From a virus: DNA of 64,000 nucleotides. The notes under the pieces were generated by a model that worked only from the letters and a program-made list of their open reading frames with translations, was not told the origin of the DNA and ran no database searches. Below are positions 1 through 64,000 of the stretch, piece by piece. The position numbers and the translations under genes are program-made. Where the stretch lies: positions 32,001 through 96,000 of IMG/VR virus record IMGVR_UViG_3300034102_001514; one strand, written 5' to 3'. Each line of letters opens with the position of its first letter. The stretch's first letter is position 1.

Positions 1-807
1 TTCATTTTCTTTGTTAGTTAATTTATTTAAAGCAATAACCATTGAAATGGCTAAGGGGTCAAATACAAATACAATCAAAAGGGTAAACCAATTTACGATT
101 ATATTCATAGGTTTGCCTGTAATTTCAGACATATAGCGAAGTGGTCCTACTTCTGCCGCTACTTCATTATTAGTTTGTAAATCCAATACATTCAATTCTA
201 ATTTTGTAATAGAATCAGTTAAAACTTCAATTTTTTTTGAGATAGATTCTCTTTGGTCTACCGCACTTTTTAATTGTGATTCCAAAGCGTTTCTTTGTGA
301 GGATGATGTTGTTGTAATAACATTACCATTTCTATCAACACGAGATTGAGTATTGTTAGCCAACCCACCACGAAGTCCGTTGATAGATTCATTTAATTTT
401 ATTTTTTCATCATTATAGTAAGTTAATTGTTCTTGAAATCTTCCCTTTTTCAATTCAACTACTTCTACCATTTTATCAGTCACACCTAACTTATCAGCAG
501 TAGACTGATACGCTGAGGTTAAAAATCCATAAATACCTATGGATGTAATTACCATGAGAATACCAACTGCAAAAGTTAGATACCACTTCATCCAACCGGC
601 TTTACTCCAATGGTTATGTAGGTATGATGCAAGAATTAGTTTAGAAAATTCCAAAGCCCCAGCCATTATAATAACCTCGGTTCTAGCCCCAGCAAACAAA
701 GAACTTAATCCGAATACTGAATAATAGGCAGCAGACCCCGCAAGAGCAAAAGTGCTGATAATCATCAATAAAATAAATCCGTTCTTTCTATTTAAAAATT
801 TTTTCAT
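1..807 (-). CDS. Multi-TM plus coiled-coil membrane protein, partial (runs off left edge)
   Basis: Read manually: ATG at 807, MKKFLNRKNGFILLMIISTFALAGSAAYYSVFGL...; three N-terminal TM segments, coiled coil, further TM; frame open to position 1. Confidence 0.8.
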   Translation of the reverse strand, partial: MKKFLNRKNGFILLMIISTFALAGSAAYYSVFGLSSLFAGARTEVIIMAGALEFSKLILASYLHNHWSKAGWMKWYLTFAVGILMVITSIGIYGFLTSAYQSTADKLGVTDKMVEVVELKKGRFQEQLTYYNDEKIKLNESINGLRGGLANNTQSRVDRNGNVITTTSSSQRNALESQLKSAVDQRESISKKIEVLTDSITKLELNVLDLQTNNEVAAEVGPLRYMSEITGKPMNIIVNWFTLLIVFVFDPLAISMVIALNKLTNKENE

Positions 808-939
808 ATTTTCCTAAAACCTATTTTTATTAACTCCAGGAGCGATACTTATAATCACTTATTAAGTCGCTTGAAGCTTAAGTGCTTAAGCACCCTGTGG
901 TTAATAAATATCAAAGTGCTTGAATAATAATAATTTATA

Positions 940-1869
940 TTAAGCTTTCCCCATACTATGCCCCATTGAGTGTTGACCAAATTTGGAAATATAATCCAAT
1001 ACAGTCAGCTCTTTCATCTTGGCTTCAATGTCAATATCAAGGTTATGACCATAGGTGTTAATCTCTGAATAGATGTAGTCAGAGTGTGCTTGTGGTTTAG
1101 AGGTAGGGTCTTCTAATGTTCTTGACTCTGAATAATGGACAAGTGGTTTAACATCACCCCAAGTAGACATTGCAAGTTCAAGAGCTTCTTGTTCAGTCAA
1201 ACCGCCAGTATTAAAAGTGTGGTGGTGATAATCAAAAACAATTGGGATTCCGACACGAGTGTGAATATACATAAGGTCCTTGACTGAATACATACTTCCC
1301 TTGTCATCGTTCTCAACAGTCAGTCGTGTCTGAACTGATTCTGGCAACAATTCAAAGTTTTTACAAAACCTATCCATAGCAGATTGTTTATCACCATAAA
1401 CACCATTACAATGGATGTTAATAAGGTTGTATGGGGTTCGTTCCAATCCCATAAGGTCAAAGTGTTCTCCGTGTATAGAAAGGTCTTTAATCGTGTTCTT
1501 AACAACTTTCTCGTTGGGAGAGACCAATACATTAAATGGACCGGGATGTGATGTTATACGCTGTCCGTAGGTCTTGGCCAGCGTACCTGCACCTTTGAGG
1601 ACATTAGAAAACTTTTCGTAGTCCGGCATTTGGTGTAATCTAAACTCACTAGCCCAAGGAACAAGGTCAGAAGTCATACGAAATAGTTTAAACCCATTCT
1701 TGTGATTCCATTTGATAATCTCTACCAAGTCTTTTGCGTTTTGGACAGCAAGGTCAGATGACCGATTAATACCCTCCTTGATAAATGTTTTTTTAATCAT
1801 AGACCGGTTGGTAGTAATCTTATCCTTACCAAGAGTCATATTGATACAACAGTAACCTAAATTTGTCAT
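940..1869 (-). CDS. uvsE: UV damage endonuclease (UvdE/UvsE family)
   Basis: LGYCC, FRMTSDLVP, SHPGPFNVL, LTVENDD, DYHHH, HYSES, AHSDY, EAKMKE motifs. Confidence 0.95.
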   Translation of the reverse strand: MTNLGYCCINMTLGKDKITTNRSMIKKTFIKEGINRSSDLAVQNAKDLVEIIKWNHKNGFKLFRMTSDLVPWASEFRLHQMPDYEKFSNVLKGAGTLAKTYGQRITSHPGPFNVLVSPNEKVVKNTIKDLSIHGEHFDLMGLERTPYNLINIHCNGVYGDKQSAMDRFCKNFELLPESVQTRLTVENDDKGSMYSVKDLMYIHTRVGIPIVFDYHHHTFNTGGLTEQEALELAMSTWGDVKPLVHYSESRTLEDPTSKPQAHSDYIYSEINTYGHNLDIDIEAKMKELTVLDYISKFGQHSMGHSMGKA

Positions 1870-1883
1870 AGTTTATTCTTTAT

Positions 1884-1942
1884 ACATAAAGATAATAAAA
1901 AAAGGGGACTTATACAAGCCCCCTTTGTTAAGAAATTGTTAA
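1884..1942 (-). promoter_or_regulatory. Promoter with upstream TTAACA-N5-TTAACA box, overlapping a terminator-like hairpin
   Basis: Minus strand TTAACAATTTCTTAACA..CTTG..TATCTTTA; AAAGGGG/CCCCTTT inverted repeat. Confidence 0.65.
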
Positions 1943-1946
1943 ATCA

Positions 1947-3803
1947 TTACGAGTTCGTAACTTCTTCAAACTCTATGTCTTGTGTACCACTATCCGTTTG
2001 GGTTGGTGGATTCTGATACATTCTTGTTGTGACTTTTGACCACGCAGATTCTAATTTTGTTTTATTATCTTTAACTAACTCTATATCTTTACTATCAACT
2101 GCGGATTTCAAATCCCTCATAAGACTTTCCAATTCCTCTTTTTCATCCGATTGAATTTTATCACTCAATTCTTGTATTTGTTTTTCGCTGGAGAATAAAT
2201 AACCATCAGCAGCATTTACAAGTGTAACCGCTTCTTGTCGTTTTAAATCCTCTTCACGATTTGTTTCCGCTTCATCCCTCATACGTTGAATTTCATCCTT
2301 GGATAATCCTGTTGAAGATTCAATTCGGACTCGTTGTTCTTTTTTAGTTCCCAAATCTTTTGCAGAAACACTCAAAATACCATTTGCGTCAATATCAAAC
2401 GTAACCTCAACTTGAGGGACTCCCCTTGGAGCCATTGGAATACCTTCCAAATGAAATCTACCCAATGGTCTATTATCTTTAGCCATAGGTCGTTCACCTT
2501 GTAAAACGTGAACCTCTAAAACTTGTTGATTATCCGATACCGTTGAGAATGTTTGTGATTTCTTTACTGGGATTGTTGTGTTAGCATCAATTATGGAGGT
2601 GAATACACCACCAAGGGTTTCAATACCCAAACTTAATGGAGTCACATCTAAAAGAAGAACATCTTTAACATCACCACCAAGAACACCACCTTGAATAGCA
2701 GCTCCAACAGCAACAACCTCATCTGGATTTACACCCTTACTTGGTTTTTTACCAAAGAACTTTTCAACGGCTTCTTGAACGGCTGGGATACGAGTAGAAC
2801 CACCTACAAGAATAACTTCATCAATATCACTCAATGAAACAGCAGCATCCTTAACGGCTTGTTGACAGGGTTTCATACATCGGTCTACAAGTGATGATGT
2901 TAAACGATTAAAATCCGATTGAGATATATTCGTTTCAAAGTGAATAGGACCGTCTTGACCTACTGAAACATATGGTAGGTTAATTGCAGTTGATGTTGCA
3001 GATGACAATTCAATTTTAGCTTTTTCAGCAGCCTCACGGATTCTCTGCATAGCCATTGCGTCACTTGACAAATCTACACCTTTGGTAGTTTTAATCATAG
3101 ATACAATATGTTCTACAATTATTTCATCAAAGTTATCACCACCAAGTTGAGTATCACCATTTGTAGATAAAACTTCAAATACACCATCACCCAATTCAAG
3201 GATTGATACATCAAAGGTTCCACCACCTAAATCAAATACTGCTATTTTCATATCAGTATCTTTTTTATTTAAACCATACGCAAGTGCTGCAGCGGTTGGT
3301 TCATTAATAATCCGTAATACTTCTAATCCAGCAATCTCACCGGCTTCTTTAGTAGCCTGCCTTTGAGAATCATTGAAATACGCAGGAACTGTGATTACCG
3401 CCTTACGAACACTTTCACCAAGGTATGCTTCTGCAGACTTACGAATGTTTTGAAGAACCATAGCCGAAATTTCTTGTGGAACATAATCTCTTCCATTTGC
3501 ATGAATGATAATAGTATCGTTAGAACCTTTCTTTACTTCGTATCCAACATTAAGATGGTCTTTGTTTAATTCAGAATATCGTTTACCAATAAAACGCTTT
3601 ACTGAATATAAAGTATTTTTAGGATTGGTTACTGCAACTCGTTTAGCGGCTGCTCCAATCTTTACTTCACCCTTATCAAAGGAAATTACCGATGGTGTTG
3701 TTCTGGCTCCTTCACCATTTACAATTACTACGGATTCACCGCCTTCAATTACGGAAATACACGAGTTGGTAGTTCCTAAATCAATTCCAATTATTTTGCT
3801 CAT
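1947..3803 (-). CDS. dnaK: Hsp70 chaperone DnaK
   Basis: [37 protein letters not shown]; C-terminal DIEFEEV. Confidence 0.99.
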
Positions 3804-3903
3804 TTTGTTTTTTAAATTAAAGTGTATTTTATTACCCTTTTAAGTGTTAATGTATTATAAAAGGGACAAAATACATACCAATTGTGTATTATATTACACT
3901 TTG

Positions 3904-4218
3904 TCAGTTAACTGACATATTTTCAGTATTACCTACTATCTTATAAAAGATTACGTTGTTTTTTTGCTCTTGGAAATGTAATATCATACCATCCATAACA
4001 AATGAAGATACAAACTTTTTTGATACCTCTGAATCATCGCAGGTTATAATAAGGTGGGTGTCGGTAATTGTAATTTCAATGGATGGTGTATATGTGTTTT
4101 CAAATTCAACATACTCATTTGTAATAACATCATATATGTAATACAACTTATCTTCGCTTGATAAGCTAGAAAAGAAGTTGTATTCTGCTTCATCCCAAGA
4201 GTTATCTTCCATTGTCAT
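3904..4218 (-). CDS. Hypothetical protein
   Basis: ORF in minus-strand run, ATACTTAT motif upstream. Confidence 0.7.
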   Translation of the reverse strand: MTMEDNSWDEAEYNFFSSLSSEDKLYYIYDVITNEYVEFENTYTPSIEITITDTHLIITCDDSEVSKKFVSSFVMDGMILHFQEQKNNVIFYKIVGNTENMSVN

Positions 4219-4235
4219 ACCTTTATTATAAGTAT

Positions 4236-4529
4236 CTAAAACACACCCAACCTTCCCTTCATATTTACAGTGGTTAATGTATCTTCTAATGTGCGAACAA
4301 TTCTATCCATTTCACCAAGTGATAAAGAGATTCGGTAATCACCCACCACAAGAGCACCAATTTGAGTTGAGTTCTTGATGGGGTAATCTGATTCTTCCAA
4401 ATCAAATTCAAAGTCAATAGATGAGAATTTTTCTCCGAACGACTTATTTAATCTGCCTTCTTCGGAGTCAGAAACACCATACGAATGATTTAGTGAACCA
4501 TTTCGCTGGGGTTGGTTGTATTTTTTCAT
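4236..4529 (-). CDS. Hypothetical protein
   Basis: ORF in minus-strand run. Confidence 0.7.
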   Translation of the reverse strand: MKKYNQPQRNGSLNHSYGVSDSEEGRLNKSFGEKFSSIDFEFDLEESDYPIKNSTQIGALVVGDYRISLSLGEMDRIVRTLEDTLTTVNMKGRLGVF

Positions 4530-4573
4530 AACAAAAAATTTATAGTTAACGAATATAAATAGTTTGTTTAAAG

Positions 4574-4873
4574 TTAATATCTTTTGTTTCTGTTAGAAAT
4601 TCTTTCAAATTTTTTCTCAAATGAATCTAAACTCATACGAGTCGGTGAAGTTCTTTCAATATTTTGGCTTATCCTTACCGATTCAGCCGCCCAATGCCAA
4701 GCTTTCATAACATTTGGTTGTGATGGTATTAAAAGTTCAGAACCCACAATCCCACCTTCACCATCTGATACGCAATATAATCCATCTTTGGTTATATGGG
4801 TTTTTGCATTTGGAAATGCTTTTAAAACTTTTCGTTTAAGAGTTTGAAACTTCTTTTTCTCCGGAGTTATCAT
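4574..4873 (-). CDS. Hypothetical protein
   Basis: ORF in minus-strand run. Confidence 0.7.
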   Translation of the reverse strand: MITPEKKKFQTLKRKVLKAFPNAKTHITKDGLYCVSDGEGGIVGSELLIPSQPNVMKAWHWAAESVRISQNIERTSPTRMSLDSFEKKFERISNRNKRY

Positions 4874-5087
4874 TTTCTATTTTATTTAATGACTTTGTAA
4901 GTCCTCGTTTTATGTGACAATACGGAGACAATTCTTTGTTAATGGAACATACATCAATTAGCTTTCCATCTTCTAATTTCAATGCGTAGGTATTACCTCG
5001 TTTTATTTTTGTTTTAGAGACAATGGTGCCCACTTTATGGACACCATTTATCTCCGCGATTACTTTTTCACCTATCATTGGGTTCAT
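4836..5087 (-). CDS. Hypothetical protein (possible SH3/KOW-like fold)
   Basis: IGEKVIA..GTIVS pattern; overlaps both neighbours. Confidence 0.65.
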   Translation of the reverse strand: MNPMIGEKVIAEINGVHKVGTIVSKTKIKRGNTYALKLEDGKLIDVCSINKELSPYCHIKRGLTKSLNKIENDNSGEKEVSNS

Positions 5088-5284
5088 TCAATTACCTTAA
5101 TGATTTTTGTTTCAATTACCGATGATACTTCAAACTCCAAATTGGAACCCTCAAAATCGGCAACAACCTTGGCTTCTGCATCAGTCACCGATACGGCATG
5201 AACCATATATTGTTCAGTCAACTTCTTGATTCGACCTTTTGCATCTTCTTGGTTAACTTTAACCTTTACTACATAGTAACTCAT
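5084..5284 (-). CDS. DUF4494-like protein (Bacteroidota family)
   Basis: KVKV..GRIKKLTEQYMVHAVSVTDAEAKV matches the DUF4494 pattern as recalled. Confidence 0.75.
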   Translation of the reverse strand: MSYYVVKVKVNQEDAKGRIKKLTEQYMVHAVSVTDAEAKVVADFEGSNLEFEVSSVIETKIIKVIE

Positions 5285-5316
5285 AAATAAAAAAATTAGT
5301 GTTAGTTGTTTAATAA

Positions 5317-5628
5317 TTAGTCTTTAAAATTTATTTCGTATCCAAGTTTTCCATTCTCATCTACAACCATCCGAATAAGACCATTTTCGGAAAGGGATTC
5401 AATCGCATCATTGATTTCAATGTCACGATATATTTTAATAGCTTTAAGCAACAATTCTGATAATAAGTCATCATCATTAGCTATCATAAGAAGATGCTTT
5501 ACAATGTCTAAAAAACGACCTTCGTATTCAATGTGAGCCGACTCAAAAAAGTTTTCATCATACATATACTTTTTAACATTCTCATAGAGTTCGTTAAAAT
5601 CATCGTTACTATCATAACTCATTTTCAT
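5317..5628 (-). CDS. Hypothetical protein
   Basis: ORF in minus-strand run. Confidence 0.65.
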   Translation of the reverse strand: MKMSYDSNDDFNELYENVKKYMYDENFFESAHIEYEGRFLDIVKHLLMIANDDDLLSELLLKAIKIYRDIEINDAIESLSENGLIRMVVDENGKLGYEINFKD

Positions 5629-5818
5629 TCTTCATCTGAATAAGTCGGTTAATATAATTAATGGATTCAGAGTCACCCATCAAAGCATCAGCTTTTCCGT
5701 ATTTCCGAACAACCCATTCAACACCATAATCATAAACCTCAGCGGATACAATGTTAACACTTGGAACATACATTTTATTAAACCCCATCTTGTTGAATTT
5801 TTTGGATAATTTTTTCAT
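5612..5818 (-). CDS. Hypothetical protein
   Basis: ORF in minus-strand run; start uncertain. Confidence 0.55.
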   Translation of the reverse strand: MKKLSKKFNKMGFNKMYVPSVNIVSAEVYDYGVEWVVRKYGKADALMGDSESINYINRLIQMKNENEL

Positions 5819-6071
5819 TTGCTTCTTTACGATATTTGATTGATAGTTTATTTAATTCATCATGGTGTTTACTGGTAACTTCAACTCCTCGTTGGGCAGC
5901 GTCCATATACGCAAATCGTTTTAGGAAATATCCCGGCAAGGGAGCAGCACCTTTCATCAGATGTTCTGATAGTTTATCAAGATAGGTCATCAACTCATCA
6001 TCGTTGAGTTTTTCTACCTCACTATCACTTAACTTTACAAACTTGTTTTTCATACCATTTATATAATTCAA
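5778..6071 (-). CDS. Hypothetical protein
   Basis: ORF in minus-strand run. Confidence 0.6.
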   Translation of the reverse strand: MNYINGMKNKFVKLSDSEVEKLNDDELMTYLDKLSEHLMKGAAPLPGYFLKRFAYMDAAQRGVEVTSKHHDELNKLSIKYRKEANEKIIQKIQQDGV

Positions 6072-6450
6072 CTAACGACATAGGTTTTTCTTCCATCATT
6101 TTGTCCCAAAGGTCAACTTTAAATTGATTTTTTAAAGCCACTTTCAAATCAACTAACCTTGTGTGTTCATCCTTGTCAGCAGAATCAAGAAGCTTTAAAG
6201 CCCGAACTCGTGTCATCCGAGCACTATCTTCAGCCGCACGGATTCGGTTTAGCTCATCGTTTCCGATGTAGTTTTTATAAGCCAACTCATATGCGAGTTC
6301 AGAATCTTGCCGACATTTTTTTGAAGCATCAAATAGTGGTGAATAGTCAAAATCTCCATTTTTAATTTTGTCTAATAATGGTGCGTTTTTACCCAAAGGT
6401 TTTTTACGCTTTTGACCATTCATCCACCATTGAAATTTGTTGTATCCCAT
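6025..6450 (-). CDS. Hypothetical helical protein
   Basis: ORF immediately downstream of the AAA+ gene. Confidence 0.7.
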   Translation of the reverse strand: MGYNKFQWWMNGQKRKKPLGKNAPLLDKIKNGDFDYSPLFDASKKCRQDSELAYELAYKNYIGNDELNRIRAAEDSARMTRVRALKLLDSADKDEHTRLVDLKVALKNQFKVDLWDKMMEEKPMSLVELYKWYEKQVCKVK

Positions 6451-6456
6451 ATTGAA

Positions 6457-7728
6457 TTAAAAAGGGTTAGAGTAGTCGTAAGTTTCCATATCAGCATTCA
6501 CATTGAAGATGTCTTCGGTAGATGTGGTCTTGATGAACTTTTGAACGAATTGCTTGATGTAGACTCGTTCAGACTGAGCACCACCGGCTTCTTCAAAGAA
6601 TGGGTAGATGGTAATTTCAGCAGCCTCTTCAAGTGAGAATCCATCATAGAGAAGTGAACCAATCTCCACAGCAGCCCGTGTAGATAGTGAGTTAGTAAGT
6701 TTAGGAGAATCACTTTTGACCTCATTACGAGTCATTGAAGTAATGTCAGCAACACTTTCAATCAACTCAGCCTCAACCGAAGGATACATCATCTGAAGCA
6801 ATTGGGTCTCTTCTTCTTTGGTCAAGGTATCCATCTCAATGATGGTAAATCGGTCAAGGATAGCCCGGTCAAGCATTCGTGTAGCGGTGTATTCGTTACC
6901 AATGTTAGCGGAAGCGATAAAGGACACACCATCAGCAACACGAACCACAGGAGCGTCAGCAGCTTCATCTAAGCGAATGTATCGTTGACCTTGGTCAAGT
7001 ACTGTCATCAAGATGTTCCAAGCCTCTGGATGAGCACGAGTAATCTCATCCAACACAACCACCGTGTTGGGAGTCTGAATCGCCTTGATAAAAGGTGATG
7101 AGTTAAACACCGTACCTTTTTTGGTATCAAATTGAGTATTACCAATCAAGGTAGTTCGTGGGTCTTGAGTAGCACCCAAGTTGATAATAAAGGTGTTGTA
7201 ACCTTCAAGCGAATTAGCAGCCGCCTTAGCAGCCATAGTCTTACCACAACCAGCAGGACCAGTCATCATAATGTTTTTACCACGAATGATATTACGAACC
7301 AAGTATTTCCACTTGAGTGAGTTCATAAACAACATCTTGGGTTTTAGACCCTCAGCCTCATTGTGAATAAAGTTAAGGACATCTTCAGGAACACTTGTTA
7401 TCATAGGTTCAACGATAGGGTTAGAGTTGTAAAGATAAGAGTCAAGACCACCATTTGGTTTATCAAAGTTGGTCACGGGTTCAGCCCCTGCGAGCATCTC
7501 AACTCCAACACGAGTGAATCCTAAAGAACCACTTTTCAATGTTCCGACAACACGAACTTTAAAAGCCCATTTGCCGGGGGCGTTAGCAGCCGCTCGGGCT
7601 CGTTTGTAAAGGGGACTTCCCTTTTCATTTAACTCTGGCAAGTTATAAAACTTACCATCTACATCAGAGAAAAGGAGGATTCCGTTTTTCTCAACAATTG
7701 AACCATAAACAAAGCGTTGGTTTTTCAT
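6457..7728 (-). CDS. MoxR/CbbQ/CobS-like AAA+ ATPase
   Basis: Walker A GPAGCGKT, Walker B VVLDEITR, sensor ASAN, LDRAILDRF, STR. Confidence 0.92.
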   Translation of the reverse strand: MKNQRFVYGSIVEKNGILLFSDVDGKFYNLPELNEKGSPLYKRARAAANAPGKWAFKVRVVGTLKSGSLGFTRVGVEMLAGAEPVTNFDKPNGGLDSYLYNSNPIVEPMITSVPEDVLNFIHNEAEGLKPKMLFMNSLKWKYLVRNIIRGKNIMMTGPAGCGKTMAAKAAANSLEGYNTFIINLGATQDPRTTLIGNTQFDTKKGTVFNSSPFIKAIQTPNTVVVLDEITRAHPEAWNILMTVLDQGQRYIRLDEAADAPVVRVADGVSFIASANIGNEYTATRMLDRAILDRFTIIEMDTLTKEEETQLLQMMYPSVEAELIESVADITSMTRNEVKSDSPKLTNSLSTRAAVEIGSLLYDGFSLEEAAEITIYPFFEEAGGAQSERVYIKQFVQKFIKTTSTEDIFNVNADMETYDYSNPF

Positions 7729-7797
7729 AAAAAAGTGATTAATTGATTACTTAACAAAGATACGAAATTATTCGGATTACACAAGCGTCTAATGTTA

Positions 7798-9840
7798 TTA
7801 AATTGTTAAATTTGCCTCAAACTTTGAGTTGAGTGATTTAGCAAGCGGAGTTAATTCGGTTACATTGATAAACTGAGCATCATTACCATACATTGTTTTG
7901 AACGCTCTGGCGTCAGTCCCATAATAACCCTCGGTGATGAAGTAAGAAAGGACATTGATTCCGGCTTGGCGAATTTTCTTAACTTGAGCAGCTGTGTGAT
8001 TGTAAGCATCCTCACCTTCGTAGTAGATGTCGTTGTTTGAGAATGTCGGACATCCATCAGAAAAGTTGATAAAGTAAGCATCACTACCTTTAGCGTATCC
8101 GATAATGTCCTTCATCACAGCCTCAAAACACAAACCTTCGGGCGTGGTTCCGTTTGCGGTGATGTGGTGAAATAAGTTCTGAATTTTAGAGAACTTGTCT
8201 TTACGACTATCATAAGCCACCAAGATGAATGGAACATAATCATTACCATAACCCATAGTGCTTCGGTAAGAAATTACCACATCAATGTTTTGAGTCATTG
8301 AAGCCGCCTTAGCAATAGCGACCGCTGCAACTTGGGTGTTGTTCCATTTATCACCACCCATAGAACCACTCGCGTCAATAGTAATGTGAATTACAGCGGG
8401 CTTGGATTTGTTCACCATTGTTCTTTCAAAGATATCAAAGTTACCAAATCCAATTTCGTGAATCATACGAGCACTCAATTTACCACTCTTCATACGAGGA
8501 GTAATCAAAGAGCGTTCTTCATTACGAGTTTTAAGTTTTTTACCCAAAAGAATACCCAACTGAATACCTCGTTGAATGTTTTCTAAATATTTACTTGTCC
8601 GATACTCAGCATCCGTAAGGATTGGAAACTGATTGGTAGAAACCAACTCTTTGGTAAAGTTACGAATCACATAGGTTTGAGTTCCACCATTGGCTGAACT
8701 ATTCCACTTACGAGTAATGTCTTTACCTGTGACCTCAACCTCAATATCGGCCCGGTCAAGAGCTTCAACCTTGCGCTTTTCACTCTTACCAATTTTCTTT
8801 TTGGCGACCTCACCCTCTTGGAACTTTTTTTGTTTTTCAATAGCCCGTTTGAGTTGTTCAATTTGAGATGGGGTGAGTTGTTCTAATTCACTATCACCAC
8901 CATCAGTCGGTTCACCACTCATATCCATATTAGAAGACATACCACCTTCTGATGATTGGTCATCCGTATCACCACTCATATCAGCGGAACCATTCATTTC
9001 GTGTTCCTTTGGTTCGGACTCATTACTATCACCACCTTGACCTTGTTCTTTAGCCTCAATGTAATTTTTAAAGTAAACCATAAACACAGCACCTGCAACC
9101 TCAAGAGCGTCCCAAGTAGTTTTTAAACGACCAATGTTTTTAAGGTCAAGGATGTTCCAAATCTCACGAAGACCCTTCAAAGCGTCAAGGTCACGATTTG
9201 GGTTGGTGATGTTTACGATTCGGAAAATGTAAGAGTCCCAATTCTCATCACGATACTCGGAAGATTGAAGACCTTTGTCAATAATCTTGGCGTTGAAGTA
9301 TTTATCATACATTGACTCGTAATAACCACGATAGCCCGGCGCGGTACGGAAGATAAAATTATCAATCCGGCGGTCTTCAACCACATTAAGTAGGTCTTTT
9401 AGTTGGGTGTAAATCTCGGATGAAACACTTGATTCAAGTTCAAGACCCATCTTTTCACGAAGATAGTTTACATCAATAGTAGATGGAAGAAAGTTATCAC
9501 GAGTCATCTTACGAAGAGTTTCAAAGTCAGTAAGTTTGATGTGAGAACCCTCGTGAAGCGCTAGACCAACAGTAGGGTCAAATTCGGTGTCATCCATTTT
9601 AGCGGAAATAACTACCTCGGTGCCATCGGTGTAAGAATCAGAACCTCGTTCATCAAAGGTCACCTTAATCGGCATACCAGTTACAATGTTAACGAAGTTG
9701 GATACCGCACGTTTGTAGGATACCAACTTCATAAGGTCAGAAGACTTTCGTTCTACATCGGTGACATAGGTAGTGTTCTCATCAAGGAACAAAGATTTGT
9801 CAAGCCAGAATGAAGAGTAAGAAGATTTTAATTTAGCCAT
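7798..9840 (-). CDS. CobT-like VWA protein with N-terminal HExxH domain
   Basis: LHEGSH, NVVEDRRID, acidic linker, MIDAS DASGSM, TPEG, FSDG. Confidence 0.88.
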   Translation of the reverse strand: MAKLKSSYSSFWLDKSLFLDENTTYVTDVERKSSDLMKLVSYKRAVSNFVNIVTGMPIKVTFDERGSDSYTDGTEVVISAKMDDTEFDPTVGLALHEGSHIKLTDFETLRKMTRDNFLPSTIDVNYLREKMGLELESSVSSEIYTQLKDLLNVVEDRRIDNFIFRTAPGYRGYYESMYDKYFNAKIIDKGLQSSEYRDENWDSYIFRIVNITNPNRDLDALKGLREIWNILDLKNIGRLKTTWDALEVAGAVFMVYFKNYIEAKEQGQGGDSNESEPKEHEMNGSADMSGDTDDQSSEGGMSSNMDMSGEPTDGGDSELEQLTPSQIEQLKRAIEKQKKFQEGEVAKKKIGKSEKRKVEALDRADIEVEVTGKDITRKWNSSANGGTQTYVIRNFTKELVSTNQFPILTDAEYRTSKYLENIQRGIQLGILLGKKLKTRNEERSLITPRMKSGKLSARMIHEIGFGNFDIFERTMVNKSKPAVIHITIDASGSMGGDKWNNTQVAAVAIAKAASMTQNIDVVISYRSTMGYGNDYVPFILVAYDSRKDKFSKIQNLFHHITANGTTPEGLCFEAVMKDIIGYAKGSDAYFINFSDGCPTFSNNDIYYEGEDAYNHTAAQVKKIRQAGINVLSYFITEGYYGTDARAFKTMYGNDAQFINVTELTPLAKSLNSKFEANLTI

Positions 9841-9912
9841 AGGGTATTAATGATTACAGAACAAAGATACGACAATTATTTGTCTATACAAGCGTTCAAT
9901 GTTAAGAAATTG

Positions 9913-10065
9913 TTAAATCTCACGCTTCCACGATTTGTCTTTACGAGTATAACTTCGCTCTGAATCATGTGTTTTGGTAGTGGTCTTCTTACCAATGTGG
10001 TGTGCTGCCTCACCAAGAGTCCAATCACCATTGAATTTTAATTTGCTTTTATATGTCTTACCCAT
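9913..10065 (-). CDS. Small basic protein (50 aa)
   Basis: Read manually: MGKTYKSKLKFNGDWTLGEAAHHIGKKTTTKTHDSERSYTRKDKSWKREI; own promoter at ~10084-10120. Confidence 0.7.
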   Translation of the reverse strand: MGKTYKSKLKFNGDWTLGEAAHHIGKKTTTKTHDSERSYTRKDKSWKREI

Positions 10066-10145
10066 ATCAATAATTATTACGATGTAAAGATAATAAAAAA
10101 AGAGGACTTACACAAGCCCTCTTTTAATTATTTTTAGTCAAAATA

Positions 10146-10646
10146 TCATTTTTTTTGATATATTTTTATATATTCACATTCTTTGGATGTGATTACCTTC
10201 ATAGGTTCAATAAAATATTTAACAACATCAATATCCGATGTGTCGTATAACATAGTGTCGTTTATAAAAACGATGATTCGGCTTGGAGTCCATAACAATC
10301 CATATTTAACGGATTTGTTTTTGTTAGTATGTTTCCAAATCTTTTTAAATTCAGATTCCAAGGTTGAAAAGAAAAACCAACCATTATTATTTAAAGAAAT
10401 TTTTAATGGATAAATTCTATCGGATGATAAAATAACATCACCATCGGTTTGGATTTCAAAATATCCGTATTTGTATTCTTTATTGGATTTTAAAACGCTG
10501 TGGTCTACCTTCCATTCAGTATAGCCAGATAATCTATGTTTTTTATATTCAGTATGTTCAAAAACTAATCCATAACCCTCAATGATAGATGGATTGAATT
10601 TCTTTTGAGGTAATAAAAATTTAAACCAATTTAATATGTTCTTCAT
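10146..10646 (-). CDS. Degenerate GH16/ConA-like protein
   Basis: KYGYFEI and YGLLWTPSRIIVFIND resemble GH16 strands; no EIDxxE catalytic motif. Confidence 0.5.
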   Translation of the reverse strand: MKNILNWFKFLLPQKKFNPSIIEGYGLVFEHTEYKKHRLSGYTEWKVDHSVLKSNKEYKYGYFEIQTDGDVILSSDRIYPLKISLNNNGWFFFSTLESEFKKIWKHTNKNKSVKYGLLWTPSRIIVFINDTMLYDTSDIDVVKYFIEPMKVITSKECEYIKIYQKK

Positions 10647-10665
10647 ATAACTCCTTTAATATTTG

Positions 10666-10737
10666 TTGCCCCACAAGGATTTGAACCTCGATTCGCTGAA
10701 CCAAAATCAGATGTCCTGCCAATTAGACGATAGGGCA
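10666..10737 (-). tRNA. tRNA-Gln(TTG)
   Basis: Cloverleaf, anticodon loop TTTTGGT, T-loop TTCAAAT. Confidence 0.9.
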
Positions 10738-10743
10738 AAATTT

Positions 10744-11108
10744 AGTGATGTCGTTCGGTTAATAATTATTAAATTATCCTTTTAAAATTTCTTTTTTGTT
10801 TATTACTTTGTTTTCAAACTTATCAAAGCGTGAATCAATATAACGATAAAGTTCATTCATATTACTTTCATTATTATGATTTAATTCATCGGTATATCTA
10901 ATCAACGAAGCTTCCTTTTCTTCAAGTTGTTTGTAGACATCTTGAAGTGTTTCGTTAGTATCCCTAATTTGAGATTCTAACTCTTTTACTGATTTTCTCA
11001 TCTGAAACACAACCACAGCCATCAATGTATAGACAACCGTAATCATACCCCAAACAAATGCAAGAATTGTTTCCATGTTTTTTCCTTTTTTAAGTGAACG
11101 ACATCACT
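10744..11108. repeat. 13-bp perfect inverted repeat enclosing an ORF between two tRNAs
   Basis: AGTGATGTCGTTC (10744-10756) / GAACGACATCACT (11096-11108). Confidence 0.85.
10774..11076 (-). CDS. Single-TM coiled-coil protein inside tRNA array
   Basis: N-terminal hydrophobic helix, heptad-rich remainder. Confidence 0.75.
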   Translation of the reverse strand: METILAFVWGMITVVYTLMAVVVFQMRKSVKELESQIRDTNETLQDVYKQLEEKEASLIRYTDELNHNNESNMNELYRYIDSRFDKFENKVINKKEILKG

Positions 11109-11110
11109 TG

Positions 11111-11184
11111 TTGCGGGAGAGGGACTCGAACCCCCGACCTCAAGGTTATGAGCCTTGCGAGCTACCAACTGCTACCATCCCGCG
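11111..11184 (-). tRNA. tRNA-fMet(CAT)
   Basis: C1:A72 mismatch, loop CTCATAA, T-loop TTCGAGT. Confidence 0.9.
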
Positions 11185-11194
11185 ATTATAAGTC

Positions 11195-11249
11195 GTAGAC
11201 CCGGGCCTAACAAGCCGTGTAACACGGAAAGGCCCTTTTGAAGGTCTAC
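11195..11249 (-). ncRNA. Structured inter-tRNA RNA (nested three-stem hairpin)
   Basis: GTAGACC/GGTCTAC, GGGCCT/AGGCCC, CCGTG/CACGG nested stems. Confidence 0.45.
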
Positions 11250-11252
11250 TTG

Positions 11253-11325
11253 AGCGAAAGAGGAGATTCGAACTCCCGACCCTCACCTTGGCAAGGTGAT
11301 GCTCTACCAACTGAGCTACTTTCGC
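11253..11325 (-). tRNA. tRNA-Gly(GCC)
   Basis: Canonical cloverleaf, loop TTGCCAA, U73. Confidence 0.95.
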
Positions 11326-11331
11326 TTATTG

Positions 11332-11403
11332 AGCGGAGAGGTGGTTCTGCCCCACCATCTCTCATCTGGTTGATGAGTGAGTTTCTTTAAACTCCTCCTC
11401 CGC
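11332..11403 (-). tRNA. Non-canonical tRNA-Gly-like RNA (ACC)
   Basis: GCGGAGG/TCTCCGC acceptor plus U73; loop CAACCAG; T-loop GGCAGAA; no D-loop GG. Confidence 0.65.
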
Positions 11404-11409
11404 ATTATT

Positions 11410-11482
11410 GGGTATGAATGTCCGGTAACACTCGAATTAAATTCACTGCAGTCGGTTTTATTACTGTCTTCAATTCATACCC
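11410..11482 (-). ncRNA. Structured inter-tRNA RNA closed by a 10-bp stem
   Basis: GGGTATGAAT/ATTCATACCC terminal stem with weaker internal pairings. Confidence 0.4.
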
Positions 11483-11485
11483 TTG

Positions 11486-11558
11486 AGCCTCCAGCCGGAC
11501 TTGAACCAGCGACCTACTGATTACAAATCAGTAGCTCTACCAACTGAGCTATGGAGGC
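11486..11558 (-). tRNA. tRNA-Thr(TGT)
   Basis: Canonical cloverleaf, loop TTTGTAA. Confidence 0.95.
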
Positions 11559-11619
11559 TTGTGGTGATTGATTAGGGTTCAAACACCAAAACCCAATCGG
11601 CTAGACTCAGCTCTTTATA

Positions 11620-11793
11620 TTATTCAGCGGATGCTTCCACTTCATAAGCAGCATCTTCCAATTCTTGAGAATTTGTAGAATCAAGAACGGCTGTTGTATC
11701 AACAGATGTTCCTTCAACTACTACCTCTTCGGTAGATTCGCTACAGGCAGCAACTGAAGCTGCGATAACGAACATTGCAATCATTTTTCTCAT
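11620..11793 (-). CDS. Small acidic lipoprotein (57 aa) inside tRNA array
   Basis: Read manually: MRKMIAMFVIAASVAA-C-SESTEEVVVEG...; lipobox VAAC. Confidence 0.8.
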   Translation of the reverse strand: MRKMIAMFVIAASVAACSESTEEVVVEGTSVDTTAVLDSTNSQELEDAAYEVEASAE

Positions 11794-11852
11794 AGTAAAA
11801 CTTTAGATTAAATTATTAAACATAAAAACGACAAAGAACATTTCCTTGTTTG

Positions 11853-11924
11853 AGCGGAAGGTTGGAACTGCCCCAACTCCTCTTATCTGGATGATAAGCG
11901 ACTTTCTTTTAAGTCTTCTTCCGC
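11853..11924 (-). tRNA. Non-canonical tRNA-Gly-like RNA (TCC)
   Basis: GCGGAAG/CTTCCGC acceptor plus U73; loop CATCCAG; T-loop GGCAGTT; no D-loop GG. Confidence 0.7.
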
Positions 11925-11934
11925 AATTGTTTGA

Positions 11935-11968
11935 CAAATATACGAAATAAATTTCATATTGCCAAATC
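11935..11968 (-). promoter_or_regulatory. Bacteroidota primary-sigma promoter driving the tRNA-Gly-like gene
   Basis: Minus strand TTTGG..CGTATATTTG (TTTG -33 / TAnnTTTG -7). Confidence 0.75.
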
Positions 11969-11977
11969 TTTTTTTAG

Positions 11978-12063
11978 CGGAGGCTGTAGGATTCGAACCT
12001 ACGGAACCTTTCAGTTCAACAGTTTTCAAGACTGCCGCAATAGACCAACTCTGCCAAACCTCC
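11978..12063 (-). tRNA. tRNA-Ser(TGA)
   Basis: Long variable arm, loop CTTGAAA, G73. Confidence 0.95.
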
Positions 12064-12104
12064 TTTATTGTGTGAATAAGTATATAACACAAATTTAATA
12101 CTTG

Positions 12105-12176
12105 TAGTCCGTGCGGGAATCGAACCCGCCTTTTATCCGTGAAAGGGATATGTCCTAACCGATAGACTAACGGACC
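12105..12176 (-). tRNA. tRNA-Glu(TTC)
   Basis: Loop CTTTCAC, T-loop TTCGATT. Confidence 0.93.
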
Positions 12177-12179
12177 ATG

Positions 12180-12251
12180 CGCTCTTGGATGGATTCGAAC
12201 CAACGACCAATTGATTAACAGTCAACTGCGCTACCACTGCGCCACAAGAGC
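12180..12251 (-). tRNA. tRNA-Asn(GTT)
   Basis: Loop CTGTTAA, G73. Confidence 0.93.
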
Positions 12252-12256
12252 TTTTG

Positions 12257-12333
12257 TTGGAGAGGGGGGACTTGAACCCCTATGTGACCAGTTACCCTTT
12301 CTACAAGGTATAAGCTTGAGGGGATACTCTCCA
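12257..12333 (-). tRNA. D-armless tRNA-like RNA, apparent anticodon TAT (Ile)
   Basis: TGGAGAG/CTCTCCA acceptor, CAAG-CTTATAC-CTTG arm, GGGG-TTCAAGT-CCCC T-arm, no D arm at the normal position. Confidence 0.55.
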
Positions 12334-12338
12334 TTAAG

Positions 12339-12412
12339 CGGTCTGTACGGGACTCGAACCCGTGACCTCCGGCGTGACAGGCCAGCGTTGTAACCAACTC
12401 TACTAACAGACC
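12339..12412 (-). tRNA. tRNA-Asp(GTC)
   Basis: Loop CTGTCAC, G73. Confidence 0.95.
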
Positions 12413-12417
12413 CTTTG

Positions 12418-12490
<73 letters not shown>

Positions 12491-12544
12491 AACTCGTTGT
12501 TAAAGGACAACGATAACCTTGGTGTTGATTGTGCACGCCTGGGG

Positions 12545-12626
12545 TGGGAGTGGATGGACTCGAACCACCGATGTCGTTAGACGATTGATTTACAGTCAAC
12601 TGCAATAGCCACTATGCGACACTCCC
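12545..12626 (-). tRNA. tRNA-Tyr(GTA)
   Basis: Loop CTGTAAA, extended variable arm. Confidence 0.93.
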
Positions 12627-12631
12627 ATTAG

Positions 12632-12705
12632 TACCCCGAGCAGGATTCAAACCTGCGGCCTACGCATTAGAAGTGCGTTGCTCTATTCAGCTGAGCTATC
12701 GGGGC
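12632..12705 (-). tRNA. tRNA-Arg(TCT)
   Basis: Loop CTTCTAA. Confidence 0.93.
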
Positions 12706-12752
12706 ATTTTTTAAAAACCAATAAATCAAAGAACTGTATGTGGGTTTCCGTG

Positions 12753-12838
12753 TACCGATGGCCGGGATCGAACCGGCACACTCATTACTGAGCGAGGGAT
12801 TTTAAGTCCCTTGTGTCTACCTATTTCACCACATCGGC
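12753..12838 (-). tRNA. tRNA-Leu(TAA)
   Basis: Loop CTTAAAA, long variable arm. Confidence 0.95.
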
Positions 12839-12849
12839 ATTTTGTGATA

Positions 12850-12882
12850 CAAATATATAAAATAAACTTGGTATTGCCAAAC
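12850..12882 (-). promoter_or_regulatory. Bacteroidota-type promoter of the tRNA operon
   Basis: Minus strand TTTGG..TATATTTG about 11 nt before tRNA-Leu. Confidence 0.75.
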
Positions 12883-12886
12883 TTAT

Positions 12887-13207
12887 TTAGATATAAGTTT
12901 CAATTTGTTTTTTAATTTTATCTATCAGTTCCATATCACCCAATTGTGGAATGACTGACTCTAATAACTCTTTCATATGTTTTTGAGATTTCTCTTTGGA
13001 CATTTGTTGATTATGTCTTTCTACCAAATACAAGTGATATGCAATCTCATCAGTTTGTTTTAGTTTATCATAATACTTTTGAATACGAGCGTCCAACTTT
13101 CGTGAACGATGTAGGTCAATTATTGTTGGAAACGCTTTGTGTAGTTCATCCAATCTACCTTTAAGGTATTGAATTTCTAATAGTTTATGGAGTTCTTGTT
13201 CAGTCAT
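12887..13207 (-). CDS. Hypothetical helical protein
   Basis: ORF in minus-strand run. Confidence 0.7.
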   Translation of the reverse strand: MTEQELHKLLEIQYLKGRLDELHKAFPTIIDLHRSRKLDARIQKYYDKLKQTDEIAYHLYLVERHNQQMSKEKSQKHMKELLESVIPQLGDMELIDKIKKQIETYI

Positions 13208-13209
13208 AA

Positions 13210-13947
13210 TTAATAGTCTATTCCTACAATAGGAGATGTTAGTGAATTACCTAAAGCTTCAAATCGTAATTGAGTTATGATATTGTGTTTGTAAGCCAGA
13301 GCGCTGATATTACGTTGATACATACTACGAATATCTTCTCGTGGGTGTGTTGTGTATGTAGCGGGCAAAAACTCATCAGACACAACTATGTTTTGTTTTA
13401 AGGTTGGTAGGTGAGTTTCTACTAATTTTTTAATTCCGGATTTAGATACTACATAAGAGTGCGTTTGGTATGAGTAGCCAGGAACTACAAAATTCTCAAA
13501 TCCAATTTCAACATCAGAATGACCACCTTGTAATTTTCGTGATAGGAATAGAATATCGTATTCATAATTTTCTAATTCATTACAAACATCCCACGGAAAT
13601 GGCTGTTCTGGATTGTAATCATCTTCAAGTATCAAAATGTTTTCATATCCATTTTTGTATGCATCTTCCCACACTTTGATATGGGAACACATACCACCGG
13701 CTTCACCAGATGTGACTCCACGATTCCAAAATTCATTTGAATCATCTAATTTCCAACCATCGTAAAATTTAATTCCATAATCCGAACGACCCTCTTCAGT
13801 AGAAAATAATTCACGACCATTGACACCATCAAAAATAATGTAAGTAGTTGGGTTTGGTACGCCCATAAAAACCAATCTTTCTAAAATAGACTTTCTATTT
13901 TCATCCGACTGGTCCAATGTAATAATGTATACTTTATCTATTTTCAT
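13210..13947 (-). CDS. Glycosyltransferase family 25
   Basis: KVYIITL, FDGVNG, GEAGGMCSHIKVW, ILILEDD, THSYVVS. Confidence 0.88.
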   Translation of the reverse strand: MKIDKVYIITLDQSDENRKSILERLVFMGVPNPTTYIIFDGVNGRELFSTEEGRSDYGIKFYDGWKLDDSNEFWNRGVTSGEAGGMCSHIKVWEDAYKNGYENILILEDDYNPEQPFPWDVCNELENYEYDILFLSRKLQGGHSDVEIGFENFVVPGYSYQTHSYVVSKSGIKKLVETHLPTLKQNIVVSDEFLPATYTTHPREDIRSMYQRNISALAYKHNIITQLRFEALGNSLTSPIVGIDY

Positions 13948-14336
13948 TTTGCCTTGGGTAATTTTTCAAGAAAGTCAACAAAAGTTAAATACATCATTTT
14001 GTATTTACTATCCTTTCGTTGATTACGAATGTTTACTTGCCGTATCATATCATCAAATAATAAATTTAAATAATAACGAAATTCTTTACGACTACCATCA
14101 TTATCTTTGCGAGATATATACGCCTCAAACCCTTTATAATCTTTTTCATACAACAAACTACGAAGGTCCTCTATCATTTCTACTAATTCATATGGGTTAC
14201 CTAATGATTGTTGTTCAAACGAATCGTTACCAACAACCATATAGTTATTGTCCTTTGTTTTATCATTTTGAGTTGCAACTACCCAATGTTTCATCAGACC
14301 CAATAATTCTATTTGATGTTCAGTATTTAAATCCAT
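13944..14336 (-). CDS. Hypothetical protein
   Basis: ORF, ATGA overlap. Confidence 0.65.
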   Translation of the reverse strand: MDLNTEHQIELLGLMKHWVVATQNDKTKDNNYMVVGNDSFEQQSLGNPYELVEMIEDLRSLLYEKDYKGFEAYISRKDNDGSRKEFRYYLNLLFDDMIRQVNIRNQRKDSKYKMMYLTFVDFLEKLPKAK

Positions 14337-14563
14337 CAGTCGAAACTTACACTATTGTCTCGCATAAATTGATTGAGTTGTTGTCTACACTTTTCATAAG
14401 TATCATACTTGTCCGCACTGTACTCATTATCCGACATATACTTGTATTGTGCTCTCAACCACTGGTCCATTTCCCATAATACGGAATGTATCTTTGCGCC
14501 AGTAATTGCCATTTGGAACTCGTGTGATTCTTCAGGCAAGTTAAATTCTAATGTTGCTTTCAT
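14336..14563 (-). CDS. Conserved small phage protein
   Basis: MKATLEFNLPEE start typical of small phage proteins. Confidence 0.75.
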   Translation of the reverse strand: MKATLEFNLPEESHEFQMAITGAKIHSVLWEMDQWLRAQYKYMSDNEYSADKYDTYEKCRQQLNQFMRDNSVSFD

Positions 14564-14775
14564 TTTTTATCTAATAAAGTTTTAAAAAAATTATACCAAA
14601 AAATAAATCCCAAGATAGGCCATATTAAAATAACCATAATTCGTTCCGAGTGTGGGTATTCAATCTTACCACCAAGTTTTGTAATTCTATTTGTGATAAA
14701 ATTAATCAAAAACATATGGATGAATCCAACAATCAAATATAGTGATATTAGGTTAATCATTTTACAAATATACAA
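14560..14775 (-). CDS. Small 2-TM membrane protein
   Basis: Two hydrophobic segments, IWP motif; true start likely the second Met. Confidence 0.6.
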   Translation of the reverse strand: MYICKMINLISLYLIVGFIHMFLINFITNRITKLGGKIEYPHSERIMVILIWPILGFIFWYNFFKTLLDKK

Positions 14776-14798
14776 AATAAATTTGAATTATACAAGAA

Positions 14799-15476
14799 TT
14801 ATAATTTCTTTACTACAAACAAATTTGAATTCAACATAATGGCGGGTCTTGCGTTTTGTATATTTGGCAATGAACCTACTATTTCAAACCCATCTTTCAT
14901 TTTGTTAGCCACTAAATAATCAACAGCATAACAAACTCCGGTTGATGACCAAATGTCTTCATAGTCATCAAATACAATATAACCGCCCGGATTTACAAAA
15001 TCAACAAAGTTTTCAAAATCATGCAATACATCAAAAAACCAATGTCCTGCATCAATATATAATAAATCAACTTTTGGTATTTCTGATTTTAGTTTTTGAA
15101 TAAATTCTTTGTTTTGACAATTACCCTCATAAAATTTAAAAGAGTTATGTGGTTTTATAAACCGATTCACAGTATCATAAACTACGTCTCCATAAAAAAC
15201 TTCACATATATCAACTCCATATACTTTGGTTGGATATGGGTGGGATGACAACAATGCAGATGAACCACCTGCATAAGTTCCTAATTCAAGATATACTTTT
15301 TCTTCATTACCCAACAAACTACGAATGTCGTAAAGTATGTGATTGTGATGATGTAAAATTTTATTTTGAATATCACCCAATGGATAGTTGTAAGACATAT
15401 CACCATCAATTTCTTGAGTGATGTTTTTTAATATATCAAGTGATTCTTTTGTGATATGTTCTCTTCCAAAAAGCAT
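14799..15476 (-). CDS. Class I SAM methyltransferase (Methyltransf_24-like)
   Basis: YLELGTYAGGS, DLLYIDAGH, PGGYIVFDDY. Confidence 0.88.
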   Translation of the reverse strand: MLFGREHITKESLDILKNITQEIDGDMSYNYPLGDIQNKILHHHNHILYDIRSLLGNEEKVYLELGTYAGGSSALLSSHPYPTKVYGVDICEVFYGDVVYDTVNRFIKPHNSFKFYEGNCQNKEFIQKLKSEIPKVDLLYIDAGHWFFDVLHDFENFVDFVNPGGYIVFDDYEDIWSSTGVCYAVDYLVANKMKDGFEIVGSLPNIQNARPAIMLNSNLFVVKKL

Positions 15477-15665
15477 TGCCTTGTGTTTTATAATAAAAAT
15501 GGGTTTTTCTTTTCTACTGAAAACAACTTTAAGAAATTCTTCAATGGTAGTTGTTTTCTTTCAGCAAATGATTGTGCTGCTTTGAGTCGTGATATAGATA
15601 CCACCTTTCCAAGTGGTTCTTTGTTTTGGTCGTTCTTGATATAATAAAAACAATACATAAATAAA

Positions 15666-16007
15666 TTATTTAACCCATTCTCTATACGCTAACTCGTATG
15701 CGGTTAACCTATCAATTTTATGGTTACTACTCATAATTTCTCTTGCAGTTTCCATAACTTCGTGTCTCAATCCATAAGAATGAGACTCCATTAAGATTTC
15801 TTCAATTTGAGATTCGCAAGTCATTTCATATTCCCTTTTATAAACGAGTTCCATTGGTTCTAACTGATTTCCACCAAAAGATAGTCCATCCGTTGTATAA
15901 TATACATATTCGTTAAGCTCTTCATAGAATTCAATTTCTTGAATAGTTTTTACACTTTTTGTTCCGATGGGAACTACATAATCTACTAATTGAAATAGAG
16001 GCTTCAT
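15666..16007 (-). CDS. Hypothetical protein
   Basis: ORF, ATGA overlap. Confidence 0.65.
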   Translation of the reverse strand: MKPLFQLVDYVVPIGTKSVKTIQEIEFYEELNEYVYYTTDGLSFGGNQLEPMELVYKREYEMTCESQIEEILMESHSYGLRHEVMETAREIMSSNHKIDRLTAYELAYREWVK

Positions 16008-16915
16008 TTAATTTTATATTGGAGTTGTGATTCATCAAAAAATTCATTTGTATCATTTGCAGATGGTGAGGTAAATAGATGTTGTTCATTACCTTTCACA
16101 GCCACAAAAGTACAGCGGTCCTCGTGTTCAAACCCATCATTTCCATAATTTTTATGTGCGGGTGTGAACGCTTCGTATACGGATGTAAATCCTGTTTTGT
16201 TTAGTATATTTACCAACGATGGTCGTGTAAACCAAAAACTATGTGGATTATCCCAAGACGCAAGAATTCGTGTTTCTTTGATGTCCTGCGATTCATCTTC
16301 ACCGTGTTCTTTATGTAGGTTACCAAAGTATGAACTTCCCTCATATGGAAATTCTAATTGAGGTTGTAAACTAATATGTGTATCTAAAACCAAAAGGTTT
16401 TCAGTCATCTGATACATTTTCTTTATCAACTCAATTGAGTCCGTTGCAGTTAAGTGATACAATAACCCACTACAAATAATAACATCAAATCTTCCGTGTT
16501 GTTCTAAAGAAATATTTCTCGCATCTTCTTCCAAGAAAGTTACACTACGAAGTTCCAAAGTTCGTTTACAAAATTCAGACTTCATTACATTCGCGTGTCG
16601 GACTTCAACTCCAACTACATTAGATTGGTGATATGCAAACTCCAAAGAGAATTGTCCATCTAAAGAACCCAAATCTAAAACACGAATTTTGTTCAGAGGT
16701 TTTTTGGATAAATCAGATACTACTTGTAAGATTCTCTTTAATCGTGTATGGGGGATGTTTAACGCCCCATTTGTCCAAATCCCTTCAGGTAGTGGAATGT
16801 CATAAATAAACTCCCCATATTGGGATTTGATAAAATCCAATTCTTTTTTCAAAACACTTTTTTCTTTATGTGTTATTGCTTTTGTTGAAGGGCCCGAAAT
16901 TCCATTTGTAATCAT
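16004..16915 (-). CDS. Class I SAM methyltransferase (CmoB/DUF1698-like)
   Basis: RVLDLGSLDG, FDVIICSGLLYHL. Confidence 0.88.
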   Translation of the reverse strand: MITNGISGPSTKAITHKEKSVLKKELDFIKSQYGEFIYDIPLPEGIWTNGALNIPHTRLKRILQVVSDLSKKPLNKIRVLDLGSLDGQFSLEFAYHQSNVVGVEVRHANVMKSEFCKRTLELRSVTFLEEDARNISLEQHGRFDVIICSGLLYHLTATDSIELIKKMYQMTENLLVLDTHISLQPQLEFPYEGSSYFGNLHKEHGEDESQDIKETRILASWDNPHSFWFTRPSLVNILNKTGFTSVYEAFTPAHKNYGNDGFEHEDRCTFVAVKGNEQHLFTSPSANDTNEFFDESQLQYKIK

Positions 16916-16964
16916 CGTGTGTCTTTTTTTAATTTTTGGTGTGTGTAAAGGAATTTGCCATTCC

Positions 16965-17000
16965 GCCCGTTTTGCCCGTTTTGCCCGTTTTGCCTGTCTG
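16965..17000. repeat. 9-bp tandem repeat GCCCGTTTT x3 plus one degenerate copy
   Basis: Directly visible. Confidence 0.9.
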
Positions 17001-17096
17001 CTTTATCGCTTGATGACTTAAAGGGGTTAGATAGATGTTGGTCTACCACAATGAATCATAATTTTGATTCGTTCTCTTTCCAAGAAAGTGAGAAAC

Positions 17097-17345
17097 TTAA
17101 ATAATTTCTTCATCTCTATCAACCCATTCGTGGATATCTTCTTTGGTTAACTCGTGTAGAAAGATTGGAGTTCTTTCTCCTACATAAGTATTCCACACAT
17201 TGTATTCTAACCATTCTAACGCATGAAATTCAGATAATCCATCTTCAATCAAAACATCAACCATTTTTGATTTAGAGTATACTACTCTTTGGTATTCCGT
17301 ATCCATTCCAAGGATTGCGGAGTCGTATCCATCTACAAACATCAT
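17097..17345 (-). CDS. Conserved small phage protein
   Basis: DGYDSAILG..VVYS..EYNV..YVGERTPIF pattern common in phages. Confidence 0.75.
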   Translation of the reverse strand: MMFVDGYDSAILGMDTEYQRVVYSKSKMVDVLIEDGLSEFHALEWLEYNVWNTYVGERTPIFLHELTKEDIHEWVDRDEEII

Positions 17346-17608
17346 TTGATTTCGTATTTTTTTAGTAGATGTATCAATTTTACCAAATCATCCAAGTCGT
17401 AGATTTTTTCTAATCCACTTTCCATAATATGGACTGACCATTGATTGTCTATAATTTCATCATCACCATCGGTAATTAAGGTAAGGTAGTTTACATCTAA
17501 TGAATAGTAGTAGAATTCTACTTCACTACCACTTTCTTCAATAGGGACTACCTCTTTCTGAAAACCTAATGAGCGGAGGTGGGATTCGGAGATTTTGTTC
17601 ATAATCAA
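17342..17608 (-). CDS. Hypothetical protein
   Basis: ORF, ATGA overlap. Confidence 0.7.
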   Translation of the reverse strand: MIMNKISESHLRSLGFQKEVVPIEESGSEVEFYYYSLDVNYLTLITDGDDEIIDNQWSVHIMESGLEKIYDLDDLVKLIHLLKKYEIK

Positions 17609-17638
17609 TTTTTTAAATTGTCAGCAGGTGCTAACCAT

Positions 17639-17824
17639 TTACATATCAATAACCTTGTAAAGACATCCGTGGGTGGAGTTTTGTTGAAATAATTGTGCAA
17701 TTCGTTCTGCATCTTCTTTATTATCCCATTCCACAGCAATACCTTCGGAATCATTTACATAATTCCCTACTATTGTACCACTTTGGGTTTCTTGGTATTT
17801 TAAAATTTTAAATTTTTGCTTCAT
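17639..17824 (-). CDS. Hypothetical protein
   Basis: ORF in minus-strand run. Confidence 0.6.
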   Translation of the reverse strand: MKQKFKILKYQETQSGTIVGNYVNDSEGIAVEWDNKEDAERIAQLFQQNSTHGCLYKVIDM

Positions 17825-18018
17825 ATAAAAATATTTAAAGATAATCCTCTATTAAACCAAATAAATTCAATGGTGTACCATCCATACAATTTTAAATCGT
17901 GGGTGATACGAATTGTAGGAATGGGATAGATTTGACCCCATTGATTAAATCGCTCAAATTTTATATGTTTAATTTTCATAGCCCTAATATACAAAATTTA
18001 TTTCAATAAAACAAGCCT

Positions 18019-18762
18019 TTAAATCTGCTTTGCAACAAATTTTTTATCTTCATAAATTACATACCCACCACTCGGCAATGCATCAATCAGTAAGTATCTA
18101 CCACCCATTGACTTTTCACTTGCGGTTAGGGAGTCAAAGATATTCTTTACTTGAGTGTGTCCTACTACTTGAATAAATTTCTTCTTTAACCCATTGTCTC
18201 CTTTGTTGGAAGACATCAACGCAGCAGGTCTAATCCACATCGGTCCTTGTGATGGATGATTTCCGTATGGGTCGTACCCCATATGAGAAAAGTTAAAAGC
18301 GTGTAATCTATTCTTGTATAATTCGTTTGTTAGTTCAACGAAATTACTTTTATTCCAACCATCCCAACCAAAGGTATCATCCAACCAAGTAGGACTGAAC
18401 CCAGCGTGACTACAAAGTATATCATCAAATTGATATCCAACTTGTAGGTGGTGCATATTCTTGATAAGTAAATCTTGGATGTCCCATTTTAGAGCGGGTT
18501 GGAATCCTGAATATGTTTCATTAGACAAATAGTGGTGGTCGTGATTACCAATCAACATTACCACCGGTATGCGAGCTGCTTCTTTGAACTCAATAATGTC
18601 CTTAAAGTTTTTGATTTGCTCTACACCTGTAATATCAAATGAGTCAAAGTAATCACCAATAAAAACAACCCTATCAGGGGTTTCTTTTTTGATAATTTCT
18701 TTCCAAAGATTTCTTCCGTGGGTGTCTCCCAACAATAAAGTTTTCATATTAATTTTTTTCAT
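18019..18762 (-). CDS. Calcineurin-like metallophosphoesterase
   Basis: GDTHG, GDYFD, GNHD, SHAG, GHT. Confidence 0.92.
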   Translation of the reverse strand: MKKINMKTLLLGDTHGRNLWKEIIKKETPDRVVFIGDYFDSFDITGVEQIKNFKDIIEFKEAARIPVVMLIGNHDHHYLSNETYSGFQPALKWDIQDLLIKNMHHLQVGYQFDDILCSHAGFSPTWLDDTFGWDGWNKSNFVELTNELYKNRLHAFNFSHMGYDPYGNHPSQGPMWIRPAALMSSNKGDNGLKKKFIQVVGHTQVKNIFDSLTASEKSMGGRYLLIDALPSGGYVIYEDKKFVAKQI

Positions 18763-18828
18763 TTCGTTGTAGTTGTTTTAGGATAGCCCATAATAACACT
18801 ACAACTATAATACCAAGTGCCATTTTAA

Positions 18829-19116
18829 TTAAATTTTAAAATCACTAAATTTCAATCCCCACATTAGGGAAATCATATTCATCTCTTTTTTTGCCCATTC
18901 CTTACTGTATCGGAATCGTTTACGGATTTCTTGGATACCCCACTGTTTCCACTCATCATTCTGAGCTTCAGTCATAGTCCATTGAGTAAACCAATCATCC
19001 TTTCTATCTTTAATATCTTGGTAAGTAACCAAGTGTCCTGCAATCTCAAACATTTTGTTGATTGTATCTTCAACAAATAGTTCTCTTTTTTGTTGTTTAC
19101 TCTTCCGTTTTACCAT
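18829..19116 (-). CDS. Hypothetical protein
   Basis: ORF in minus-strand run. Confidence 0.7.
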   Translation of the reverse strand: MVKRKSKQQKRELFVEDTINKMFEIAGHLVTYQDIKDRKDDWFTQWTMTEAQNDEWKQWGIQEIRKRFRYSKEWAKKEMNMISLMWGLKFSDFKI

Positions 19117-19732
19117 TTTCTAAATCCTCTAATTGTTTTTCTAAATAGTCTACACTAATAATATTTGTGTTAGCGTTTGGGTCAATCTTTTTGATTCGTT
19201 CAATTAGTTCATTTTGATATCCCTTTTTGTAAAATCCATCCTCAATCCAACTTGCAAGGTCTTGTAGATGTTGGGGTGCTGAAATAGAGATTCGTAAATC
19301 GTAATGTGACCATTTAGTTTTCCAATCCCAAAATTGGATACCCTTGGTTAATTTTCGGTGTAGATTAGATAATGTCCAATTACGAACACGAACTATTGAT
19401 TTATCGTTTCCAAAGATATGGAGAAATCGTAGAAACCATCTTGGACACCACCAAGGTTTAGCTTCATAATCCATTGCTAATACAAGCGGAAGGAGAACTT
19501 TATTGAATTCACTATCGTTATAGAATGTGATTCCTAAATATCCATACCTGTCCCCTTTGGTTGGAAAAAAGATGTAGCGTAAATCACTCCACTCTAAATT
19601 ACGAGTGGTGATATACGTCATCTTACGACCTTTCCAAAATAGGATAGTGTATTTCAAATTCTCCAACCTTTCTTTGAGGGTTGGTTTTAGTGGTGGAATA
19701 TAGAATTTACTATTTTTGTTTATCGTTTTCAT
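19097..19732 (-). CDS. Hypothetical protein
   Basis: 211-aa ORF in run. Confidence 0.7.
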   Translation of the reverse strand: MKTINKNSKFYIPPLKPTLKERLENLKYTILFWKGRKMTYITTRNLEWSDLRYIFFPTKGDRYGYLGITFYNDSEFNKVLLPLVLAMDYEAKPWWCPRWFLRFLHIFGNDKSIVRVRNWTLSNLHRKLTKGIQFWDWKTKWSHYDLRISISAPQHLQDLASWIEDGFYKKGYQNELIERIKKIDPNANTNIISVDYLEKQLEDLENGKTEE

Positions 19733-19983
19733 AACTCTTGAATTTGACCAAGGTAATCGGTTACCTTTTCTTCAGTTAAATATCCTATTACTGCAGTAAT
19801 AGGGGTATCGTATGTAATATTTCCATTTTTAAGCACAGCCAATTCATACAACCCATCGCTACCACCATAAGTGTGTTCACTTCTAACTACGGATGCTCCA
19901 TAACCATTATCAAAGTAGATGAGGGCTTGAACACCTTGGCCCATTGGGTGATTTTTAAATTCTAAATCTTTAAATGTTTTCAT
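19729..19983 (-). CDS. Conserved small phage protein
   Basis: FDNGYGASVV..GLYELAVL..YDTPIT pattern. Confidence 0.75.
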   Translation of the reverse strand: MKTFKDLEFKNHPMGQGVQALIYFDNGYGASVVRSEHTYGGSDGLYELAVLKNGNITYDTPITAVIGYLTEEKVTDYLGQIQEL

Positions 19984-20001
19984 TTCTTTTTAATTTGTTT
20001 G

Positions 20002-20074
20002 TGACCCCGATGGGATTTGAACCCATGACCCATACATTAAAAGTGTATTGCTCTACCAGCTGAGCTACAAGGTC
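20002..20074 (-). tRNA. tRNA-Lys(TTT)
   Basis: Cloverleaf, loop CTTTTAA. Confidence 0.92.
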
Positions 20075-20078
20075 ATTT

Positions 20079-20312
20079 TTAAATACCCAATTCACGATTC
20101 AGTCGGCGGTTTTCTTTGGTATTCAACTTATAAGCTGGAAAGATGTAGGTTTCGTAACATTGATAATCATACTGACCACCTCGTGGTCCGTGAATGTTAA
20201 TGGTGTAAATTTGTTGATTGTTATGATAATGATGTCGTTCTTCATTTCTCATTTGATTAACCATTTTACCAATATCTTTCAAAGCAATTTGTCTAGCAGT
20301 CATCTTTCTCAT
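20079..20312 (-). CDS. Hypothetical protein
   Basis: Start reassigned to MRKMTARQ, downstream of the boxed promoter at 20323-20377. Confidence 0.65.
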   Translation of the reverse strand: MRKMTARQIALKDIGKMVNQMRNEERHHYHNNQQIYTINIHGPRGGQYDYQCYETYIFPAYKLNTKENRRLNRELGI

Positions 20313-20373
20313 TATTACATAGTAAAGATAATCATTTTTTTTGAACTGGCAAATTTCTAATGTTAAGAAATTG

Positions 20374-20586
20374 TTAAGTTTTTGAACCAAATTTAGCTAC
20401 GCCTTTATATTTTGTTTTGATAGATTCAATATCAGACAAAGCCCTTTTGTAATCAGCCACTACATTACTATCGGTAGTAAAATTCATAATTACTCCACAA
20501 TGTGGACATACCGATATAGGATTTTTTACAATAAAGTTAAGGTCTATTCCAAGTGGTTGTCTACATCCCGGACAAGGTAATGGCAT
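20374..20586 (-). CDS. Zinc-ribbon protein
   Basis: MPLPCPGC..CPHCG; start overlaps upstream stop (TAATG). Confidence 0.75.
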   Translation of the reverse strand: MPLPCPGCRQPLGIDLNFIVKNPISVCPHCGVIMNFTTDSNVVADYKRALSDIESIKTKYKGVAKFGSKT

Positions 20587-20876
20587 TATTCTTGGTTTTG
20601 ATTGGTTTGGTCTTGTTTGTGATGAAACCAAAAATCAACTACTTTTCCAAAGTTACCAATAAGGGCTCCAATTAAAACAAGAATTAATTCTTTCCATTCA
20701 CTATCAAGTTTTTGTTCTTGTTGTAATTCAAAGAAAATAAATCCTAATGTAAATGCAAAGATAGAGGCTATGAAAATACCTAACCGTTGTCTATGTTGGT
20801 CTGGTGTGATATTTTTCATTTTTGGCAGTTCCTCTTTTTTATTTTTTGAATTTGGTAATTCTAATTCCGGTATCAT
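20586..20876 (-). CDS. 2-TM membrane protein (holin-like topology)
   Basis: Two TM helices, LIGALIGNFGKVVDFWF. Confidence 0.65.
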   Translation of the reverse strand: MIPELELPNSKNKKEELPKMKNITPDQHRQRLGIFIASIFAFTLGFIFFELQQEQKLDSEWKELILVLIGALIGNFGKVVDFWFHHKQDQTNQNQE

Positions 20877-21367
20877 TATTTTTGATTATTAGGACTGGTG
20901 TTCATTTGTTGAATTAACGCATCTACCAATCGTGATACCGCTTCGGGCTTGTTATCTTTTTTAAATTTAATTTTAATAGTTGCTACACCATCTTTATTTG
21001 GACTATCACCATCAACGGATATGTTTGAAATCTGATGTTTATATCTTGCATTACCTTTTTGTTTTTGTCTTTCAAAAATAGGTAATAAGTTTTTTTTGAG
21101 TTCTGATGGAGTTTCTCCATTTGGTAGTAGTCTTGCTTGAAATTGAATGTCTAATTCATCTAATCCTACTGAAGAATGGTCTGCTAGGATATAAAGTGGA
21201 ACTACCACTTCTGAATCGCCAATCTTAAAAGTTTGCGTGATGGGAGTTCCATCCTCATCAAAATACTTTGACAACGTATTGATGTGTTGTCGTTCTTGTA
21301 TTGAGAGAACTACTTGGGCGGCCTCTTGAAGACCACCCAATAGTTCCTCTAAATTAACTTTTGCCAT
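20876..21367 (-). CDS. DUF2589-family protein (partner copy)
   Basis: LEELLGGLQEA, VPLYILADHSSVGLDELDIQF, C-terminal PEAVSRL. Confidence 0.75.
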   Translation of the reverse strand: MAKVNLEELLGGLQEAAQVVLSIQERQHINTLSKYFDEDGTPITQTFKIGDSEVVVPLYILADHSSVGLDELDIQFQARLLPNGETPSELKKNLLPIFERQKQKGNARYKHQISNISVDGDSPNKDGVATIKIKFKKDNKPEAVSRLVDALIQQMNTSPNNQK

Positions 21368-21433
21368 TTACCATAACTTTTTAATAAACAAATATACAAA
21401 ATTTATTTCATATATCCTAATTTATTTCAATAA

Positions 21434-22036
21434 TTATTGTGGTCCGTTAGCGTTTGTAGCTTGTTGAACGATGGATGGTTCCATCATCATATTTAACATA
21501 TCAGACAACTTCAACATACCTTCAGTAGCAGGTAATTGTTCAGCGTGTACTTTTACATTGTATTTTGCAGAGTTGTCAGTTGAACGAGTATTTTCTTTAG
21601 AAGTAGCAACCTTACCAGACATTTTTACAGAATACTTCATACCCCAAAATCCACCAGACGCTTCAACATCAAGTGATGCTTCTGAACTTGATGTATCTTT
21701 TGATGTTTCAGATTGTTGAACTTCCATAGTAAATTCTACATCAGCAGATGTGATGGCTAACGATGGTAGTGGTACTAATGGTAACATTGGAACCATTGAG
21801 TTGATTTGTTGTAACTCTTGTACTCCGGTATCGGGGTTGGTTACATAACGATTTAACTGAACATCAAGAAATCTTGTTTTTGATTTTTTAGTTGTTTCAT
21901 CTTTTTCAAATGCTACTTCAGAGATGTATCTCCAAGTAACATCATTTAGTTGGGCTTGACCTTTGGCCATTCCAACTAAAGGTTGTACGATTAGGTCTTC
22001 AATTGGAAGTCCTTTAAACTGGTCTGCGATTGCCAT
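21434..22036 (-). CDS. DUF2589-family protein
   Basis: FKGLPIEDLIVQPL, VPMLPLVPLPSLAI..VEFTMEV, NTRSTDNSAKYNVKVHA..PATEGM. Confidence 0.88.
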   Translation of the reverse strand: MAIADQFKGLPIEDLIVQPLVGMAKGQAQLNDVTWRYISEVAFEKDETTKKSKTRFLDVQLNRYVTNPDTGVQELQQINSMVPMLPLVPLPSLAITSADVEFTMEVQQSETSKDTSSSEASLDVEASGGFWGMKYSVKMSGKVATSKENTRSTDNSAKYNVKVHAEQLPATEGMLKLSDMLNMMMEPSIVQQATNANGPQ

Positions 22037-22130
22037 ATTTTTCCTTTTTTAAAAATTGTTTGTAAGTGGTTACCCTAATAAATATGGAAGTATATTTTAT
22101 AAGTTTGGTTTTGGGCAACAATCACTTAAT

Positions 22131-22667
22131 TCAAATTTTTATTGCAAAGGTATCATCCGTATCAGTTTCTATGTGATATCCCTTTGATATTAAAAGATTA
22201 TGAATTGCAGTCTTTGTATCCAACTTTGTTAACCCTTGCCTCGTTTCTACCTTTATAATTTTTGGAGATATTAAATCAAATGGAAACATTTTTAGTATTT
22301 CGTAATCATATAATTCGGTATCAATTTTTAAAAAATCAATTTCCGTGATATCACACATTTTGATAACATCTAATATTGGAATAGTATTTACTAATATTTC
22401 TTTTGAAAGGGCGTTATTATATTGATAAAAACTTGACATTCCTGCATAATCATGGTCTTGTTCCACAACATCATCTTCAGCCATAAACATGATACGTTGA
22501 CCTTTGGTGTAATCAATGGCATAGTTTAGATAATGAATATTTGGTTTTTGTGGTATATTATCCAAATACTTTTTTATAGGTTCTATGATGACACCCTTCC
22601 AATTTAAATCTCCAAGATAGTTTAAGGTGTTAAAATCACACGAACCTATTTCAATAAAAGTTTTCAT
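22131..22667 (-). CDS. FkbM-family methyltransferase
   Basis: FIEIGS, GVIIEP, IDFLKIDTE. Confidence 0.85.
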   Translation of the reverse strand: MKTFIEIGSCDFNTLNYLGDLNWKGVIIEPIKKYLDNIPQKPNIHYLNYAIDYTKGQRIMFMAEDDVVEQDHDYAGMSSFYQYNNALSKEILVNTIPILDVIKMCDITEIDFLKIDTELYDYEILKMFPFDLISPKIIKVETRQGLTKLDTKTAIHNLLISKGYHIETDTDDTFAIKI

Positions 22668-23110
22668 AATTCATCGTAAAATATAATTTCTACCCCAGCT
22701 TCTTTAAACATTTGGATGGAACGAATTTCGTGTTCATCCCATAACTTACCTTGAGCACCACCACCTCTTTCAAGGTAGACCTTTTTGATTCCTGAATTGA
22801 TGATTCCACGAGTACAATCCGAACACGATATACCACAAGTCAAATACATTGTGGAATCTTTTAGGGATACCCCAATTCGTGCTGCGTTGTAGATTGCGTT
22901 TCGTTCTGCGTGCTCAAACCAATAGTATTTCTCCGGTCGTTCTTGTCTTTCATCCAACTCATCGTTAATTCCACGAGGGAACGAGTTGTAGCCCGTGGAT
23001 AGGATTTCGTTGTCCTTACCAACCACTACCGCACCAATTTGCGTTTTGATATCCTTTGACTTTAATTTTACTTGATGAGCAATACCTCTAAAATAATCTA
23101 CCCAATTCAT
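22664..23110 (-). CDS. dCMP deaminase (ComEB-like)
   Basis: TGYN, HAERNAI, CSDC. Confidence 0.92.
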   Translation of the reverse strand: MNWVDYFRGIAHQVKLKSKDIKTQIGAVVVGKDNEILSTGYNSFPRGINDELDERQERPEKYYWFEHAERNAIYNAARIGVSLKDSTMYLTCGISCSDCTRGIINSGIKKVYLERGGGAQGKLWDEHEIRSIQMFKEAGVEIIFYDEL

Positions 23111-23183
23111 AGGTCATCCATTTTCTTGGATACCCATACCATAAATCCGATGGCGAGAACTACAAGTGATATTAAAAAAATTT

Positions 23184-23486
23184 TCATTCAAAATCGTTAT
23201 TACGCCGTGATTGATATTCTTTAAAGTAGATATCATACATTTCTTTAAAGATAGAATCCCAAGCAGAATCATAGGTATCATTCAAATAAAACTTATTTAG
23301 TCCTTCTGATGTACCCTTACGAGTCTTTATAGAGATGGACCGCTCTTTACCTTGAGGCTGGGTTTGGTCTACTACATACGATACCGTATAGAACGTACCA
23401 TTGAGTTTAAACATTCGGTAGGACATCCCCTCTGATTTTGCAATCTCAATCAGAGCGTTCAGTTTTTTAATATCAAATTTGTTCAT
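23184..23486 (-). CDS. Hypothetical protein
   Basis: ORF whose ATG lies in the 21-bp direct repeat. Confidence 0.65.
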   Translation of the reverse strand: MNKFDIKKLNALIEIAKSEGMSYRMFKLNGTFYTVSYVVDQTQPQGKERSISIKTRKGTSEGLNKFYLNDTYDSAWDSIFKEMYDIYFKEYQSRRNNDFE

Positions 23487-23598
23487 TTCTTGTTGGTGTT
23501 AAAGAAAAAGACTCCGTTAATCAGGGCGGTAGCTTTCCGCTTGCTGAATCCTAATGCGCCATAAGCGGGCGGAGTTCTCATTTCTCGTTGGTGTTAAA
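23483..23598. repeat. 21-bp direct repeats flanking a GC-rich structured insert
   Basis: TCATTTCTYGTTGGTGTTAAA at 23483-23503 and 23578-23598. Confidence 0.85.
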
Positions 23599-23764
23599 TT
23601 TCAATTAATAATTCATCAAAGCATTCCAAGCAGATGAACATCATATTACATTCATTCTTCACATCTGAATCGTATGGGTTTTGAGTCCATATACCATCCT
23701 TTTTCTCACAACATTCACAAGTGTCAATGAGGTGTCCGAATTGTTCTTTAGCTGTATTTTTCAT
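23594..23764 (-). CDS. Small Cys-rich (Zn-binding) protein
   Basis: Read manually: MKNTAKEQFGHLIDTCECC..NPYDSDV..ICLECF. Confidence 0.65.
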   Translation of the reverse strand: MKNTAKEQFGHLIDTCECCEKKDGIWTQNPYDSDVKNECNMMFICLECFDELLIEI

Positions 23765-24193
23765 TTTAGTTTGATTTAAGATTTACTGTCTTAATTCATA
23801 AACTTTTCGTAACGGGTAATAGCACCTTCTTCGGTATAAGCGTTGATGTAGATTTCAAATCCATTACCTTCTTTACTTACCACATAGGTAGTGGATTGGA
23901 CTCCTTCTCCTTTTTGGTAGATTCTTACGTTGTAGTTCATAACACTCATTTCTTATTACATAGTAAATATACAACAACCCCATTGGATAAAAAAGCGATG
24001 TGTGTTAACAAATTGTTAAGTTTTACGAAACCCAATAACCTTGATAGGACCACGGACTTGTATGGTTCTACGCTCAATCATCAGTTTGGTCATGTCCAAC
24101 AATTCGGTGTCTTGTTCGGAATCCAACCATTCTACAAACCATTTGGTTAATAACTTACGTTTCAGTGCGTTCATAAAAAAGTGATATAAAACA

Positions 24194-24433
24194 TTATTTG
24201 CTTAAATAGTAATGATACATATGACGTAAGGTATGAGTATCATAAGAAGGTATAGGAGTACAAGAATCTAAATCTACCTCAATACCATTAGAATAACATA
24301 AACGAAACTTATGAGTATCAGTATCCTTATCATAGGATGTATGGTATATATGAGACCATAGGTCACCACTTTCCCATTTATAACTTCCGTGATAACACAT
24401 CTTTAGAAGAGCTGACAATTGTTCAAAGGTCAT
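24194..24433 (-). CDS. Hypothetical protein
   Basis: Start reassigned to MTFEQL. Confidence 0.55.
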   Translation of the reverse strand: MTFEQLSALLKMCYHGSYKWESGDLWSHIYHTSYDKDTDTHKFRLCYSNGIEVDLDSCTPIPSYDTHTLRHMYHYYLSK

Positions 24434-24632
24434 AAGGTTCAATAGGTTCGTTAAGTTCAGCAATATAAACCACACATTGATATTTACCACCACGGAACTC
24501 TTCTTCCTTTTTAGCGATTTCTTGGGCGAGGTTAGAATCCGTAAACACCCCAACCACATAAGAGTGATTTTCTAATGAGGGTGTATCACGAACAACGCGA
24601 TAGGCTTGAACATAGTAGATGGGTTCATTCAT
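24423..24632 (-). CDS. Small phage protein
   Basis: YVVGVF..A...A motif; promoter TATATTTG just upstream. Confidence 0.65.
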   Translation of the reverse strand: MNEPIYYVQAYRVVRDTPSLENHSYVVGVFTDSNLAQEIAKKEEEFRGGKYQCVVYIAELNEPIEPYDL

Positions 24633-24680
24633 AAGACAAATATACAAAATAAATGGGAGATGGCCAAATATGGGTTAATA

Positions 24681-24728
24681 AAATACGAGGGAAAATATGA
24701 GGGAATAAACAAGGGAAAATACAAGGGA
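24681..24728. repeat. Four tandem 12-bp iteron-like repeats
   Basis: AAATACGAGGGA, AAATATGAGGGA, ATAAACAAGGGA, AAATACAAGGGA. Confidence 0.85.
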
Positions 24729-24931
24729 ATAAAAAAAGAGCCAGTTCCGTGTATACACGGGTTCAGAGGGGACTTTATTTCCCCAGCGAAAAAACCGGGC
24801 TCCGCATGAAAACCGACTACACGCCTTTCTAACTCATTGATATTCATACACTTACAAGCAATTGCCCCCCCCCTGCACGAGTATCTTTCATCGCCTTTGA
24901 TGGCTTACGGGCTTTGAGGGCTTATTTTATT

Positions 24932-25105
24932 TTACGCTCGCTCCAACTCTACCCATTCACCATATACCTTATAGTGTTGTTTTTGGAAGTATCGGATTTT
25001 ATTCAAAGCTTCCACCTGCTTCATTGGTGTTTCTGCATTCATTAACTTCTCCTTCCAATACCCAATCTTGGGGATATACCCATTGGAATACTTGACATTG
25101 TTCAT
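24932..25105 (-). CDS. Small hypothetical protein
   Basis: Read manually: MNNVKYSNGYIPKIGYW..YFQKQHYKVYG. Confidence 0.6.
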   Translation of the reverse strand: MNNVKYSNGYIPKIGYWKEKLMNAETPMKQVEALNKIRYFQKQHYKVYGEWVELERA

Positions 25106-25140
25106 ATACTATGTAATTTAACTGATTTTATTTTAGTTTA

Positions 25141-25692
25141 TTATCCAACCATTTTTTGTAACACATCCCAAGCTTTAGCAGCTGCGGGCCTTGAACTTGC
25201 ATCGGTGTAATATTTAACCACTTCCGAGTACATACGTCCTTCGTTAAGTACCTCATTTAGAATAGCTTCCACAGTACCAAACCTTGGTCGGTTGTTAACG
25301 TGAACATATTTAACTCCAGCTTTTAATTCAAATCCGTTATCAGTCTGAGCGCCTGAGTCTTCGTAATCCTCATATATGTCGTACATTCCGTTGAACTTTC
25401 CGTACTCCCACATATTTGCGAAAGAAGAAATTTGTTTGAAATCAACCTCATTAACTTGTCCACCTAATTTAGTACAAACATACACATCCAAACTATTTCC
25501 ACCAGCGAAAGAGTTTGAAGAAACCTTCACCACATATTCAGGAAAGAACTTCTTCGCGAACTGGCGAACCAATGAACTCGCCTCAGCGTGAGACACATAA
25601 ATCAGTTGTTTACCACTCCAATTGCGGAGTGATTTAACAGGCAGTTCGTAGATTTCGTTTTGAAGTTTGATTTTGATTTTCTCGTTTTTCAT
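25141..25692 (-). CDS. Hypothetical protein (LPD29-like)
   Basis: VRQFAKKFFP..VSSNSFAGGNSLDV..GKFNGMYDIYE; start reassigned behind boxed promoter. Confidence 0.6.
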   Translation of the reverse strand: MKNEKIKIKLQNEIYELPVKSLRNWSGKQLIYVSHAEASSLVRQFAKKFFPEYVVKVSSNSFAGGNSLDVYVCTKLGGQVNEVDFKQISSFANMWEYGKFNGMYDIYEDYEDSGAQTDNGFELKAGVKYVHVNNRPRFGTVEAILNEVLNEGRMYSEVVKYYTDASSRPAAAKAWDVLQKMVG

Positions 25693-25943
25693 ATCTCTCT
25701 TATTGATTACATAGTAAAGATACGACAAATAATTAAGCTGCCAAACTTTTAATGTTAAGAAATTGTTAAATCTTTCATCAAACCCCCAAGCGTGTTTATT
25801 AAAATTGGCTATTTTCTTAATCAAACTTTATTTTTTTTATATATTAGCTCTCCCAACATACTAAAGATACAACATATCTGCAATATGGCCAAATCTCAAT
25901 GTTATTAAATTGTTAAGTTTTCAGCCATTAAAGCTCACCCATG

Positions 25944-25958
25944 ATAGATAAAACCTAT
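25944..25958. promoter_or_regulatory. OxyR/LysR-like box
   Basis: ATAG-ATAAAAC-CTAT fits ATAGntnnnanCTAT. Confidence 0.4.
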
Positions 25959-25987
25959 CGGTGAGTTAACATTTGTAAACAAAAAAG

Positions 25988-26103
25988 TTATCAACACGAA
26001 ATTGTTAATAACTTTCCCCACAAAAAATTTTGCAAATCGCAAAAAAAGACCCTTCTGGTGCTCTCCCTTTCTGGGTCATTCTCTCACCCACGGGTTATCC
26101 ACA
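25988..26103. promoter_or_regulatory. Cluster of DnaA-box-like 9-mers
   Basis: TTATCAACA 25988, TGTTAATAA 26003, TTCCCCACA 26014, perfect TTATCCACA 26095. Confidence 0.6.
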
Positions 26104-26230
26104 AAAGTGTCTATTAAAATTGGATAAAAATTAAACCATTCGGATTCCTTCTAACTATTATACCATAAAGGGAGTAAAATCCCATTATTGGTAAAGAGTT
26201 TGTTAAAATGGTTCAACGAACCTCGTGTTT

Positions 26231-26269
26231 ACCATTATCTACCACTATCTCCCACTTTTTCCCACTTTT
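26231..26269 (-). promoter_or_regulatory. MraZ-operator-like 10-bp-phased GTGG repeats
   Basis: Minus strand GTGGG-N5-GTGGG-N5-GTGGT-N5-ATGGT. Confidence 0.5.
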
Positions 26270-26384
26270 GGAGGATTATAGAGGGCTTATATCTCTCCAA
26301 AACTGTATAAATTTGTGAGTTTTGGAGGATTATAAGTTTTTGGACTTATATTGACCCATTATTAGGTTGGGGACTTATGGGGCA

Positions 26385-26412
26385 TAAAAAAACCCCCATT
26401 GCTGGAGGCTTG
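26385..26412 (-). terminator. Probable intrinsic terminator
   Basis: Minus strand GCCTCCA-GCAA-TGGGGGT followed by a T run. Confidence 0.7.
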
Positions 26413-26442
26413 TAAAATTTCGTGATAACCCATCAAGGATTC

Positions 26443-26652
26443 TTAACAAATAGTCCTATCTATCCCATCAGAGTTCCAATCATAGTATTTTTGTTTCTTA
26501 TATCCCCTATCTAATATCTGAAGTAAAAAACCTTGTAAGGAATCCCATTCCCCATTGTTTATATCAGACCTTTTAATACTATGGGTTCTACCTACTGATT
26601 CTATTATCATATAATCATCCTTAAATTGTACTGAAATTATTTTATCGTTCAT
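26443..26652 (-). CDS. Hypothetical protein
   Basis: ORF in run. Confidence 0.55.
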   Translation of the reverse strand: MNDKIISVQFKDDYMIIESVGRTHSIKRSDINNGEWDSLQGFLLQILDRGYKKQKYYDWNSDGIDRTIC

Positions 26653-26836
26653 TTATCCCTTTATATTGTTTATAATATTCTTCAGTCATTAAGTGACCTC
26701 TTTTATCTGATACCGCGTTCTGAAATAATTCATAGCGTTCGACAATTAGATTGTCCTTTACTATCACCCAATTTCGTTCTTCGGTAATTGATTTTCTACC
26801 TAAAATTTCTCCAAGAGTCTTTTTCATATAATCCAA
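26642..26836 (-). CDS. Hypothetical protein
   Basis: ORF in run. Confidence 0.55.
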   Translation of the reverse strand: MDYMKKTLGEILGRKSITEERNWVIVKDNLIVERYELFQNAVSDKRGHLMTEEYYKQYKGINER

Positions 26837-27407
26837 ATGTTTCGTATTGTTTTTTGTTCCATACCCTATCCGCTAACTCTTGGGTATAAAGTGTAGAATA
26901 ATCTAAATCTTTGTATTCATCCAAATAATGAATTTTCCAATGTTCTACATCAATTTCTTTTAACTTTTGTTCCCAATCTTGGTTCATCCGCTGGTTAACA
27001 AACGGAATCTTTATTAAGTCCTCATACATATTCTCTGAACGTATCAAATGGGTTGGCTTTATTCCATAACGATTTAGTTGTCCAATTGTATCCCAAGTGT
27101 CATCCTCATCCAATCCTTGATTAAAGTATTCATTGTCCGACATCACCCAATCCTTAAAAGACATTCTTTGGGGTTCGTGTCGGACTCCTTCACCATCAAT
27201 CCAATGGGATATTCCGTGTCGGATTATCCACCAAGACACCGCTCTCCAATAAGGATTACGAATAGATACCCACAATTGGTCTTCATTATTCCATTCTAAA
27301 TTATGTGAGTGGTGTCCCTCAAATCCAATGGATTGTAAAAATCGGGTAACTACCCTGCTGCCCGTTCTCATGGGACCCCAATATCGGATTTTGTTTTCGT
27401 AAATCAC
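26796..27407 (-). CDS. Sulfotransferase family 2-like protein
   Basis: PMRTGS (5'-PSB-like), SIRNPYWRAVS (3'-PB-like), IRSENMYEDL. Confidence 0.75.
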   Translation of the reverse strand: MIYENKIRYWGPMRTGSRVVTRFLQSIGFEGHHSHNLEWNNEDQLWVSIRNPYWRAVSWWIIRHGISHWIDGEGVRHEPQRMSFKDWVMSDNEYFNQGLDEDDTWDTIGQLNRYGIKPTHLIRSENMYEDLIKIPFVNQRMNQDWEQKLKEIDVEHWKIHYLDEYKDLDYSTLYTQELADRVWNKKQYETFGLYEKDSWRNFR

Positions 27408-27777
27408 TTACACTTACATTTAGGATTTTTACCACATTTACACATTGGTGATGGGGTATCTTTCCATACGCCAATGAATAAAGTATAACATGACCATAAC
27501 AATATACTCACAATTAAAAATCCATCCACTATGTTAGACATCATTGTCTTTCCTTGCTACTATCACTAAAAGTCCCACTATGACTATTATCACAATAGGA
27601 ATTAAGATTATATTAATTTCCATACTACTTTTTCTCGGTTTTAATTAAATAAATTGCAATCACCAAAAGAATCCCACAAAATACTATCGTAATCATTGTC
27701 GTTCTCCATTATCTCATAGATTCATTTGGTGACCACTTATCGTATTCACATTCAAATTTCTTGCTACAAGCATTAAG

Positions 27778-27855
27778 AGCATCGCCCTTGCTAATCTCAA
27801 AATGCTTAATAGAAGCATCGCCCTTGCTAATCTCAAAACCATTACGAGCATCGCC
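27778..27855. repeat. 25-bp direct repeat x2 plus partial third copy
   Basis: AGCATCGCCCTTGCTAATCTCAAAA at 27778 and 27814; AGCATCGCC at 27847. Confidence 0.85.
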
Positions 27856-28092
27856 ACGAAACATTTTGGAATTTATTCCAAAATTTTCTTTAAGACACAC
27901 GAAATCGGATTGGACTTCGTGGACAATCGTGGGGTTATTGTTTCTATTTGTTTTCATTTTGTTTATAAGAAACATATGGTCGCTCTTGGTGAGAAAACCA
28001 CCCATCCGCGTCTTCCAAGTCATACACGATTGGAACTGATTTTATATTGTTTTTTTTGTTTAATGTTCGTTTGAACATTCCATAGATGGGTT

Positions 28093-28503
28093 TCATTTTA
28101 CTCCTTGGGGCGATTTAAAAAATAGTTGGTAAGAATCTCTTGTAATATGTATTAAACTTTGTGATAATGGAGTGAATAAATAGTTTTTTATTTCTGAAAA
28201 TTTAATAAATTTTACTTCATCGTGTTCCATCAATTTTGCTTTACCACTTTCAAAGTCTACCACCCAACATTCCATATAGATACCATTCTTTTCTACGGGT
28301 CTGATTTTGTGTATAGGTTTGATTTGAATATCCAATTCTTCTTTGAATTCTCTAATCAATGCGGTATAATCTGATGTATCGGATGGGTCTATCTTACCTC
28401 CTGGTAATTCCCAATAACCACCAAAGTTTGGATTATCACTCTTTCTTTTTCCTATTAGAAATCTTTCTCCGTTTCGGAGTATTCCGCAGACCGCTTGAAC
28501 CAT
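28093..28503 (-). CDS. NUDIX hydrolase (MutT/NudG-like)
   Basis: WELPGGKI..ALIREFKEELDI. Confidence 0.92.
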   Translation of the reverse strand: MVQAVCGILRNGERFLIGKRKSDNPNFGGYWELPGGKIDPSDTSDYTALIREFKEELDIQIKPIHKIRPVEKNGIYMECWVVDFESGKAKLMEHDEVKFIKFSEIKNYLFTPLSQSLIHITRDSYQLFFKSPQGVK

Positions 28504-28650
28504 TATCTATTTGCTCTATACCAAGTTGTTCATAATCAATATTTGTTGTTTTTACTCTTTTGTGAGCGTTAATCACTATCCCTAACATACTCATCATAGA
28601 ATTGATATTTTTATTCCACATATAGGATACACCAATGGAATTTTTTAATA

Positions 28651-29241
28651 TCATCTACAATTGCATTTGTAATCGTTGTAAGTTTTCATACTTGGAGTTG
28701 TATTAGGGAAATAATAACACTCACGGGTGTTTCCGTATTTAATTTCTTTGTAGAATCCTTTTGGAATTGCAGCGCCGGCTGGAACTCTTGGTGGATTCTT
28801 ATCAAACTGAACACGAATAGTTACTTCCACAACATTGTGTTTATTGGCCAATTCTCGTTCTCTGGCTTCCAAGTGTTTCCAAACACCACGATTTAATGAT
28901 TGATGTTGAAGTGCGCAGTTCATATAAGTGAATGTTTCCAATAACATTTCACGAGTGCAATTAAAGTGGGCCGCGGGGGCCATATGACCTTTATCCCATT
29001 CATTTGCTTCGTAGTCTTTGTGGTCTGATGTTTTGATTCCAGTTTCTTTATAGAAATCCATTCCTGCTCTTGAAGCATTACCCGTTGGACAAGCCACACG
29101 ATATTGAATCCATCGTGGTTCTTCTAATACCTCTGAATATGCGATTTTAAAATAGGGAGTGGTCCACCACAAAGAATCTCGTAGTTGACCAAATGCGTTC
29201 AGCGATACAAACGCAAGTAAAAGAAATAGTGTTTTTTTCAT
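28651..29241 (-). CDS. Secreted DNA/RNA non-specific endonuclease (NucA-like)
   Basis: Signal peptide MKKTLFLLLAFVSLNAFG; DKGHMAPA, LNRGVWKHLE. Confidence 0.9.
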   Translation of the reverse strand: MKKTLFLLLAFVSLNAFGQLRDSLWWTTPYFKIAYSEVLEEPRWIQYRVACPTGNASRAGMDFYKETGIKTSDHKDYEANEWDKGHMAPAAHFNCTREMLLETFTYMNCALQHQSLNRGVWKHLEARERELANKHNVVEVTIRVQFDKNPPRVPAGAAIPKGFYKEIKYGNTRECYYFPNTTPSMKTYNDYKCNCR

Positions 29242-29403
29242 AAATAAATAAAGTGTTAAAATGACCCGCCAAAAAATGTAATGTAAAGCCAAAATAAGGC
29301 AAATACGCTAATTAGGAATATTCCAAGTTTTTCTTTCATAATTAATGATATTGAATAAATTGAAAAAAAGCTTTTACAAGCTTGTTAAGAAATTGTTTCA
29401 TAA

Positions 29404-30438
29404 TTAATTTGATAAAGGTGCTTTAATTGTTGGGTGTGATTGATATCCGATTAATTCATAATCAAACTCACCATTTTGAATATTACAATTTGTTATTTCA
29501 AGTTTTGGTAATTTATACGGAGTTCGTGTAATGAGCTCTTTCGCTTGTTCAATATGATTTTTATACAGGTGGACATCACCCAAACTTCCAATCAAATAAT
29601 CTGGCATCATATTGACCTCCTTACCCAACATAATTAGTAATGTAGCATAAGAAGCAATATTGAATGGTAAACCTAAAAATGTATCTACTGACCTTTGATT
29701 CCACATTAGGGAAATTGCTCTTGTAGGAATATTAGCAGCATCTAAATCTTTTTTCATATAACCCTCCCAGCTTTGAACTGGTTGAGTCTTTGAAAGAATT
29801 TTCATTCGCTCTTCTCTACTCAACTTTCTTGTATAAACTTGAAATCCATAATGACATGGTGGTAAAGTCATTTTATCCAACTCCCCCACATTCCAAGCTG
29901 ATACCATTAACCTTCTACTATCAGGATTTGTTTTAAGTTCGTTGATTAGATTTTGGATTTGGTCTGTGTTAGAGTTTAATCCTTCCCAACTTCTCCATTG
30001 TGCACCATAGATTGGACCTAATTCTCCCCACTGTTTAGCAAACTCATCATCGGTTTTGATTCGTTCCGTGAATTCATCCATTGTCAAGTTTGATAACATA
30101 TGAAGCTGTTCAAGATAATTTTTACCACCACTTTCTCTGCTTTCAATCTCATATGTTTTCATGTAGTGCTTATAAGCGTCACCGGTCCATATATTGCAAC
30201 CATTCTGAACCAAATACTTGATATTGGTATCACCACGAAGAAACCACAACAATTCGGTTACGATTGTTTTGAATGGCATTTTCTTTGTGGTTAGTAAAGG
30301 AAACCCATCCTCCATTCGGTGTTTGATTTGTCTACCAAATACTGATAGAGTTCCGGTGCCGGTTCGGTCCGTTTTTTCTATACCATTATACAAGCAACTA
30401 CCAAGTAGTCCTTTATAATCTTCATCTAATTGATTCAT
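29404..30438 (-). CDS. thyA: Thymidylate synthase
   Basis: DRTGTGT, FPLLTTKK, LPPCH, QRSVDTFLGLPFNIASY. Confidence 0.98.
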   Translation of the reverse strand: MNQLDEDYKGLLGSCLYNGIEKTDRTGTGTLSVFGRQIKHRMEDGFPLLTTKKMPFKTIVTELLWFLRGDTNIKYLVQNGCNIWTGDAYKHYMKTYEIESRESGGKNYLEQLHMLSNLTMDEFTERIKTDDEFAKQWGELGPIYGAQWRSWEGLNSNTDQIQNLINELKTNPDSRRLMVSAWNVGELDKMTLPPCHYGFQVYTRKLSREERMKILSKTQPVQSWEGYMKKDLDAANIPTRAISLMWNQRSVDTFLGLPFNIASYATLLIMLGKEVNMMPDYLIGSLGDVHLYKNHIEQAKELITRTPYKLPKLEITNCNIQNGEFDYELIGYQSHPTIKAPLSN

Positions 30439-30815
30439 TATTCAAATGTTTGAATTTTTGCGTCTACTTCTTTTAATTCTGACCAAGTTCCAAGATATGT
30501 GATTGCTCTAACCTTACGATTGTCAATCCACACATATTCTTGCCCATCCGTGATTCTGGGTTTATCCATCACCAATCCGTGATATTTAAATCCGTGATTT
30601 TTTAACCACCATTCAGTTACGGTTTTATCTTTGGATTCTCTCGCGGTAAAAAAGGTTATAATGTTTCCTTCATCATACCATTTGTTGATAATCCTCAAAG
30701 CGTCTGGATAAACTGCTGTGGTAGCAAACAAATGACTATCCTCGTTTTTGATGTCATCGCAGATGGTTCCATCAATATCAATTAAAAATACTTTACTCAT
30801 TGTTCTTCGTTCCAA
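30438..30815 (-). CDS. Small HAD-superfamily phosphatase
   Basis: DIDGTI, FTAR, MDKP, WIDN. Confidence 0.85.
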   Translation of the reverse strand: MERRTMSKVFLIDIDGTICDDIKNEDSHLFATTAVYPDALRIINKWYDEGNIITFFTARESKDKTVTEWWLKNHGFKYHGLVMDKPRITDGQEYVWIDNRKVRAITYLGTWSELKEVDAKIQTFE

Positions 30816-31471
30816 TCTTCATCATTCTCTAAACCATCCATCAAAGTTGTATCCCAATCACGAAGTGCATCAAGTTCATCTTCCGTGTAAATATCGGTTC
30901 CTTCATTATCAAAGTAGTCAGCTTCGTTGACTATCAATTTACATTGTTCCAATAGTTCATCTTTAATATCACCAATCTCTTCCCACATAGTTTCAAGAGC
31001 TTCAAGATATTCATCCTCGGTTTCAAAATCTTCTTCTTGTGGCCATTTATACGAACTTTCCTCAATATGAGAACCATCCTTTGAAATATACATAGCACCA
31101 ATTGGTTCAAGTGATTCATCTTCGTAAGTGATAGAAAAATCACACTCTTCATCCGTTTCACTACAAACTGAATACATTTTTTCAACAAGTGATTCTGGAA
31201 ATGACCATGCTGAAGTCATAGTGATTTGCATTTCAGTATCACTAACCACATCCCATTCGTTGATGTGACACCATTTTGCACCAACATTCTCTATCATCCA
31301 CTCGTAAGTGTTTTGATATTGATTTTCATAAAACAAACGTGCGGTTTGTTCAGTATTCATTTCTTCAGATGGATTGTCTTGTAAATCTACCGATGATAGT
31401 TTTTTATCCAATGAAGTAATTAAGTCAGAATTGCCTGAAATAAAGATAAGTGTAGTAACGTGGTTTGCCAT
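30797..31471 (-). CDS. DUF1281/YubB ferredoxin-like protein with acidic tail
   Basis: MANHV, W..ENVGAKW, TSAWSFP, YEDE. Confidence 0.6.
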   Translation of the reverse strand: MANHVTTLIFISGNSDLITSLDKKLSSVDLQDNPSEEMNTEQTARLFYENQYQNTYEWMIENVGAKWCHINEWDVVSDTEMQITMTSAWSFPESLVEKMYSVCSETDEECDFSITYEDESLEPIGAMYISKDGSHIEESSYKWPQEEDFETEDEYLEALETMWEEIGDIKDELLEQCKLIVNEADYFDNEGTDIYTEDELDALRDWDTTLMDGLENDEDWNEEQ

Positions 31472-31565
31472 TTTTAATCCTTGTTAATTGAACTTGTGGT
31501 TTCGGTGGGATACTCATCCCAATAAATGAAAATTTGGTCGTTAGTCATATTGTAAATATACGAAA

Positions 31566-32243
31566 TTAATTTGAATTATCAAAGTTTTTTCCGGGCTCGC
31601 CTATTAATTTTATTTCTTTTGGCGTTTCGGGTTTTAAATCATTTGGATAGTCATCAACTTTTACTTTTAAATTTGTTTGTTGTTCTACTATCTTAATAAT
31701 AGTTTTTTTTGTATTTAAATCACCAGAACCCCAACCCCAAGCCAAAGTGTTTTTCATTCTTTGTATTTCAGACTCAATATGTTCTATACTCTTGGTTATA
31801 AGTTGTATTTCATCTTCACCCATCTCAAATTCAACATTACACTCTTCTGCAATAGAAATCAAATCAGCAAATTCACCATTTTCAAAGTGAGATTTTACTT
31901 TTAAGAATATTTCATCATCACCCCCATTTACATCGGGATGTGTTATAGATGATAGTTTTTTATACAAAGATTTGAGGCGTTTAGACTTAACCTTTAAGTT
32001 TTTACGCTTTTGGGCTAAATTTAAACGCTTTTTCTCAAATTCTTTCTCCAATTCTTCAAAATCTGGAGCTTCTTCCGGTTCTTTAGATTTTTTTTGTAAA
32101 TTTAAACGAGCACTTTCATCATAATATTTTTTGAAATGTTTTTCAAAATCTAAAATGTAGTTCGTGAGCTCAATACGAACATCTTCTTCCTCCATTTTGA
32201 GGTATTCGTATTTCATTTTTAACTTTTTACGATTTCGGGTCAC
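31566..32243 (-). CDS. Coiled-coil protein with internal J-domain
   Basis: LKSLYKKLSSITHPDVNGG (HPD motif). Confidence 0.8.
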   Translation of the reverse strand: MTRNRKKLKMKYEYLKMEEEDVRIELTNYILDFEKHFKKYYDESARLNLQKKSKEPEEAPDFEELEKEFEKKRLNLAQKRKNLKVKSKRLKSLYKKLSSITHPDVNGGDDEIFLKVKSHFENGEFADLISIAEECNVEFEMGEDEIQLITKSIEHIESEIQRMKNTLAWGWGSGDLNTKKTIIKIVEQQTNLKVKVDDYPNDLKPETPKEIKLIGEPGKNFDNSN

Positions 32244-33825
32244 TTTCTTTCTCCGCCGGCTCTTCTACAATCATACATTCAGTAGTAAGTAGTGTTCCAG
32301 CGACTGAAACTGCTTTTTCAATAGCAATACGAGTCACTTTTGTTGGGTCAATGATACCCTTTTCAATCATATTGACAAGGTGTTCACTAACTACATCGTA
32401 ACCCATAGAAGTGTCTGAAGCGTAATTTGCGTCTAACAATCCGAACACTTTGTGGTGGTCAAGCCCTGCGTTCTTTAGAATTGCTTCCATTGGAGATTTA
32501 CAAGCCTTCATCACAATTGCGTATCCCAATTGTTCATCACCTTTTGGTTGGTTAATGTTTTTGGAACAATGATACAAAGCAGCACCACCACCCGCGACAA
32601 TACCCTCTTCCAAAGCAGCTTTAGTTGCAAGGAGTGCGTCATCAAATAGGTCTTTCTTTTCTTTCATCTCAACCTCTGATTGAGCACCCACTCGGATTAC
32701 AGCCACACCACCACTCAATTTAGATAAACGCTTGTGGAGTTTCTCTTTTTCAAAGTCTGATTTTTGTTCTGAAATTTCATTTTTGATTTGGTCAATGCGA
32801 AGTTTCAAAGCATCCGCGTTTCCGTGACCACCAATCAAAGTAGTTTCTTTTTTGTTAGACACCACTTTATCACAAGAACCCAAATCTTCCAAAGTTGCGT
32901 CTTCCAACTCAGCGTCAATAGTTCCAAACATCTTACCACCCAATAGAGCAGCCATATCACGCAGGATTTCAGTTCGTTCACTACCAAAGCCAGGAGCTTT
33001 TACAGCAAGGGCCCGTAAGGTTCCACGAACGGAGTTTACAACCATTGTTGCCAGAGCTTCACCTTCTACATCGTGAGCTACAACCAAAATTGGTTTACTT
33101 TGAGTTGATACTGCTTCAAGGATGTGAATGATTTGGTCCATTGTAGAAATCTTACCATCATACAACAATACAACTGGCTCATCAATAACACAATTAAGTT
33201 TTGTTTGGTTGTTGATAAAGTAATGAGATAGGTATCCATTATCAAACTGAAGTCCTTCTACGATTTCAAGTTCATCCTCATTTGAGTTTCCCTCTTCAAC
33301 TGTAATTACACCATCACGACCAACTTCTTTAACTGCGTCAGCAATCATACCACCAATCACCGAATCACCATTTGCAGAAATGGTTGCAACTTGTTTTACT
33401 TGTTCGTTATCTTCAACTTTGATTGAGATTTCTTGAGTTAACATTTTGGTAATTTCAGCCACAGCAATTCCCATACCTCTACGAAGTAGAATTGGATTAG
33501 CACCCATCTCAACCACATCCATACCCTGGTTGAAGATTGATTGAGCCAATACAGTAGATGTAGTGGTTCCATCACCGGCGTGGTCTGCGGTTTGTTGGGC
33601 GGTTTCTTTAATAACCTGCGCCCCCAAGTTTTTAGCTGCATTACTAAACTCAATAGATTTAGCCACCGTAACACCATCTTTTGTGATGTGAGGTGCGCCG
33701 TCTTTTTGAATGATTACATTACGACCACGAGGTCCAAGTGTTACCTTAACCGCATTGGCTAATTCGTTTACACCTTCCAAGAGCTTTTCTCTTGATTGTT
33801 TTCCGTGAAATACTTGCTTTCCCAT
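32227..33825 (-). CDS. groL: Chaperonin GroEL
   Basis: TLGPRGRNV, TKDGVTVA, GDGTTT, GIIDPTKV; no GGM tail. Confidence 0.98.
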   Translation of the reverse strand: MGKQVFHGKQSREKLLEGVNELANAVKVTLGPRGRNVIIQKDGAPHITKDGVTVAKSIEFSNAAKNLGAQVIKETAQQTADHAGDGTTTSTVLAQSIFNQGMDVVEMGANPILLRRGMGIAVAEITKMLTQEISIKVEDNEQVKQVATISANGDSVIGGMIADAVKEVGRDGVITVEEGNSNEDELEIVEGLQFDNGYLSHYFINNQTKLNCVIDEPVVLLYDGKISTMDQIIHILEAVSTQSKPILVVAHDVEGEALATMVVNSVRGTLRALAVKAPGFGSERTEILRDMAALLGGKMFGTIDAELEDATLEDLGSCDKVVSNKKETTLIGGHGNADALKLRIDQIKNEISEQKSDFEKEKLHKRLSKLSGGVAVIRVGAQSEVEMKEKKDLFDDALLATKAALEEGIVAGGGAALYHCSKNINQPKGDEQLGYAIVMKACKSPMEAILKNAGLDHHKVFGLLDANYASDTSMGYDVVSEHLVNMIEKGIIDPTKVTRIAIEKAVSVAGTLLTTECMIVEEPAEKESDPKS

Positions 33826-33828
33826 AAA

Positions 33829-34437
33829 TTATTCTTGTTCTTTTTGTTGTTGATTATAAAGTTCTTTTGCTTTTTCAATTTGTTCTACTCGCCATTCAGG
33901 TTGTCTACCACGAAGGTTTCCACGAAGATTGTGGAAACAATTATAACATAAAAATCTAATGTTATCCTTTTTGTGATTATGCCAATTGTCATCCATATGG
34001 TCAAGAATCAAAGGGATAGTTCCATCCGATAGTCGTTTTTCATCGTATCCACAATTATGACATTCTGCTGGAAAATCTTTTATTTTACCGGCATTACTAA
34101 TCAGTCTTCGTTTAAGTAGGTAAACGGAATAGTCGGGGTATTTTCCTTCCAACACAGCCGTTAATGCGTATTTACCCTTATCTACATTATAAGGTTTAGT
34201 TACGCCAGTTCCTTTTTGGTTTTTATGTAAGTCCCACAAGGATTTGCCTGTGGTCTCATCAATATACATTTTAGAGTATTTTTCAAAGGTGGTCAATGAT
34301 ATATTTAAAAATCTTGCAGCACCACTATTACTCTTGGAGTTTTTCATCGCATAACGAATCTGAGCCTCCGTGAGGTTTAATGGAGTCCTACCAACTCCTA
34401 AAACATAACCATTGGGCATTTTGTCACCCCTTTGCAT
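33829..34437 (-). CDS. HTH plus HNH-endonuclease-like protein
   Basis: AARFLNIS HTH; CHNCG..LDHMDDNWHN..NIRFLCYNC. Confidence 0.75.
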   Translation of the reverse strand: MQRGDKMPNGYVLGVGRTPLNLTEAQIRYAMKNSKSNSGAARFLNISLTTFEKYSKMYIDETTGKSLWDLHKNQKGTGVTKPYNVDKGKYALTAVLEGKYPDYSVYLLKRRLISNAGKIKDFPAECHNCGYDEKRLSDGTIPLILDHMDDNWHNHKKDNIRFLCYNCFHNLRGNLRGRQPEWRVEQIEKAKELYNQQQKEQE

Positions 34438-34466
34438 AACACTCCATTTTTATATAAGTAGTTAAC

Positions 34467-34676
34467 TCAATAGTTTTCGTAGATAGTTTCCAAAAATTGA
34501 AGGTCTTCAACTCGTAAAAGTTTACCACTCCCAACTCTATTTTTTAACTTATCTATTGTTTTTTTGTCATTATATGACTCAACGCCCTTTAAATGTTTTG
34601 GGTTTTTGAATATATACTTTTCAACATCCAAAACAAACAAAAGGTGTTTACGAAGTTCACGATTTACTAAATCCAT
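34467..34676 (-). CDS. Hypothetical protein
   Basis: ORF in run. Confidence 0.55.
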   Translation of the reverse strand: MDLVNRELRKHLLFVLDVEKYIFKNPKHLKGVESYNDKKTIDKLKNRVGSGKLLRVEDLQFLETIYENY

Positions 34677-34779
34677 ATCTAATCTTCAGAATCTTCGTAG
34701 TCACTGTAGATTGGATTGTTTTTTAAATACTCGGTATACTGATAATCATCATCTACCCAATCTTCAAATTCTTCACCGG

Positions 34780-35064
34780 TCATTGCTCAATACGAATTAA
34801 GATTTCACTTTCACGAACCATTACATATTTCTCCCCATCCAAACGAACCTCGCTGCCAGGAATATCCAAGATTACTTTATCACCCACTTTCAATCTCATC
34901 TCAATAAGATTTCCGTTTTGGGTAAAAATGCCAGGACCAACAGCCACAACTTCTGCGAATTGAGCTTGTTTAGCACTATCTGGTTTGTAAAGACCACCTT
35001 TGGTCTTTTCTTCTACTTTTGTTTTTTTAAGTAGAACATAATCATTTAGAGGTTGATATTTCAT
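34780..35064 (-). CDS. groS: Co-chaperonin GroES
   Basis: PLNDYVLL, KTKGGL, VVAVGPG, VGDKV, RESEIL. Confidence 0.95.
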   Translation of the reverse strand: MKYQPLNDYVLLKKTKVEEKTKGGLYKPDSAKQAQFAEVVAVGPGIFTQNGNLIEMRLKVGDKVILDIPGSEVRLDGEKYVMVRESEILIRIEQ

Positions 35065-35067
35065 AAC

Positions 35068-35268
35068 TTATTCTCCTTTAATAGTTTTATATAGTTGATA
35101 AGAAAAAAACCAAATAAAGAAAACATTGATACCAAGATGGACAAAATCCCAATTGGTTACAATTTCTTGTCTGGTTAACAATACGACTTTAGCTCCCGTA
35201 AGAAACGAGAACATAATAGTCATAAACAATTCAAAGTATTTTTTCATAGTTAATAATTTATAATACAA
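35068..35268 (-). CDS. Small 2-TM membrane protein
   Basis: Two hydrophobic segments. Confidence 0.55.
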   Translation of the reverse strand: MYYKLLTMKKYFELFMTIMFSFLTGAKVVLLTRQEIVTNWDFVHLGINVFFIWFFSYQLYKTIKGE

Positions 35269-35289
35269 ATATACAAAAAATATTCCAAA

Positions 35290-35733
35290 CTACCAAAAGT
35301 TTTCATCTAAAAATTCTTTTTGTTTGTTAATTTGGATATCCAATTCAGAACGCTCGTTATTAGATAAGCGCTTGGGTTGTGTTTCTGAAACGACATTAGT
35401 CCTTGTTTTGTAGGATTGGATTCGTTCGGTTGCAAGTGTTTTTTCACCATCGGTTATATTTTCGGTTAAAATTGTTGATACATAGCAATATGGGTCGGTG
35501 GGGTCATCTACCTCAAGGTCATAATAAATACAGGCCTGTTTTGATACTGAACGAATTGTGTATGATGCGAATCCTTCACGATTCATTTTCAATTCAGAAA
35601 TAAATCCTATTTCTCGTTCACCAATCCATTTTAATACCACGATGTCCCACAATTTGTATTTGTGTTTTTTCAGGCGGTATTTACCTTTATTTACATTCTT
35701 TACCTTTGGTAAAGTATCAGTATTTGTCTTCAC
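35290..35733 (-). CDS. Hypothetical protein
   Basis: ORF in run. Confidence 0.65.
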   Translation of the reverse strand: MKTNTDTLPKVKNVNKGKYRLKKHKYKLWDIVVLKWIGEREIGFISELKMNREGFASYTIRSVSKQACIYYDLEVDDPTDPYCYVSTILTENITDGEKTLATERIQSYKTRTNVVSETQPKRLSNNERSELDIQINKQKEFLDENFW

Positions 35734-36457
35734 CCTCTGAATCGTGTCTACAAGTTAATGCGTTGATGTATGTTCCGGTGTATCCGTTTTGTGGAATAAA
35801 TCTACCCAATCTATCCCAAAAGTCAGCGTCAGTTGGAACCAGTTTACCATCTTCATCCCAAACATCTCTATAACGAAATGGGATTCGTTTCATACTCATA
35901 GCCACAGCAGAATGAATTACATTATAACCCCTTGGTAAATGATATACCACATCCCACCCATTGGTTTCTACAATCGGCATAATATCGTTTGGACCAAAGG
36001 TGGCTTGTGTTGTTATCCAAATACACTGGTGTCCATATTGTTCTATCACATTGTTTATAAATTGGAGATGGGTTGGTTCCCAAAAATCATCGTGGTCTAA
36101 ATGTGCTACCCAATCATATCCGTTGTGAAGTGCAAGTTCAATTCCAATATTCATTGGAGTTCTACCACTATTACACCATAATACTCGGTCAGTATCAAAG
36201 TCAAGATTTTCTGAATCTACTCCTTTGTATTTTAGTCTATCGTAAGACTCGGGAAGATTTACTGCATAGATTTTATCTTGTGGATATTGTGATATAATCT
36301 CATTAAATTCAGTATTGTCTTCGTAATTATCACCAACAATAAAAATTCTAAAATCTTGATGGGTTTGATTAAATACACTATCTAAAGCACGCTTCAATAG
36401 TTCTGGCGTTTTACCATCTTTTCGTTGGTATGTAGCTATGGTTACTGCAAATTTCAT
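35717..36457 (-). CDS. Glycosyltransferase family 2
   Basis: VTIATY, RALDSVFNQT, HLDHDD. Confidence 0.9.
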   Translation of the reverse strand: MKFAVTIATYQRKDGKTPELLKRALDSVFNQTHQDFRIFIVGDNYEDNTEFNEIISQYPQDKIYAVNLPESYDRLKYKGVDSENLDFDTDRVLWCNSGRTPMNIGIELALHNGYDWVAHLDHDDFWEPTHLQFINNVIEQYGHQCIWITTQATFGPNDIMPIVETNGWDVVYHLPRGYNVIHSAVAMSMKRIPFRYRDVWDEDGKLVPTDADFWDRLGRFIPQNGYTGTYINALTCRHDSEGEDKY

Positions 36458-37119
36458 TTTGATAGTTCTACTTTTATATAAATTTTATTTCCATCCTCAT
36501 CATAAAAGTATGCGTTTTTGTAATCACCATAAGTCAGAGCCCTTAACTTATTGATGTGACCCTCAAAGGTATCAACATCCCAAAGATTGATTTCACATAA
36601 CTCTTTGAAATCTTTTTTGTAATTTATGTTTCCCTCACTATGTGGTTTAGTTTTCGTGTAAGTTCCGTAAATAATCTCATCAAAGTGGGATTCAAACAAT
36701 TCCATTTCAACTTTCATTATCCGCTCGTGAAGCTCTTTTGAGTCTTCATACATATACATATGAACTTCCCTTTGAACTATAATATCACCATTATCAATTT
36801 TTTCATCAATTTCGTGGATTGTTGCGCCCGTGGGTAATCCATTTGTGATTGAAAATATATGAGGATACATACCCCTATTGTATGGATTCAGACCAGGATG
36901 AATATTGACAATTCGTGTTGATTCTACTAACTTTTTATCAAATATCTTTTTACAATGTGCTGATATAATCAAATCATATTGACCAATCAAAGCCCACGAA
37001 TCTTCATACAAATCGGAAGATTCAATTACTATTGGAAAGTTTTTACTATCAAATATTTTTTTGATTTCTACACCAATCCAATCATTATCACATAGAACTA
37101 AAACATTAGGAATTCTCAT
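36454..37119 (-). CDS. Sugar N-formyltransferase (dTDP-4-amino-4,6-dideoxyglucose formyltransferase-like)
   Basis: SAHCKKIF, NIHPGLNPYNRG, GATIHEIDEKIDNG, LRALT..YKNAYF. Confidence 0.88.
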   Translation of the reverse strand: MRIPNVLVLCDNDWIGVEIKKIFDSKNFPIVIESSDLYEDSWALIGQYDLIISAHCKKIFDKKLVESTRIVNIHPGLNPYNRGMYPHIFSITNGLPTGATIHEIDEKIDNGDIIVQREVHMYMYEDSKELHERIMKVEMELFESHFDEIIYGTYTKTKPHSEGNINYKKDFKELCEINLWDVDTFEGHINKLRALTYGDYKNAYFYDEDGNKIYIKVELSK

Positions 37120-37757
37120 TGGTTATATATCTCAAATTTACTTAAATCAGGATATGGTAATTCCAAATCCTCTTGATGTTTCTTTTCACCGGATGGTGTA
37201 TAAAACTGATTCATTAATAAAATACCACGAGCCGCAAGTTCCGGCATCATATAAAAATTCCAACCCAACATATCAAAGTGGTCATCGTGATAAGAACATT
37301 CCCTACGACCACTAAATCTGGCTCTTTTAAACCACAAGTATGCGTGTAGGTCATCGGTCAAAATAGCACCACCCTTGGATAGTTTAAAGTGTTTGTAAGG
37401 TCCTGTAAAAGATAGACACATATGTGTATTTGGAATATACATATCTGCTGTAAATCTTAAAGCTGAATCCCAAACATTAGAACCTTCAAGTTGGTATGCT
37501 CCTTTTATTGTTTTACCATCAACGGATTTCCAACCAATCTTTAATCCTGCGTGAATAATCTCACACGGAACGGATGGATATGTTCGTGATGGTATGGTAA
37601 TAATATCAGATGTATTATTTTTTACTATGTGTTCATAGTATAGGGCAAGAAATAATGCGTTTGACTGATTATCCACGCAAACAACATAATTTGCACCGGT
37701 ATAATCAGCCAGCATTTTTTCAAAGTCTTCCGTAATTTTGTGAACTCCGTTAGCCAT
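37116..37757 (-). CDS. Compact DegT/DnrJ/EryC1-like PLP aminotransferase
   Basis: FEKMLADYTG, NALFLAL, WDSA, SFTGPYKH..GGAILTDD; only 213 aa. Confidence 0.85.
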   Translation of the reverse strand: MANGVHKITEDFEKMLADYTGANYVVCVDNQSNALFLALYYEHIVKNNTSDIITIPSRTYPSVPCEIIHAGLKIGWKSVDGKTIKGAYQLEGSNVWDSALRFTADMYIPNTHMCLSFTGPYKHFKLSKGGAILTDDLHAYLWFKRARFSGRRECSYHDDHFDMLGWNFYMMPELAARGILLMNQFYTPSGEKKHQEDLELPYPDLSKFEIYNQ

Positions 37758-37766
37758 TCATATTCC

Positions 37767-38141
37767 TTAAAAGTATCCGTTAAAACCACCATTTTTTTCA
37801 ACCTCAACGGCTGTAGCTCTTTTGTCGGTGCCGTTTTTATTACCACTCTTGTTGTTGATTAGGATTCGTTCTGCACGACCAATACCCATCACCAATTGGT
37901 GGAAAGGGATTCCCAACAAGTCCATCTCTTGGATGGTCAAGTTTCGGAGATATTCTGGTCGTGCGGTAGTCAATACAATGTGGTGACCTTCTTTGAACCA
38001 TTTAGTCATTGTTTCTACAACACCGGGCAGAGCACGGCTGGTGAAAGGGTCAATTTCTTCAAATAGAACTTGGTGGACAAGCGTCCCATCAATATCGCTG
38101 AAAATAGTTTTGTTACTCATATCTTTATCACTTACATACAA
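37767..38141 (-). CDS. Small HAD-superfamily protein
   Basis: DIDGTL, LTTARP, LVMG. Confidence 0.8.
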   Translation of the reverse strand: MYVSDKDMSNKTIFSDIDGTLVHQVLFEEIDPFTSRALPGVVETMTKWFKEGHHIVLTTARPEYLRNLTIQEMDLLGIPFHQLVMGIGRAERILINNKSGNKNGTDKRATAVEVEKNGGFNGYF

Positions 38142-38195
38142 ATATACAACATAGTTGGTTATCCGCCAAATTTGTATGTTAAATTTTTGTTAATA

Positions 38196-38324
38196 TTATG
38201 GAACCAATCGGTTAAGAGCACGCTCCATAGCGGGCTTGTTAGCGTAATGAACATTTTGGATTTTTAACATCCATTCAATAAAGCCGAGTCGTTCGTTAGA
38301 TGGTAAGGTGGGTGAGTTTTTCAT
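38196..38324 (-). CDS. Small hypothetical protein
   Basis: Read manually: MKNSPTLPSNERLGFIEWMLKIQNVHYANKPAMERALNRLVP. Confidence 0.5.
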   Translation of the reverse strand: MKNSPTLPSNERLGFIEWMLKIQNVHYANKPAMERALNRLVP

Positions 38325-38478
38325 TTAATCGTTTCATATGTTTACAAGGAGTGTGTCTGCGGAATTCGCGGGCGGGACATTTACAATCCACAATTTTCCA
38401 ATCTTCTACTGTGACTCGGTAATACTTTAAATTACCTTTCTTGTCACGAGAACCCATTTCTTTATACTGCCATTTCAT
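38296..38478 (-). CDS. SWIM-type zinc finger protein
   Basis: YRV..CKCPA..CKH; start reassigned. Confidence 0.7.
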   Translation of the reverse strand: MKWQYKEMGSRDKKGNLKYYRVTVEDWKIVDCKCPAREFRRHTPCKHMKRLNEKLTHLTI

Positions 38479-38806
38479 AGACTTTCGTAATTTCTTGTTC
38501 CAAACCTTTAACCACAAATGGTTCTGAAAATACCATTTCATGGTCAATATACTCAAAGCGCTCACCAATGGTGTTTTGCTTTTCTACAAGGTTTTTAATC
38601 GCTTGAATCACAACCTCGGTATCAGCGTAGAACATTGTATCCGAATCAATCGGCATTACAAAATCAAAACCACCCTTGGGTTTCCAATGTGGGGTTTCAC
38701 CAAACCCATCGGGCCCAATATTATAGTTTTCAAAATACTGACAGTGAACAATTACTTTAGCTTCGTTATAATTCATATTTTTAAAATTTGAGGGGTTTTT
38801 TATCAA
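38462..38806 (-). CDS. Conserved phage hypothetical protein
   Basis: QYFENY..HWKPKGG motif. Confidence 0.7.
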   Translation of the reverse strand: MIKNPSNFKNMNYNEAKVIVHCQYFENYNIGPDGFGETPHWKPKGGFDFVMPIDSDTMFYADTEVVIQAIKNLVEKQNTIGERFEYIDHEMVFSEPFVVKGLEQEITKVYEMAV

Positions 38807-38993
38807 TTTTAGAAAGAATGTAACCCAATCCTAAAAGAAAGATGAATACACCTGATGCGTGAATTGGATATTTAAATATTAATAACAATCCAAGGAAAAA
38901 TCCGTGAATGATACCAAAAAAAGCGAGAACTAATAATGATATCAGAAGAAGTCCAATTCCTAGCTTGATTAATTTTTTAGAAAACTTATTCAT
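38781..38993 (-). CDS. Small membrane protein
   Basis: Hydrophobic; follows boxed promoter. Confidence 0.65.
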   Translation of the reverse strand: MNKFSKKLIKLGIGLLLISLLVLAFFGIIHGFFLGLLLIFKYPIHASGVFIFLLGLGYILSKIDKKPLKF

Positions 38994-39057
38994 GTTGTAT
39001 TAATTGTTATTACTATATAAAGATAATCATTTTTTTTGAACTGGCAAACTTTTAATG

Positions 39058-39834
39058 TTAAGAAATTGTTAAACTTTCAAGTTTGGCCTGAAGTTTAACA
39101 ATCTTCTTTTGGGAATCCTTAATACGTTGTTTAGGCCATTTAACATCCCAATTCAACATCTCAACCACACCATCTTCAATCAACTTTTGTTGTTCCATTT
39201 CCCACTCTTCTTTAGTTCCTTTGTAGTAGGTTTTATCAATGTTTTCCCATTTGTAATCATTCTTAACTCGCCACGACAACACTGGGTGGTTACCCAACTC
39301 CACAATCAACTCCTCTTTATTCATCGGAGCCAAGTGGTCAATTCGGGCTTGGGCGGTATTGATTAGGTTTTGGTGAGTTTCAATCTCTTTTTCCAATCGT
39401 TCAATCGTATTCAATCGTTTTTGTTTTTCAACATACTCTTTAGCCAAATCACTCATCACACGGGGCATCTTTGTTTTGGTGATGTATCGGTAGTGGAATC
39501 GTTGGATGTTGTAACCACCAGCGGTGATGGCTTCAGTCATAAAGTTGTGGGTCTCACCACCACGACCAATCAAAGCGGAAATCTCAATTCCCTTAGCACC
39601 CTCATACCAATTCATTTGTTCCAACTCATCGGTGGGGAGGATATAGTTCTGAAGGGCTTTCATTAGGTCAATCACAAGACTCAAACGAATCATCTCTTCC
39701 ATATGTGGAGTGATAGTCAATTCTTTACCAACTTTTTTAAGGTAATGTGCTTTCTCACTCTCAATGATTTGAGCGGTGAGGTTGTTGATGGGACCTTCAA
39801 GGTTTTTGAGGATTTGTTCTTTGATGTTCTTCAT
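39058..39834 (-). CDS. Hypothetical coiled-coil protein
   Basis: ITAGGYNIQRFHYR motif; follows boxed promoter. Confidence 0.75.
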   Translation of the reverse strand: MKNIKEQILKNLEGPINNLTAQIIESEKAHYLKKVGKELTITPHMEEMIRLSLVIDLMKALQNYILPTDELEQMNWYEGAKGIEISALIGRGGETHNFMTEAITAGGYNIQRFHYRYITKTKMPRVMSDLAKEYVEKQKRLNTIERLEKEIETHQNLINTAQARIDHLAPMNKEELIVELGNHPVLSWRVKNDYKWENIDKTYYKGTKEEWEMEQQKLIEDGVVEMLNWDVKWPKQRIKDSQKKIVKLQAKLESLTIS

Positions 39835-39904
39835 ATCTCTTTTTATTACATAGTAAAGATACGAAATAATTTGGAACTGCCAAATTTGTAATGTTAAGTT
39901 TATG

Positions 39905-40579
39905 TTAAATCTTTCTTGGAAATGGTAATCTTTCTGATGTTGTTTGCGTATCTCCGTTTAGTTTTGGTTTACAATCCCAAAGATGGTCGTAGGTATCCCA
40001 CTTACCATATCCCAAATTATCATAGTCTTGTCTAAATCGTTCATATACCAACTCACGAAGTTCATTTTCATCCCAATTAGTATCCCATGTAGTGGAATTT
40101 GATGGAACTGGCCTCCATCTCATTTGTGTTGGTGTAAATGTCCAATTAAAATCATTAGGAATAAATGGTAACTTACGAAGGTCTTCCAATACTGATTCAG
40201 CGTGTATAATATAATCAATTCTTGGTTCAAATTGAGTTATTACCCTCCATTCAGACCAAGCAGAACATCTTTCATCAGAGGACCATTTTAGAGCATCCAA
40301 AGGGTTTAGTCCATTTGGTAATTCATTTCTATCATAAATTCCATGCTTCCAATATGATACCCACCTATAATATGGATGTCTAACTGAAACTATATGTAAA
40401 TAATCTTGCGGGCAATCTTCAGGCCATGCGTTTTCATGGGTAAATATCATCCTTGGATTATCCGGCTGTGGTAAATGCGGATTCAAATCCGATGTTTCTC
40501 TAAATACATCGGCTGTGGCTCTGCTTGCAACCTTAAACGGAGCGTGCCAGACAAACTTATGTTTGTATGACCTATTCAT
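39905..40579 (-). CDS. Sulfotransferase family 2-like protein
   Basis: PFKVASR, SVRHPYYRWVSYW, IHAESVLEDL; paralog of 26796-27407. Confidence 0.72.
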   Translation of the reverse strand: MNRSYKHKFVWHAPFKVASRATADVFRETSDLNPHLPQPDNPRMIFTHENAWPEDCPQDYLHIVSVRHPYYRWVSYWKHGIYDRNELPNGLNPLDALKWSSDERCSAWSEWRVITQFEPRIDYIIHAESVLEDLRKLPFIPNDFNWTFTPTQMRWRPVPSNSTTWDTNWDENELRELVYERFRQDYDNLGYGKWDTYDHLWDCKPKLNGDTQTTSERLPFPRKI

Positions 40580-41163
40580 TAATATTCAGTAGAAAAGAAA
40601 AATGTTTGAAATAGTCTTCCGTTTTCTTTATTAGTTCCAAAGTAATCTAACGACTGGTGGAATAAATCACCACGATAAAGAACCATTCTATTGTAGACAT
40701 TTGCAAGTCGGTCTACTAAATCCCACTTTGTAAGGTCTTGAGAATCTATTCCAATATATCCAAGAAGTTCTCTATCTACCGAACCATCTTCTAATTTTGG
40801 AGAATACATAAGTCCGGTTTCTTTGTGTCTAAAAATACCAGTTCCACCACTTAATGGTGCGTTTGGTGTTAAATAAATTACACCAGCCCAAGTGTTATGC
40901 ATATCTGCGTGAATCCAAGACCTTTCATATTGAGTTGTGTATTGATATGCACCATTATATTCATCGGTGCTCCATACTGTGATTTCACCAGAATGTGGTC
41001 TCAATATACTGCCAATGAATTCTTTTAAAGAATCATTTGCAAATGAAGTGGTTCTTTGACCGGGGTAATTTCCCTTTACTCCAAATTCTTGTGATAATGC
41101 AAATTCTCGTACATCATCAACATTATTGTAAAAATTATCAATAATTAAAGATTGAATTTTCAT
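40579..41163 (-). CDS. 2OG-Fe(II) oxygenase (DUF6445-like)
   Basis: IIDNFY, YPGQRT, IHAD, GVIYL, GT..F, NR..LY, FH, RL..FF. Confidence 0.85.
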   Translation of the reverse strand: MKIQSLIIDNFYNNVDDVREFALSQEFGVKGNYPGQRTTSFANDSLKEFIGSILRPHSGEITVWSTDEYNGAYQYTTQYERSWIHADMHNTWAGVIYLTPNAPLSGGTGIFRHKETGLMYSPKLEDGSVDRELLGYIGIDSQDLTKWDLVDRLANVYNRMVLYRGDLFHQSLDYFGTNKENGRLFQTFFFSTEY

Positions 41164-41179
41164 AACTAATTAATTTAAT

Positions 41180-42106
41180 TTATGCCATATTGGCGGTAAT
41201 TGATTTGGGTGCGTTTTCTTTTACCCATTTGAATAAGATTTCTTTCCACAAACTTTCTGGGTAAGTTCCACTACCAGCTTTTTTAAGTGGTAAAGATAAA
41301 AAGTCTGATGGGTATTTTTCACCCTTTGGTCCTGTAATTTCGTTTCCTTCAGCATCTTTCATATACACTGTATTTTCAGGATTGTTTAACACCACATCAA
41401 CTCTACCATTCATTCCCTTTGGTAAAGCACGAGTAACAACCCCCCAAATAGTGTTTCCAGCACCCTCATGGGTTTTTAATAGGATATCTTCTGGAACTTG
41501 TCTTTCTCTTTTTTTGTTGTTCTGCATAGCAATCATATAGTTAGTCAAAACCCAAGTCAAATGAATGTTTTCAGGTTTATAACCAGCCGCTTTTAATTGA
41601 GGTAAAACTTGGGTAATGTCTGAAATGTCTTTTGCTGTGATATCAAACATAATGTTAGGTAAAACCTCGGGATTAGTTTGAGCTGCTAACATATTAGCAA
41701 GTGATTTATCTTTTATACCCATAGCTTTAACAAGAGTATGTAGAGCCATAACGTGCTTTGGATTTCTTAAATCCATATTTTGAAGTCTATACCCATCCGC
41801 TTGGATTTGTTTAATATTATCAATATCGGATTGTGAAATAGATTTACCATACTTGTTTAAAATTTGGTCTATGGTGATTTTACCAATACGATTTAAGATT
41901 TGAAGTTGTTTTTTCATCTCATCTACATCACGAAGTTTGTATCCAGCAGAATCCAAAAAGTTTGAAATAGCAAATCCTTTACCTGAACCAGCACCACCGG
42001 CAAGAAATACCACTTGACCATAGGGAGCTCTATTGTTGTAGGTAATAAGTTTTTCAACGAGTAATTCTTCGTTAATAACTTCTATAATCAAATCTTTTAC
42101 TTTCAT
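41180..42106 (-). CDS. P-loop kinase (zeta-toxin/AAA_33-like) with xxE leader
   Basis: FLAGGAGSGKG, RER.VP lid; N-terminal MKVKDLIIEVINEELLVE. Confidence 0.75.
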   Translation of the reverse strand: MKVKDLIIEVINEELLVEKLITYNNRAPYGQVVFLAGGAGSGKGFAISNFLDSAGYKLRDVDEMKKQLQILNRIGKITIDQILNKYGKSISQSDIDNIKQIQADGYRLQNMDLRNPKHVMALHTLVKAMGIKDKSLANMLAAQTNPEVLPNIMFDITAKDISDITQVLPQLKAAGYKPENIHLTWVLTNYMIAMQNNKKRERQVPEDILLKTHEGAGNTIWGVVTRALPKGMNGRVDVVLNNPENTVYMKDAEGNEITGPKGEKYPSDFLSLPLKKAGSGTYPESLWKEILFKWVKENAPKSITANMA

Positions 42107-42321
42107 TTTGACTTCCGTGGAAATGGACTTTTTGAAGTATTGTATGGAAAAATCTGATTGAGTTTTTGTTGTCTTGCTTTACAACCACAATCATCAGCAC
42201 CAACTGCTTTAGCAATTTGTTCTGCAACTACATCTAATTTTGTAGCTGATGTGATTTTAGCAATAGTATCTCCCAATCCTTGTGATGCGGGTGATTCTGA
42301 CTTTTGTGGTAAATTACTCAT
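42103..42321 (-). CDS. Small Cys-containing phage protein
   Basis: GLGDTIAKIT..DCGC..RQ.KLN..FPY pattern. Confidence 0.75.
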   Translation of the reverse strand: MSNLPQKSESPASQGLGDTIAKITSATKLDVVAEQIAKAVGADDCGCKARQQKLNQIFPYNTSKSPFPRKSK

Positions 42322-42557
42322 AATGTTTTTATTTCTATTTTAAAATCTTCATTAAGTAGGACTTCTTGGATTCTTTTTAAATCATCAAAGTCATCACTAC
42401 TTTTGATTACACATCTACCCGTTGTATGAACTATTTCTATAATTGAATCCGAATGTAAACTCGGATACGCAAATGTTCTTTTTAACATAGAATGAACCTC
42501 ACCAAATGTGTGGATGTCATCATTTAATAAATATAGTTTATACATTAAATCCATCAA
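42318..42557 (-). CDS. clpS: ClpS-like N-degron adaptor
   Basis: YKLYLLNDDIHTF..V..L; VH..GRCVI. Confidence 0.75.
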   Translation of the reverse strand: MMDLMYKLYLLNDDIHTFGEVHSMLKRTFAYPSLHSDSIIEIVHTTGRCVIKSSDDFDDLKRIQEVLLNEDFKIEIKTL

Positions 42558-42735
42558 AAAAGATAATTTCTTCGGGAGAGTGTTTTTCTTTAAATTTATT
42601 TACAATATCAATCACAAATTTCCAATCATTGGCAATTTCTGCTTCTATTTTTGTTTTATCGTGATATACATAAATAATATAACCACTTTGTGGGTCTATT
42701 ACTTCATCTAATTTCTTGACTTGAATCGTTACCAT
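42538..42735 (-). CDS. Hypothetical protein
   Basis: ORF in run. Confidence 0.55.
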   Translation of the reverse strand: MVTIQVKKLDEVIDPQSGYIIYVYHDKTKIEAEIANDWKFVIDIVNKFKEKHSPEEIIFFDGFNV

Positions 42736-42925
42736 TCATTATCTCCAGCATACTCAAACTTATTTTAAGATTACCACACTTTTCGTATTCTTCTAAAGCA
42801 TCATAATAATCAATTAAAGTTTGGATTATAGTTTTTTTCATTTCCAATGAAACTTCCGAGCCTTCACCTTGTGTAATAATTTCATACACTTGGTTCATAG
42901 CTTTTTGTTCATAGTTTTCTGACAT
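42704..42925 (-). CDS. Small protein with UvrB/C-like (UVR) motif
   Basis: YY..LEEYEKC..LK; start reassigned to MSENY. Confidence 0.55.
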   Translation of the reverse strand: MSENYEQKAMNQVYEIITQGEGSEVSLEMKKTIIQTLIDYYDALEEYEKCGNLKISLSMLEIMNGNDSSQEIR

Positions 42926-42951
42926 AAATAGAGTTTGGAGATTTAATAAAA

Positions 42952-43329
42952 CTACATTACCCCTGAAATAATGTATCCAACAATACCAACTAAAGATGTA
43001 AACACAATCCAAAGTGCTTTGGTGACTCCATCTTTCCAATCTTTCATCTTTTCAAACTCGGTAACCATTTTATTGTAGTAATCTTCGTTATCTTCTTGGT
43101 CCATACGATATTCGGTATTTTTGTTTACACGAACAATAATCCCATCCTCTGGATTTAATAGTGTATATTTGATATCAGACACATCATTTTTTAAAGTAGT
43201 GTAATTGTCACGAAGGCTTCGGATAGATTCTTCCATACGCTTTAACTCCCCATTTGGGAGTTTGGTCTTCATAGAAGCAATTTCTACAAGAATTTTTTCT
43301 AAAACTTCTTTTTGGGATAGAGCAGCCAT
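42952..43329 (-). CDS. Coiled-coil protein with C-terminal TM
   Basis: Heptads then ALWIVFTSLVGIVGYII. Confidence 0.7.
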   Translation of the reverse strand: MAALSQKEVLEKILVEIASMKTKLPNGELKRMEESIRSLRDNYTTLKNDVSDIKYTLLNPEDGIIVRVNKNTEYRMDQEDNEDYYNKMVTEFEKMKDWKDGVTKALWIVFTSLVGIVGYIISGVM

Positions 43330-43355
43330 ATGGATTCCTCGTTAAAATAAACTGG

Positions 43356-43925
43356 TTATAAATATGACTTGAATTGGTCTGAAATATAATTTTCTAATAA
43401 TTCTTTGGTTTCGGAGTGAGAAAGATGTTCTACTGCAAGAATTGATTTTAACTTTACATTTGGGTATTTGTTTTGTAAAGCACCCACAGCTTTTACATTT
43501 TTGATTGAATCATCCATAAATGCAATATCGGTGTATCCATTTTTGATATGTTTTTCAATCCAATCAGCTTTAGCTTGTGGGTCAGCATCACCCAATGCGA
43601 CCACATATACATCTAAACCATATTTGTCTTTAAAAAACTTTTTAATAGGAAATCCAATTGCTCTTGCAGTTAAGATGGTTACTTTTTTATGACCACTTGA
43701 TAACATCTTTTGAAGTATAGACAAGTTCTTTTTGATAACTTGTGGTTTATTCAACATTCTATTGAATTCTCTAAAATCAAATGTATCACCTTGTTTTGGT
43801 TCGTATTTAGCGTATTCCGCCGGGTCCATTTTTGTTTCTGAACCATCCTTATCTTTAACATAGATGTATGATACACTTTTAGCAAGCGTATCATCAAAAT
43901 CAAATACTCTTAATACTTTTCCCAT
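43356..43925 (-). CDS. HAD-superfamily phosphatase/nucleotidase
   Basis: VFDFDDTL, ILTAR, K, FMDDS..N. Confidence 0.85.
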   Translation of the reverse strand: MGKVLRVFDFDDTLAKSVSYIYVKDKDGSETKMDPAEYAKYEPKQGDTFDFREFNRMLNKPQVIKKNLSILQKMLSSGHKKVTILTARAIGFPIKKFFKDKYGLDVYVVALGDADPQAKADWIEKHIKNGYTDIAFMDDSIKNVKAVGALQNKYPNVKLKSILAVEHLSHSETKELLENYISDQFKSYL

Positions 43926-44785
43926 TATCTATAATAACCAGTGTTTCTTCTATAATTCTGAACTATTTCAGCATCCGTTAAAGCTCTCCCATAAACTCTA
44001 GCAATACCAAATCTACCATCAAAGTAAGAACCATCACCTTGGCTTGTTCCATCAAGAGCACCAAATGCAATACGAAATTCTGAAGCTAAATTATCCATAG
44101 GTGAACTAAAATTTACATTTGCGGTTTGGCCTACTAAAACACCATCAATATAACCCTTTACAGGAGTTCCGTGACCCCCATAAGTTAATACAAGTTGATG
44201 CCATTCATTAAATGATAAAGCACCAGTTCCACCGGTACTTGTAATACCCGCACCGGTCCATAATCCAAATTCAACTTGACCCGATACTAATTCGATAATA
44301 CTATTATGATAGCCATCATCAACAGCACTTTGCCCTAAATGAGAAGCTATAACCCCATTATTAGTTGGATTAATCCAAACTTCAACCGACTGAGCTTCAT
44401 CTTCAATAGTTATCACTTGGTCTAAATCTGGAGTAATAATATGGTCGTTTGAAAATGTAAAATATCCAGCAGAATTCCAAGGTGGAGAACCTACAATTGT
44501 TCCGTTTCTATTGTTTTTTGAAAGGTCGTTGATTGTAGACCCACTTCCACTATATGATGCAAATATACTAGCGTCATAATACAATAGTAAATCATTTTCT
44601 ACATATGAAAGAGAACTATGAGCATATCCAAGACCAAATGTATTTCTCAAATCTTGTTGATACTCTAACCATTTTTTTTTGTTTTGCTCTTCAACAATTC
44701 TTTTACGGCTAGCTTTTTTAGCAGCCTCTTCTATCTCTTTTTTACGAAGATAATCTTTTAAATGTGGGTTATTACTGAAATCCAT
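43925..44785 (-). CDS. LamG/ConA-like domain protein
   Basis: LLLYYDA, SVEVWINP, WHQLVLTY, YIDG, RVYGRALTDAEI. Confidence 0.85.
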   Translation of the reverse strand: MDFSNNPHLKDYLRKKEIEEAAKKASRKRIVEEQNKKKWLEYQQDLRNTFGLGYAHSSLSYVENDLLLYYDASIFASYSGSGSTINDLSKNNRNGTIVGSPPWNSAGYFTFSNDHIITPDLDQVITIEDEAQSVEVWINPTNNGVIASHLGQSAVDDGYHNSIIELVSGQVEFGLWTGAGITSTGGTGALSFNEWHQLVLTYGGHGTPVKGYIDGVLVGQTANVNFSSPMDNLASEFRIAFGALDGTSQGDGSYFDGRFGIARVYGRALTDAEIVQNYRRNTGYYR

Positions 44786-44789
44786 ATTA

Positions 44790-45548
44790 TTACTTTAAAT
44801 TAGGGATACCGCCAATTTTTTCAATTCTGGCTTTCCAAGTTTTATAAATTAAACCTTTATTGGATATTGTGATAATACCATCATCCACTAATGAATTCAA
44901 GTAATCGTTCACCACAACTTGATATGGTCTTTTCATTGTCTTTGCTTTTGAATACAATCCGTGAATGTTAGCATCTACTTCTTTTGGTAGTAAAAAGTAT
45001 TTGTAATACAATTCGGGATTTTGGCGAATTCTAACTCTCATTTTTTCATCACCCCTTAAAACCTTTGATGCTTTTGCAAGGGCTGACTTTCTTCCGTGAG
45101 TCAAGTGTTCTACTTCGTGTCTTACCAAATCACGGAGAATCGGTTGAATCTTTGAAAAAATAGTTTCACCATCGGATGGGTGAATACCAATGTGAACTTC
45201 AATTGAAGGATATTCAGAATCAGCTTCAGCAGAACCATCAATGTAAAACTTACCCGGCTTAACACCCTCTTCACTAATAGCGAACTTCAATTCTACTTCA
45301 ACACCAACACCACTTGTTGAGTCGTTGAACTCGCCAACATAAATGGTACGAGTTTCGTTTTGGAACAAATCCTGCAATGAGGTGTTTGTTTCTGGATTTT
45401 TACGAATAGTATATCCTTTGTATTTCTTTGGGGATTCTCCTGAACCACTGCCCTTGATAGCATCTTTTACCTTTGTAAAGATTGCTTTGTTGATTTCACC
45501 CGTGAGTTTATCGTACATTCCTTCTAATATGAGTTCTTTGAGCTTCAT
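44790..45548 (-). CDS. HExxH metallopeptidase-like protein with xxE leader
   Basis: RHEVEHLTH, EVDA; MKLKELILE leader. Confidence 0.7.
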   Translation of the reverse strand: MKLKELILEGMYDKLTGEINKAIFTKVKDAIKGSGSGESPKKYKGYTIRKNPETNTSLQDLFQNETRTIYVGEFNDSTSGVGVEVELKFAISEEGVKPGKFYIDGSAEADSEYPSIEVHIGIHPSDGETIFSKIQPILRDLVRHEVEHLTHGRKSALAKASKVLRGDEKMRVRIRQNPELYYKYFLLPKEVDANIHGLYSKAKTMKRPYQVVVNDYLNSLVDDGIITISNKGLIYKTWKARIEKIGGIPNLK

Positions 45549-45652
45549 ACAAATATACGAATAAAATTTGAATTATCCAAATTATTTAAAATAATTTTAT
45601 GTTTAGAGTCGTTCATGTTAAAATGCCGATTGTATTAGGTTGTCTTTATAAA

Positions 45653-46189
45653 TTAAATATTATCAATTACAAAATCCAATGTAGAATCTTTACCTTTTAA
45701 TTCTTTCCAATATTTGGAATTAATAAAGGTAGAATATAATCCATTCATATTTGTGTTTGCTTCTACTTCCCACGGTAATTTTACATAGGATGCAATATCA
45801 GTTTTCATTAACCTACCATAATCCTTTGCGGTGATATACTCTTTACCTTTCCATAGGATGGCAGTATAATCTTTATTTGGTAGGAGTTCATTTTTAGAAA
45901 CTTGTTTAACATGAGTTAGTTCATGTATCATAGATTGTATAATTCGTTTATACGATTGGTTTGGGTTGAAATGTAGATAAAATTTATTACCATCTACTGA
46001 ATTGGAGTTTAGGGATATATCACCAATCATTCCAGCTTTATCTTTTTTCTTTACGATAATCTTTGCTTTAAAGTTAAACTTATCCATCATAAAAGAAACT
46101 ACCGATTTAACCATTAAGGTTTCGTGTGGTTTTAGTTTTAAAGATGTTCCGAAAAGGTCTTCGGATAATATATCTTTTAACTTAATCAT
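45653..46189 (-). CDS. HExxH metallopeptidase-like protein with xxE leader
   Basis: IHELTHVKQ, PWEVEA; start reassigned to MIKLKDILSE. Confidence 0.75.
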   Translation of the reverse strand: MIKLKDILSEDLFGTSLKLKPHETLMVKSVVSFMMDKFNFKAKIIVKKKDKAGMIGDISLNSNSVDGNKFYLHFNPNQSYKRIIQSMIHELTHVKQVSKNELLPNKDYTAILWKGKEYITAKDYGRLMKTDIASYVKLPWEVEANTNMNGLYSTFINSKYWKELKGKDSTLDFVIDNI

Positions 46190-46190
46190 G

Positions 46191-47429
46191 TTAAGCTCCG
46201 GTTTTTGACAATGTAGGTTTTTGTCCTTTTGATTGCTCTCCACCCTTTTTACTATCACCTGCCTTTTTTTGGTCGGCTCTTTTTCTTCTTACGAATGCAG
46301 CTCTACCTTCAGGTCCTAATTTTGCAGCTTTTTCTTTTGATAAACACGCTGCATAAGCATCACCCTCATCACCATCACCACACTTACCTAATTTCTGACC
46401 ATCGGAACCATATCTATCCCAACCGCCACCGCCAGATGAACCTGTTTTACCCGTACCAAACCACTTACGAAGGTCTTCTTCAAGTTGTTGTAACTCGTTC
46501 TTTTTTCTACCTTGACAATGTGCTTTTTGTGAAAACCCCTTTGGATTATTACAATCTATGGAGCGTTTGTATTTGTCACTCCAATCTTCATTACGGGCTT
46601 TACTTGCTTCAATAGCTTGTAATTGTTTTAATGCGTCTTTGTAAGTGTTGTGGGTTCCTAATCTATCGCCGCCTGATTTTGGATATACAACATACTTGCC
46701 ATCTACTTTTTTAATAGTTTCAAATACCCCTTTGGTTTGGGTTTTAATAAATGGTCCTCTTCTGATAGTTTTAAATGGAACATTCAATTCTTGTCCGAAA
46801 AGGTTTTTTGGTGATAATACTCTTAATTTAACAAGTTCTGATTTATTATCAGTAGACACCACTTCAAATTCAATATCAGAATATTTTTTACCTTTTAGTG
46901 TAAGATTTTTACCTGTAATGAATTTATGTATCTTACTACCACTAACCGCTTGTGCTTCTTCAATTCCACCGGGTGGAGTTTCTACTGGCGGTTCTGCTGG
47001 CGGTTCTGAATCTGAAGGGGGTGTGGTGGGTTCTTCTTTTGGTTCTTCTGCTTTAGAAGTCATATAAAGTGGAAATGCGTATGTATATCTACCACCACAT
47101 CTTCTTTTATATTCCGCGTCAGATTCTCCTTTTATACGAGGACCACACCCCATTTCACAAATACCAATAACATCCTCACCTTCTTGAATCATTCTAAATT
47201 TAAGTAATGGTTTTCCGTTGATAGTAATGTCACCTTTTTCGTTTTTATCTATTGACTTTACAACAATTCTTTTGTTTTTGAATTTACCACCAAGTAAAGT
47301 ATCACCCACATTAATTGGAATGTTAATGTCTTCACTAATTGGAACGCAGTTAGGAACCATGCGGTCACCCTTTTTCTTCAGGCCCGCTTGTCTATACCCT
47401 TTCCAACACGCTTCTACAATTACGCCCAT
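46191..47429 (-). CDS. Modular (polyprotein-like) putative internal virion protein
   Basis: Short modules CWKGY..PNCV, WS.KYKRSIDC..HC, DLRKWF separated by xxE sites. Confidence 0.7.
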   Translation of the reverse strand: MGVIVEACWKGYRQAGLKKKGDRMVPNCVPISEDINIPINVGDTLLGGKFKNKRIVVKSIDKNEKGDITINGKPLLKFRMIQEGEDVIGICEMGCGPRIKGESDAEYKRRCGGRYTYAFPLYMTSKAEEPKEEPTTPPSDSEPPAEPPVETPPGGIEEAQAVSGSKIHKFITGKNLTLKGKKYSDIEFEVVSTDNKSELVKLRVLSPKNLFGQELNVPFKTIRRGPFIKTQTKGVFETIKKVDGKYVVYPKSGGDRLGTHNTYKDALKQLQAIEASKARNEDWSDKYKRSIDCNNPKGFSQKAHCQGRKKNELQQLEEDLRKWFGTGKTGSSGGGGWDRYGSDGQKLGKCGDGDEGDAYAACLSKEKAAKLGPEGRAAFVRRKRADQKKAGDSKKGGEQSKGQKPTLSKTGA

Positions 47430-47941
47430 GGATGATTATCTTTTACTCTATTAAAGAAATTTACCAACCCAAGAACTTGTGGTTGCATTTTCACATCATC
47501 AAAGTGTAATTCATAAGTATCGGTATCATACTTCCAATGAGCTTCACTTTCACCTCTACGAACTCCCCAAATTGTGTCACTTTTAAATGCATCATCAATT
47601 ATAATATTTTTTGGATTTAACTTTTTGTAATTGACTCTTAATTTAGTAAATGATGATGGGTCAAGTGGTACTCTGTGCTTGAAGATATTCGCTTCTTTTA
47701 GATTTGCCTTACTAATACCTGAAACTATTTCCATTACAGGATGAGAACTACCTTCTTGAATTTCAGCACCCAAGTATTTTTTATACAACATAGCAAGAAA
47801 TGGTATTAACTCAGCAACCATTTTTCTTTTTTCATCCTGACTATCTTTACTCACTCTAACTTGTTGAGTAGCGCTAGGTGGATTGTGGATGGCTTGAAGA
47901 GCTTGTCTTTGTAATCCGCGTTTTGTTTTTACCAAAGCCAT
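47420..47941 (-). CDS. Hypothetical protein
   Basis: ORF in run. Confidence 0.7.
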   Translation of the reverse strand: MALVKTKRGLQRQALQAIHNPPSATQQVRVSKDSQDEKRKMVAELIPFLAMLYKKYLGAEIQEGSSHPVMEIVSGISKANLKEANIFKHRVPLDPSSFTKLRVNYKKLNPKNIIIDDAFKSDTIWGVRRGESEAHWKYDTDTYELHFDDVKMQPQVLGLVNFFNRVKDNHPWA

Positions 47942-48585
47942 TATAGTTTTCCCATTTTAATTAAATACAAAAAAAGCTCGTTTCCTAATTCAATACCAAA
48001 TTTAGAATCCGATGGGTAATGCATATGTCCCACGTTTCTAGCATAAGATATATCATCGGCCAGAGCCATAAAATTGTATTTATGTTCAGGATATAAATAT
48101 GAAAAATAATTAGCAAGAAGTAGTGATTGAGCAGAATGTCCTGATGGGTATGATGGAGTTGCGGCCGTGTCTGGTTTTTCACTTTTTAATTTTATCATTA
48201 CTAATGGGTGGTTTGCAACTTGGTCGGGTCTTGGTCTATTATAATGATATTTTAATTTCAGAATAATTGAACCACTTTCATCCATAAGTTCTTTTATCAA
48301 TTCCTTTGAATATTTTAATTTATTTATTTTCATATAAGAATCAAAATATTTTTCAACATTATCAGTTTCTTCTACAAAAGATTTATCAACTTCTATATTA
48401 GATAATTGTAATAATTCTTTTTTTGTCTGACTTGAACTTGGTAATGATGGTGGATTTCCCATAAAGTTTTTAATTGGGAAGTTTTCAAAATAATTTAAAC
48501 GAATATCCATACGCTTTTTATGCTTACTCGGAATTTCATCCGTGTAAACCATCGTGTTTAGACTATGGACATCTGATAATTTCAT
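47941..48585 (-). CDS. PAP2/acid phosphatase family protein
   Basis: K..YNRPRP, PSYPSGH, R..GHMHYPSD. Confidence 0.9.
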   Translation of the reverse strand: MKLSDVHSLNTMVYTDEIPSKHKKRMDIRLNYFENFPIKNFMGNPPSLPSSSQTKKELLQLSNIEVDKSFVEETDNVEKYFDSYMKINKLKYSKELIKELMDESGSIILKLKYHYNRPRPDQVANHPLVMIKLKSEKPDTAATPSYPSGHSAQSLLLANYFSYLYPEHKYNFMALADDISYARNVGHMHYPSDSKFGIELGNELFLYLIKMGKL

Positions 48586-48698
48586 TTTAATTTATTCAAA
48601 ACCTTATTGTTGTTAAGCATTCTTTTTTCAAACTTTAATCGGGTTTTTTTACTCGTTGGCTTTGATGGTGCCAATCTTTTTTTTGGTGACTTTGCCAT
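48582..48698 (-). CDS. Very basic micro-protein
   Basis: Read manually: MAKSPKKRLAPSKPTSKKTRLKFEKRMLNNNKVLNKLK. Confidence 0.55.
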   Translation of the reverse strand: MAKSPKKRLAPSKPTSKKTRLKFEKRMLNNNKVLNKLK

Positions 48699-48699
48699 C

Positions 48700-48843
48700 T
48701 TATCTACCTTGCCCTCTATATTTTTTCTTGTAATTTTTTGAGGACTTTGAGTGTGATGTTTTTGTCTTTGAGTGAACTCCGGGTCTACTTACTTTTGAGC
48801 TACCTCGGAATGAAATTGTTGTTTGGGCTTTGATTTTAGCCAT
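48700..48843 (-). CDS. Very basic micro-protein
   Basis: Read manually: MAKIKAQTT..RPGVHSKTKTS..KKYRGQGR. Confidence 0.65.
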   Translation of the reverse strand: MAKIKAQTTISFRGSSKVSRPGVHSKTKTSHSKSSKNYKKKYRGQGR

Positions 48844-48858
48844 TTCATATCTCCTGTT

Positions 48859-49677
48859 TTATAGATTGATTTTTTTCACAACTACTTTTATCCTCGGAGT
48901 TCTACCCTCTGGAAGTTTATTCACAACTCCGTGAAACTTTTCTACCTTACTTTCAAAGAAATTTAATTCCAATACTAAATCAGTAAGGTTTAACATCAAT
49001 TGAGATGAAGTAAACATTTTTAGGGTGTCTCTTCTCATATTGAGAGGTGAATCTTGTTTATACAATTGTTTTCTTAAACCTTGTAAAATCTCAATAGCGT
49101 CTTCAACGCCGTCTACCACTTTTTCAGCAGACATCTTTCTGATTTTGGATGATAAATAATCCGGACCTTCGGTGTATCCAGCATCACCATAATGGTATCC
49201 GTGGTTTGTTCTTGCAAAGTTTTCGGAGTCAATATCTCTAACATCAATTTTAGGTGAGTGTTTAGAAGTCATTTCAACTGAAATTACTTTTTGTGGAGTT
49301 CCAATCAAAGTGTGACCTTTTACACCACTATCACCTTTTACTACTTGAACAAGTGTGTCTTTAAGTGTTTTCTTTGAAAGTGCTTCTCTAATTTTTGCAC
49401 CATCCTTTGAAGGTTTACCACCCTTTTTTACAATCTTCTTTTCATTTTCATCATATCCAACCATAAGAGCTGTATTGAGAATACCAATACCATACTCATT
49501 CATCCCTTCGGACCAATCGGTAATGGTATCTCGTAGATATGCTACTTCAACCCCATCAATAATCTCGTGAACCACTTCAAGTTCAGGTTTATAAGCCCTG
49601 TCTCGGTTCTTCGCCATGATAAGAGTATCACCAACCCTCTTGGCTACTATGATACATTCGTTGAGTAGATTTTTCAT
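48859..49677 (-). CDS. Ntn-hydrolase (C45/C59-like) with 7-aa leader
   Basis: MKNLLNE-CIIVA, AKNRD, EGMNEYGI, RTNH. Confidence 0.78.
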   Translation of the reverse strand: MKNLLNECIIVAKRVGDTLIMAKNRDRAYKPELEVVHEIIDGVEVAYLRDTITDWSEGMNEYGIGILNTALMVGYDENEKKIVKKGGKPSKDGAKIREALSKKTLKDTLVQVVKGDSGVKGHTLIGTPQKVISVEMTSKHSPKIDVRDIDSENFARTNHGYHYGDAGYTEGPDYLSSKIRKMSAEKVVDGVEDAIEILQGLRKQLYKQDSPLNMRRDTLKMFTSSQLMLNLTDLVLELNFFESKVEKFHGVVNKLPEGRTPRIKVVVKKINL

Positions 49678-49688
49678 ACCTATAAATA

Positions 49689-50087
49689 TCAGTTAAGAGC
49701 GTCTTCCAATGATTTTTTTAGGGCTACTGAAAACTCGGTTCTTTCAAATGGTAATTCTTCATCTTGTAATTGCATTAAGGTAGCAGCCACATTTGTTTTT
49801 GCCTTACCAATACCATAATACTCTTTACCATTCATTACCACTTTGGTTTTTACAACAGTCTTTTTTGACTTAAATTCAAATGGTCCAATCTGAATACCTG
49901 TGGTTGGAGCATCTACTGAAATGATAGTCACTTCTACGGGCTTACCACCATCACAAAGTGAGTATTTCTGACCAACCAACTCGGTTGTAATTTGTCTTGC
50001 ACCAAAGGTTAGTTTTTCAGCCGGAACTCCTGGTAAACTTGCTAATGAAATTACCGATGAAATAAAATAACATACCACTGCGTTCAT
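49689..50087 (-). CDS. Secreted small protein, possible CsgG/TolB_N-like fold
   Basis: Hydrophobic N-terminus; helix-beta-meander-helix pattern ending FSVALKKSLEDAL. Confidence 0.5.
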   Translation of the reverse strand: MNAVVCYFISSVISLASLPGVPAEKLTFGARQITTELVGQKYSLCDGGKPVEVTIISVDAPTTGIQIGPFEFKSKKTVVKTKVVMNGKEYYGIGKAKTNVAATLMQLQDEELPFERTEFSVALKKSLEDALN

Positions 50088-51250
50088 TGTATTCTCCTTG
50101 CGTTTGGACTTGTTTGATTTCTATGCTTGCCAGTTCCCATAATATAAAATTGATTTTGATTTTGAATTGTTCTATTTTGGGATGGAAAGTATGTGTTATA
50201 ATAATTAGTTGTTGGATTAGCTTCTATGGTAGTTTTTTCTGATTGAGTGAAAATATATTTGTTATGTAATGAATTTGATTTCAACAATGTATAACAAAAG
50301 TTTATATCATCCCAACTAAAAGTTGATGAGTTATTACAATCACAAGTATAGAAATCCCAACTTTGTAAATCATTTGGAAATGCTTTCATATACATCATAT
50401 AAATCATATCATTATCAGTAATAGTATGAAACTTTTGAGATACATCAATACTGACTCTATATTGTTTGTTAGATGGGTTGGATACTACAACTTGCCCATT
50501 TACATTTGTGTTTTGAGTTGATACCACAGCCCAATTCCCTTGGGTTTGTGAGGTTGTAAATTTAAAAGAAGTTCCAGCCACATAACTTGTAGTTGTAATA
50601 TAATTAACACCTAACCAAGCAGTTCCGCTTGAAATACCCATCTGCTCTTGGTTTGAACCATCAGCAGTGAATGCTCTCATAACCACATAAAATTCAGTTG
50701 GTTGATTTTTTAAAAAATACAAATCCCATATTACATTAACACCGCTCTGATTGTACCTACAATTACCTTCGTACCTAACTCTAAACACATCACCCCAAGT
50801 CACATCGGTATAGGTTTCAGTTGAAACTTTAGACATATTATTATCAGTAGCTCCATTATCAACTGAAGTAATGTGAATTGTAGGAACGGTTGGATTGGTT
50901 GCGTTTCCTTGATAACCTGAGCTACTTGTTGTTCCAAAACCAAACCACGAATTTGAATTAACGTGACCTTGGGTGTAAATAGTTGAACCTATTGTTGGAG
51001 TAAATCCGCTTGGAAATGTTACTGCGGCTGACGCCTCATCGGAGTTTGCGGTACTGAACAACGTAGTTCCCCCAGCCCCTCTATCCGCTGGAATATATAG
51101 TGTTTGTGATTGAACTGTTCCTGTTAATCCACCTGCGGTAAAATGTTCTACTGTAATTGGAATACCACTAACATCCTGTGTTCCGATTGGAGTCAGAGTT
51201 ATAGTTTGTGCTGCTACATTTAGGGGTAATATGATGAACCACCATTTCAT
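50084..51250 (-). CDS. Secreted protein: split CnaB-like domain with nidogen-like insert plus dockerin-like domain
   Basis: Signal peptide; VNSNSWFGF insert; TNVNGQ; ITDNDM..DCNNSSTFSWDDI. Confidence 0.6.
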   Translation of the reverse strand: MKWWFIILPLNVAAQTITLTPIGTQDVSGIPITVEHFTAGGLTGTVQSQTLYIPADRGAGGTTLFSTANSDEASAAVTFPSGFTPTIGSTIYTQGHVNSNSWFGFGTTSSSGYQGNATNPTVPTIHITSVDNGATDNNMSKVSTETYTDVTWGDVFRVRYEGNCRYNQSGVNVIWDLYFLKNQPTEFYVVMRAFTADGSNQEQMGISSGTAWLGVNYITTTSYVAGTSFKFTTSQTQGNWAVVSTQNTNVNGQVVVSNPSNKQYRVSIDVSQKFHTITDNDMIYMMYMKAFPNDLQSWDFYTCDCNNSSTFSWDDINFCYTLLKSNSLHNKYIFTQSEKTTIEANPTTNYYNTYFPSQNRTIQNQNQFYIMGTGKHRNQTSPNARRIQ

Positions 51251-51251
51251 T

Positions 51252-52241
51252 TCAATAACTTAAAGTAGATTGATTATTATATCCTGGTGATAATAAATAG
51301 AAATTAGAAGTTCCTCCCGATGTTGGAGTAAATGTATAGTTTGTTGTTAGTCCGGGTATGGTGTTTCTTAAATCTGATGTACCCGTATTTAGGGAAGTCC
51401 ATTGTGAGTTTGTGAATAATAATGTTGACTTTGTGAATGGTGTTCCATTTATTCTATCAGCAACTATACACACATCCCCAACCGTAAGTTTACCATCATT
51501 ATTCAAATCGTACTTATGGTAATGAAAAGGCTTTAATGCTGTCTTTCCTAATACCACATCACCCGGTCCATCAAAGTCTGAAATAGATGGGTTTGTAGAT
51601 ACTGTTGGAACTACTACCTCAATATACCACTCCACCGAAGGATTCGTTGGTCTACTAAAAGAATACTGACCACTAGCATTTGTAACCGAAGTAGCATCTA
51701 AAGTCCAAGCCGTTGTTGTAACAATGTATTCAAATTCTAATACATAAGGTAGTGAAAAATTGTTTGGTAAATCATTCCATCTACCCCCACCAACAAATTG
51801 TACATAGTCTTCATTACCCACGTTGTTGGGCTCTCCAGGATTCCAAGAAGAATATGAATAAGTCTCTCCGGTTACCCATCTCCAAACACCTTCAGTAACT
51901 TCATCAGTTAAACCTATCCACCCAGAAGGCCATAAATTAAATATAAAATTATTTTCAGCAGCTGAAGTTACCGTTACAAGGTGGCCACCCATTGCTTCAC
52001 AGTTTGCTTTCGCCGTAGACCAGAACGCATTACCGGTTGAGCGGTAGTAGGAGTGTCCGTTGTAGTTCTGCTGATTTGTAAATCCGGTTATCACCGGAGT
52101 AACTCTTTTGTATAGGTTTACTGTTACGCCTGGTATTCCGGTTCCCACATCAGTTCTAATAGTGCCAGAATGAGTAAAATTTTGCCCTAAAAGAGATAAG
52201 GGTAGAATTAGTAGGATTAGTATTTTTGATTTAAAAATCAT
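51252..52241 (-). CDS. Secreted C-type lectin plus dockerin-like protein
   Basis: Signal peptide; C..MGGHLVTV, WIGL, WNPGEPNN, WND; TNASGQYSF; YDLNNDGKLTVGDV. Confidence 0.82.
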   Translation of the reverse strand: MIFKSKILILLILPLSLLGQNFTHSGTIRTDVGTGIPGVTVNLYKRVTPVITGFTNQQNYNGHSYYRSTGNAFWSTAKANCEAMGGHLVTVTSAAENNFIFNLWPSGWIGLTDEVTEGVWRWVTGETYSYSSWNPGEPNNVGNEDYVQFVGGGRWNDLPNNFSLPYVLEFEYIVTTTAWTLDATSVTNASGQYSFSRPTNPSVEWYIEVVVPTVSTNPSISDFDGPGDVVLGKTALKPFHYHKYDLNNDGKLTVGDVCIVADRINGTPFTKSTLLFTNSQWTSLNTGTSDLRNTIPGLTTNYTFTPTSGGTSNFYLLSPGYNNQSTLSY

Positions 52242-53055
52242 AATTACACCCTATTGAAAATATATACGGAGTTGCTTTACGGAACCCAAGATTTTTATCT
52301 GAAATAGAGTATGTATAACAACTTCTAATTTTAGTACCAAGTATAAATTTTTCAGTCAGTTTATATTTTAATGAAGCTCCATAGTAGGCATTAAGATTGA
52401 AGTCATCCCAATACCAGATGTCTAACGCACCTTCAAATCCATCTAAATTAAAGTAGTGAGTTCTTATAGAAGACAGTAAAAATACTTCAGGTCCTACTAC
52501 AAATCTACCATATTCAAAGTCTTTCATTCCAATCAACATAATACTATACTTTGTGTATGATGCTGCCGGATAAAATTCATCAAACAAATAAAAATCATCG
52601 TGCGTATTATCTCTGATGAAGAAAGTGTATCCAAGTTTGGTATTATCTTTAAACTTGTAAATTTGATTAAAGTATGGACTTATTGCTACAGCAGAATGGT
52701 CAGCAAATGCCGATATTGTAATTCCGTATGATGTGGTTCTATCTACATTTTTAACAGTTTTAACTCTACTATGACTATATCCAACTTTGGTGTATTTAAA
52801 GAAGGGAGTATTGGATACAAACACTCCGTTTGTTATATTATGCTTACCCCATTCATAGGTTAAGTTATAACTCAATATACTCATATCACCTAATAAACCA
52901 ACTGATATATTAGAGCTACTCATAATATCAGTATCAAAATCAATATATTGTATTGAAGTTATATCTGATATTGTTTGTGTATTCTCCGAAGTTTGAGAAT
53001 AAGTCTGAATTGATACTAATAGTATAAAAATCGGAGTTAAAACAAACTTTTTCAT
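52231..53055 (-). CDS. Putative outer-membrane beta-barrel protein
   Basis: Signal peptide, alternating aromatic strands, C-terminal ..IGCNYDF. Confidence 0.65.
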   Translation of the reverse strand: MKKFVLTPIFILLVSIQTYSQTSENTQTISDITSIQYIDFDTDIMSSSNISVGLLGDMSILSYNLTYEWGKHNITNGVFVSNTPFFKYTKVGYSHSRVKTVKNVDRTTSYGITISAFADHSAVAISPYFNQIYKFKDNTKLGYTFFIRDNTHDDFYLFDEFYPAASYTKYSIMLIGMKDFEYGRFVVGPEVFLLSSIRTHYFNLDGFEGALDIWYWDDFNLNAYYGASLKYKLTEKFILGTKIRSCYTYSISDKNLGFRKATPYIFSIGCNYDF

Positions 53056-54509
53056 AACATCATCTTCGTACCGGTCATTACTTGATAATTTAAAATTTCA
53101 GCACCCAACTGATAAGCACCACTAAAAGATACACTCCATTTGAATTTATCAGTTAGTTTAAAATCCATATTTGTTAGAGGAACTAATATGAATCCGGACT
53201 TATACCATTGGCCCTCATAATAAAAGACATACGGACTATAAATACCTAATAACATTATATTAGAACTAAATGACTTACCACCTTTGAAATTTGTAAATGT
53301 CCCACCTACCAAAGATAGGTTTTGGAAATCACTTTTACCCAATGAACCAAATGTATAGTTTAAACCCAACAACCAAGTCATAGGACCCGTCTTTTGGGCG
53401 TTTAAGAATGAGCCGGTATTAAACCAATCAGTTTGAAAGTTAGTCATAATAGAGTTGGAAAACACTCCCATATAACCTTTTGCTTTAAAACTACCATACA
53501 AGGTTAGGTTAGCCACATTCTCTCCGGTCTGATAGTTGAATGCAGCGCCCTTGATAAAGTTTTGTTTTGTGTTAACGTGAGTTAGTGATAGGTTTACTTT
53601 TAAATTGTCTTTGCCCGTATCTTGGATATTTGCTGAGTTTCTAATCACAACAATATCACCCGCACCAATTAAAGCACCTCTTGCAATACGTTCTTGTTTG
53701 GATTTGGATTTACCACCACCTCCACCACCACCTTCGGATGATGATGACTCCGACTCACCACCACTTGCGGTTGTTGTAGAACTTTCACCCACAGCACCTT
53801 GTTCGGCTCCACCACCTTCGGTTGAACCACCACCGCCGGAAGATGGTAATGAACCACCACCACCTTCGCCTTGTCCCGATGCGGGTTGTCCACCGCCGGA
53901 GCCACCACCACCAGATGGAGTTCCACCGCCCGAACCGCTACCGCCGGTTGAACCGCCACCAGAACCACCACCACTTGATGAACTACCGCCGCCGGTTGGT
54001 GGTTTTGTTCCGCCACCGGAACCAGTACCACCTGATGTAGATGAATTACCACCGGCTCCGTTTTCACCGGGGTCTCCACCGCCGGAACCACCACCCATAT
54101 CACCACCCATACCACCACCGATATTTCCAGCAGCACCTGAAGCGGAACCGCTTACTGAAGTGGCTATACCAACAATGTTTGTGATGTTTATTGCGGAGTT
54201 TGTTCCAATCGCAGCATTTGAATTGTTTGCGTTTTGCCCACCATTACCCGAACAAGGGTTTGAACCCGGTGGAAATTGAGCGTTAATAGCAGCAACCCAC
54301 GTTTCATACGCTCCGGCTTGTAATTGAGCTGCTGTAAAAGTTTGATATTGACCAGCGTAGAAAAGCGTGACTGAACCGCTGGGTTGTGAGATTGTAACTG
54401 TGTTTAATATCCCTGTACAGGGGTCGGTGTAACTATACTGATATGTTTGTGCAGTTACACCAAAACCCAATACAAGAAATAGAAAAATTATCCAATGTTT
54501 ACCATCCAT
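53052..54509 (-). CDS. Secreted protein with long Gly/Ser linker and C-terminal beta-barrel-like domain
   Basis: Signal peptide, two-Cys N-domain, about 150 aa G/S-rich tract, amphipathic strands. Confidence 0.65.
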   Translation of the reverse strand: MDGKHWIIFLFLVLGFGVTAQTYQYSYTDPCTGILNTVTISQPSGSVTLFYAGQYQTFTAAQLQAGAYETWVAAINAQFPPGSNPCSGNGGQNANNSNAAIGTNSAINITNIVGIATSVSGSASGAAGNIGGGMGGDMGGGSGGGDPGENGAGGNSSTSGGTGSGGGTKPPTGGGSSSSGGGSGGGSTGGSGSGGGTPSGGGGSGGGQPASGQGEGGGGSLPSSGGGGSTEGGGAEQGAVGESSTTTASGGESESSSSEGGGGGGGKSKSKQERIARGALIGAGDIVVIRNSANIQDTGKDNLKVNLSLTHVNTKQNFIKGAAFNYQTGENVANLTLYGSFKAKGYMGVFSNSIMTNFQTDWFNTGSFLNAQKTGPMTWLLGLNYTFGSLGKSDFQNLSLVGGTFTNFKGGKSFSSNIMLLGIYSPYVFYYEGQWYKSGFILVPLTNMDFKLTDKFKWSVSFSGAYQLGAEILNYQVMTGTKMML

Positions 54510-55239
54510 TTTGTTCCATACGCTTGATGAGGTTCATTGTAGCAACCTCCAAAGCGCGTTGTGTAGAGATACCTACGGTAGAGTTATCAAATCCCATAGT
54601 TGGATTTTTAAAATAACCCTCACCAACTTGAGTAGATGTTCCTTGACCCGATGCTACAATATATTGTGAATTATCCACATTTACCATGCGGATTTGAATA
54701 CCAATAATTGTAGTGTTGGTCTTACTCAATTTACCCTTGTCGTAAGTTTCAGCGTAAGATACTGAAAAGTCATAGATTTCAGCATACACAATATACTTTG
54801 GCAATACCACAGAACCAACATTTAATTTTGTTTTACCATCACCAAGACCTTGTAAGTCTTTTTCCCAAGTATCCAACATTTGGTTTACAATGGCTTCTTT
54901 TTCTTCAGCATAAGTAAACCTGTTAGTTACCTCAAGGTTCTCTACAATACGATTAGAAACACCCATACCAACTCGTTTATCACGCAGTTCAGGAAACATA
55001 TCCCAAAGTTCTTTATTTACATTAAGATTAGCAAGTTGAACTACTTGTTTTTCACCAGTATAAGCTGATAATGTATTTAATGGTTGCGATTGTTCAAACT
55101 CGGCTTTGTATGCTTCCGTAGAAATAGATGACTTACAAGAAGTAGCCATCGTTCCTACAAGTACCATACCGCCTATTACTACTAATATTCCTAGAGGTGC
55201 GAAGATAAGTTCTAAAATTTCATCTTTACGAGTTCTCAT
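54499..55239 (-). CDS. CsgG/HfaB-family lipoprotein
   Basis: Lipobox-like ATSC; GMGVSNRIVE.L..TNRF, YIV.AEI.DF, IQIRMVNV..SQ. Confidence 0.72.
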   Translation of the reverse strand: MRTRKDEILELIFAPLGILVVIGGMVLVGTMATSCKSSISTEAYKAEFEQSQPLNTLSAYTGEKQVVQLANLNVNKELWDMFPELRDKRVGMGVSNRIVENLEVTNRFTYAEEKEAIVNQMLDTWEKDLQGLGDGKTKLNVGSVVLPKYIVYAEIYDFSVSYAETYDKGKLSKTNTTIIGIQIRMVNVDNSQYIVASGQGTSTQVGEGYFKNPTMGFDNSTVGISTQRALEVATMNLIKRMEQNGW

Positions 55240-55634
55240 TACTTACCAGCTTCCTTGGCTTCTTTTTCAGCTTTTAGTCTTGCAACTCTTTCAGCAATTG
55301 TTTCCTTTTTTTCAACCACAGGAGCAGCAGCTGCCGCAGGTTGTTGAGCAGGAACTTCTCTGATGATTTCTCTTGTATGAGTACCACCGCCTGAATTACT
55401 TTGCTGTTGAGTGTTATTATTTTCAAGGTTAATAACCACAGGAGCTGCAGCAGGTTGTTGTTGAAACTGTTGAACTTGTTCAGTTTTTACATCGGACTCT
55501 TCTTCTACACCAAAAATTTTATTGATGTTTGTACTTGCCCAGATTCCAAAACCTGTAACAGCGGTTCCAGCTATGCCGAGGATGGTCTTTTTAAGACCTG
55601 ATAATCCACCTTCTTGTTGTTCTTCTGACATCAC
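55239..55634 (-). CDS. Single-TM protein with Q/P/A-rich tail
   Basis: One hydrophobic helix then low-complexity region. Confidence 0.7.
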   Translation of the reverse strand: MMSEEQQEGGLSGLKKTILGIAGTAVTGFGIWASTNINKIFGVEEESDVKTEQVQQFQQQPAAAPVVINLENNNTQQQSNSGGGTHTREIIREVPAQQPAAAAAPVVEKKETIAERVARLKAEKEAKEAGK

Positions 55635-55651
55635 TTCTTCCTTATTTTAAA

Positions 55652-55900
55652 TTAACCTAATTCTTCTTCATCTTTTTTCTTGCCACCGAAAATCTTTCCA
55701 GCTTCAGCAATACCAAAAGCGCCTAAAGTAATCATTACGAATGAATTGAAAATAGTGTCAGAGATGATTAGCTGTTGACCCATAATACCTGTTACTACAT
55801 CAGCGCCGGCGAAGATAGCCATAACTGAAAATGACAAAAATCCCACGATTGTTTTTTCATTAAAATCGTTTTTGTCTTTAAAAATGTCACTAAATGCCAT
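55652..55900 (-). CDS. 2-TM membrane protein (holin-like)
   Basis: Two TM helices, charged C-terminus; near endolysin. Confidence 0.55.
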   Translation of the reverse strand: MAFSDIFKDKNDFNEKTIVGFLSFSVMAIFAGADVVTGIMGQQLIISDTIFNSFVMITLGAFGIAEAGKIFGGKKKDEEELG

Positions 55901-55914
55901 ATTTTTCCTTTTTA

Positions 55915-57834
55915 TTAATATTTAACAATTTTCACAACTTTTTCTCTATCCGCCGCAACTAACTTAACAAAGTATACTCCATTTGGTAGGTCTTTAACAT
56001 TTATTCCGTGTAGTTGGAAACCAATGTCCGTAATCTTTGTTTGGTAAACTTGTGATACTTGACCGTTGATGTTGTAAATTACACCAGTAAAGTCAGAATT
56101 TCTATACTCGTTAAAGTGTTCAATCACTAACCAACCATCAGTAAGGTCAGTAACGGGATTTGGATACACTTTAAATCCGGTCATCAATTCAGCAAGGTCA
56201 GGATTCATTGAGTTTCTATTCACTACCGAACCATCGTTTGGTGATGGTTTAACTGATAGGTCTTCTGCTTTTTCATTACCAGCAGATTTGTCAAAGATTC
56301 TCAAAGGCGAGGTCTGCCATCCAAGTGGATTAATAACATTAAATACAAATGTGAATTGATTAGTCATTGTTTCAACTAACGATGGGTTCATCTTATCCTC
56401 GTGTCCTGCGAAAAATACTCTACCTTTTTCTACTGAAATTAATGATGTCCATTTTGATACATCATCACCAACTTTGATAGAACTAAATTCAAAGATTGTA
56501 GTATCAAACTCAATACCCATTTGAGCAGCACCAATCTTATTACCAAATGTAAACATAGTCACGGGTACTTCCATCTGGTTGTTTGCAATCACCAATTTAG
56601 GAATACGGAATTGAACCGTGTCATCTCTATTAACCATATAAACCGCTGGGTCAAGGATGTATTCAGTTCCATTGCCTGGGTTTGCAATTCTTGCCATAAT
56701 AACAGCAGGGTTGTTATAACCCGTGGTAGTTGCGTCACCTACTACATAAATGTATGGATTAATTGAGTCAAGTGAGTTTACAATAGTATCAATTTGGTAT
56801 CTTCTTGGTGAAGTTGTCCAGTTTGGAGCAGCCGTTGCTGATGTAGCGGTGATATACTCACTTGGCCATAATACTGATACGTTGTTTACGCCTGTAAATA
56901 AACCATCCCAATCCGTAGATTGAAGAGCCAATCTATTAAACACAGCAAATGCGTCAGAAATCGTTACTGTTTGTGATTGGTTTACATCACCTTCATACCA
57001 CTCAATACCACTCAAAGTATCTTGCATTGAAGTGTGGTTTGCTAATTTGTATGCGTCCGTAATTGAAATAGCACCACCATCGGACATAGTGTCAGTTTGA
57101 GCGGTAATTTTTAAGTTCCAAAATGCGGTATCAAGTGGATGTGTAAATGATACTAAACCCAATGCGTTTGTTGAGTCGGATGTAATTGGCTGCCAAGTTG
57201 ATTGTGGAGTTGACTTTAATCTCTTTGATGCTGAGAACCATACTCCTTGTGCTGGAGTTCCATCTGCGTTTTTAACTCTGATTGGGAATGTAATTGGTTG
57301 CATTTGGAATGCTCCACCATAATTGAATAGACCCAAGGTCACATCCGTTCCGTTTCCGGTAGTAGCGAGGTTTGAATACGAGGTAGTTCCCGTAGTAGCC
57401 ATTGAGTTTACCACACCTTGGTATGTAGAACCATGTGTTAATCTTACCTTAAACATAGCACCATCAGACCAATCAAAGTTTTGATTGTTTCCGGTGTAAG
57501 TTCCGATGATATTTACATAATCACCGCTTTTAAAGAACGAACCATACTTGTCTGGTATAGAAAGAGCAGTTGGTCCCCAAAAAACTTGAATATTTGAAAA
57601 CTTTGTGTTATCGTAGAACAATCTGAACTGAACGGCTTTTACAGCACTTGCAGTTGGGTTTGCAAAGTGAATATAAATATCCGTGGTTATAGATGTATCC
57701 TCAAGGGTAAACAAAGTATCAACCAAGATATATGGGCTATTTGAGTTTGGAGCCAGTAATATCTCGGTCTTACCATTTTGTGCTACAGCACCAATTGATA
57801 AAATTCCCAATAAAAGGAATAATAATTTTTTCAT
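55915..57834 (-). CDS. T9SS-sorted scaffoldin-like protein (cohesin - CnaB - dockerin - cohesin - type A CTD)
   Basis: Signal peptide; AVQFRLFYD and AAQMGIEFD cohesin-like strands; GDVNQSQTVTISDA; VYPNPV..LPNGVYFVKL..KIVK. Confidence 0.82.
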   Translation of the reverse strand: MKKLLFLLLGILSIGAVAQNGKTEILLAPNSNSPYILVDTLFTLEDTSITTDIYIHFANPTASAVKAVQFRLFYDNTKFSNIQVFWGPTALSIPDKYGSFFKSGDYVNIIGTYTGNNQNFDWSDGAMFKVRLTHGSTYQGVVNSMATTGTTSYSNLATTGNGTDVTLGLFNYGGAFQMQPITFPIRVKNADGTPAQGVWFSASKRLKSTPQSTWQPITSDSTNALGLVSFTHPLDTAFWNLKITAQTDTMSDGGAISITDAYKLANHTSMQDTLSGIEWYEGDVNQSQTVTISDAFAVFNRLALQSTDWDGLFTGVNNVSVLWPSEYITATSATAAPNWTTSPRRYQIDTIVNSLDSINPYIYVVGDATTTGYNNPAVIMARIANPGNGTEYILDPAVYMVNRDDTVQFRIPKLVIANNQMEVPVTMFTFGNKIGAAQMGIEFDTTIFEFSSIKVGDDVSKWTSLISVEKGRVFFAGHEDKMNPSLVETMTNQFTFVFNVINPLGWQTSPLRIFDKSAGNEKAEDLSVKPSPNDGSVVNRNSMNPDLAELMTGFKVYPNPVTDLTDGWLVIEHFNEYRNSDFTGVIYNINGQVSQVYQTKITDIGFQLHGINVKDLPNGVYFVKLVAADREKVVKIVKY

Positions 57835-57897
57835 AATTTCAAGTCCTATTAGTTGTTGACCCGAAACTTCTTAAAAAAACTCTTTTAAATAACTATC

Positions 57898-58743
57898 TTA
57901 AACGATATCTTTTGATTCAATTAAAGTATAAGTAAACTTTTTATTTCCAGCAGCTGCTGCTTTTCTTGCAATTGTCATAAATTGTTCAAAGTCAGCCGCT
58001 CTTTTAAATACTTGACATCCTTCAGACCAGTTTTCTACAAATGTAGAATCAGCACCTGCTTTGTGGATGTTAATACCAAATACACCTTCTTGGATTTTGG
58101 TTTCATCGTAGTTCATATCACGATTTGCATCACGATAAACTTTTACTTTACCAAATTGTTTTAGCGCCTCATACTTACCTTGGTGTAGACCCAAAGCGTG
58201 TGAATCAGCATACTGACCAGGAACCAATCTTGCAACACCTGCTGCGTTATGGTATTCTTTAACACCTTTAGTACCAGGGTCGGTAGTATTCATCCACTCG
58301 TTGTAAACCCAAACACCATTTTCTTTGTATGATACAGTAATTCTATCATCAAAAGCGTTGGTTACTTTTTTACCCGTATCTGAATTACGAACACCTACGA
58401 TATTAAGTTCAAGGTCTTTACTTTCAAACCACTTGTATCCTTTTGCTTTTACTGCTTTTTCAATAGATTCTTTATTGTATTTTGCAGCAGCACTTGGTTT
58501 CGCAGGAGCAGCTGCTGCAGGTTTAGCAGCGGGCTTAGCAGCAGGAGCTGCTGGGGCTTTGAGACCTAATTTAACTAATGTGGATTCACCGACAATACCA
58601 TCAGCGGTAAGTCCGTGTTTCTTTTGAAATGCTTTTACAGCATCTTCGGTTTTTGGTCCGAAATTACCAATTGGGTCAACACCCAATACTTTTTGGATTT
58701 CTTTGATGAATTCGTTATTATCACCTTTTTTGTAAACAGCCAT
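57898..58743 (-). CDS. Modular endolysin: PG_binding_1 plus Cys/His (YkuD-like) catalytic domain
   Basis: GNFGPKTEDAVKAFQ..GLTADGIVG; A/P/K linker; GINIH..WSEGCQV. Confidence 0.78.
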   Translation of the reverse strand: MAVYKKGDNNEFIKEIQKVLGVDPIGNFGPKTEDAVKAFQKKHGLTADGIVGESTLVKLGLKAPAAPAAKPAAKPAAAAPAKPSAAAKYNKESIEKAVKAKGYKWFESKDLELNIVGVRNSDTGKKVTNAFDDRITVSYKENGVWVYNEWMNTTDPGTKGVKEYHNAAGVARLVPGQYADSHALGLHQGKYEALKQFGKVKVYRDANRDMNYDETKIQEGVFGINIHKAGADSTFVENWSEGCQVFKRAADFEQFMTIARKAAAAGNKKFTYTLIESKDIV

Positions 58744-58871
58744 TTTAAACTCCTATTTTAAAAACCAAAAGGATAAATTTATCCCTACCTTAATAAGTAT
58801 GGATAAATTCAAGAGGAACCACCCATTCTATACCAAATGGGTCTAAAATATTACAATGAGTGTTGGTTGAT

Positions 58872-59057
58872 TTAATAATCGTTATCCGTTCGCCCTCTAT
58901 CAAGCTTCCCCGATGATTGGAAAATGTTTTCGCCATCTTGGATTTTATTTTTTCCATTTTTTCTATTAATTTTTTCGTATGATTTATATTCCGTTTCGTA
59001 ACGGTCCAATTGTTGAATGTTAATTTTTGCCATTTTACTGAATAATTCGTAAACCAT
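58872..59057 (-). CDS. Hypothetical protein
   Basis: ORF in run; true start probably MAKINI. Confidence 0.5.
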   Translation of the reverse strand: MVYELFSKMAKINIQQLDRYETEYKSYEKINRKNGKNKIQDGENIFQSSGKLDRGRTDNDY

Positions 59058-59274
59058 TAAGTTTATCCAAGAATTGTTCTATGGAATAAGATTTATTGTT
59101 TTGGTCTTTGATAACCACTTCATCAAGGTTATCAGGATACTTTTGTATCATTTGTTGAAGGGCTTGGAAACCATCCTCTGCCCAAAAGTTTTTGAACAAA
59201 ACCTCACCCAAAACATTCGGAGAAAAGTTTGGATTTTTAACATCATCATCCTTTAACAATATGTAATACATCAT
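59035..59274 (-). CDS. Hypothetical protein
   Basis: ORF in run. Confidence 0.65.
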   Translation of the reverse strand: MMYYILLKDDDVKNPNFSPNVLGEVLFKNFWAEDGFQALQQMIQKYPDNLDEVVIKDQNNKSYSIEQFLDKLNGLRIIQ

Positions 59275-60440
59275 AAATTTATAAGATTCATTTCATAGTG
59301 CTTTACTTGGCTGACCTTTACTTTAAATATGTCGAATTCATACTCACCACTATCAAAGTTGTTAAAATCAAAAATTTGAGATAGATTTTGGATAAATTGA
59401 AATGAATTATTATTCAGCCGTAATGCGTCAAATTCCACAATAATGTCTGATTTCTCATTCATATTGAACTTTTTACTTAAATCAAATTTGGTATTAGGTT
59501 GTTCTGATTCAATGTATTGATTGATTAAATCTTGGGAACAATCAACGCTCATTCTATCACACCAAGGTTCTAATAATTCAAGGTGTTGAGCTTGACAATT
59601 TGTGACTACAAATTCCACATTGTATTTGTGTGGAACTATCGGCTTCATTAAAGGGTCGTGTTTAACAAAGTGACCCCACTTACGAATAAAATTTCTACCA
59701 TTTTTAGTTGTAGTGTGAATCCATTCTTGTGAATTTACACCAGCAGCTCCGCCTGAATGTTTATTAAATCTACTACCGCGAGATGTAAAGTGATAAACCA
59801 AAGCATCCCAACTTTGAATAATTTTATATCCGTTCAAAACAAATCTATTGAACAAATCGGAGTCTTCTTTTGATTGCGGAGCAAACAACTCATCGTGACC
59901 ACCAATTGATAGAAAATCTTCACGATACATACACCAAGGAGCAAATATACCTTCGGTAGTTTTATTTGTATATTCAACTTCCAATTGAGATAGTTTTACG
60001 CGATTTAAATCATAATCATACTCATCAACTTCATTACCCCAATCCATAGTTAGTTTTTCAGGACCAGATGGGTGTAGTGGTGGTTCTACTCGTGTAGCAC
60101 ACACAACCGAAAGAGGTGTCAGATGTTTAAGAATGTTTTTATCCATATTTGGAGAAGCAACCATATCAGCGTGAAACGCCATAATGATTGGAGTCCTTGC
60201 CATTTGGATACCTTTATCAAACATACCCACTATACCAATACGCTCAGGTCCTTCATTTCTATATGTGATTAGTTTTTTATCATTTAGTGATTTAATCCAT
60301 TCGGATGTACCATCGGTTGAAGCATCATCTAAAACTAATATCTCATGCTCACCATTTAAATCCTTAATGGATTTATATGCAAGTTGTAAAAACTCAAGGT
60401 TGTTTCTTGATGGTATTACAAATGTTATTCTTTGGTCCAT
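59271..60440 (-). CDS. Glycosyltransferase family 2
   Basis: FVIPSRN, LDDASTDGT, HADM, GGHDELF, EDSD. Confidence 0.92.
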   Translation of the reverse strand: MDQRITFVIPSRNNLEFLQLAYKSIKDLNGEHEILVLDDASTDGTSEWIKSLNDKKLITYRNEGPERIGIVGMFDKGIQMARTPIIMAFHADMVASPNMDKNILKHLTPLSVVCATRVEPPLHPSGPEKLTMDWGNEVDEYDYDLNRVKLSQLEVEYTNKTTEGIFAPWCMYREDFLSIGGHDELFAPQSKEDSDLFNRFVLNGYKIIQSWDALVYHFTSRGSRFNKHSGGAAGVNSQEWIHTTTKNGRNFIRKWGHFVKHDPLMKPIVPHKYNVEFVVTNCQAQHLELLEPWCDRMSVDCSQDLINQYIESEQPNTKFDLSKKFNMNEKSDIIVEFDALRLNNNSFQFIQNLSQIFDFNNFDSGEYEFDIFKVKVSQVKHYEMNLINL

Positions 60441-61267
60441 AGTTCCTTAATATAATTTTTTAATTCACGAGTTGGATACCAATCCAAAACTTTGTTAGCT
60501 GTAGAATCGGTATTCAATGTATCTCTTGCTTCACCCAATTTACCATCTTTGTAGATTGGTTCCACTCCAAACATTTTTGCAACTTCGTTTACTGAATGGT
60601 TTTTACCCCTACCCAATTCAAACTCATAACCATATGCTTGTTTTTCCATGATAAGAATTAAAGCATCTACAATGTCATCAATATGCGTAAAATCTCTACG
60701 TTGTTCACCATCACCATAGATTTCACATTGAATCCCATTTTGGATATTGTTAATCCACCTTCCAATCAAAGTGGTGTATCCACCCTCAAGGAGTTGGTGT
60801 GGTCCATAAACATTGTAGAACCTTGCTATGGATGATAATAATCCAAAATGAGTTTGGTATAGGGTAATAATATCTTCACCCAAATCCTTTGAAAATGTGT
60901 AAGGGTTTTTAAACCTACCACTATGTTTAGATGAAGAACCGGCGTAGATTAGGGGTATATTATACCTAATACAAAATTTAACCATTTCATATGTTCCATT
61001 GAAGTTTGTATCAATATACTCTTCAGGTCGTTCAAATGATGGTCCAATTCTTGCAATAGCAGCCAAGTGAAATATAATATTAAAATCTTTATCCATTGTG
61101 GATATATTTTGAATATCACCGGCCCAATAACGACAACCATCTACTTCATTGGATTTTAAACCAGTTGAGTAATTGTCCAATGATTGGACTTCGTGTCCTT
61201 CTTTTAATAATCGTTTGATGAGGTTTGTTCCCACAAAACCAGCACCACCCGTAACTAATATTTTCAT
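60425..61267 (-). CDS. NAD-dependent epimerase/dehydratase
   Basis: TGGAGFVG, HLAA, YTFSK, NVYGP, RDFTH. Confidence 0.95.
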   Translation of the reverse strand: MKILVTGGAGFVGTNLIKRLLKEGHEVQSLDNYSTGLKSNEVDGCRYWAGDIQNISTMDKDFNIIFHLAAIARIGPSFERPEEYIDTNFNGTYEMVKFCIRYNIPLIYAGSSSKHSGRFKNPYTFSKDLGEDIITLYQTHFGLLSSIARFYNVYGPHQLLEGGYTTLIGRWINNIQNGIQCEIYGDGEQRRDFTHIDDIVDALILIMEKQAYGYEFELGRGKNHSVNEVAKMFGVEPIYKDGKLGEARDTLNTDSTANKVLDWYPTRELKNYIKELWTKE

Positions 61268-62196
61268 AATATAGATTTTATCTTTTCTATAAATACCGAT
61301 TCCAAATACAATTCGTTGTATAGTTGCTTTGTGGATTCGCTACACTCTTTGTAAAAATCCGTATCAGATTTTAATTTGTTTGCTAATTCTTTTGCTGTGA
61401 CTATATCACCACGTTCTACACTTAAATTTGGGTGTAGATGTTTTTGCGTATTTACATCATTGTATCCAATACAAGGAATACCCAAATAAGAACAATTTAA
61501 AGGGAATTGGCCGGCTGACGCAGGATAGCATTGTACCGCATATTTATATTTTGATAATTCAAACATAAAATCAGACCATACCATCCACGGTAAATACTCA
61601 ACTCCGTTTTGTTCCTCACCATTTTTAAACTTACCAGTTTTATAACCAACCATTGGCAAGTCAAACTCACAAGCTATGGACCAAGCATCAAAACCACGAT
61701 ATGCACTTGTCCAATTTCCAGCAACAAATACTTTTTCTTCTTTTGTTTTAGATTGGGTTATTCCGTTATCAATCATTAAAGTTGGTAAAACAAATGCGGG
61801 TTTATTCGTTACTCCTCCAAAAAAAGGAACATCAATATCGTTATGACACAAAACACCATCGCTATGTATTAGTTGCTTATAAAACCAAGCCATAGATATA
61901 AATGGTTCGTCTTGCCAATCCCATTGAATACTTTCTTGCATCACATAAACTTTTTTACATAGAGACTTTATGTTTTGAATTAAATCAACTTGATTTACAG
62001 CAAGATATTCTCTATTTTTTTCTTTGGGAATAATCACAATTCCAACATCAAAGTTCTCATTTGGAAATGACTCTGAAAATATTGGAATGTGAACTGCATC
62101 TAAAGCACATATCCAAGCTTGGTCAGTTCTCATATTTGGGTTGTTTCTTGGAACTTTTCCAAAATAACCACCTTCAGTAAAAAATGCTATTTTCAT
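61264..62196 (-). CDS. Putative GT-B glycosyltransferase
   Basis: MKIAFF start, C-terminal LGIPCIG; context. Confidence 0.6.
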   Translation of the reverse strand: MKIAFFTEGGYFGKVPRNNPNMRTDQAWICALDAVHIPIFSESFPNENFDVGIVIIPKEKNREYLAVNQVDLIQNIKSLCKKVYVMQESIQWDWQDEPFISMAWFYKQLIHSDGVLCHNDIDVPFFGGVTNKPAFVLPTLMIDNGITQSKTKEEKVFVAGNWTSAYRGFDAWSIACEFDLPMVGYKTGKFKNGEEQNGVEYLPWMVWSDFMFELSKYKYAVQCYPASAGQFPLNCSYLGIPCIGYNDVNTQKHLHPNLSVERGDIVTAKELANKLKSDTDFYKECSESTKQLYNELYLESVFIEKIKSIL

Positions 62197-62762
62197 ATGT
62201 TTTGTAATGCTGTATAATAGTTGGTAACATTTGGGTGAAAGTAGCTAACTTTACAATCAAAAACCGACTCATCAAGATAAGCTCTACCTCCACCACCACT
62301 TATGTATTCAGTTGCATTGAAATGTTTACATATATCTGCAAGTCGCTGGGAACTTAATGATACGATTCCTAACTCGGATGACCTAACCATTGGCGTTGTT
62401 ATACCCAATTTGGTTCTACAATATTCAATACTAGCAATGTTAATATCTACAAGATAGTTTGATAAATATATTTCAGAAAAATCTACACCAAAATTAGTTT
62501 GTAATTTATTTAAAATTACGCGTTTCCATTTTGCATTTTTACTAACTATAATATCTTTAATCAACTTTAAGTTTGCGTGTTGTTCCAACTCCACACTAAA
62601 CCATTCATCTACTCCATTTTTATTTTGGAATTTGTTTCGGTTCTGAAAGTTGTTTTTTGTATATTGAACATCATCTAAAATTACAAATAGGTCAGCCGCT
62701 TCCATTTTTTGAAAGAATCCCATGTAAGGGAAATGCTCGGGTTGGTGTATTGTTATTTTCAT
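62193..62762 (-). CDS. WbqC-like protein (putative glycyltransferase)
   Basis: IHQP.HFPY.GFF, LDDVQY..FQNRN, RL..ICK...A.EYISG.GGR.YL. Confidence 0.9.
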   Translation of the reverse strand: MKITIHQPEHFPYMGFFQKMEAADLFVILDDVQYTKNNFQNRNKFQNKNGVDEWFSVELEQHANLKLIKDIIVSKNAKWKRVILNKLQTNFGVDFSEIYLSNYLVDINIASIEYCRTKLGITTPMVRSSELGIVSLSSQRLADICKHFNATEYISGGGGRAYLDESVFDCKVSYFHPNVTNYYTALQNI

Positions 62763-63376
62763 CGAAATAATACCATTAAAAAATCAAATTTTGATTTGTG
62801 TATTAAGGTTACGTTTTCCGTTACTGATAATGCAATCTCTAATGTAGATGCTGGTGAGAAATACTCAATGTTAGTGCTTCTTATAGAAGCCCATGTACTT
62901 GGAAAATTTACCAAAACAACATTAGAACAATCATACATACATTGTAGGTATTGTTTTAATTTAGTTGGATGGTCAGCCGGCCCTCCTTGATTTCCAGCAA
63001 CTCCGGATGAAATTGCTAAATCATACTTTTTGTTAATTTTTGATTCTAAAATATCTAATACCTCAAACGAATGTTCTTTGTAATTTTCAGATGCAATTTT
63101 AACAAACTCATCATTTATATCAATACCATGATATGACTTACAAGTATAACCAAAATCAAAGAAAGACCCCCAACCACACCCAAATTCAATAACGGACTTA
63201 TCCGAAAACGGAATAATTGAATTCATAGCATCATATCTAAACTTAGCAGAACTACCATCAGCAGACCCCCATGTCAGAGACCTATAATCTCCAACCCCAT
63301 ATGTTTTTAAAGACTCAGCGTACCAAGTCATCATTCTTTCACGTTGATTCATATTTAAACAATTATAGAAACCCAA
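62759..63376 (-). CDS. Class I SAM methyltransferase
   Basis: SLTWGS..RY, VIEFGCGWG, GIDIN. Confidence 0.85.
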   Translation of the reverse strand: MGFYNCLNMNQRERMMTWYAESLKTYGVGDYRSLTWGSADGSSAKFRYDAMNSIIPFSDKSVIEFGCGWGSFFDFGYTCKSYHGIDINDEFVKIASENYKEHSFEVLDILESKINKKYDLAISSGVAGNQGGPADHPTKLKQYLQCMYDCSNVVLVNFPSTWASIRSTNIEYFSPASTLEIALSVTENVTLIHKSKFDFLMVLFR

Positions 63377-64000
63377 TCTACCTTACCAATATACGAATTA
63401 ATTTTATAACATCCAAGTCCACCAACAATTTTATGTAAGGGAATGTATGGTTCTCGTTTAGAGTGGTCGGTGAAATACATACCACGAAGCCAAGAACTTT
63501 CATTGCCAATCAAATTAACTCCTGCATTTTTAATTTCGGTAGATAGTTCAGTTCGTTTAATAAGATTACTTTGAATTGTAGTTTTTAGTTCATCAAAATT
63601 GTATAGAGGTAATTGCATTATTTTATCTGAAAATACGAACCCACCTCTTTTAAAGTCAATCCATTTAGATTTATTTGTAGATGATATAACAATATCAGCG
63701 TATTTACCCAATCCAACAAGTCCGTGACATTGACTTAAATCTTCTATGATTTTTAGATTTGTTTTTTCTTTAATTGTTTTTACATCAGCACGAATTCCAA
63801 ACATATGTGGTATAATAATAGTATCATAATCATCTGCTACACGAAATACGTCATCTACATCAATTTGTAAATCTAAACCACAATCTGAAAGATGATACTC
63901 ACATCCTACTTCATTTACAGCATTTAAAATATCCAAACAAGTGTAAGATGGAATTATGACTTTTTTAGCACTCAACTCGTGTAATGCTATAATTAGAGCT
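63355..64000 (-). CDS. DegT-like PLP aminotransferase, partial (runs off right edge)
   Basis: ALIIAL upstream in frame, IIPSYTC, PHMFG, IEDLSQCHG, K..GG. Confidence 0.75.
   Translation of the reverse strand, partial: ALIIALHELSAKKVIIPSYTCLDILNAVNEVGCEYHLSDCGLDLQIDVDDVFRVADDYDTIIIPHMFGIRADVKTIKEKTNLKIIEDLSQCHGLVGLGKYADIVISSTNKSKWIDFKRGGFVFSDKIMQLPLYNFDELKTTIQSNLIKRTELSTEIKNAGVNLIGNESSWLRGMYFTDHSKREPYIPLHKIVGGLGCYKINSYIGKVDWVSIIV

Follow-up and report, generated by a model that had tools for sequence, protein, structure and literature searches.

Phage RNAs derived from tRNA-Gly as candidate glycine carriers for Mom-type DNA modification

A 64,000-nucleotide stretch of DNA from a lake phage (the window) encodes two RNAs, copies A and B, that are members of an RNA family found only in phages. 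The RNAs of this family are cloverleaves that retain the marks of tRNA-Gly in their acceptor stems and anticodons and have a rebuilt elbow in place of the canonical tRNA core. Large phages with the 72-nt form of the RNA usually also carry genes for Mom, an enzyme that modifies DNA with glycine taken from Gly-tRNA-Gly. Copies A and B may therefore be tRNA-Gly derivatives made by the phage as private glycine carriers for Mom-type DNA modification, a reading that we think could equally well prove right or wrong.

Two cloverleaves beside a tRNA-Gly gene

The relevant features of the window are as follows.

11332..11403, minus strand: copy A, cloverleaf of 72 nt derived from tRNA-Gly; anticodon loop CAACCAG; T-loop GGCAGAA; A8-U14
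11853..11924, minus strand: copy B, cloverleaf of 72 nt derived from tRNA-Gly; anticodon loop CAUCCAG; T-loop GGCAGUU; A8-U14
11252..11325, minus strand: canonical tRNA-Gly(GCC), called by ARAGORN and aligned to the Rfam tRNA family at 71.8 bits, used as internal comparison
11937..11965, minus strand: promoter-like site TTGGCA-17-TATATT, 10 of 12 matches in a consensus scan (pattern match only)

The two 72-nt cloverleaves described by the initial annotation are borne out by both sequence and folding. In each case the minimum-free-energy fold is the cloverleaf, at -31.5 kcal/mol for copy A (z -4.90) and -26.3 kcal/mol for copy B (z -4.34), and 0 of 200 shuffled sequences fold as well. Both RNAs have the 7/4/5/5-bp stems of a canonical elongator tRNA. 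Three of these stems differ between the copies by compensatory changes, just as had been noted: GAGTT/AACTC versus GACTT/AAGTC in the D stem, CTCAT/ATGAG versus CTTAT/ATAAG in the anticodon stem, and GGTGG/CCACC versus GTTGG/CCAAC in the T stem.

A canonical tRNA core consists of U8-A14, G18 G19, U33, T54 U55 C56 and A58. Both copies have A8-U14, A18 G19, A33, G54 G55 C56 and G58 at these positions, and retain only G19 and C56. Their D-loops, UUAAAGAA and UAAAAGAA, contain one G apiece, which agrees with the earlier description of a missing GG and of T-loops reading GGCAGAA and GGCAGTT. A GGCAG T-loop occurs in alphaproteobacterial tmRNA. Also present in both copies, as previously listed, are G1-C72, C2-G71, G3-C70, U73, C35 and C36, and a C32-G38 pair is possible next to A33. 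Standard tools recognize neither RNA. Copies A and B are absent from the 13 tRNAs that ARAGORN finds in the window, and Rfam returns no family at either copy, RF00005 included, at the gathering score or at E<=10.

Copy A resides inside a tRNA operon, 6 nt upstream of the tRNA-Gly(GCC) gene, which is the normal tRNA-Gly already reported for this stretch. A separate promoter had been proposed for one copy, and promoter-like hexamers are indeed found on the minus strand at 11965-11937, ending 12 nt upstream of copy B. Identical hexamers occur at 12880-12852, ahead of tRNA-Leu and the tRNA cluster. Among contigs from four metatranscriptome runs, only two of 107 nt touch copy A, at a depth of about 4, and copy B and the bin 11896-11959 are uncovered, a picture that fits expression and silence alike. 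Coverage of the canonical tRNAs in these runs comes mostly from 90-95% matches that belong to other organisms.

A phage-only RNA family

A first sequence pattern matched 65 viral contigs, and 62 of the matches form a cloverleaf. Covariance model R1, for which 23 relatives were used, detects 87 copies (47 distinct sequences) across 64 sources and no canonical tRNA at E<=1; copies A and B score 90.4 and 95.7 bits. Thus, the covariance-model survey of phage genomes that had been suggested as a check does recover a family. A second pattern, taken together with R1, brings the number of distinct non-canonical sequences to 59. When the 47 distinct sequences are aligned by fitting them to the covariance model, pairing is seen in 99.5% of 975 stem cells and double changes in 14 of 21 base pairs. 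An alignment made with MAFFT (A3) has pairing in 100% of 483 cells. The rebuilt elbow is common to the family, with A18, G19 and a GGCRG T-loop, and T54, U55 and G18 are replaced.

One pattern scanned against 185,579 cellular species genomes gave 4 matches and 0 cloverleaves, although divergent cellular copies may have been missed because a single pattern was used. Searching 50,697 phage records by blastn yields no match to copy A, and a 71-nt relative finds only Mosig. Such 71-nt relatives are present in two Pelagibacter phages, Mosig and HTVC008M.

The location of these relatives recalls tRNA-shaped signals that serve as punctuation for RNase P or 3' processing, freeing neighbouring RNAs or mRNAs and having no aminoacyl function. 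The Mosig element has a promoter of its own on one side and the clamp gene on the other, with 28 nt separating it from the clamp start codon, and the HTVC008M element is located 13 nt ahead of an ORF start. Metatranscriptome contigs from the four runs also span a small ORF (11620-11793) in the window, and their ends at 11822-11839 fall immediately 3' of copy B, a weak hint of the same kind. However, C35, C36, A37, U73 and the first three acceptor pairs are held across the 59 sequences while the stems covary freely, a pattern that makes a pure processing role very improbable.

Charging marks and decoding features

We take G1-C72, C2-G71, G3-C70, U73, C35 and C36 to be the identity set of bacterial glycyl-tRNA synthetase (GlyRS). 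This set is complete in both copies. The 47 distinct sequences show no variation at G1, G3, C35, C36, A37 and U73, and 46 of them have C2. Retention of these marks suggests charging, and copies A and B can probably be loaded with glycine.

The anticodon loop follows different rules. In the 72-nt subfamily, positions 32 and 38 are C and G in 37 of 41 distinct sequences, and position 33 is occupied by A (21 sequences), U (18), C (one) or G (one). This combination of a C32-G38 closure with a freely varying position 33 is restricted to the 72-nt subfamily; in the 71-nt relatives the 7-nt loop is fully canonical, and U33 is present in 20 of 20. Position 34 alternates between U and A across the 41 sequences, and no fixed complement of wobble bases is maintained per genome. 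ACC and UCC occur together in the window, whereas one other source (L043) has ACC twice and another (L032) has UCC twice. The lost U33, the C32-G38 pair and the drifting position 34 therefore point away from decoding, and judged by these features the two copies look unfit for codon reading.

The RNAs could still be unusual but working tRNA-Gly isoacceptors (UCC and ACC) that read GGA/GGG and GGU and add to what the host provides, to suit an AT-rich genome, with the elbow being a quirk of the lineage. Their anticodon is always NCC followed by A37, with only U or A at position 34. They are located in a tRNA operon, and their 3' trailer is identical to that of the normal tRNA-Gly. Of the first 64 sources, ARAGORN calls canonical tRNA-Gly(GCC) in 24 and canonical UCC in none; a canonical tRNA-Gly(UCC) is likewise not found in the record of the window phage, where GGA accounts for 29% and GGT for 58% of glycine codons. 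The 71-nt relatives with canonical loops and U33 include that of Mosig, which has no PF25680 Mom. Codon usage, however, fits decoding and carrier readings alike, and an ACC isoacceptor would duplicate the GCC one. One genome (G036) encodes canonical tRNA-Gly(UCC) and tRNA-Gly(GCC) alongside a family member, so that no vacant decoding slot is left for the family RNA in that genome. A second (G044) also has a canonical tRNA-Gly(UCC) besides its odd Gly-like RNA. Position 33, the unstable wobble complement and the replacement of T54, U55 and G18 add to this case, and we consider a decoding role unlikely.

A further argument against decoding comes from the T stem, which can be used to predict EF-Tu binding with a published T-stem model (Table 2 of PMC3239215). 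The predicted term for both copies is -9.5 kcal/mol, arising from G49-C65, G/U50-C/A64 and U51-A63. The same model gives values from -8.1 to -9.5 kcal/mol for all 57 family members that could be scored, and U51-A63 is invariant among them. The tRNA-Gly(GCC) of the window, with G49-U65, G50-C64 and G51-C63, is predicted at -11.0 kcal/mol, and the mean for bacterial tRNA-Gly is -10.8 kcal/mol (PMC7826273). On this prediction the copies are 1.3-1.5 kcal/mol weaker than a normal tRNA-Gly, and their EF-Tu binding is predicted to be as weak as for Staphylococcus aureus non-proteogenic tRNA-Gly, for which -9.6 to -9.7 kcal/mol is given (PMC7826273).

These features speak to the earlier proposal that the RNAs are glycylated but non-ribosomal. 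The kept GlyRS set agrees with its first half, and the lost U33, the C32-G38 pair and the weak predicted EF-Tu T-stem agree with its second; charging itself and exclusion from EF-Tu are what we infer from them.

Mom enzymes and their co-occurrence with the RNAs

Three ORFs in the genome of the window phage (G000) match the Mom family PF25680, with scores of 156.9, 144.8 and 121.5 bits (cut-off 27.1). All are outside of the window, at the following positions of G000.

119151..119789: Mom ORF, PF25680
119878..120537: Mom ORF, PF25680
112281..112859: Mom ORF, PF25680

Residues R111 and S124, which are essential for catalysis by phage Mu Mom (PMC13219725, Silva et al., Nat Commun 2026), are invariant in an alignment with the three paralogues, and all three look active on this basis. 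Mom takes glycine from Gly-tRNA-Gly and rejects Gly-tRNA-Ala, and the Mu enzyme accepts all three E. coli tRNA-Gly isoacceptors (PMC13219725).

Mom is encoded in 12 of 13 records that were selected by the RNA pattern, contain a 72-nt member and are at least 87% complete. Selection in the other direction gives a similar picture, since a member scoring at least 70 bits is present in 8 of 10 Mom-selected records that are at least 90% complete. In the two Mom-selected records that have no such member (G043 and G044), there are Gly-like tRNAs whose loop is either CGUCCAG or 6 nt long. There is one near-complete record (G061) with the RNA and without Mom; its RNA is located where the contig ends, and the contig does not include the region that surrounds Mom in its twin G041. 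The records represent about seven phage types, all of them large aquatic phages, and are not independent; common ancestry could thus account for some of the co-occurrence. The earlier suggestion of a glycine donor gains from this co-occurrence and from the three Mom homologues in the genome, with Mom as the presumptive user of the glycine.

Physical linkage between the RNAs and Mom was considered and rejected. An R1 match lies within 10 kb at only 1 of 80 Mom loci, and 68-77 kb separate the RNAs from the Mom genes in the window genome. Nor does Mom need a private carrier, because all E. coli isoacceptors work and the complete, Mom-bearing Polaribacter phage P12002L has no family member (best score 10.9 bits with filters off). 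The RNA is missing from small Mom phages.

The reverse situation is found in the Pelagibacter phages. In Mosig, no PF25680 Mom is detected by searches with PF25680 (E<=0.001), a three-paralogue profile (E<=10) or a Hef-like query (E<=1), empty answers that show little, and HTVC008M has its 71-nt relative without a Pfam Mom. A 518-aa protein in another genome (G055) has a sub-threshold Mom match of 20.7 bits. It is a Hef-like homing endonuclease and was not counted as Mom, although proteins like it have been read as Mom-REase fusions (PMC7824862).

A DruA-family protein with a Mom-like fold

The window genome also encodes a PF14236 (DruA) protein (89.5 bits), whose gene adjoins the clamp gene and the third Mom. 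PF14236 proteins are found in 18 of 23 records tested, Mosig included, and a tblastn search reveals a homologue in HTVC008M with 55.8% identity to the Mosig-type protein. An AlphaFold model of the window genome's protein (pLDDT 94.7) was compared to 48,161 solved chains. Mom of phage Mu (8bv8_B) matches it best, with Z 9.9 and an rmsd of 3.9 A across 169 residues, and the next GNAT has a Z of 8.6. This copy, the only one folded, thus looks Mom-like in its predicted structure. Foldseek returns weak acetyltransferase-fold matches for the DruA-like protein, a sequence search of solved structures yields only noise, and a profile-profile comparison with Mom is weak (probability 5%).

These observations bear on the possibility that the RNAs serve another partner as charged glycine carriers or as mimics, the partner being either this DruA-family protein or, with the RNAs as a sponge or decoy, host toxins or nucleases that target Gly-tRNA-Gly. 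In Mosig-like contigs, the RNA is 4.7-7.9 kb downstream of the DruA-family gene in 15 of the 16 loci that reach 8 kb, but this synteny is drawn from one phage lineage. Moreover, R1 has a match at E<=0.01 in 0 of 7 Synechococcus phage isolates with a DruA-family gene. The gene was rejected as the specific partner because the RNA is absent from all seven. As for a decoy, PMC13219725 mentions acetylation of charged tRNAs by GNAT toxins, but no result indicates a nuclease or toxin target, and the initial annotation's idea of decoys for anticodon nucleases finds no support here. Altogether, another partner of either kind seems to us rather improbable.

A model for private glycine carriers

Service as glycine carriers for Mom, which remains the preferred reading, would proceed as follows. 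Both RNAs would be transcribed with the tRNA operon, and copy B additionally from its own promoter-like site. They would then be excised like tRNAs, receive CCA and be charged by the host glycyl-tRNA synthetase, for which the acceptor-stem, discriminator and C35/C36 marks would have been retained. Three features would keep the charged RNA from translation: an anticodon loop that is closed and lacks U33, a rebuilt D/T elbow and a T-stem predicted to bind EF-Tu weakly. The three Mom enzymes could then move glycine from Gly-tRNA-Gly onto N6 of adenine in double-stranded DNA, which would then carry N6-carbamoylmethyl-adenine. Such a modification would shield the genome of approximately 170 kb from restriction and leave the decoding pool of the host undrained.

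A broader version is more tentative. Large aquatic phages might maintain a translation-insulated aminoacyl-tRNA pool, in which a host-charged, non-decoding tRNA-Gly is reserved for DNA-aminoacylating GNATs of the Mom superfamily, including the DruA-family protein. If so, a private Gly-tRNA would also serve DNA hypermodification in Mosig and HTVC008M, whose published descriptions are tRNA-free or lack an annotation at this locus, and DruA of the Druantia defence system might be a tRNA-dependent nucleic-acid modifier.

If the carrier model is correct, a virus supplies its own non-decoding aminoacyl carrier for DNA hypermodification. This would be a new phage strategy, which separates chemistry from translation as staphylococci do for cell-wall synthesis. 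It would also explain widespread tRNA-like genes that are missed by tRNA finders and Rfam, including those of cultured Pelagibacter phages. The RNAs are candidate natural co-substrates for Mom biochemistry, and a closed-loop Gly-like RNA could mark phage DNA with Mom-type modification in metagenomes. Finally, the swapped 8-14 pair and the A18/G55 and G54/G58 elbow represent a natural alternative tRNA core that could be useful for tRNA engineering.

Comparison with known systems

The closest functional parallel is provided by NP1-NP3, the non-proteogenic (NP) isoacceptors for glycine in S. aureus and S. epidermidis, which are glycine donors for FmhB, FemA and FemB (PMC7826273). Both systems consist of extra tRNA-Gly paralogues that retain their charging marks. 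Both have G55: NP genes read TGC or TGT where proteogenic genes read TTC, and the phage loop starts with GGC. The T stem is predicted to bind EF-Tu weakly in either case (-9.6 to -9.7 kcal/mol for NP, -9.5 kcal/mol for the phage copies). In staphylococci an acyl-transferase uses the glycine for a non-ribosomal product, as is proposed for the phage RNAs, where the acceptor would be a DNA adenine instead of peptidoglycan. Unlike the NP tRNAs, the phage RNAs are encoded by a virus, have changed to G54 and G58, carry A-U at 8-14, have lost U33 and can form the C32-G38 closure. The NP lineage is described as present only in staphylococci (PMC7826273), and it is therefore an analogue and not a relative.

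Phage Mu shares the enzyme. Its Mom belongs to PF25680, has R111 and S124 and requires glycine on tRNA-Gly. However, Mu has no tRNA of its own and scavenges host isoacceptors (PMC13219725), whereas here two RNAs are supplied by a large phage that has two or three Mom paralogues. The sections examined of PMC13219725 make no mention of a phage-encoded carrier ('encoded tRNA' has 0 occurrences), and no phage-encoded tRNA-Gly carriers for Mom are described in the article texts searched.

There is a precedent for the pairing itself in bacteria. In 16 Dehalococcoides islands, the mom homologue contains a tRNA-Gly-like locus (McMurdie et al. 2011, PMC3146451). In these ssrA islands, as in the phages, a Mom homologue travels with a conserved tRNA-Gly-like RNA, there called a 'pseudo-tRNA', in a mobile element. 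The Dehalococcoides RNA lies within the first 150 bp of mom on a bacterial island, whereas the phage RNAs are associated with a tRNA operon that is 68-77 kb away from Mom.

A pair of tRNA-Gly-like RNAs in a phage tRNA operon

The window covers positions 32001-96000 of a virus record that is 125.8 kb long and approximately 70% complete; it has a GC content of about 35% and is present in lake-water metagenomes. All but one of the 13 window tRNAs predicted by ARAGORN lie in a single operon that also carries two additional 72-nt elements, designated copy A and copy B.

10665-12838, minus strand: tRNA operon
11332-11403, minus strand: copy A, 72-nt element inside the operon
11853-11924, minus strand: copy B, 72-nt element inside the operon
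11620-11793, minus strand: 57-aa ORF between copy B and tRNA-Thr

The minimum-free-energy structure of each element is a cloverleaf (-31.5 kcal/mol, z -4.90 for copy A; -26.3 kcal/mol, z -4.34 for copy B), and none of 200 shuffles of either sequence folds as well. Neither is called by ARAGORN, or by Rfam at the gathering score or at E<=10. Every feature that the initial annotation listed for these RNAs is found in the sequence and folds, and its observation of paired non-canonical tRNA-Gly-like RNAs is confirmed. The promoter it gave to one of them corresponds to a promoter-like TTGGCA-17-TATATT located 12 nt upstream of copy B, with hexamers that recur at the head of the operon. The normal tRNA-Gly it mentioned is a tRNA-Gly(GCC) that begins 6 nt past the end of copy A.

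RNA-library contigs from four metatranscriptome runs leave copy B uncovered, barely touch copy A and cover the 57-aa ORF exactly. These exact matches stop at 11822-11839, with contig depths between 3.1 and about 170. The ORF has a lipoprotein-type signal (LPAM_1, 18 bits, below cut-off).

A phage family supported by covariation

A search pattern comprising the T arm and the 3' acceptor strand matched 65 viral contigs, 62 of which contain the cloverleaf. A covariance model (R1) built from 23 gap-free relatives recovered a phage family of 87 copies in 64 sources, with no canonical tRNA among the matches at E<=1. In a MAFFT alignment of the 23 sequences, 483 of 483 cells are paired, and double changes occur in 10 of 21 pairs. 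Among 47 distinct sequences in an alignment fitted to R1, 99.5% of 975 cells are paired, with double changes in 14 of 21 pairs; none of 500 shuffles reaches this pairing, and slid controls pair at 43-56%. Because the search pattern fixed the T arm and 3' strand, the informative covariation is that of the D and anticodon stems. Further lineages came from a second search pattern, which contained GGCGG, and 59 distinct non-canonical sequences were tabulated in total. The family appears to be restricted to phages, as one pattern scan of 185,579 cellular species genomes gave four matches and no cloverleaf.

Conserved and lost features

Positions that are invariant or nearly so across the family are G1, C2 and G3 with their partners, U73, C35, C36, A37, A18, G19, the U51-A63 pair and T-loop bases G54 G55 C56 R57 G58. 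These include G1-C72, C2-G71, G3-C70, U73, C35 and C36, which we take to be the bacterial GlyRS identity set, so the window copies probably keep what charging needs. That elements conserved in this way are processing signals seems highly improbable.

Variable positions in the two subfamilies (72-nt, 41 distinct sequences, window included; 71-nt, 18 distinct sequences)
8-14: 72-nt, A8-U14 in 39 and A8-C14 in 2; 71-nt, U8-A14 in all
32-38: 72-nt, C-G in 37 of 41; 71-nt, U.A or C.A
33: 72-nt, A 21, U 18, C 1, G 1; 71-nt, U in all 18
34: 72-nt, U 28, A 13; 71-nt, U 16, A 2

The swap at 8-14 preserves a tertiary pair. The window copies have lost U33, G18, T54 and U55, and their anticodon loops can close down to five bases. 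Retaining C35 and C36, they could be odd but decoding tRNA-Gly isoacceptors, a reading that we consider unlikely alongside the altered loop and wobble bases that follow no stable pattern per genome (ACC and UCC in the window, ACC twice in contig L043, UCC twice in L032).

Three contigs of the 71-nt subfamily (L006, L047, L055) encode a tRNA-Gly(GCC) that is normal by ARAGORN, with a T-loop of UGCGAAU or UGCGAUU and a 7-nt D-loop lacking GG. Its G55 resembles that of staphylococcal non-proteogenic tRNA-Gly.

EF-Tu binding was predicted with an additive T-stem model (Table 2 of PMC3239215). The modeled term is -9.5 kcal/mol for each window copy and -8.1 to -9.5 kcal/mol for all 57 scorable family members. 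The corresponding predictions are -11.0 kcal/mol for the window's tRNA-Gly(GCC) and -10.1 to -11.2 kcal/mol for the 13 distinct tRNA-Gly(GCC) that could be scored in the phage loci analysed.

Mom enzymes as candidate partners

Phage Mu Mom uses Gly-tRNA-Gly as the donor when it attaches glycine to N6 of adenine in double-stranded DNA, accepting any E. coli tRNA-Gly isoacceptor and refusing Gly-tRNA-Ala (Silva et al., PMC13219725). The window's genome encodes three Mom-family (PF25680) ORFs, all outside the window (156.9, 144.8 and 121.5 bits). They share 23-24% identity with Mu Mom, and all three retain its R111 and S124; among cultured phages, they are closest to the Mom-like protein (45% identity) from Polaribacter phage P12002L. 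A 17-nt overlap between two of the genes suggests that these form a single translationally coupled unit. Upstream of this pair, a small ORF (L073:2927-3137, minus strand) ends at the second Mom gene's start codon.

Thirteen pattern-selected virus records of at least 87% completeness contain a 72-nt member, and Mom is present in 12 of them (G003, G008, G018, G020, G023, G031 and G059, plus G032, G033, G034, G041 and G042, shown via retrieval with Mom). In the single exception, G061, the RNA sits at the end of the contig. G041 has the same pair of RNAs, and its 20-kb Mom neighbourhood is missing from the G061 contig. Conversely, R1 finds a match in nine of the ten Mom-selected records with a completeness of 90% or more, and in eight of them the match scores at least 70 bits. 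Canonical tRNA-Gly(UCC) and (GCC) accompany the family member in G036. G044 carries a canonical tRNA-Gly(UCC) and two Gly-like RNAs, one with a 6-nt loop and the other with the CGUCCAG loop that is also found in the Gly-like tRNA of G043. The Gly-like RNAs of G043 and G044 have normal elbows (the D-loop/T-loop contact region); therefore, the closed, U33-less loop is a recurrent feature of Mom phages, irrespective of the elbow.

With about seven phage types among these records, some of the co-occurrence could be due to shared descent. An R1 match within 10 kb was seen at only one of 80 Mom loci, and the RNAs and Mom genes of the window's genome are 68-77 kb apart. No family member was found in the complete, Mom-bearing 48.7-kb genome of P12002L. 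In 16 Dehalococcoides islands, a tRNA-Gly-like locus resides within a mom homologue (PMC3146451), an independent precedent for the RNA-Mom link.

Pelagibacter phages and the DruA family

Unannotated 71-nt members, both tRNA-Gly(ACC)-like, occur in Pelagibacter phages Mosig (L068:2953-3023, MT647606.1) and HTVC008M (L331:1501-1571; NC_020484.1 91140-91210, plus strand; 50.3 bits with R1). A TTGACA-17-TATATT promoter of its own precedes the Mosig RNA, which is located 28 nt ahead of a clamp gene. The HTVC008M gene, with T-loop AGCGUUA, ends 13 nt ahead of an ORF start; Table 1 of PMC7029224 gives 0 tRNAs for this phage. Mom was not found in Mosig with PF25680, a profile of the three Mom paralogues or a Hef-like query. 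Thus, the unusual elbow is not in itself linked to PF25680 Mom. Another explanation of the window copies, as carriers or decoys that serve a different partner, is one that we regard as improbable.

The two Pelagibacter phages share with the window's genome a gene for a DruA-family (PF14236) protein. The window-genome gene (G000:C1 ~110326-111513; L319:1288-2475, minus strand) lies outside the window and adjoins a clamp gene and the third Mom gene. When compared with 48,161 solved chains, the predicted structure of its product (pLDDT 94.7) matches Mu Mom best (8bv8_B, Z 9.9, rmsd 3.9 A over 169 residues), and the next GNAT has Z 8.6. With Foldseek, matches to acetyltransferase folds were no more than weak, and profile comparison with Mom was also weak. 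The modeled fold is closest to Mu Mom, a likeness that would weaken the exception posed by Mosig and HTVC008M and may bear on the role of DruA in Druantia defence.

Mosig-like contigs place the RNA 4.7-7.9 kb downstream of the DruA-family gene at 15 of 16 loci reaching 8 kb. The gene was rejected as a specific partner of the RNA because none of seven Synechococcus phage isolates that carry it has an R1 match. A cyanophage homologue is annotated as 'methylcarbamoylase mom' in one GenBank entry (PQ898602.1). Separately, G055 encodes a 518-aa Hef-like homing endonuclease (L237:1422-2978, minus strand) that contains DUF7487 and a Mom domain scoring below threshold (20.7 bits) and gives a weak PvuRts1I-like match; such jumbo-phage proteins have been read as Mom-REase fusions (Iyer et al. 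2021, PMC7824862).

Comparison with non-proteogenic tRNAs

We found no printed description of such phage RNAs in the literature. The best reading, to which we give about an even chance, is that copies A and B do not decode but serve as private carriers of glycine for the Mom enzymes of the phage. As such, they would be an analogue of staphylococcal non-proteogenic tRNA-Gly, whose genes share G at T-loop position 55 with the phage family and whose predicted EF-Tu term is -9.6 to -9.7, compared with a bacterial tRNA-Gly mean of -10.8 (PMC7826273).

Follow-up and report, generated by a model that had tools for sequence, protein, structure and literature searches.

What is a large phage keeping in a gene-free stretch of 750 nt that is crowded with sequences resembling the binding sites of host regulators? 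The stretch lies at 25693-26442 of the window (the whole 64,000-nt stretch of DNA that was analysed, bases 32001-96000 of a 125.8-kb IMG/VR record with an estimated completeness of 70%), and only one noncoding segment of the genome, the tRNA cluster, is larger. A first-pass annotation had described it as a collection of sites for DnaA, MraZ and OxyR, acting either as a DnaA-assisted replication origin or as a decoy that titrates these host factors as the phage genome replicates. It had overlooked that much of the region consists of two copies of an early-promoter-like element and of terminators.

The phage is a large, lytic-type phage infecting Bacteroidota. Nearly all of its ORFs of at least 120 aa (111 of 112) lie on the minus strand. 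The record contains 13 tRNA genes and encodes a T4-like replisome (family-B polymerase, clamp loader and DnaB-like helicase), ribonucleotide reductase, thymidylate synthase, dCMP deaminase, DnaK, GroEL and numerous glycosyltransferases. The DnaK and GroEL homologues are full-length (window 1947-3803 and 32227-33825), and a 639-aa protein (55915-57834) ends in a type-IX secretion C-terminal sorting domain. Judging from this sorting domain, from the closest cellular relatives of the DnaK protein (of the 80 closest, the majority belong to Bacteroidota by record titles, at 53-64% identity) and from the TTG / TAnnTTTG type of the phage promoters, which we take to be a Bacteroidota consensus, the host phylum is Bacteroidota. 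The family-B polymerase gene is adjoined by three Mom-family genes (DNA base modification; genome 112260-112874, 119037-119753 and 119815-120576) and a DruA-like gene (genome 110326-111513).

The elements of the stretch and its flanking genes are given here in the order in which the gene strand (minus) reads them:

26443..26652, minus strand: upstream gene, 69 aa (ORF list)
25693..26442: gene-free candidate control module between two minus-strand genes (ORF lists), with blocks conserved in relatives
26383..26411, minus strand: predicted intrinsic terminator behind the 69-aa gene (terminator scan), identical in the relative L010
26266-26280 and 26320-26334: direct copies of TTTTGGAGGATTATA, plus an inverted arm (repeat scan)
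26286-26304 / 26318-26336: 19-nt inverted repeat, within the repeat region 26266..26336
26227..26266, minus strand: MraZ-operator-like array, three GTGG and one ATGG at a period of 10 bp (score with a host matrix, uniqueness in the genome)
26225..26234, minus strand: TGGTAAACAC, the best-conserved piece of the module, overlapping the fourth box (alignments)
26107-26123 and 25792-25808 (the latter on the minus strand): copies of the 17-mer CCAATTTTAATARACAC (repeat scan)
26095-26103, plus strand: perfect DnaA-box 9-mer TTATCCACA, one of three in the genome (motif scan)
26029..26043: TTTGC-N5-GCAAA in an A/T-tract block (motif scan)
25984..26015: palindrome whose 13-nt arms are DnaA-box-like (TTATCAACA / TTATTAACA) and whose 6-nt spacer varies
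25934..25965: hairpin or dyad CTCACC...GGTGAG, enclosing ATAG-N7-CTAT at 25944-25958
25862..25916 (25892->25862), minus strand: P2, second copy of the putative early promoter, with the upstream element TTAACA-N5-TAACA and TTG-N-TATCTTTA
25715..25769 (25744->25715), minus strand: P1, copy of the putative early-promoter family directly upstream of the 183-aa gene (promoter pattern)
25141..25692, minus strand: downstream gene, 183 aa, ATG at 25692, used as the query for relatives

The 183-aa protein matches no Pfam family, and PHROGs gives just one family, of unknown function (E = 2e-4). Its structure model (pLDDT 87.9) returned nothing from the PDB at E <= 0.001 with Foldseek, and the best VIA-align score (Z 8.5) reflects a generic alpha/beta motif and does not rise above background; as modelled, the protein appears to have no meaningful structural relative and no DNA-binding fold match. 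Neither blastn of the region nor tblastn of the 183-aa protein found a match in 50,697 phage records, and a search with a neighbouring 680-aa protein matched only distant uncultured or unrelated phages. With the 183-aa protein as query, relatives were found in 7 viral contigs and in 240 stretches of metagenome DNA, the best 80 of which were retrieved; the samples come from lakes, rivers, estuaries and the sea.

A scan of 25693-26442 located every motif that had been listed, among them the four GTGG-type repeats in exact 10-bp phase (26227-26266, with GTGG on the minus strand). Set against shuffled sequence, the array stands clearly above chance: it is the sole such 10-bp chain in the genome, and none arose in 50 block-shuffled genomes. 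The DnaA-like boxes are only mildly enriched. The 611-nt region holds two boxes with at most one mismatch where 0.2-0.3 are expected (6 of 500 shuffles reach two), and six with at most two mismatches where about three are expected (32 of 500 shuffles reach six). Since the remaining motifs are single occurrences (genome-wide, ATAG-N7-CTAT occurs twice and TTTGC-N5-GCAAA once), their reality would have to rest on conservation in relatives. There, the array, the palindrome and ATAG-N7-CTAT recur, whereas the perfect DnaA box is not conserved and the TTTGC dyad is lost in distant relatives.

Read along the gene strand (26266->26227), the array consists of four 10-nt units with the cores GTGG, GTGG, GTGG and ATGG, in that order. 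Two sources define MraZ boxes as GTG(G/T) separated by six-nucleotide spacers, in three or four copies (PMC12957436; bioRxiv 10.1101/2022.02.09.479790). The first gives three boxes for most bacteria and four for some mycoplasmas, and cryo-EM places four MraZ subunits on four boxes (PMC12957436); the second describes the triple repeat as unique in the B. subtilis genome (bioRxiv 10.1101/2022.02.09.479790). The phage array fits this definition, with at least three direct GTG(G/T) boxes at six-nt gaps and a 10-bp period.

MraZ is present in 60 of the 61 genomes sampled from the phylum Bacteroidota. Twenty-five distinct mraZ upstream regions of the phylum, 24 of which have at least two phased boxes and 11 at least three, yielded the host unit consensus [A/T]GTGG[G/T][A/G]AA[A/T] and a three-unit scoring matrix; the phage's own host is assigned to the phylum only. 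The phage array reaches 38.3 bits with this host-derived matrix. No other site in the phage genome exceeds 10.5 bits, the best site in 100 shuffled genomes scores 24.4 bits, and true host operators scored by leave-one-out have a median of 24.1 bits (range 9.2-37.0). In five host genomes (2.6-5.0 Mb), GTGG-N6-GTGG-N6-GTGG occurs once, at mraZ, in three and is absent in two; a reversed control of the pattern gave zero in all five. The earlier claim of a match to the MraZ consensus is thus borne out beyond expectation at the level of sequence, the array matching the unit of the phylum and being kept in related phages.

The architecture of the host operators is not reproduced in the phage. In the Bacteroidia-type host regions inspected, the boxes run directly into the -7 element of the mraZ promoter. 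The phage array is neither directly upstream of an mraZ gene nor over its promoter, and no canonical promoter (TTG-N17-21-TAnnTTT[GA]) was found within ~335 nt of it, P1 and P2 being at least 335 nt away. A captured host promoter was considered and ruled out, because identities to host mraZ loci run to no more than 23 nt; the best short identities lie nearly all inside the array.

Conservation was surveyed, at a cut-off of at least 25 bits, in those related loci that extend 1200 nt or more upstream of the gene (50 loci). An array was found in 24 of them, distributed as follows by identity of the neighbouring protein:

70-100% identity: array in 9 of 14 loci, the other five scoring 20.7-24.5 bits; all on the gene strand
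57-69% identity: array in 13 of 17 loci; 3 on the gene strand and 10 on the opposite strand
40-56% identity: array in 2 of 19 loci; both on the gene strand

Many of the related loci are near-duplicates, so that 31 loci hold 15 distinct arrays. In these 15, the core positions are 93-100% conserved and the phase is kept, while the spacers vary. Their unit matrix resembles that of the host (r = 0.95; r = 0.88 at the non-core positions), a likeness that is partly circular because the 15 variants were picked with the host matrix. In relatives with sufficient upstream DNA, the module is conserved in blocks from the array to the palindrome, and relatives that lack the array also lack the palindrome, which argues that the module comes and goes as a whole. 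Within it, TGGTAAACAC is identical in 11 of 13 aligned relatives and differs by one change in the remaining two, and its orientation stays the same in relatives in which the other boxes are flipped. GGTAAACAC occurs a single time in the genome. In three relatives (L038, L073 and L009), a second, lone ATGGTAAAC-type box is found ~52 nt downstream of the array, about five helical turns away; such a box is present in several relatives and has diverged in the window.

The interval between the terminator and the array turns over more freely, with two or three direct or inverted repeats that are particular to each lineage. The TTTTGGAGGATTATA copies of the window are replaced by unrelated, lineage-specific repeats in more distant relatives, and in L010 the inverted repeat has kept its arms while its loop has diverged. 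A further conserved noncoding block, of the type GATG-N3-TTATCACGAAA, lies between the stop codon of the 69-aa gene and the terminator (26420-26442) and is also seen in relatives. As for the 17-mer, its copy at 26107 is conserved in relatives, and that at 25792 is deleted in L010, the closest relative among the viral contigs. The block around TTTGC-N5-GCAAA is likewise conserved, with the dyad itself lost in distant relatives.

On the far side of the palindrome, the module carries its promoter-like elements. Bacteroidota-type sigma-A promoters have the consensus TTG at -33, about 19 nt, and TAnnTTTG at -7. P1 and P2 conform to it and are the sole matches in the module to TTG-N17-21-TAnnTTT[GA]; they stand in tandem, 147 nt apart, and we read them as host-type early promoters that would drive the 183-aa gene. 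P2 is followed by an A/T run (25827-25846), and in relatives it usually has a perfect TAnnTTTG, followed by a conserved A/T run. Both belong to a family of ~12 elements in the genome that share the layout TTAACA-N5-TTAACA, TTG, a gap of about 19 nt and TATCTTTA. The whole family lies on the gene strand, an ATG follows every member after 20-30 nt, and these elements are probably early promoters of the phage. With the last part given as TATCTTTACTATGTAAT (TTAACA-N5-TTAACA, TTG, about 19 nt, TATCTTTACTATGTAAT), such promoter-like elements lie on the minus strand of the window at about 1942, 7809, 9916, 20377, 24019, 25769, 25916, 29399, 38193, 39072 and 39908, and at genome 119034. A third promoter, 'P3', near 26150-26200 was tried and dropped, as it fails the strict promoter pattern.

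The proposed sites for DnaA and OxyR fare less well than the array. Boxes for DnaA are present, a perfect one included, yet of 12 aligned relatives L020 alone retains this perfect box (26095-26103), and a cluster of several consensus TTATCCACA boxes conserved among relatives was not found; what is kept is an arm of the palindrome. The palindrome is present in 35 related loci, and in 9 of these one of its arms is a perfect TTATCCACA. This arm reads TTATCAACA in the window and TTATC[C/A]ACA in its conserved form; the opposite arm is TTATTAACA throughout. On the gene strand, the palindrome forms a hairpin followed by a T-run, and its invariant pairs make up the only consensus structure that RNAalifold returned for the module. 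It may bind a protein, terminate transcription in both directions, or do both. DnaA-like and MraZ-like boxes also overlap as motif families, because the complement of TTATCCACA contains GTGG. In the 400 nt upstream of host mraZ genes, DnaA-box-like 9-mers (at most one mismatch) occur at 2.10 per kb, against 0.17 per kb in the remainder of these loci (~12-fold), a density that is partly due to this shared core; perfect boxes were seen there at 3 of 25 loci. OxyR sites consist of four ATAG-type elements at 10-bp intervals, which amounts to two ATAG-N7-CTAT dyads. The module has one such dyad (25944-25958), which corresponds to a single half-site and is not specific to OxyR, and the assignment to OxyR finds no support. 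Of 22 distinct variants, 13 have ATAG-N7-CTAT no more than 150 nt from the palindrome, so the dyad is nonetheless a real element, and some factor or a hairpin is likely to account for it.

Taken as a whole, the module would be the main intergenic control region of the phage, composed of a terminator for the upstream gene, lineage-specific repeats, the four-box array, conserved blocks, a palindromic hairpin and two tandem early promoters that would drive the next gene. Within it, the array may well be a mimic of the host MraZ operator, making this a control region that recruits host MraZ; we hold this to be about evenly balanced between right and wrong, and the same applies to the binding of MraZ to the array as such. 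The match to host operators, the uniqueness of the array in the genome and the conservation of its cores and phase are observed directly. Searches of the phage and of four relatives, two of which are 98-100% complete, recovered neither an MraZ nor an AbrB/MazE-type domain. With no such candidate on the phage side, and with the cores held at the host consensus while the adjacent repeats turn over, the sequences favour the conserved host protein MraZ over a phage protein that diverges along with its sites. A simple operator acting on a promoter seems unlikely, because no canonical promoter lies within ~335 nt and the orientation of the array is free.

If MraZ does bind, two consequences can be pictured. 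An MraZ oligomer sitting between two terminators could act as a barrier or switch that separates the upstream unit from the early promoters, a local role that we put forward tentatively. Alternatively, replicating phage genomes could soak up the scarce MraZ protein; titration as the sole function seems rather improbable to us. The slight lean towards a local role comes from the array always lying within the same conserved blocks. Further counterpoints weigh on the MraZ reading in general: relatives carry the array in either orientation, unlike host operators; most of the distant relatives (40-56% identity) lack it, with 2 of 19 having one; and a phage protein of an unrecognised family could read the same boxes.

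This last point can be turned into a full alternative, in which the phage itself encodes a regulator, from some unrecognised family, that uses the array as its operator, the resemblance to MraZ sites being convergent or irrelevant. Most of the small genes around the module have no family, the array is embedded among conserved blocks that match no host site, and its orientation varies, all of which would suit such a regulator. It would have to explain, on the other hand, why the likeness extends to the non-core positions of the 10-nt unit (the partly circular r = 0.88), why the array outscores most true host operators, and why the cores hold the host consensus in relatives whose other repeats have been replaced; in addition, no AbrB/MraZ-like domain was found in the phage. 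We regard a phage regulator as unlikely, and we rate at a similarly low level the proposal that the module is the replication origin of the phage, with the lineage-specific repeats and the 10-bp array serving as iterons for a phage initiator. Two variants of the origin can be drawn up, one in which the DnaA-like palindrome and the A/T tracts serve host DnaA and unwinding, and one in which P2 and its A/T run prime replication through an R-loop, as is reportedly the case at oriF and oriG of T4. A phage with its own T4-like replisome needs an origin somewhere, and the module is unique, large and noncoding; its variable repeats adjoin conserved sites that resemble those of host factors, 9 of the 35 related loci with the palindrome have a perfect TTATCCACA as one of its arms, and A/T tracts are present, with the arrangement of P2 and then an A/T run conserved. 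Against this, the replication genes are 50-65 kb distant, no initiator-like gene adjoins the module, and the 183-aa protein next to it matched no DNA-binding fold. GC skew has no inflection at the module, although this is a weak test that says little because all genes lie on the same strand. Furthermore, the perfect DnaA box of the window is not conserved, the palindrome reads equally well as a terminator hairpin, and the array resembles a host operator rather than typical iterons, which are 17-22 bp long.

A further alternative places the product in the interval itself: the DNA between the array and the palindrome could give rise to a small RNA or to a peptide of 24 codons (ATG at 26079), with the array as its upstream control site. 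The conserved CA-rich blocks, followed on the gene strand by three terminator-like elements, would fit a short transcript, and the 24-codon frame is kept in several close relatives. The frame (window 26005-26079, minus strand, with its stop within the palindrome) has equal length in L033 and L040 despite nucleotide changes, is shifted and so lost in L034, and is absent in distant relatives, which counts against a peptide. Against an RNA, an Rfam scan of 24000-28000 gave chance-level rows only (none better than E = 2.7), the gene strand folds no better than shuffles (z of -0.78 and -1.52), no canonical promoter lies upstream, and neither a covariance-model match nor covariation outside the palindrome was found, the invariant palindrome alone folding. 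Metatranscriptome contigs from four RNA runs span the flanking genes as well as 25830-26019 and leave 26020-26440 uncovered, a pattern that proves nothing either way because these contigs carry no strand information. We consider this alternative the least probable, with a small chance of being correct.

How does the candidate MraZ site compare with systems that are already known? Like the MraZ boxes of the mraZ/dcw promoter, the phage array has the extended 10-nt unit of Bacteroidota operators; unlike them, it has no mraZ/dcw neighbour, lies away from recognisable promoters and occurs in either orientation. Phage control DNA is known to contain sites for host factors, such as LexA boxes in temperate phages, OxyR at the mom promoter of Mu and DnaA at lambda pR. 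The array would share with these that a cis-element of the phage is read by a host regulator, and would differ in that the regulator would be MraZ and that no regulated target is evident. The general principle is thus established, while the operator of a division regulator in a phage would be new; a full-text literature search turned up no description of MraZ sites in phages. Iteron-type origins with DnaA boxes (P1 oriR, F oriS, pSC101) similarly combine repeats, DnaA-box-like sites and A/T tracts in one noncoding stretch. The module differs from them in having no adjacent initiator gene, in its repeats being 10-bp MraZ-type boxes, and in its DnaA-like sites coming down to one non-conserved box and one hairpin-forming palindrome. 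Titration sites have a natural precedent in datA of E. coli, which titrates DnaA, and to our knowledge there is no natural phage-borne decoy for a division regulator. What the array would have in common with such sites is that it is a promoter-free candidate for high-affinity binding whose copy number would rise with genome replication. Synthetic decoy arrays for transcription factors are described as well (PMC7826281, PMC8599769).

MraZ is among the most conserved bacterial regulators, and its physiological role is still debated. It would be a bold generalisation, and one that we think will probably fail, that a family of large freshwater and marine phages of Bacteroidota carries a high-affinity MraZ operator copy with a function during infection. 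If it were to hold, hundreds of arrays on replicating genomes could capture scarce MraZ oligomers and derepress the division and cell-wall operon or, alternatively, MraZ occupancy could report the division state of the host to the phage. Phages would then target the control of this operon at the level of DNA, a division regulator would be added to the few host factors known to be read or titrated by phages, and a ready-made high-affinity site would be at hand for studies of MraZ in Bacteroidota. Should the module turn out to be an origin, these uncultured phages with a T4-like replisome would gain their first candidate for one.

A search of viral contigs with the family-specific array pattern matched two known relatives and nothing else. 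Among the matches listed, unrelated viral contigs carry noncoding four-box GTGG-N6 arrays with MraZ-like units (L237, L294, L236, L220, L221/L261/L273, L248, L246 and L228), with no mraZ-like frame downstream of the array. Given these four-box arrays, the phenomenon may extend beyond a single phage family.
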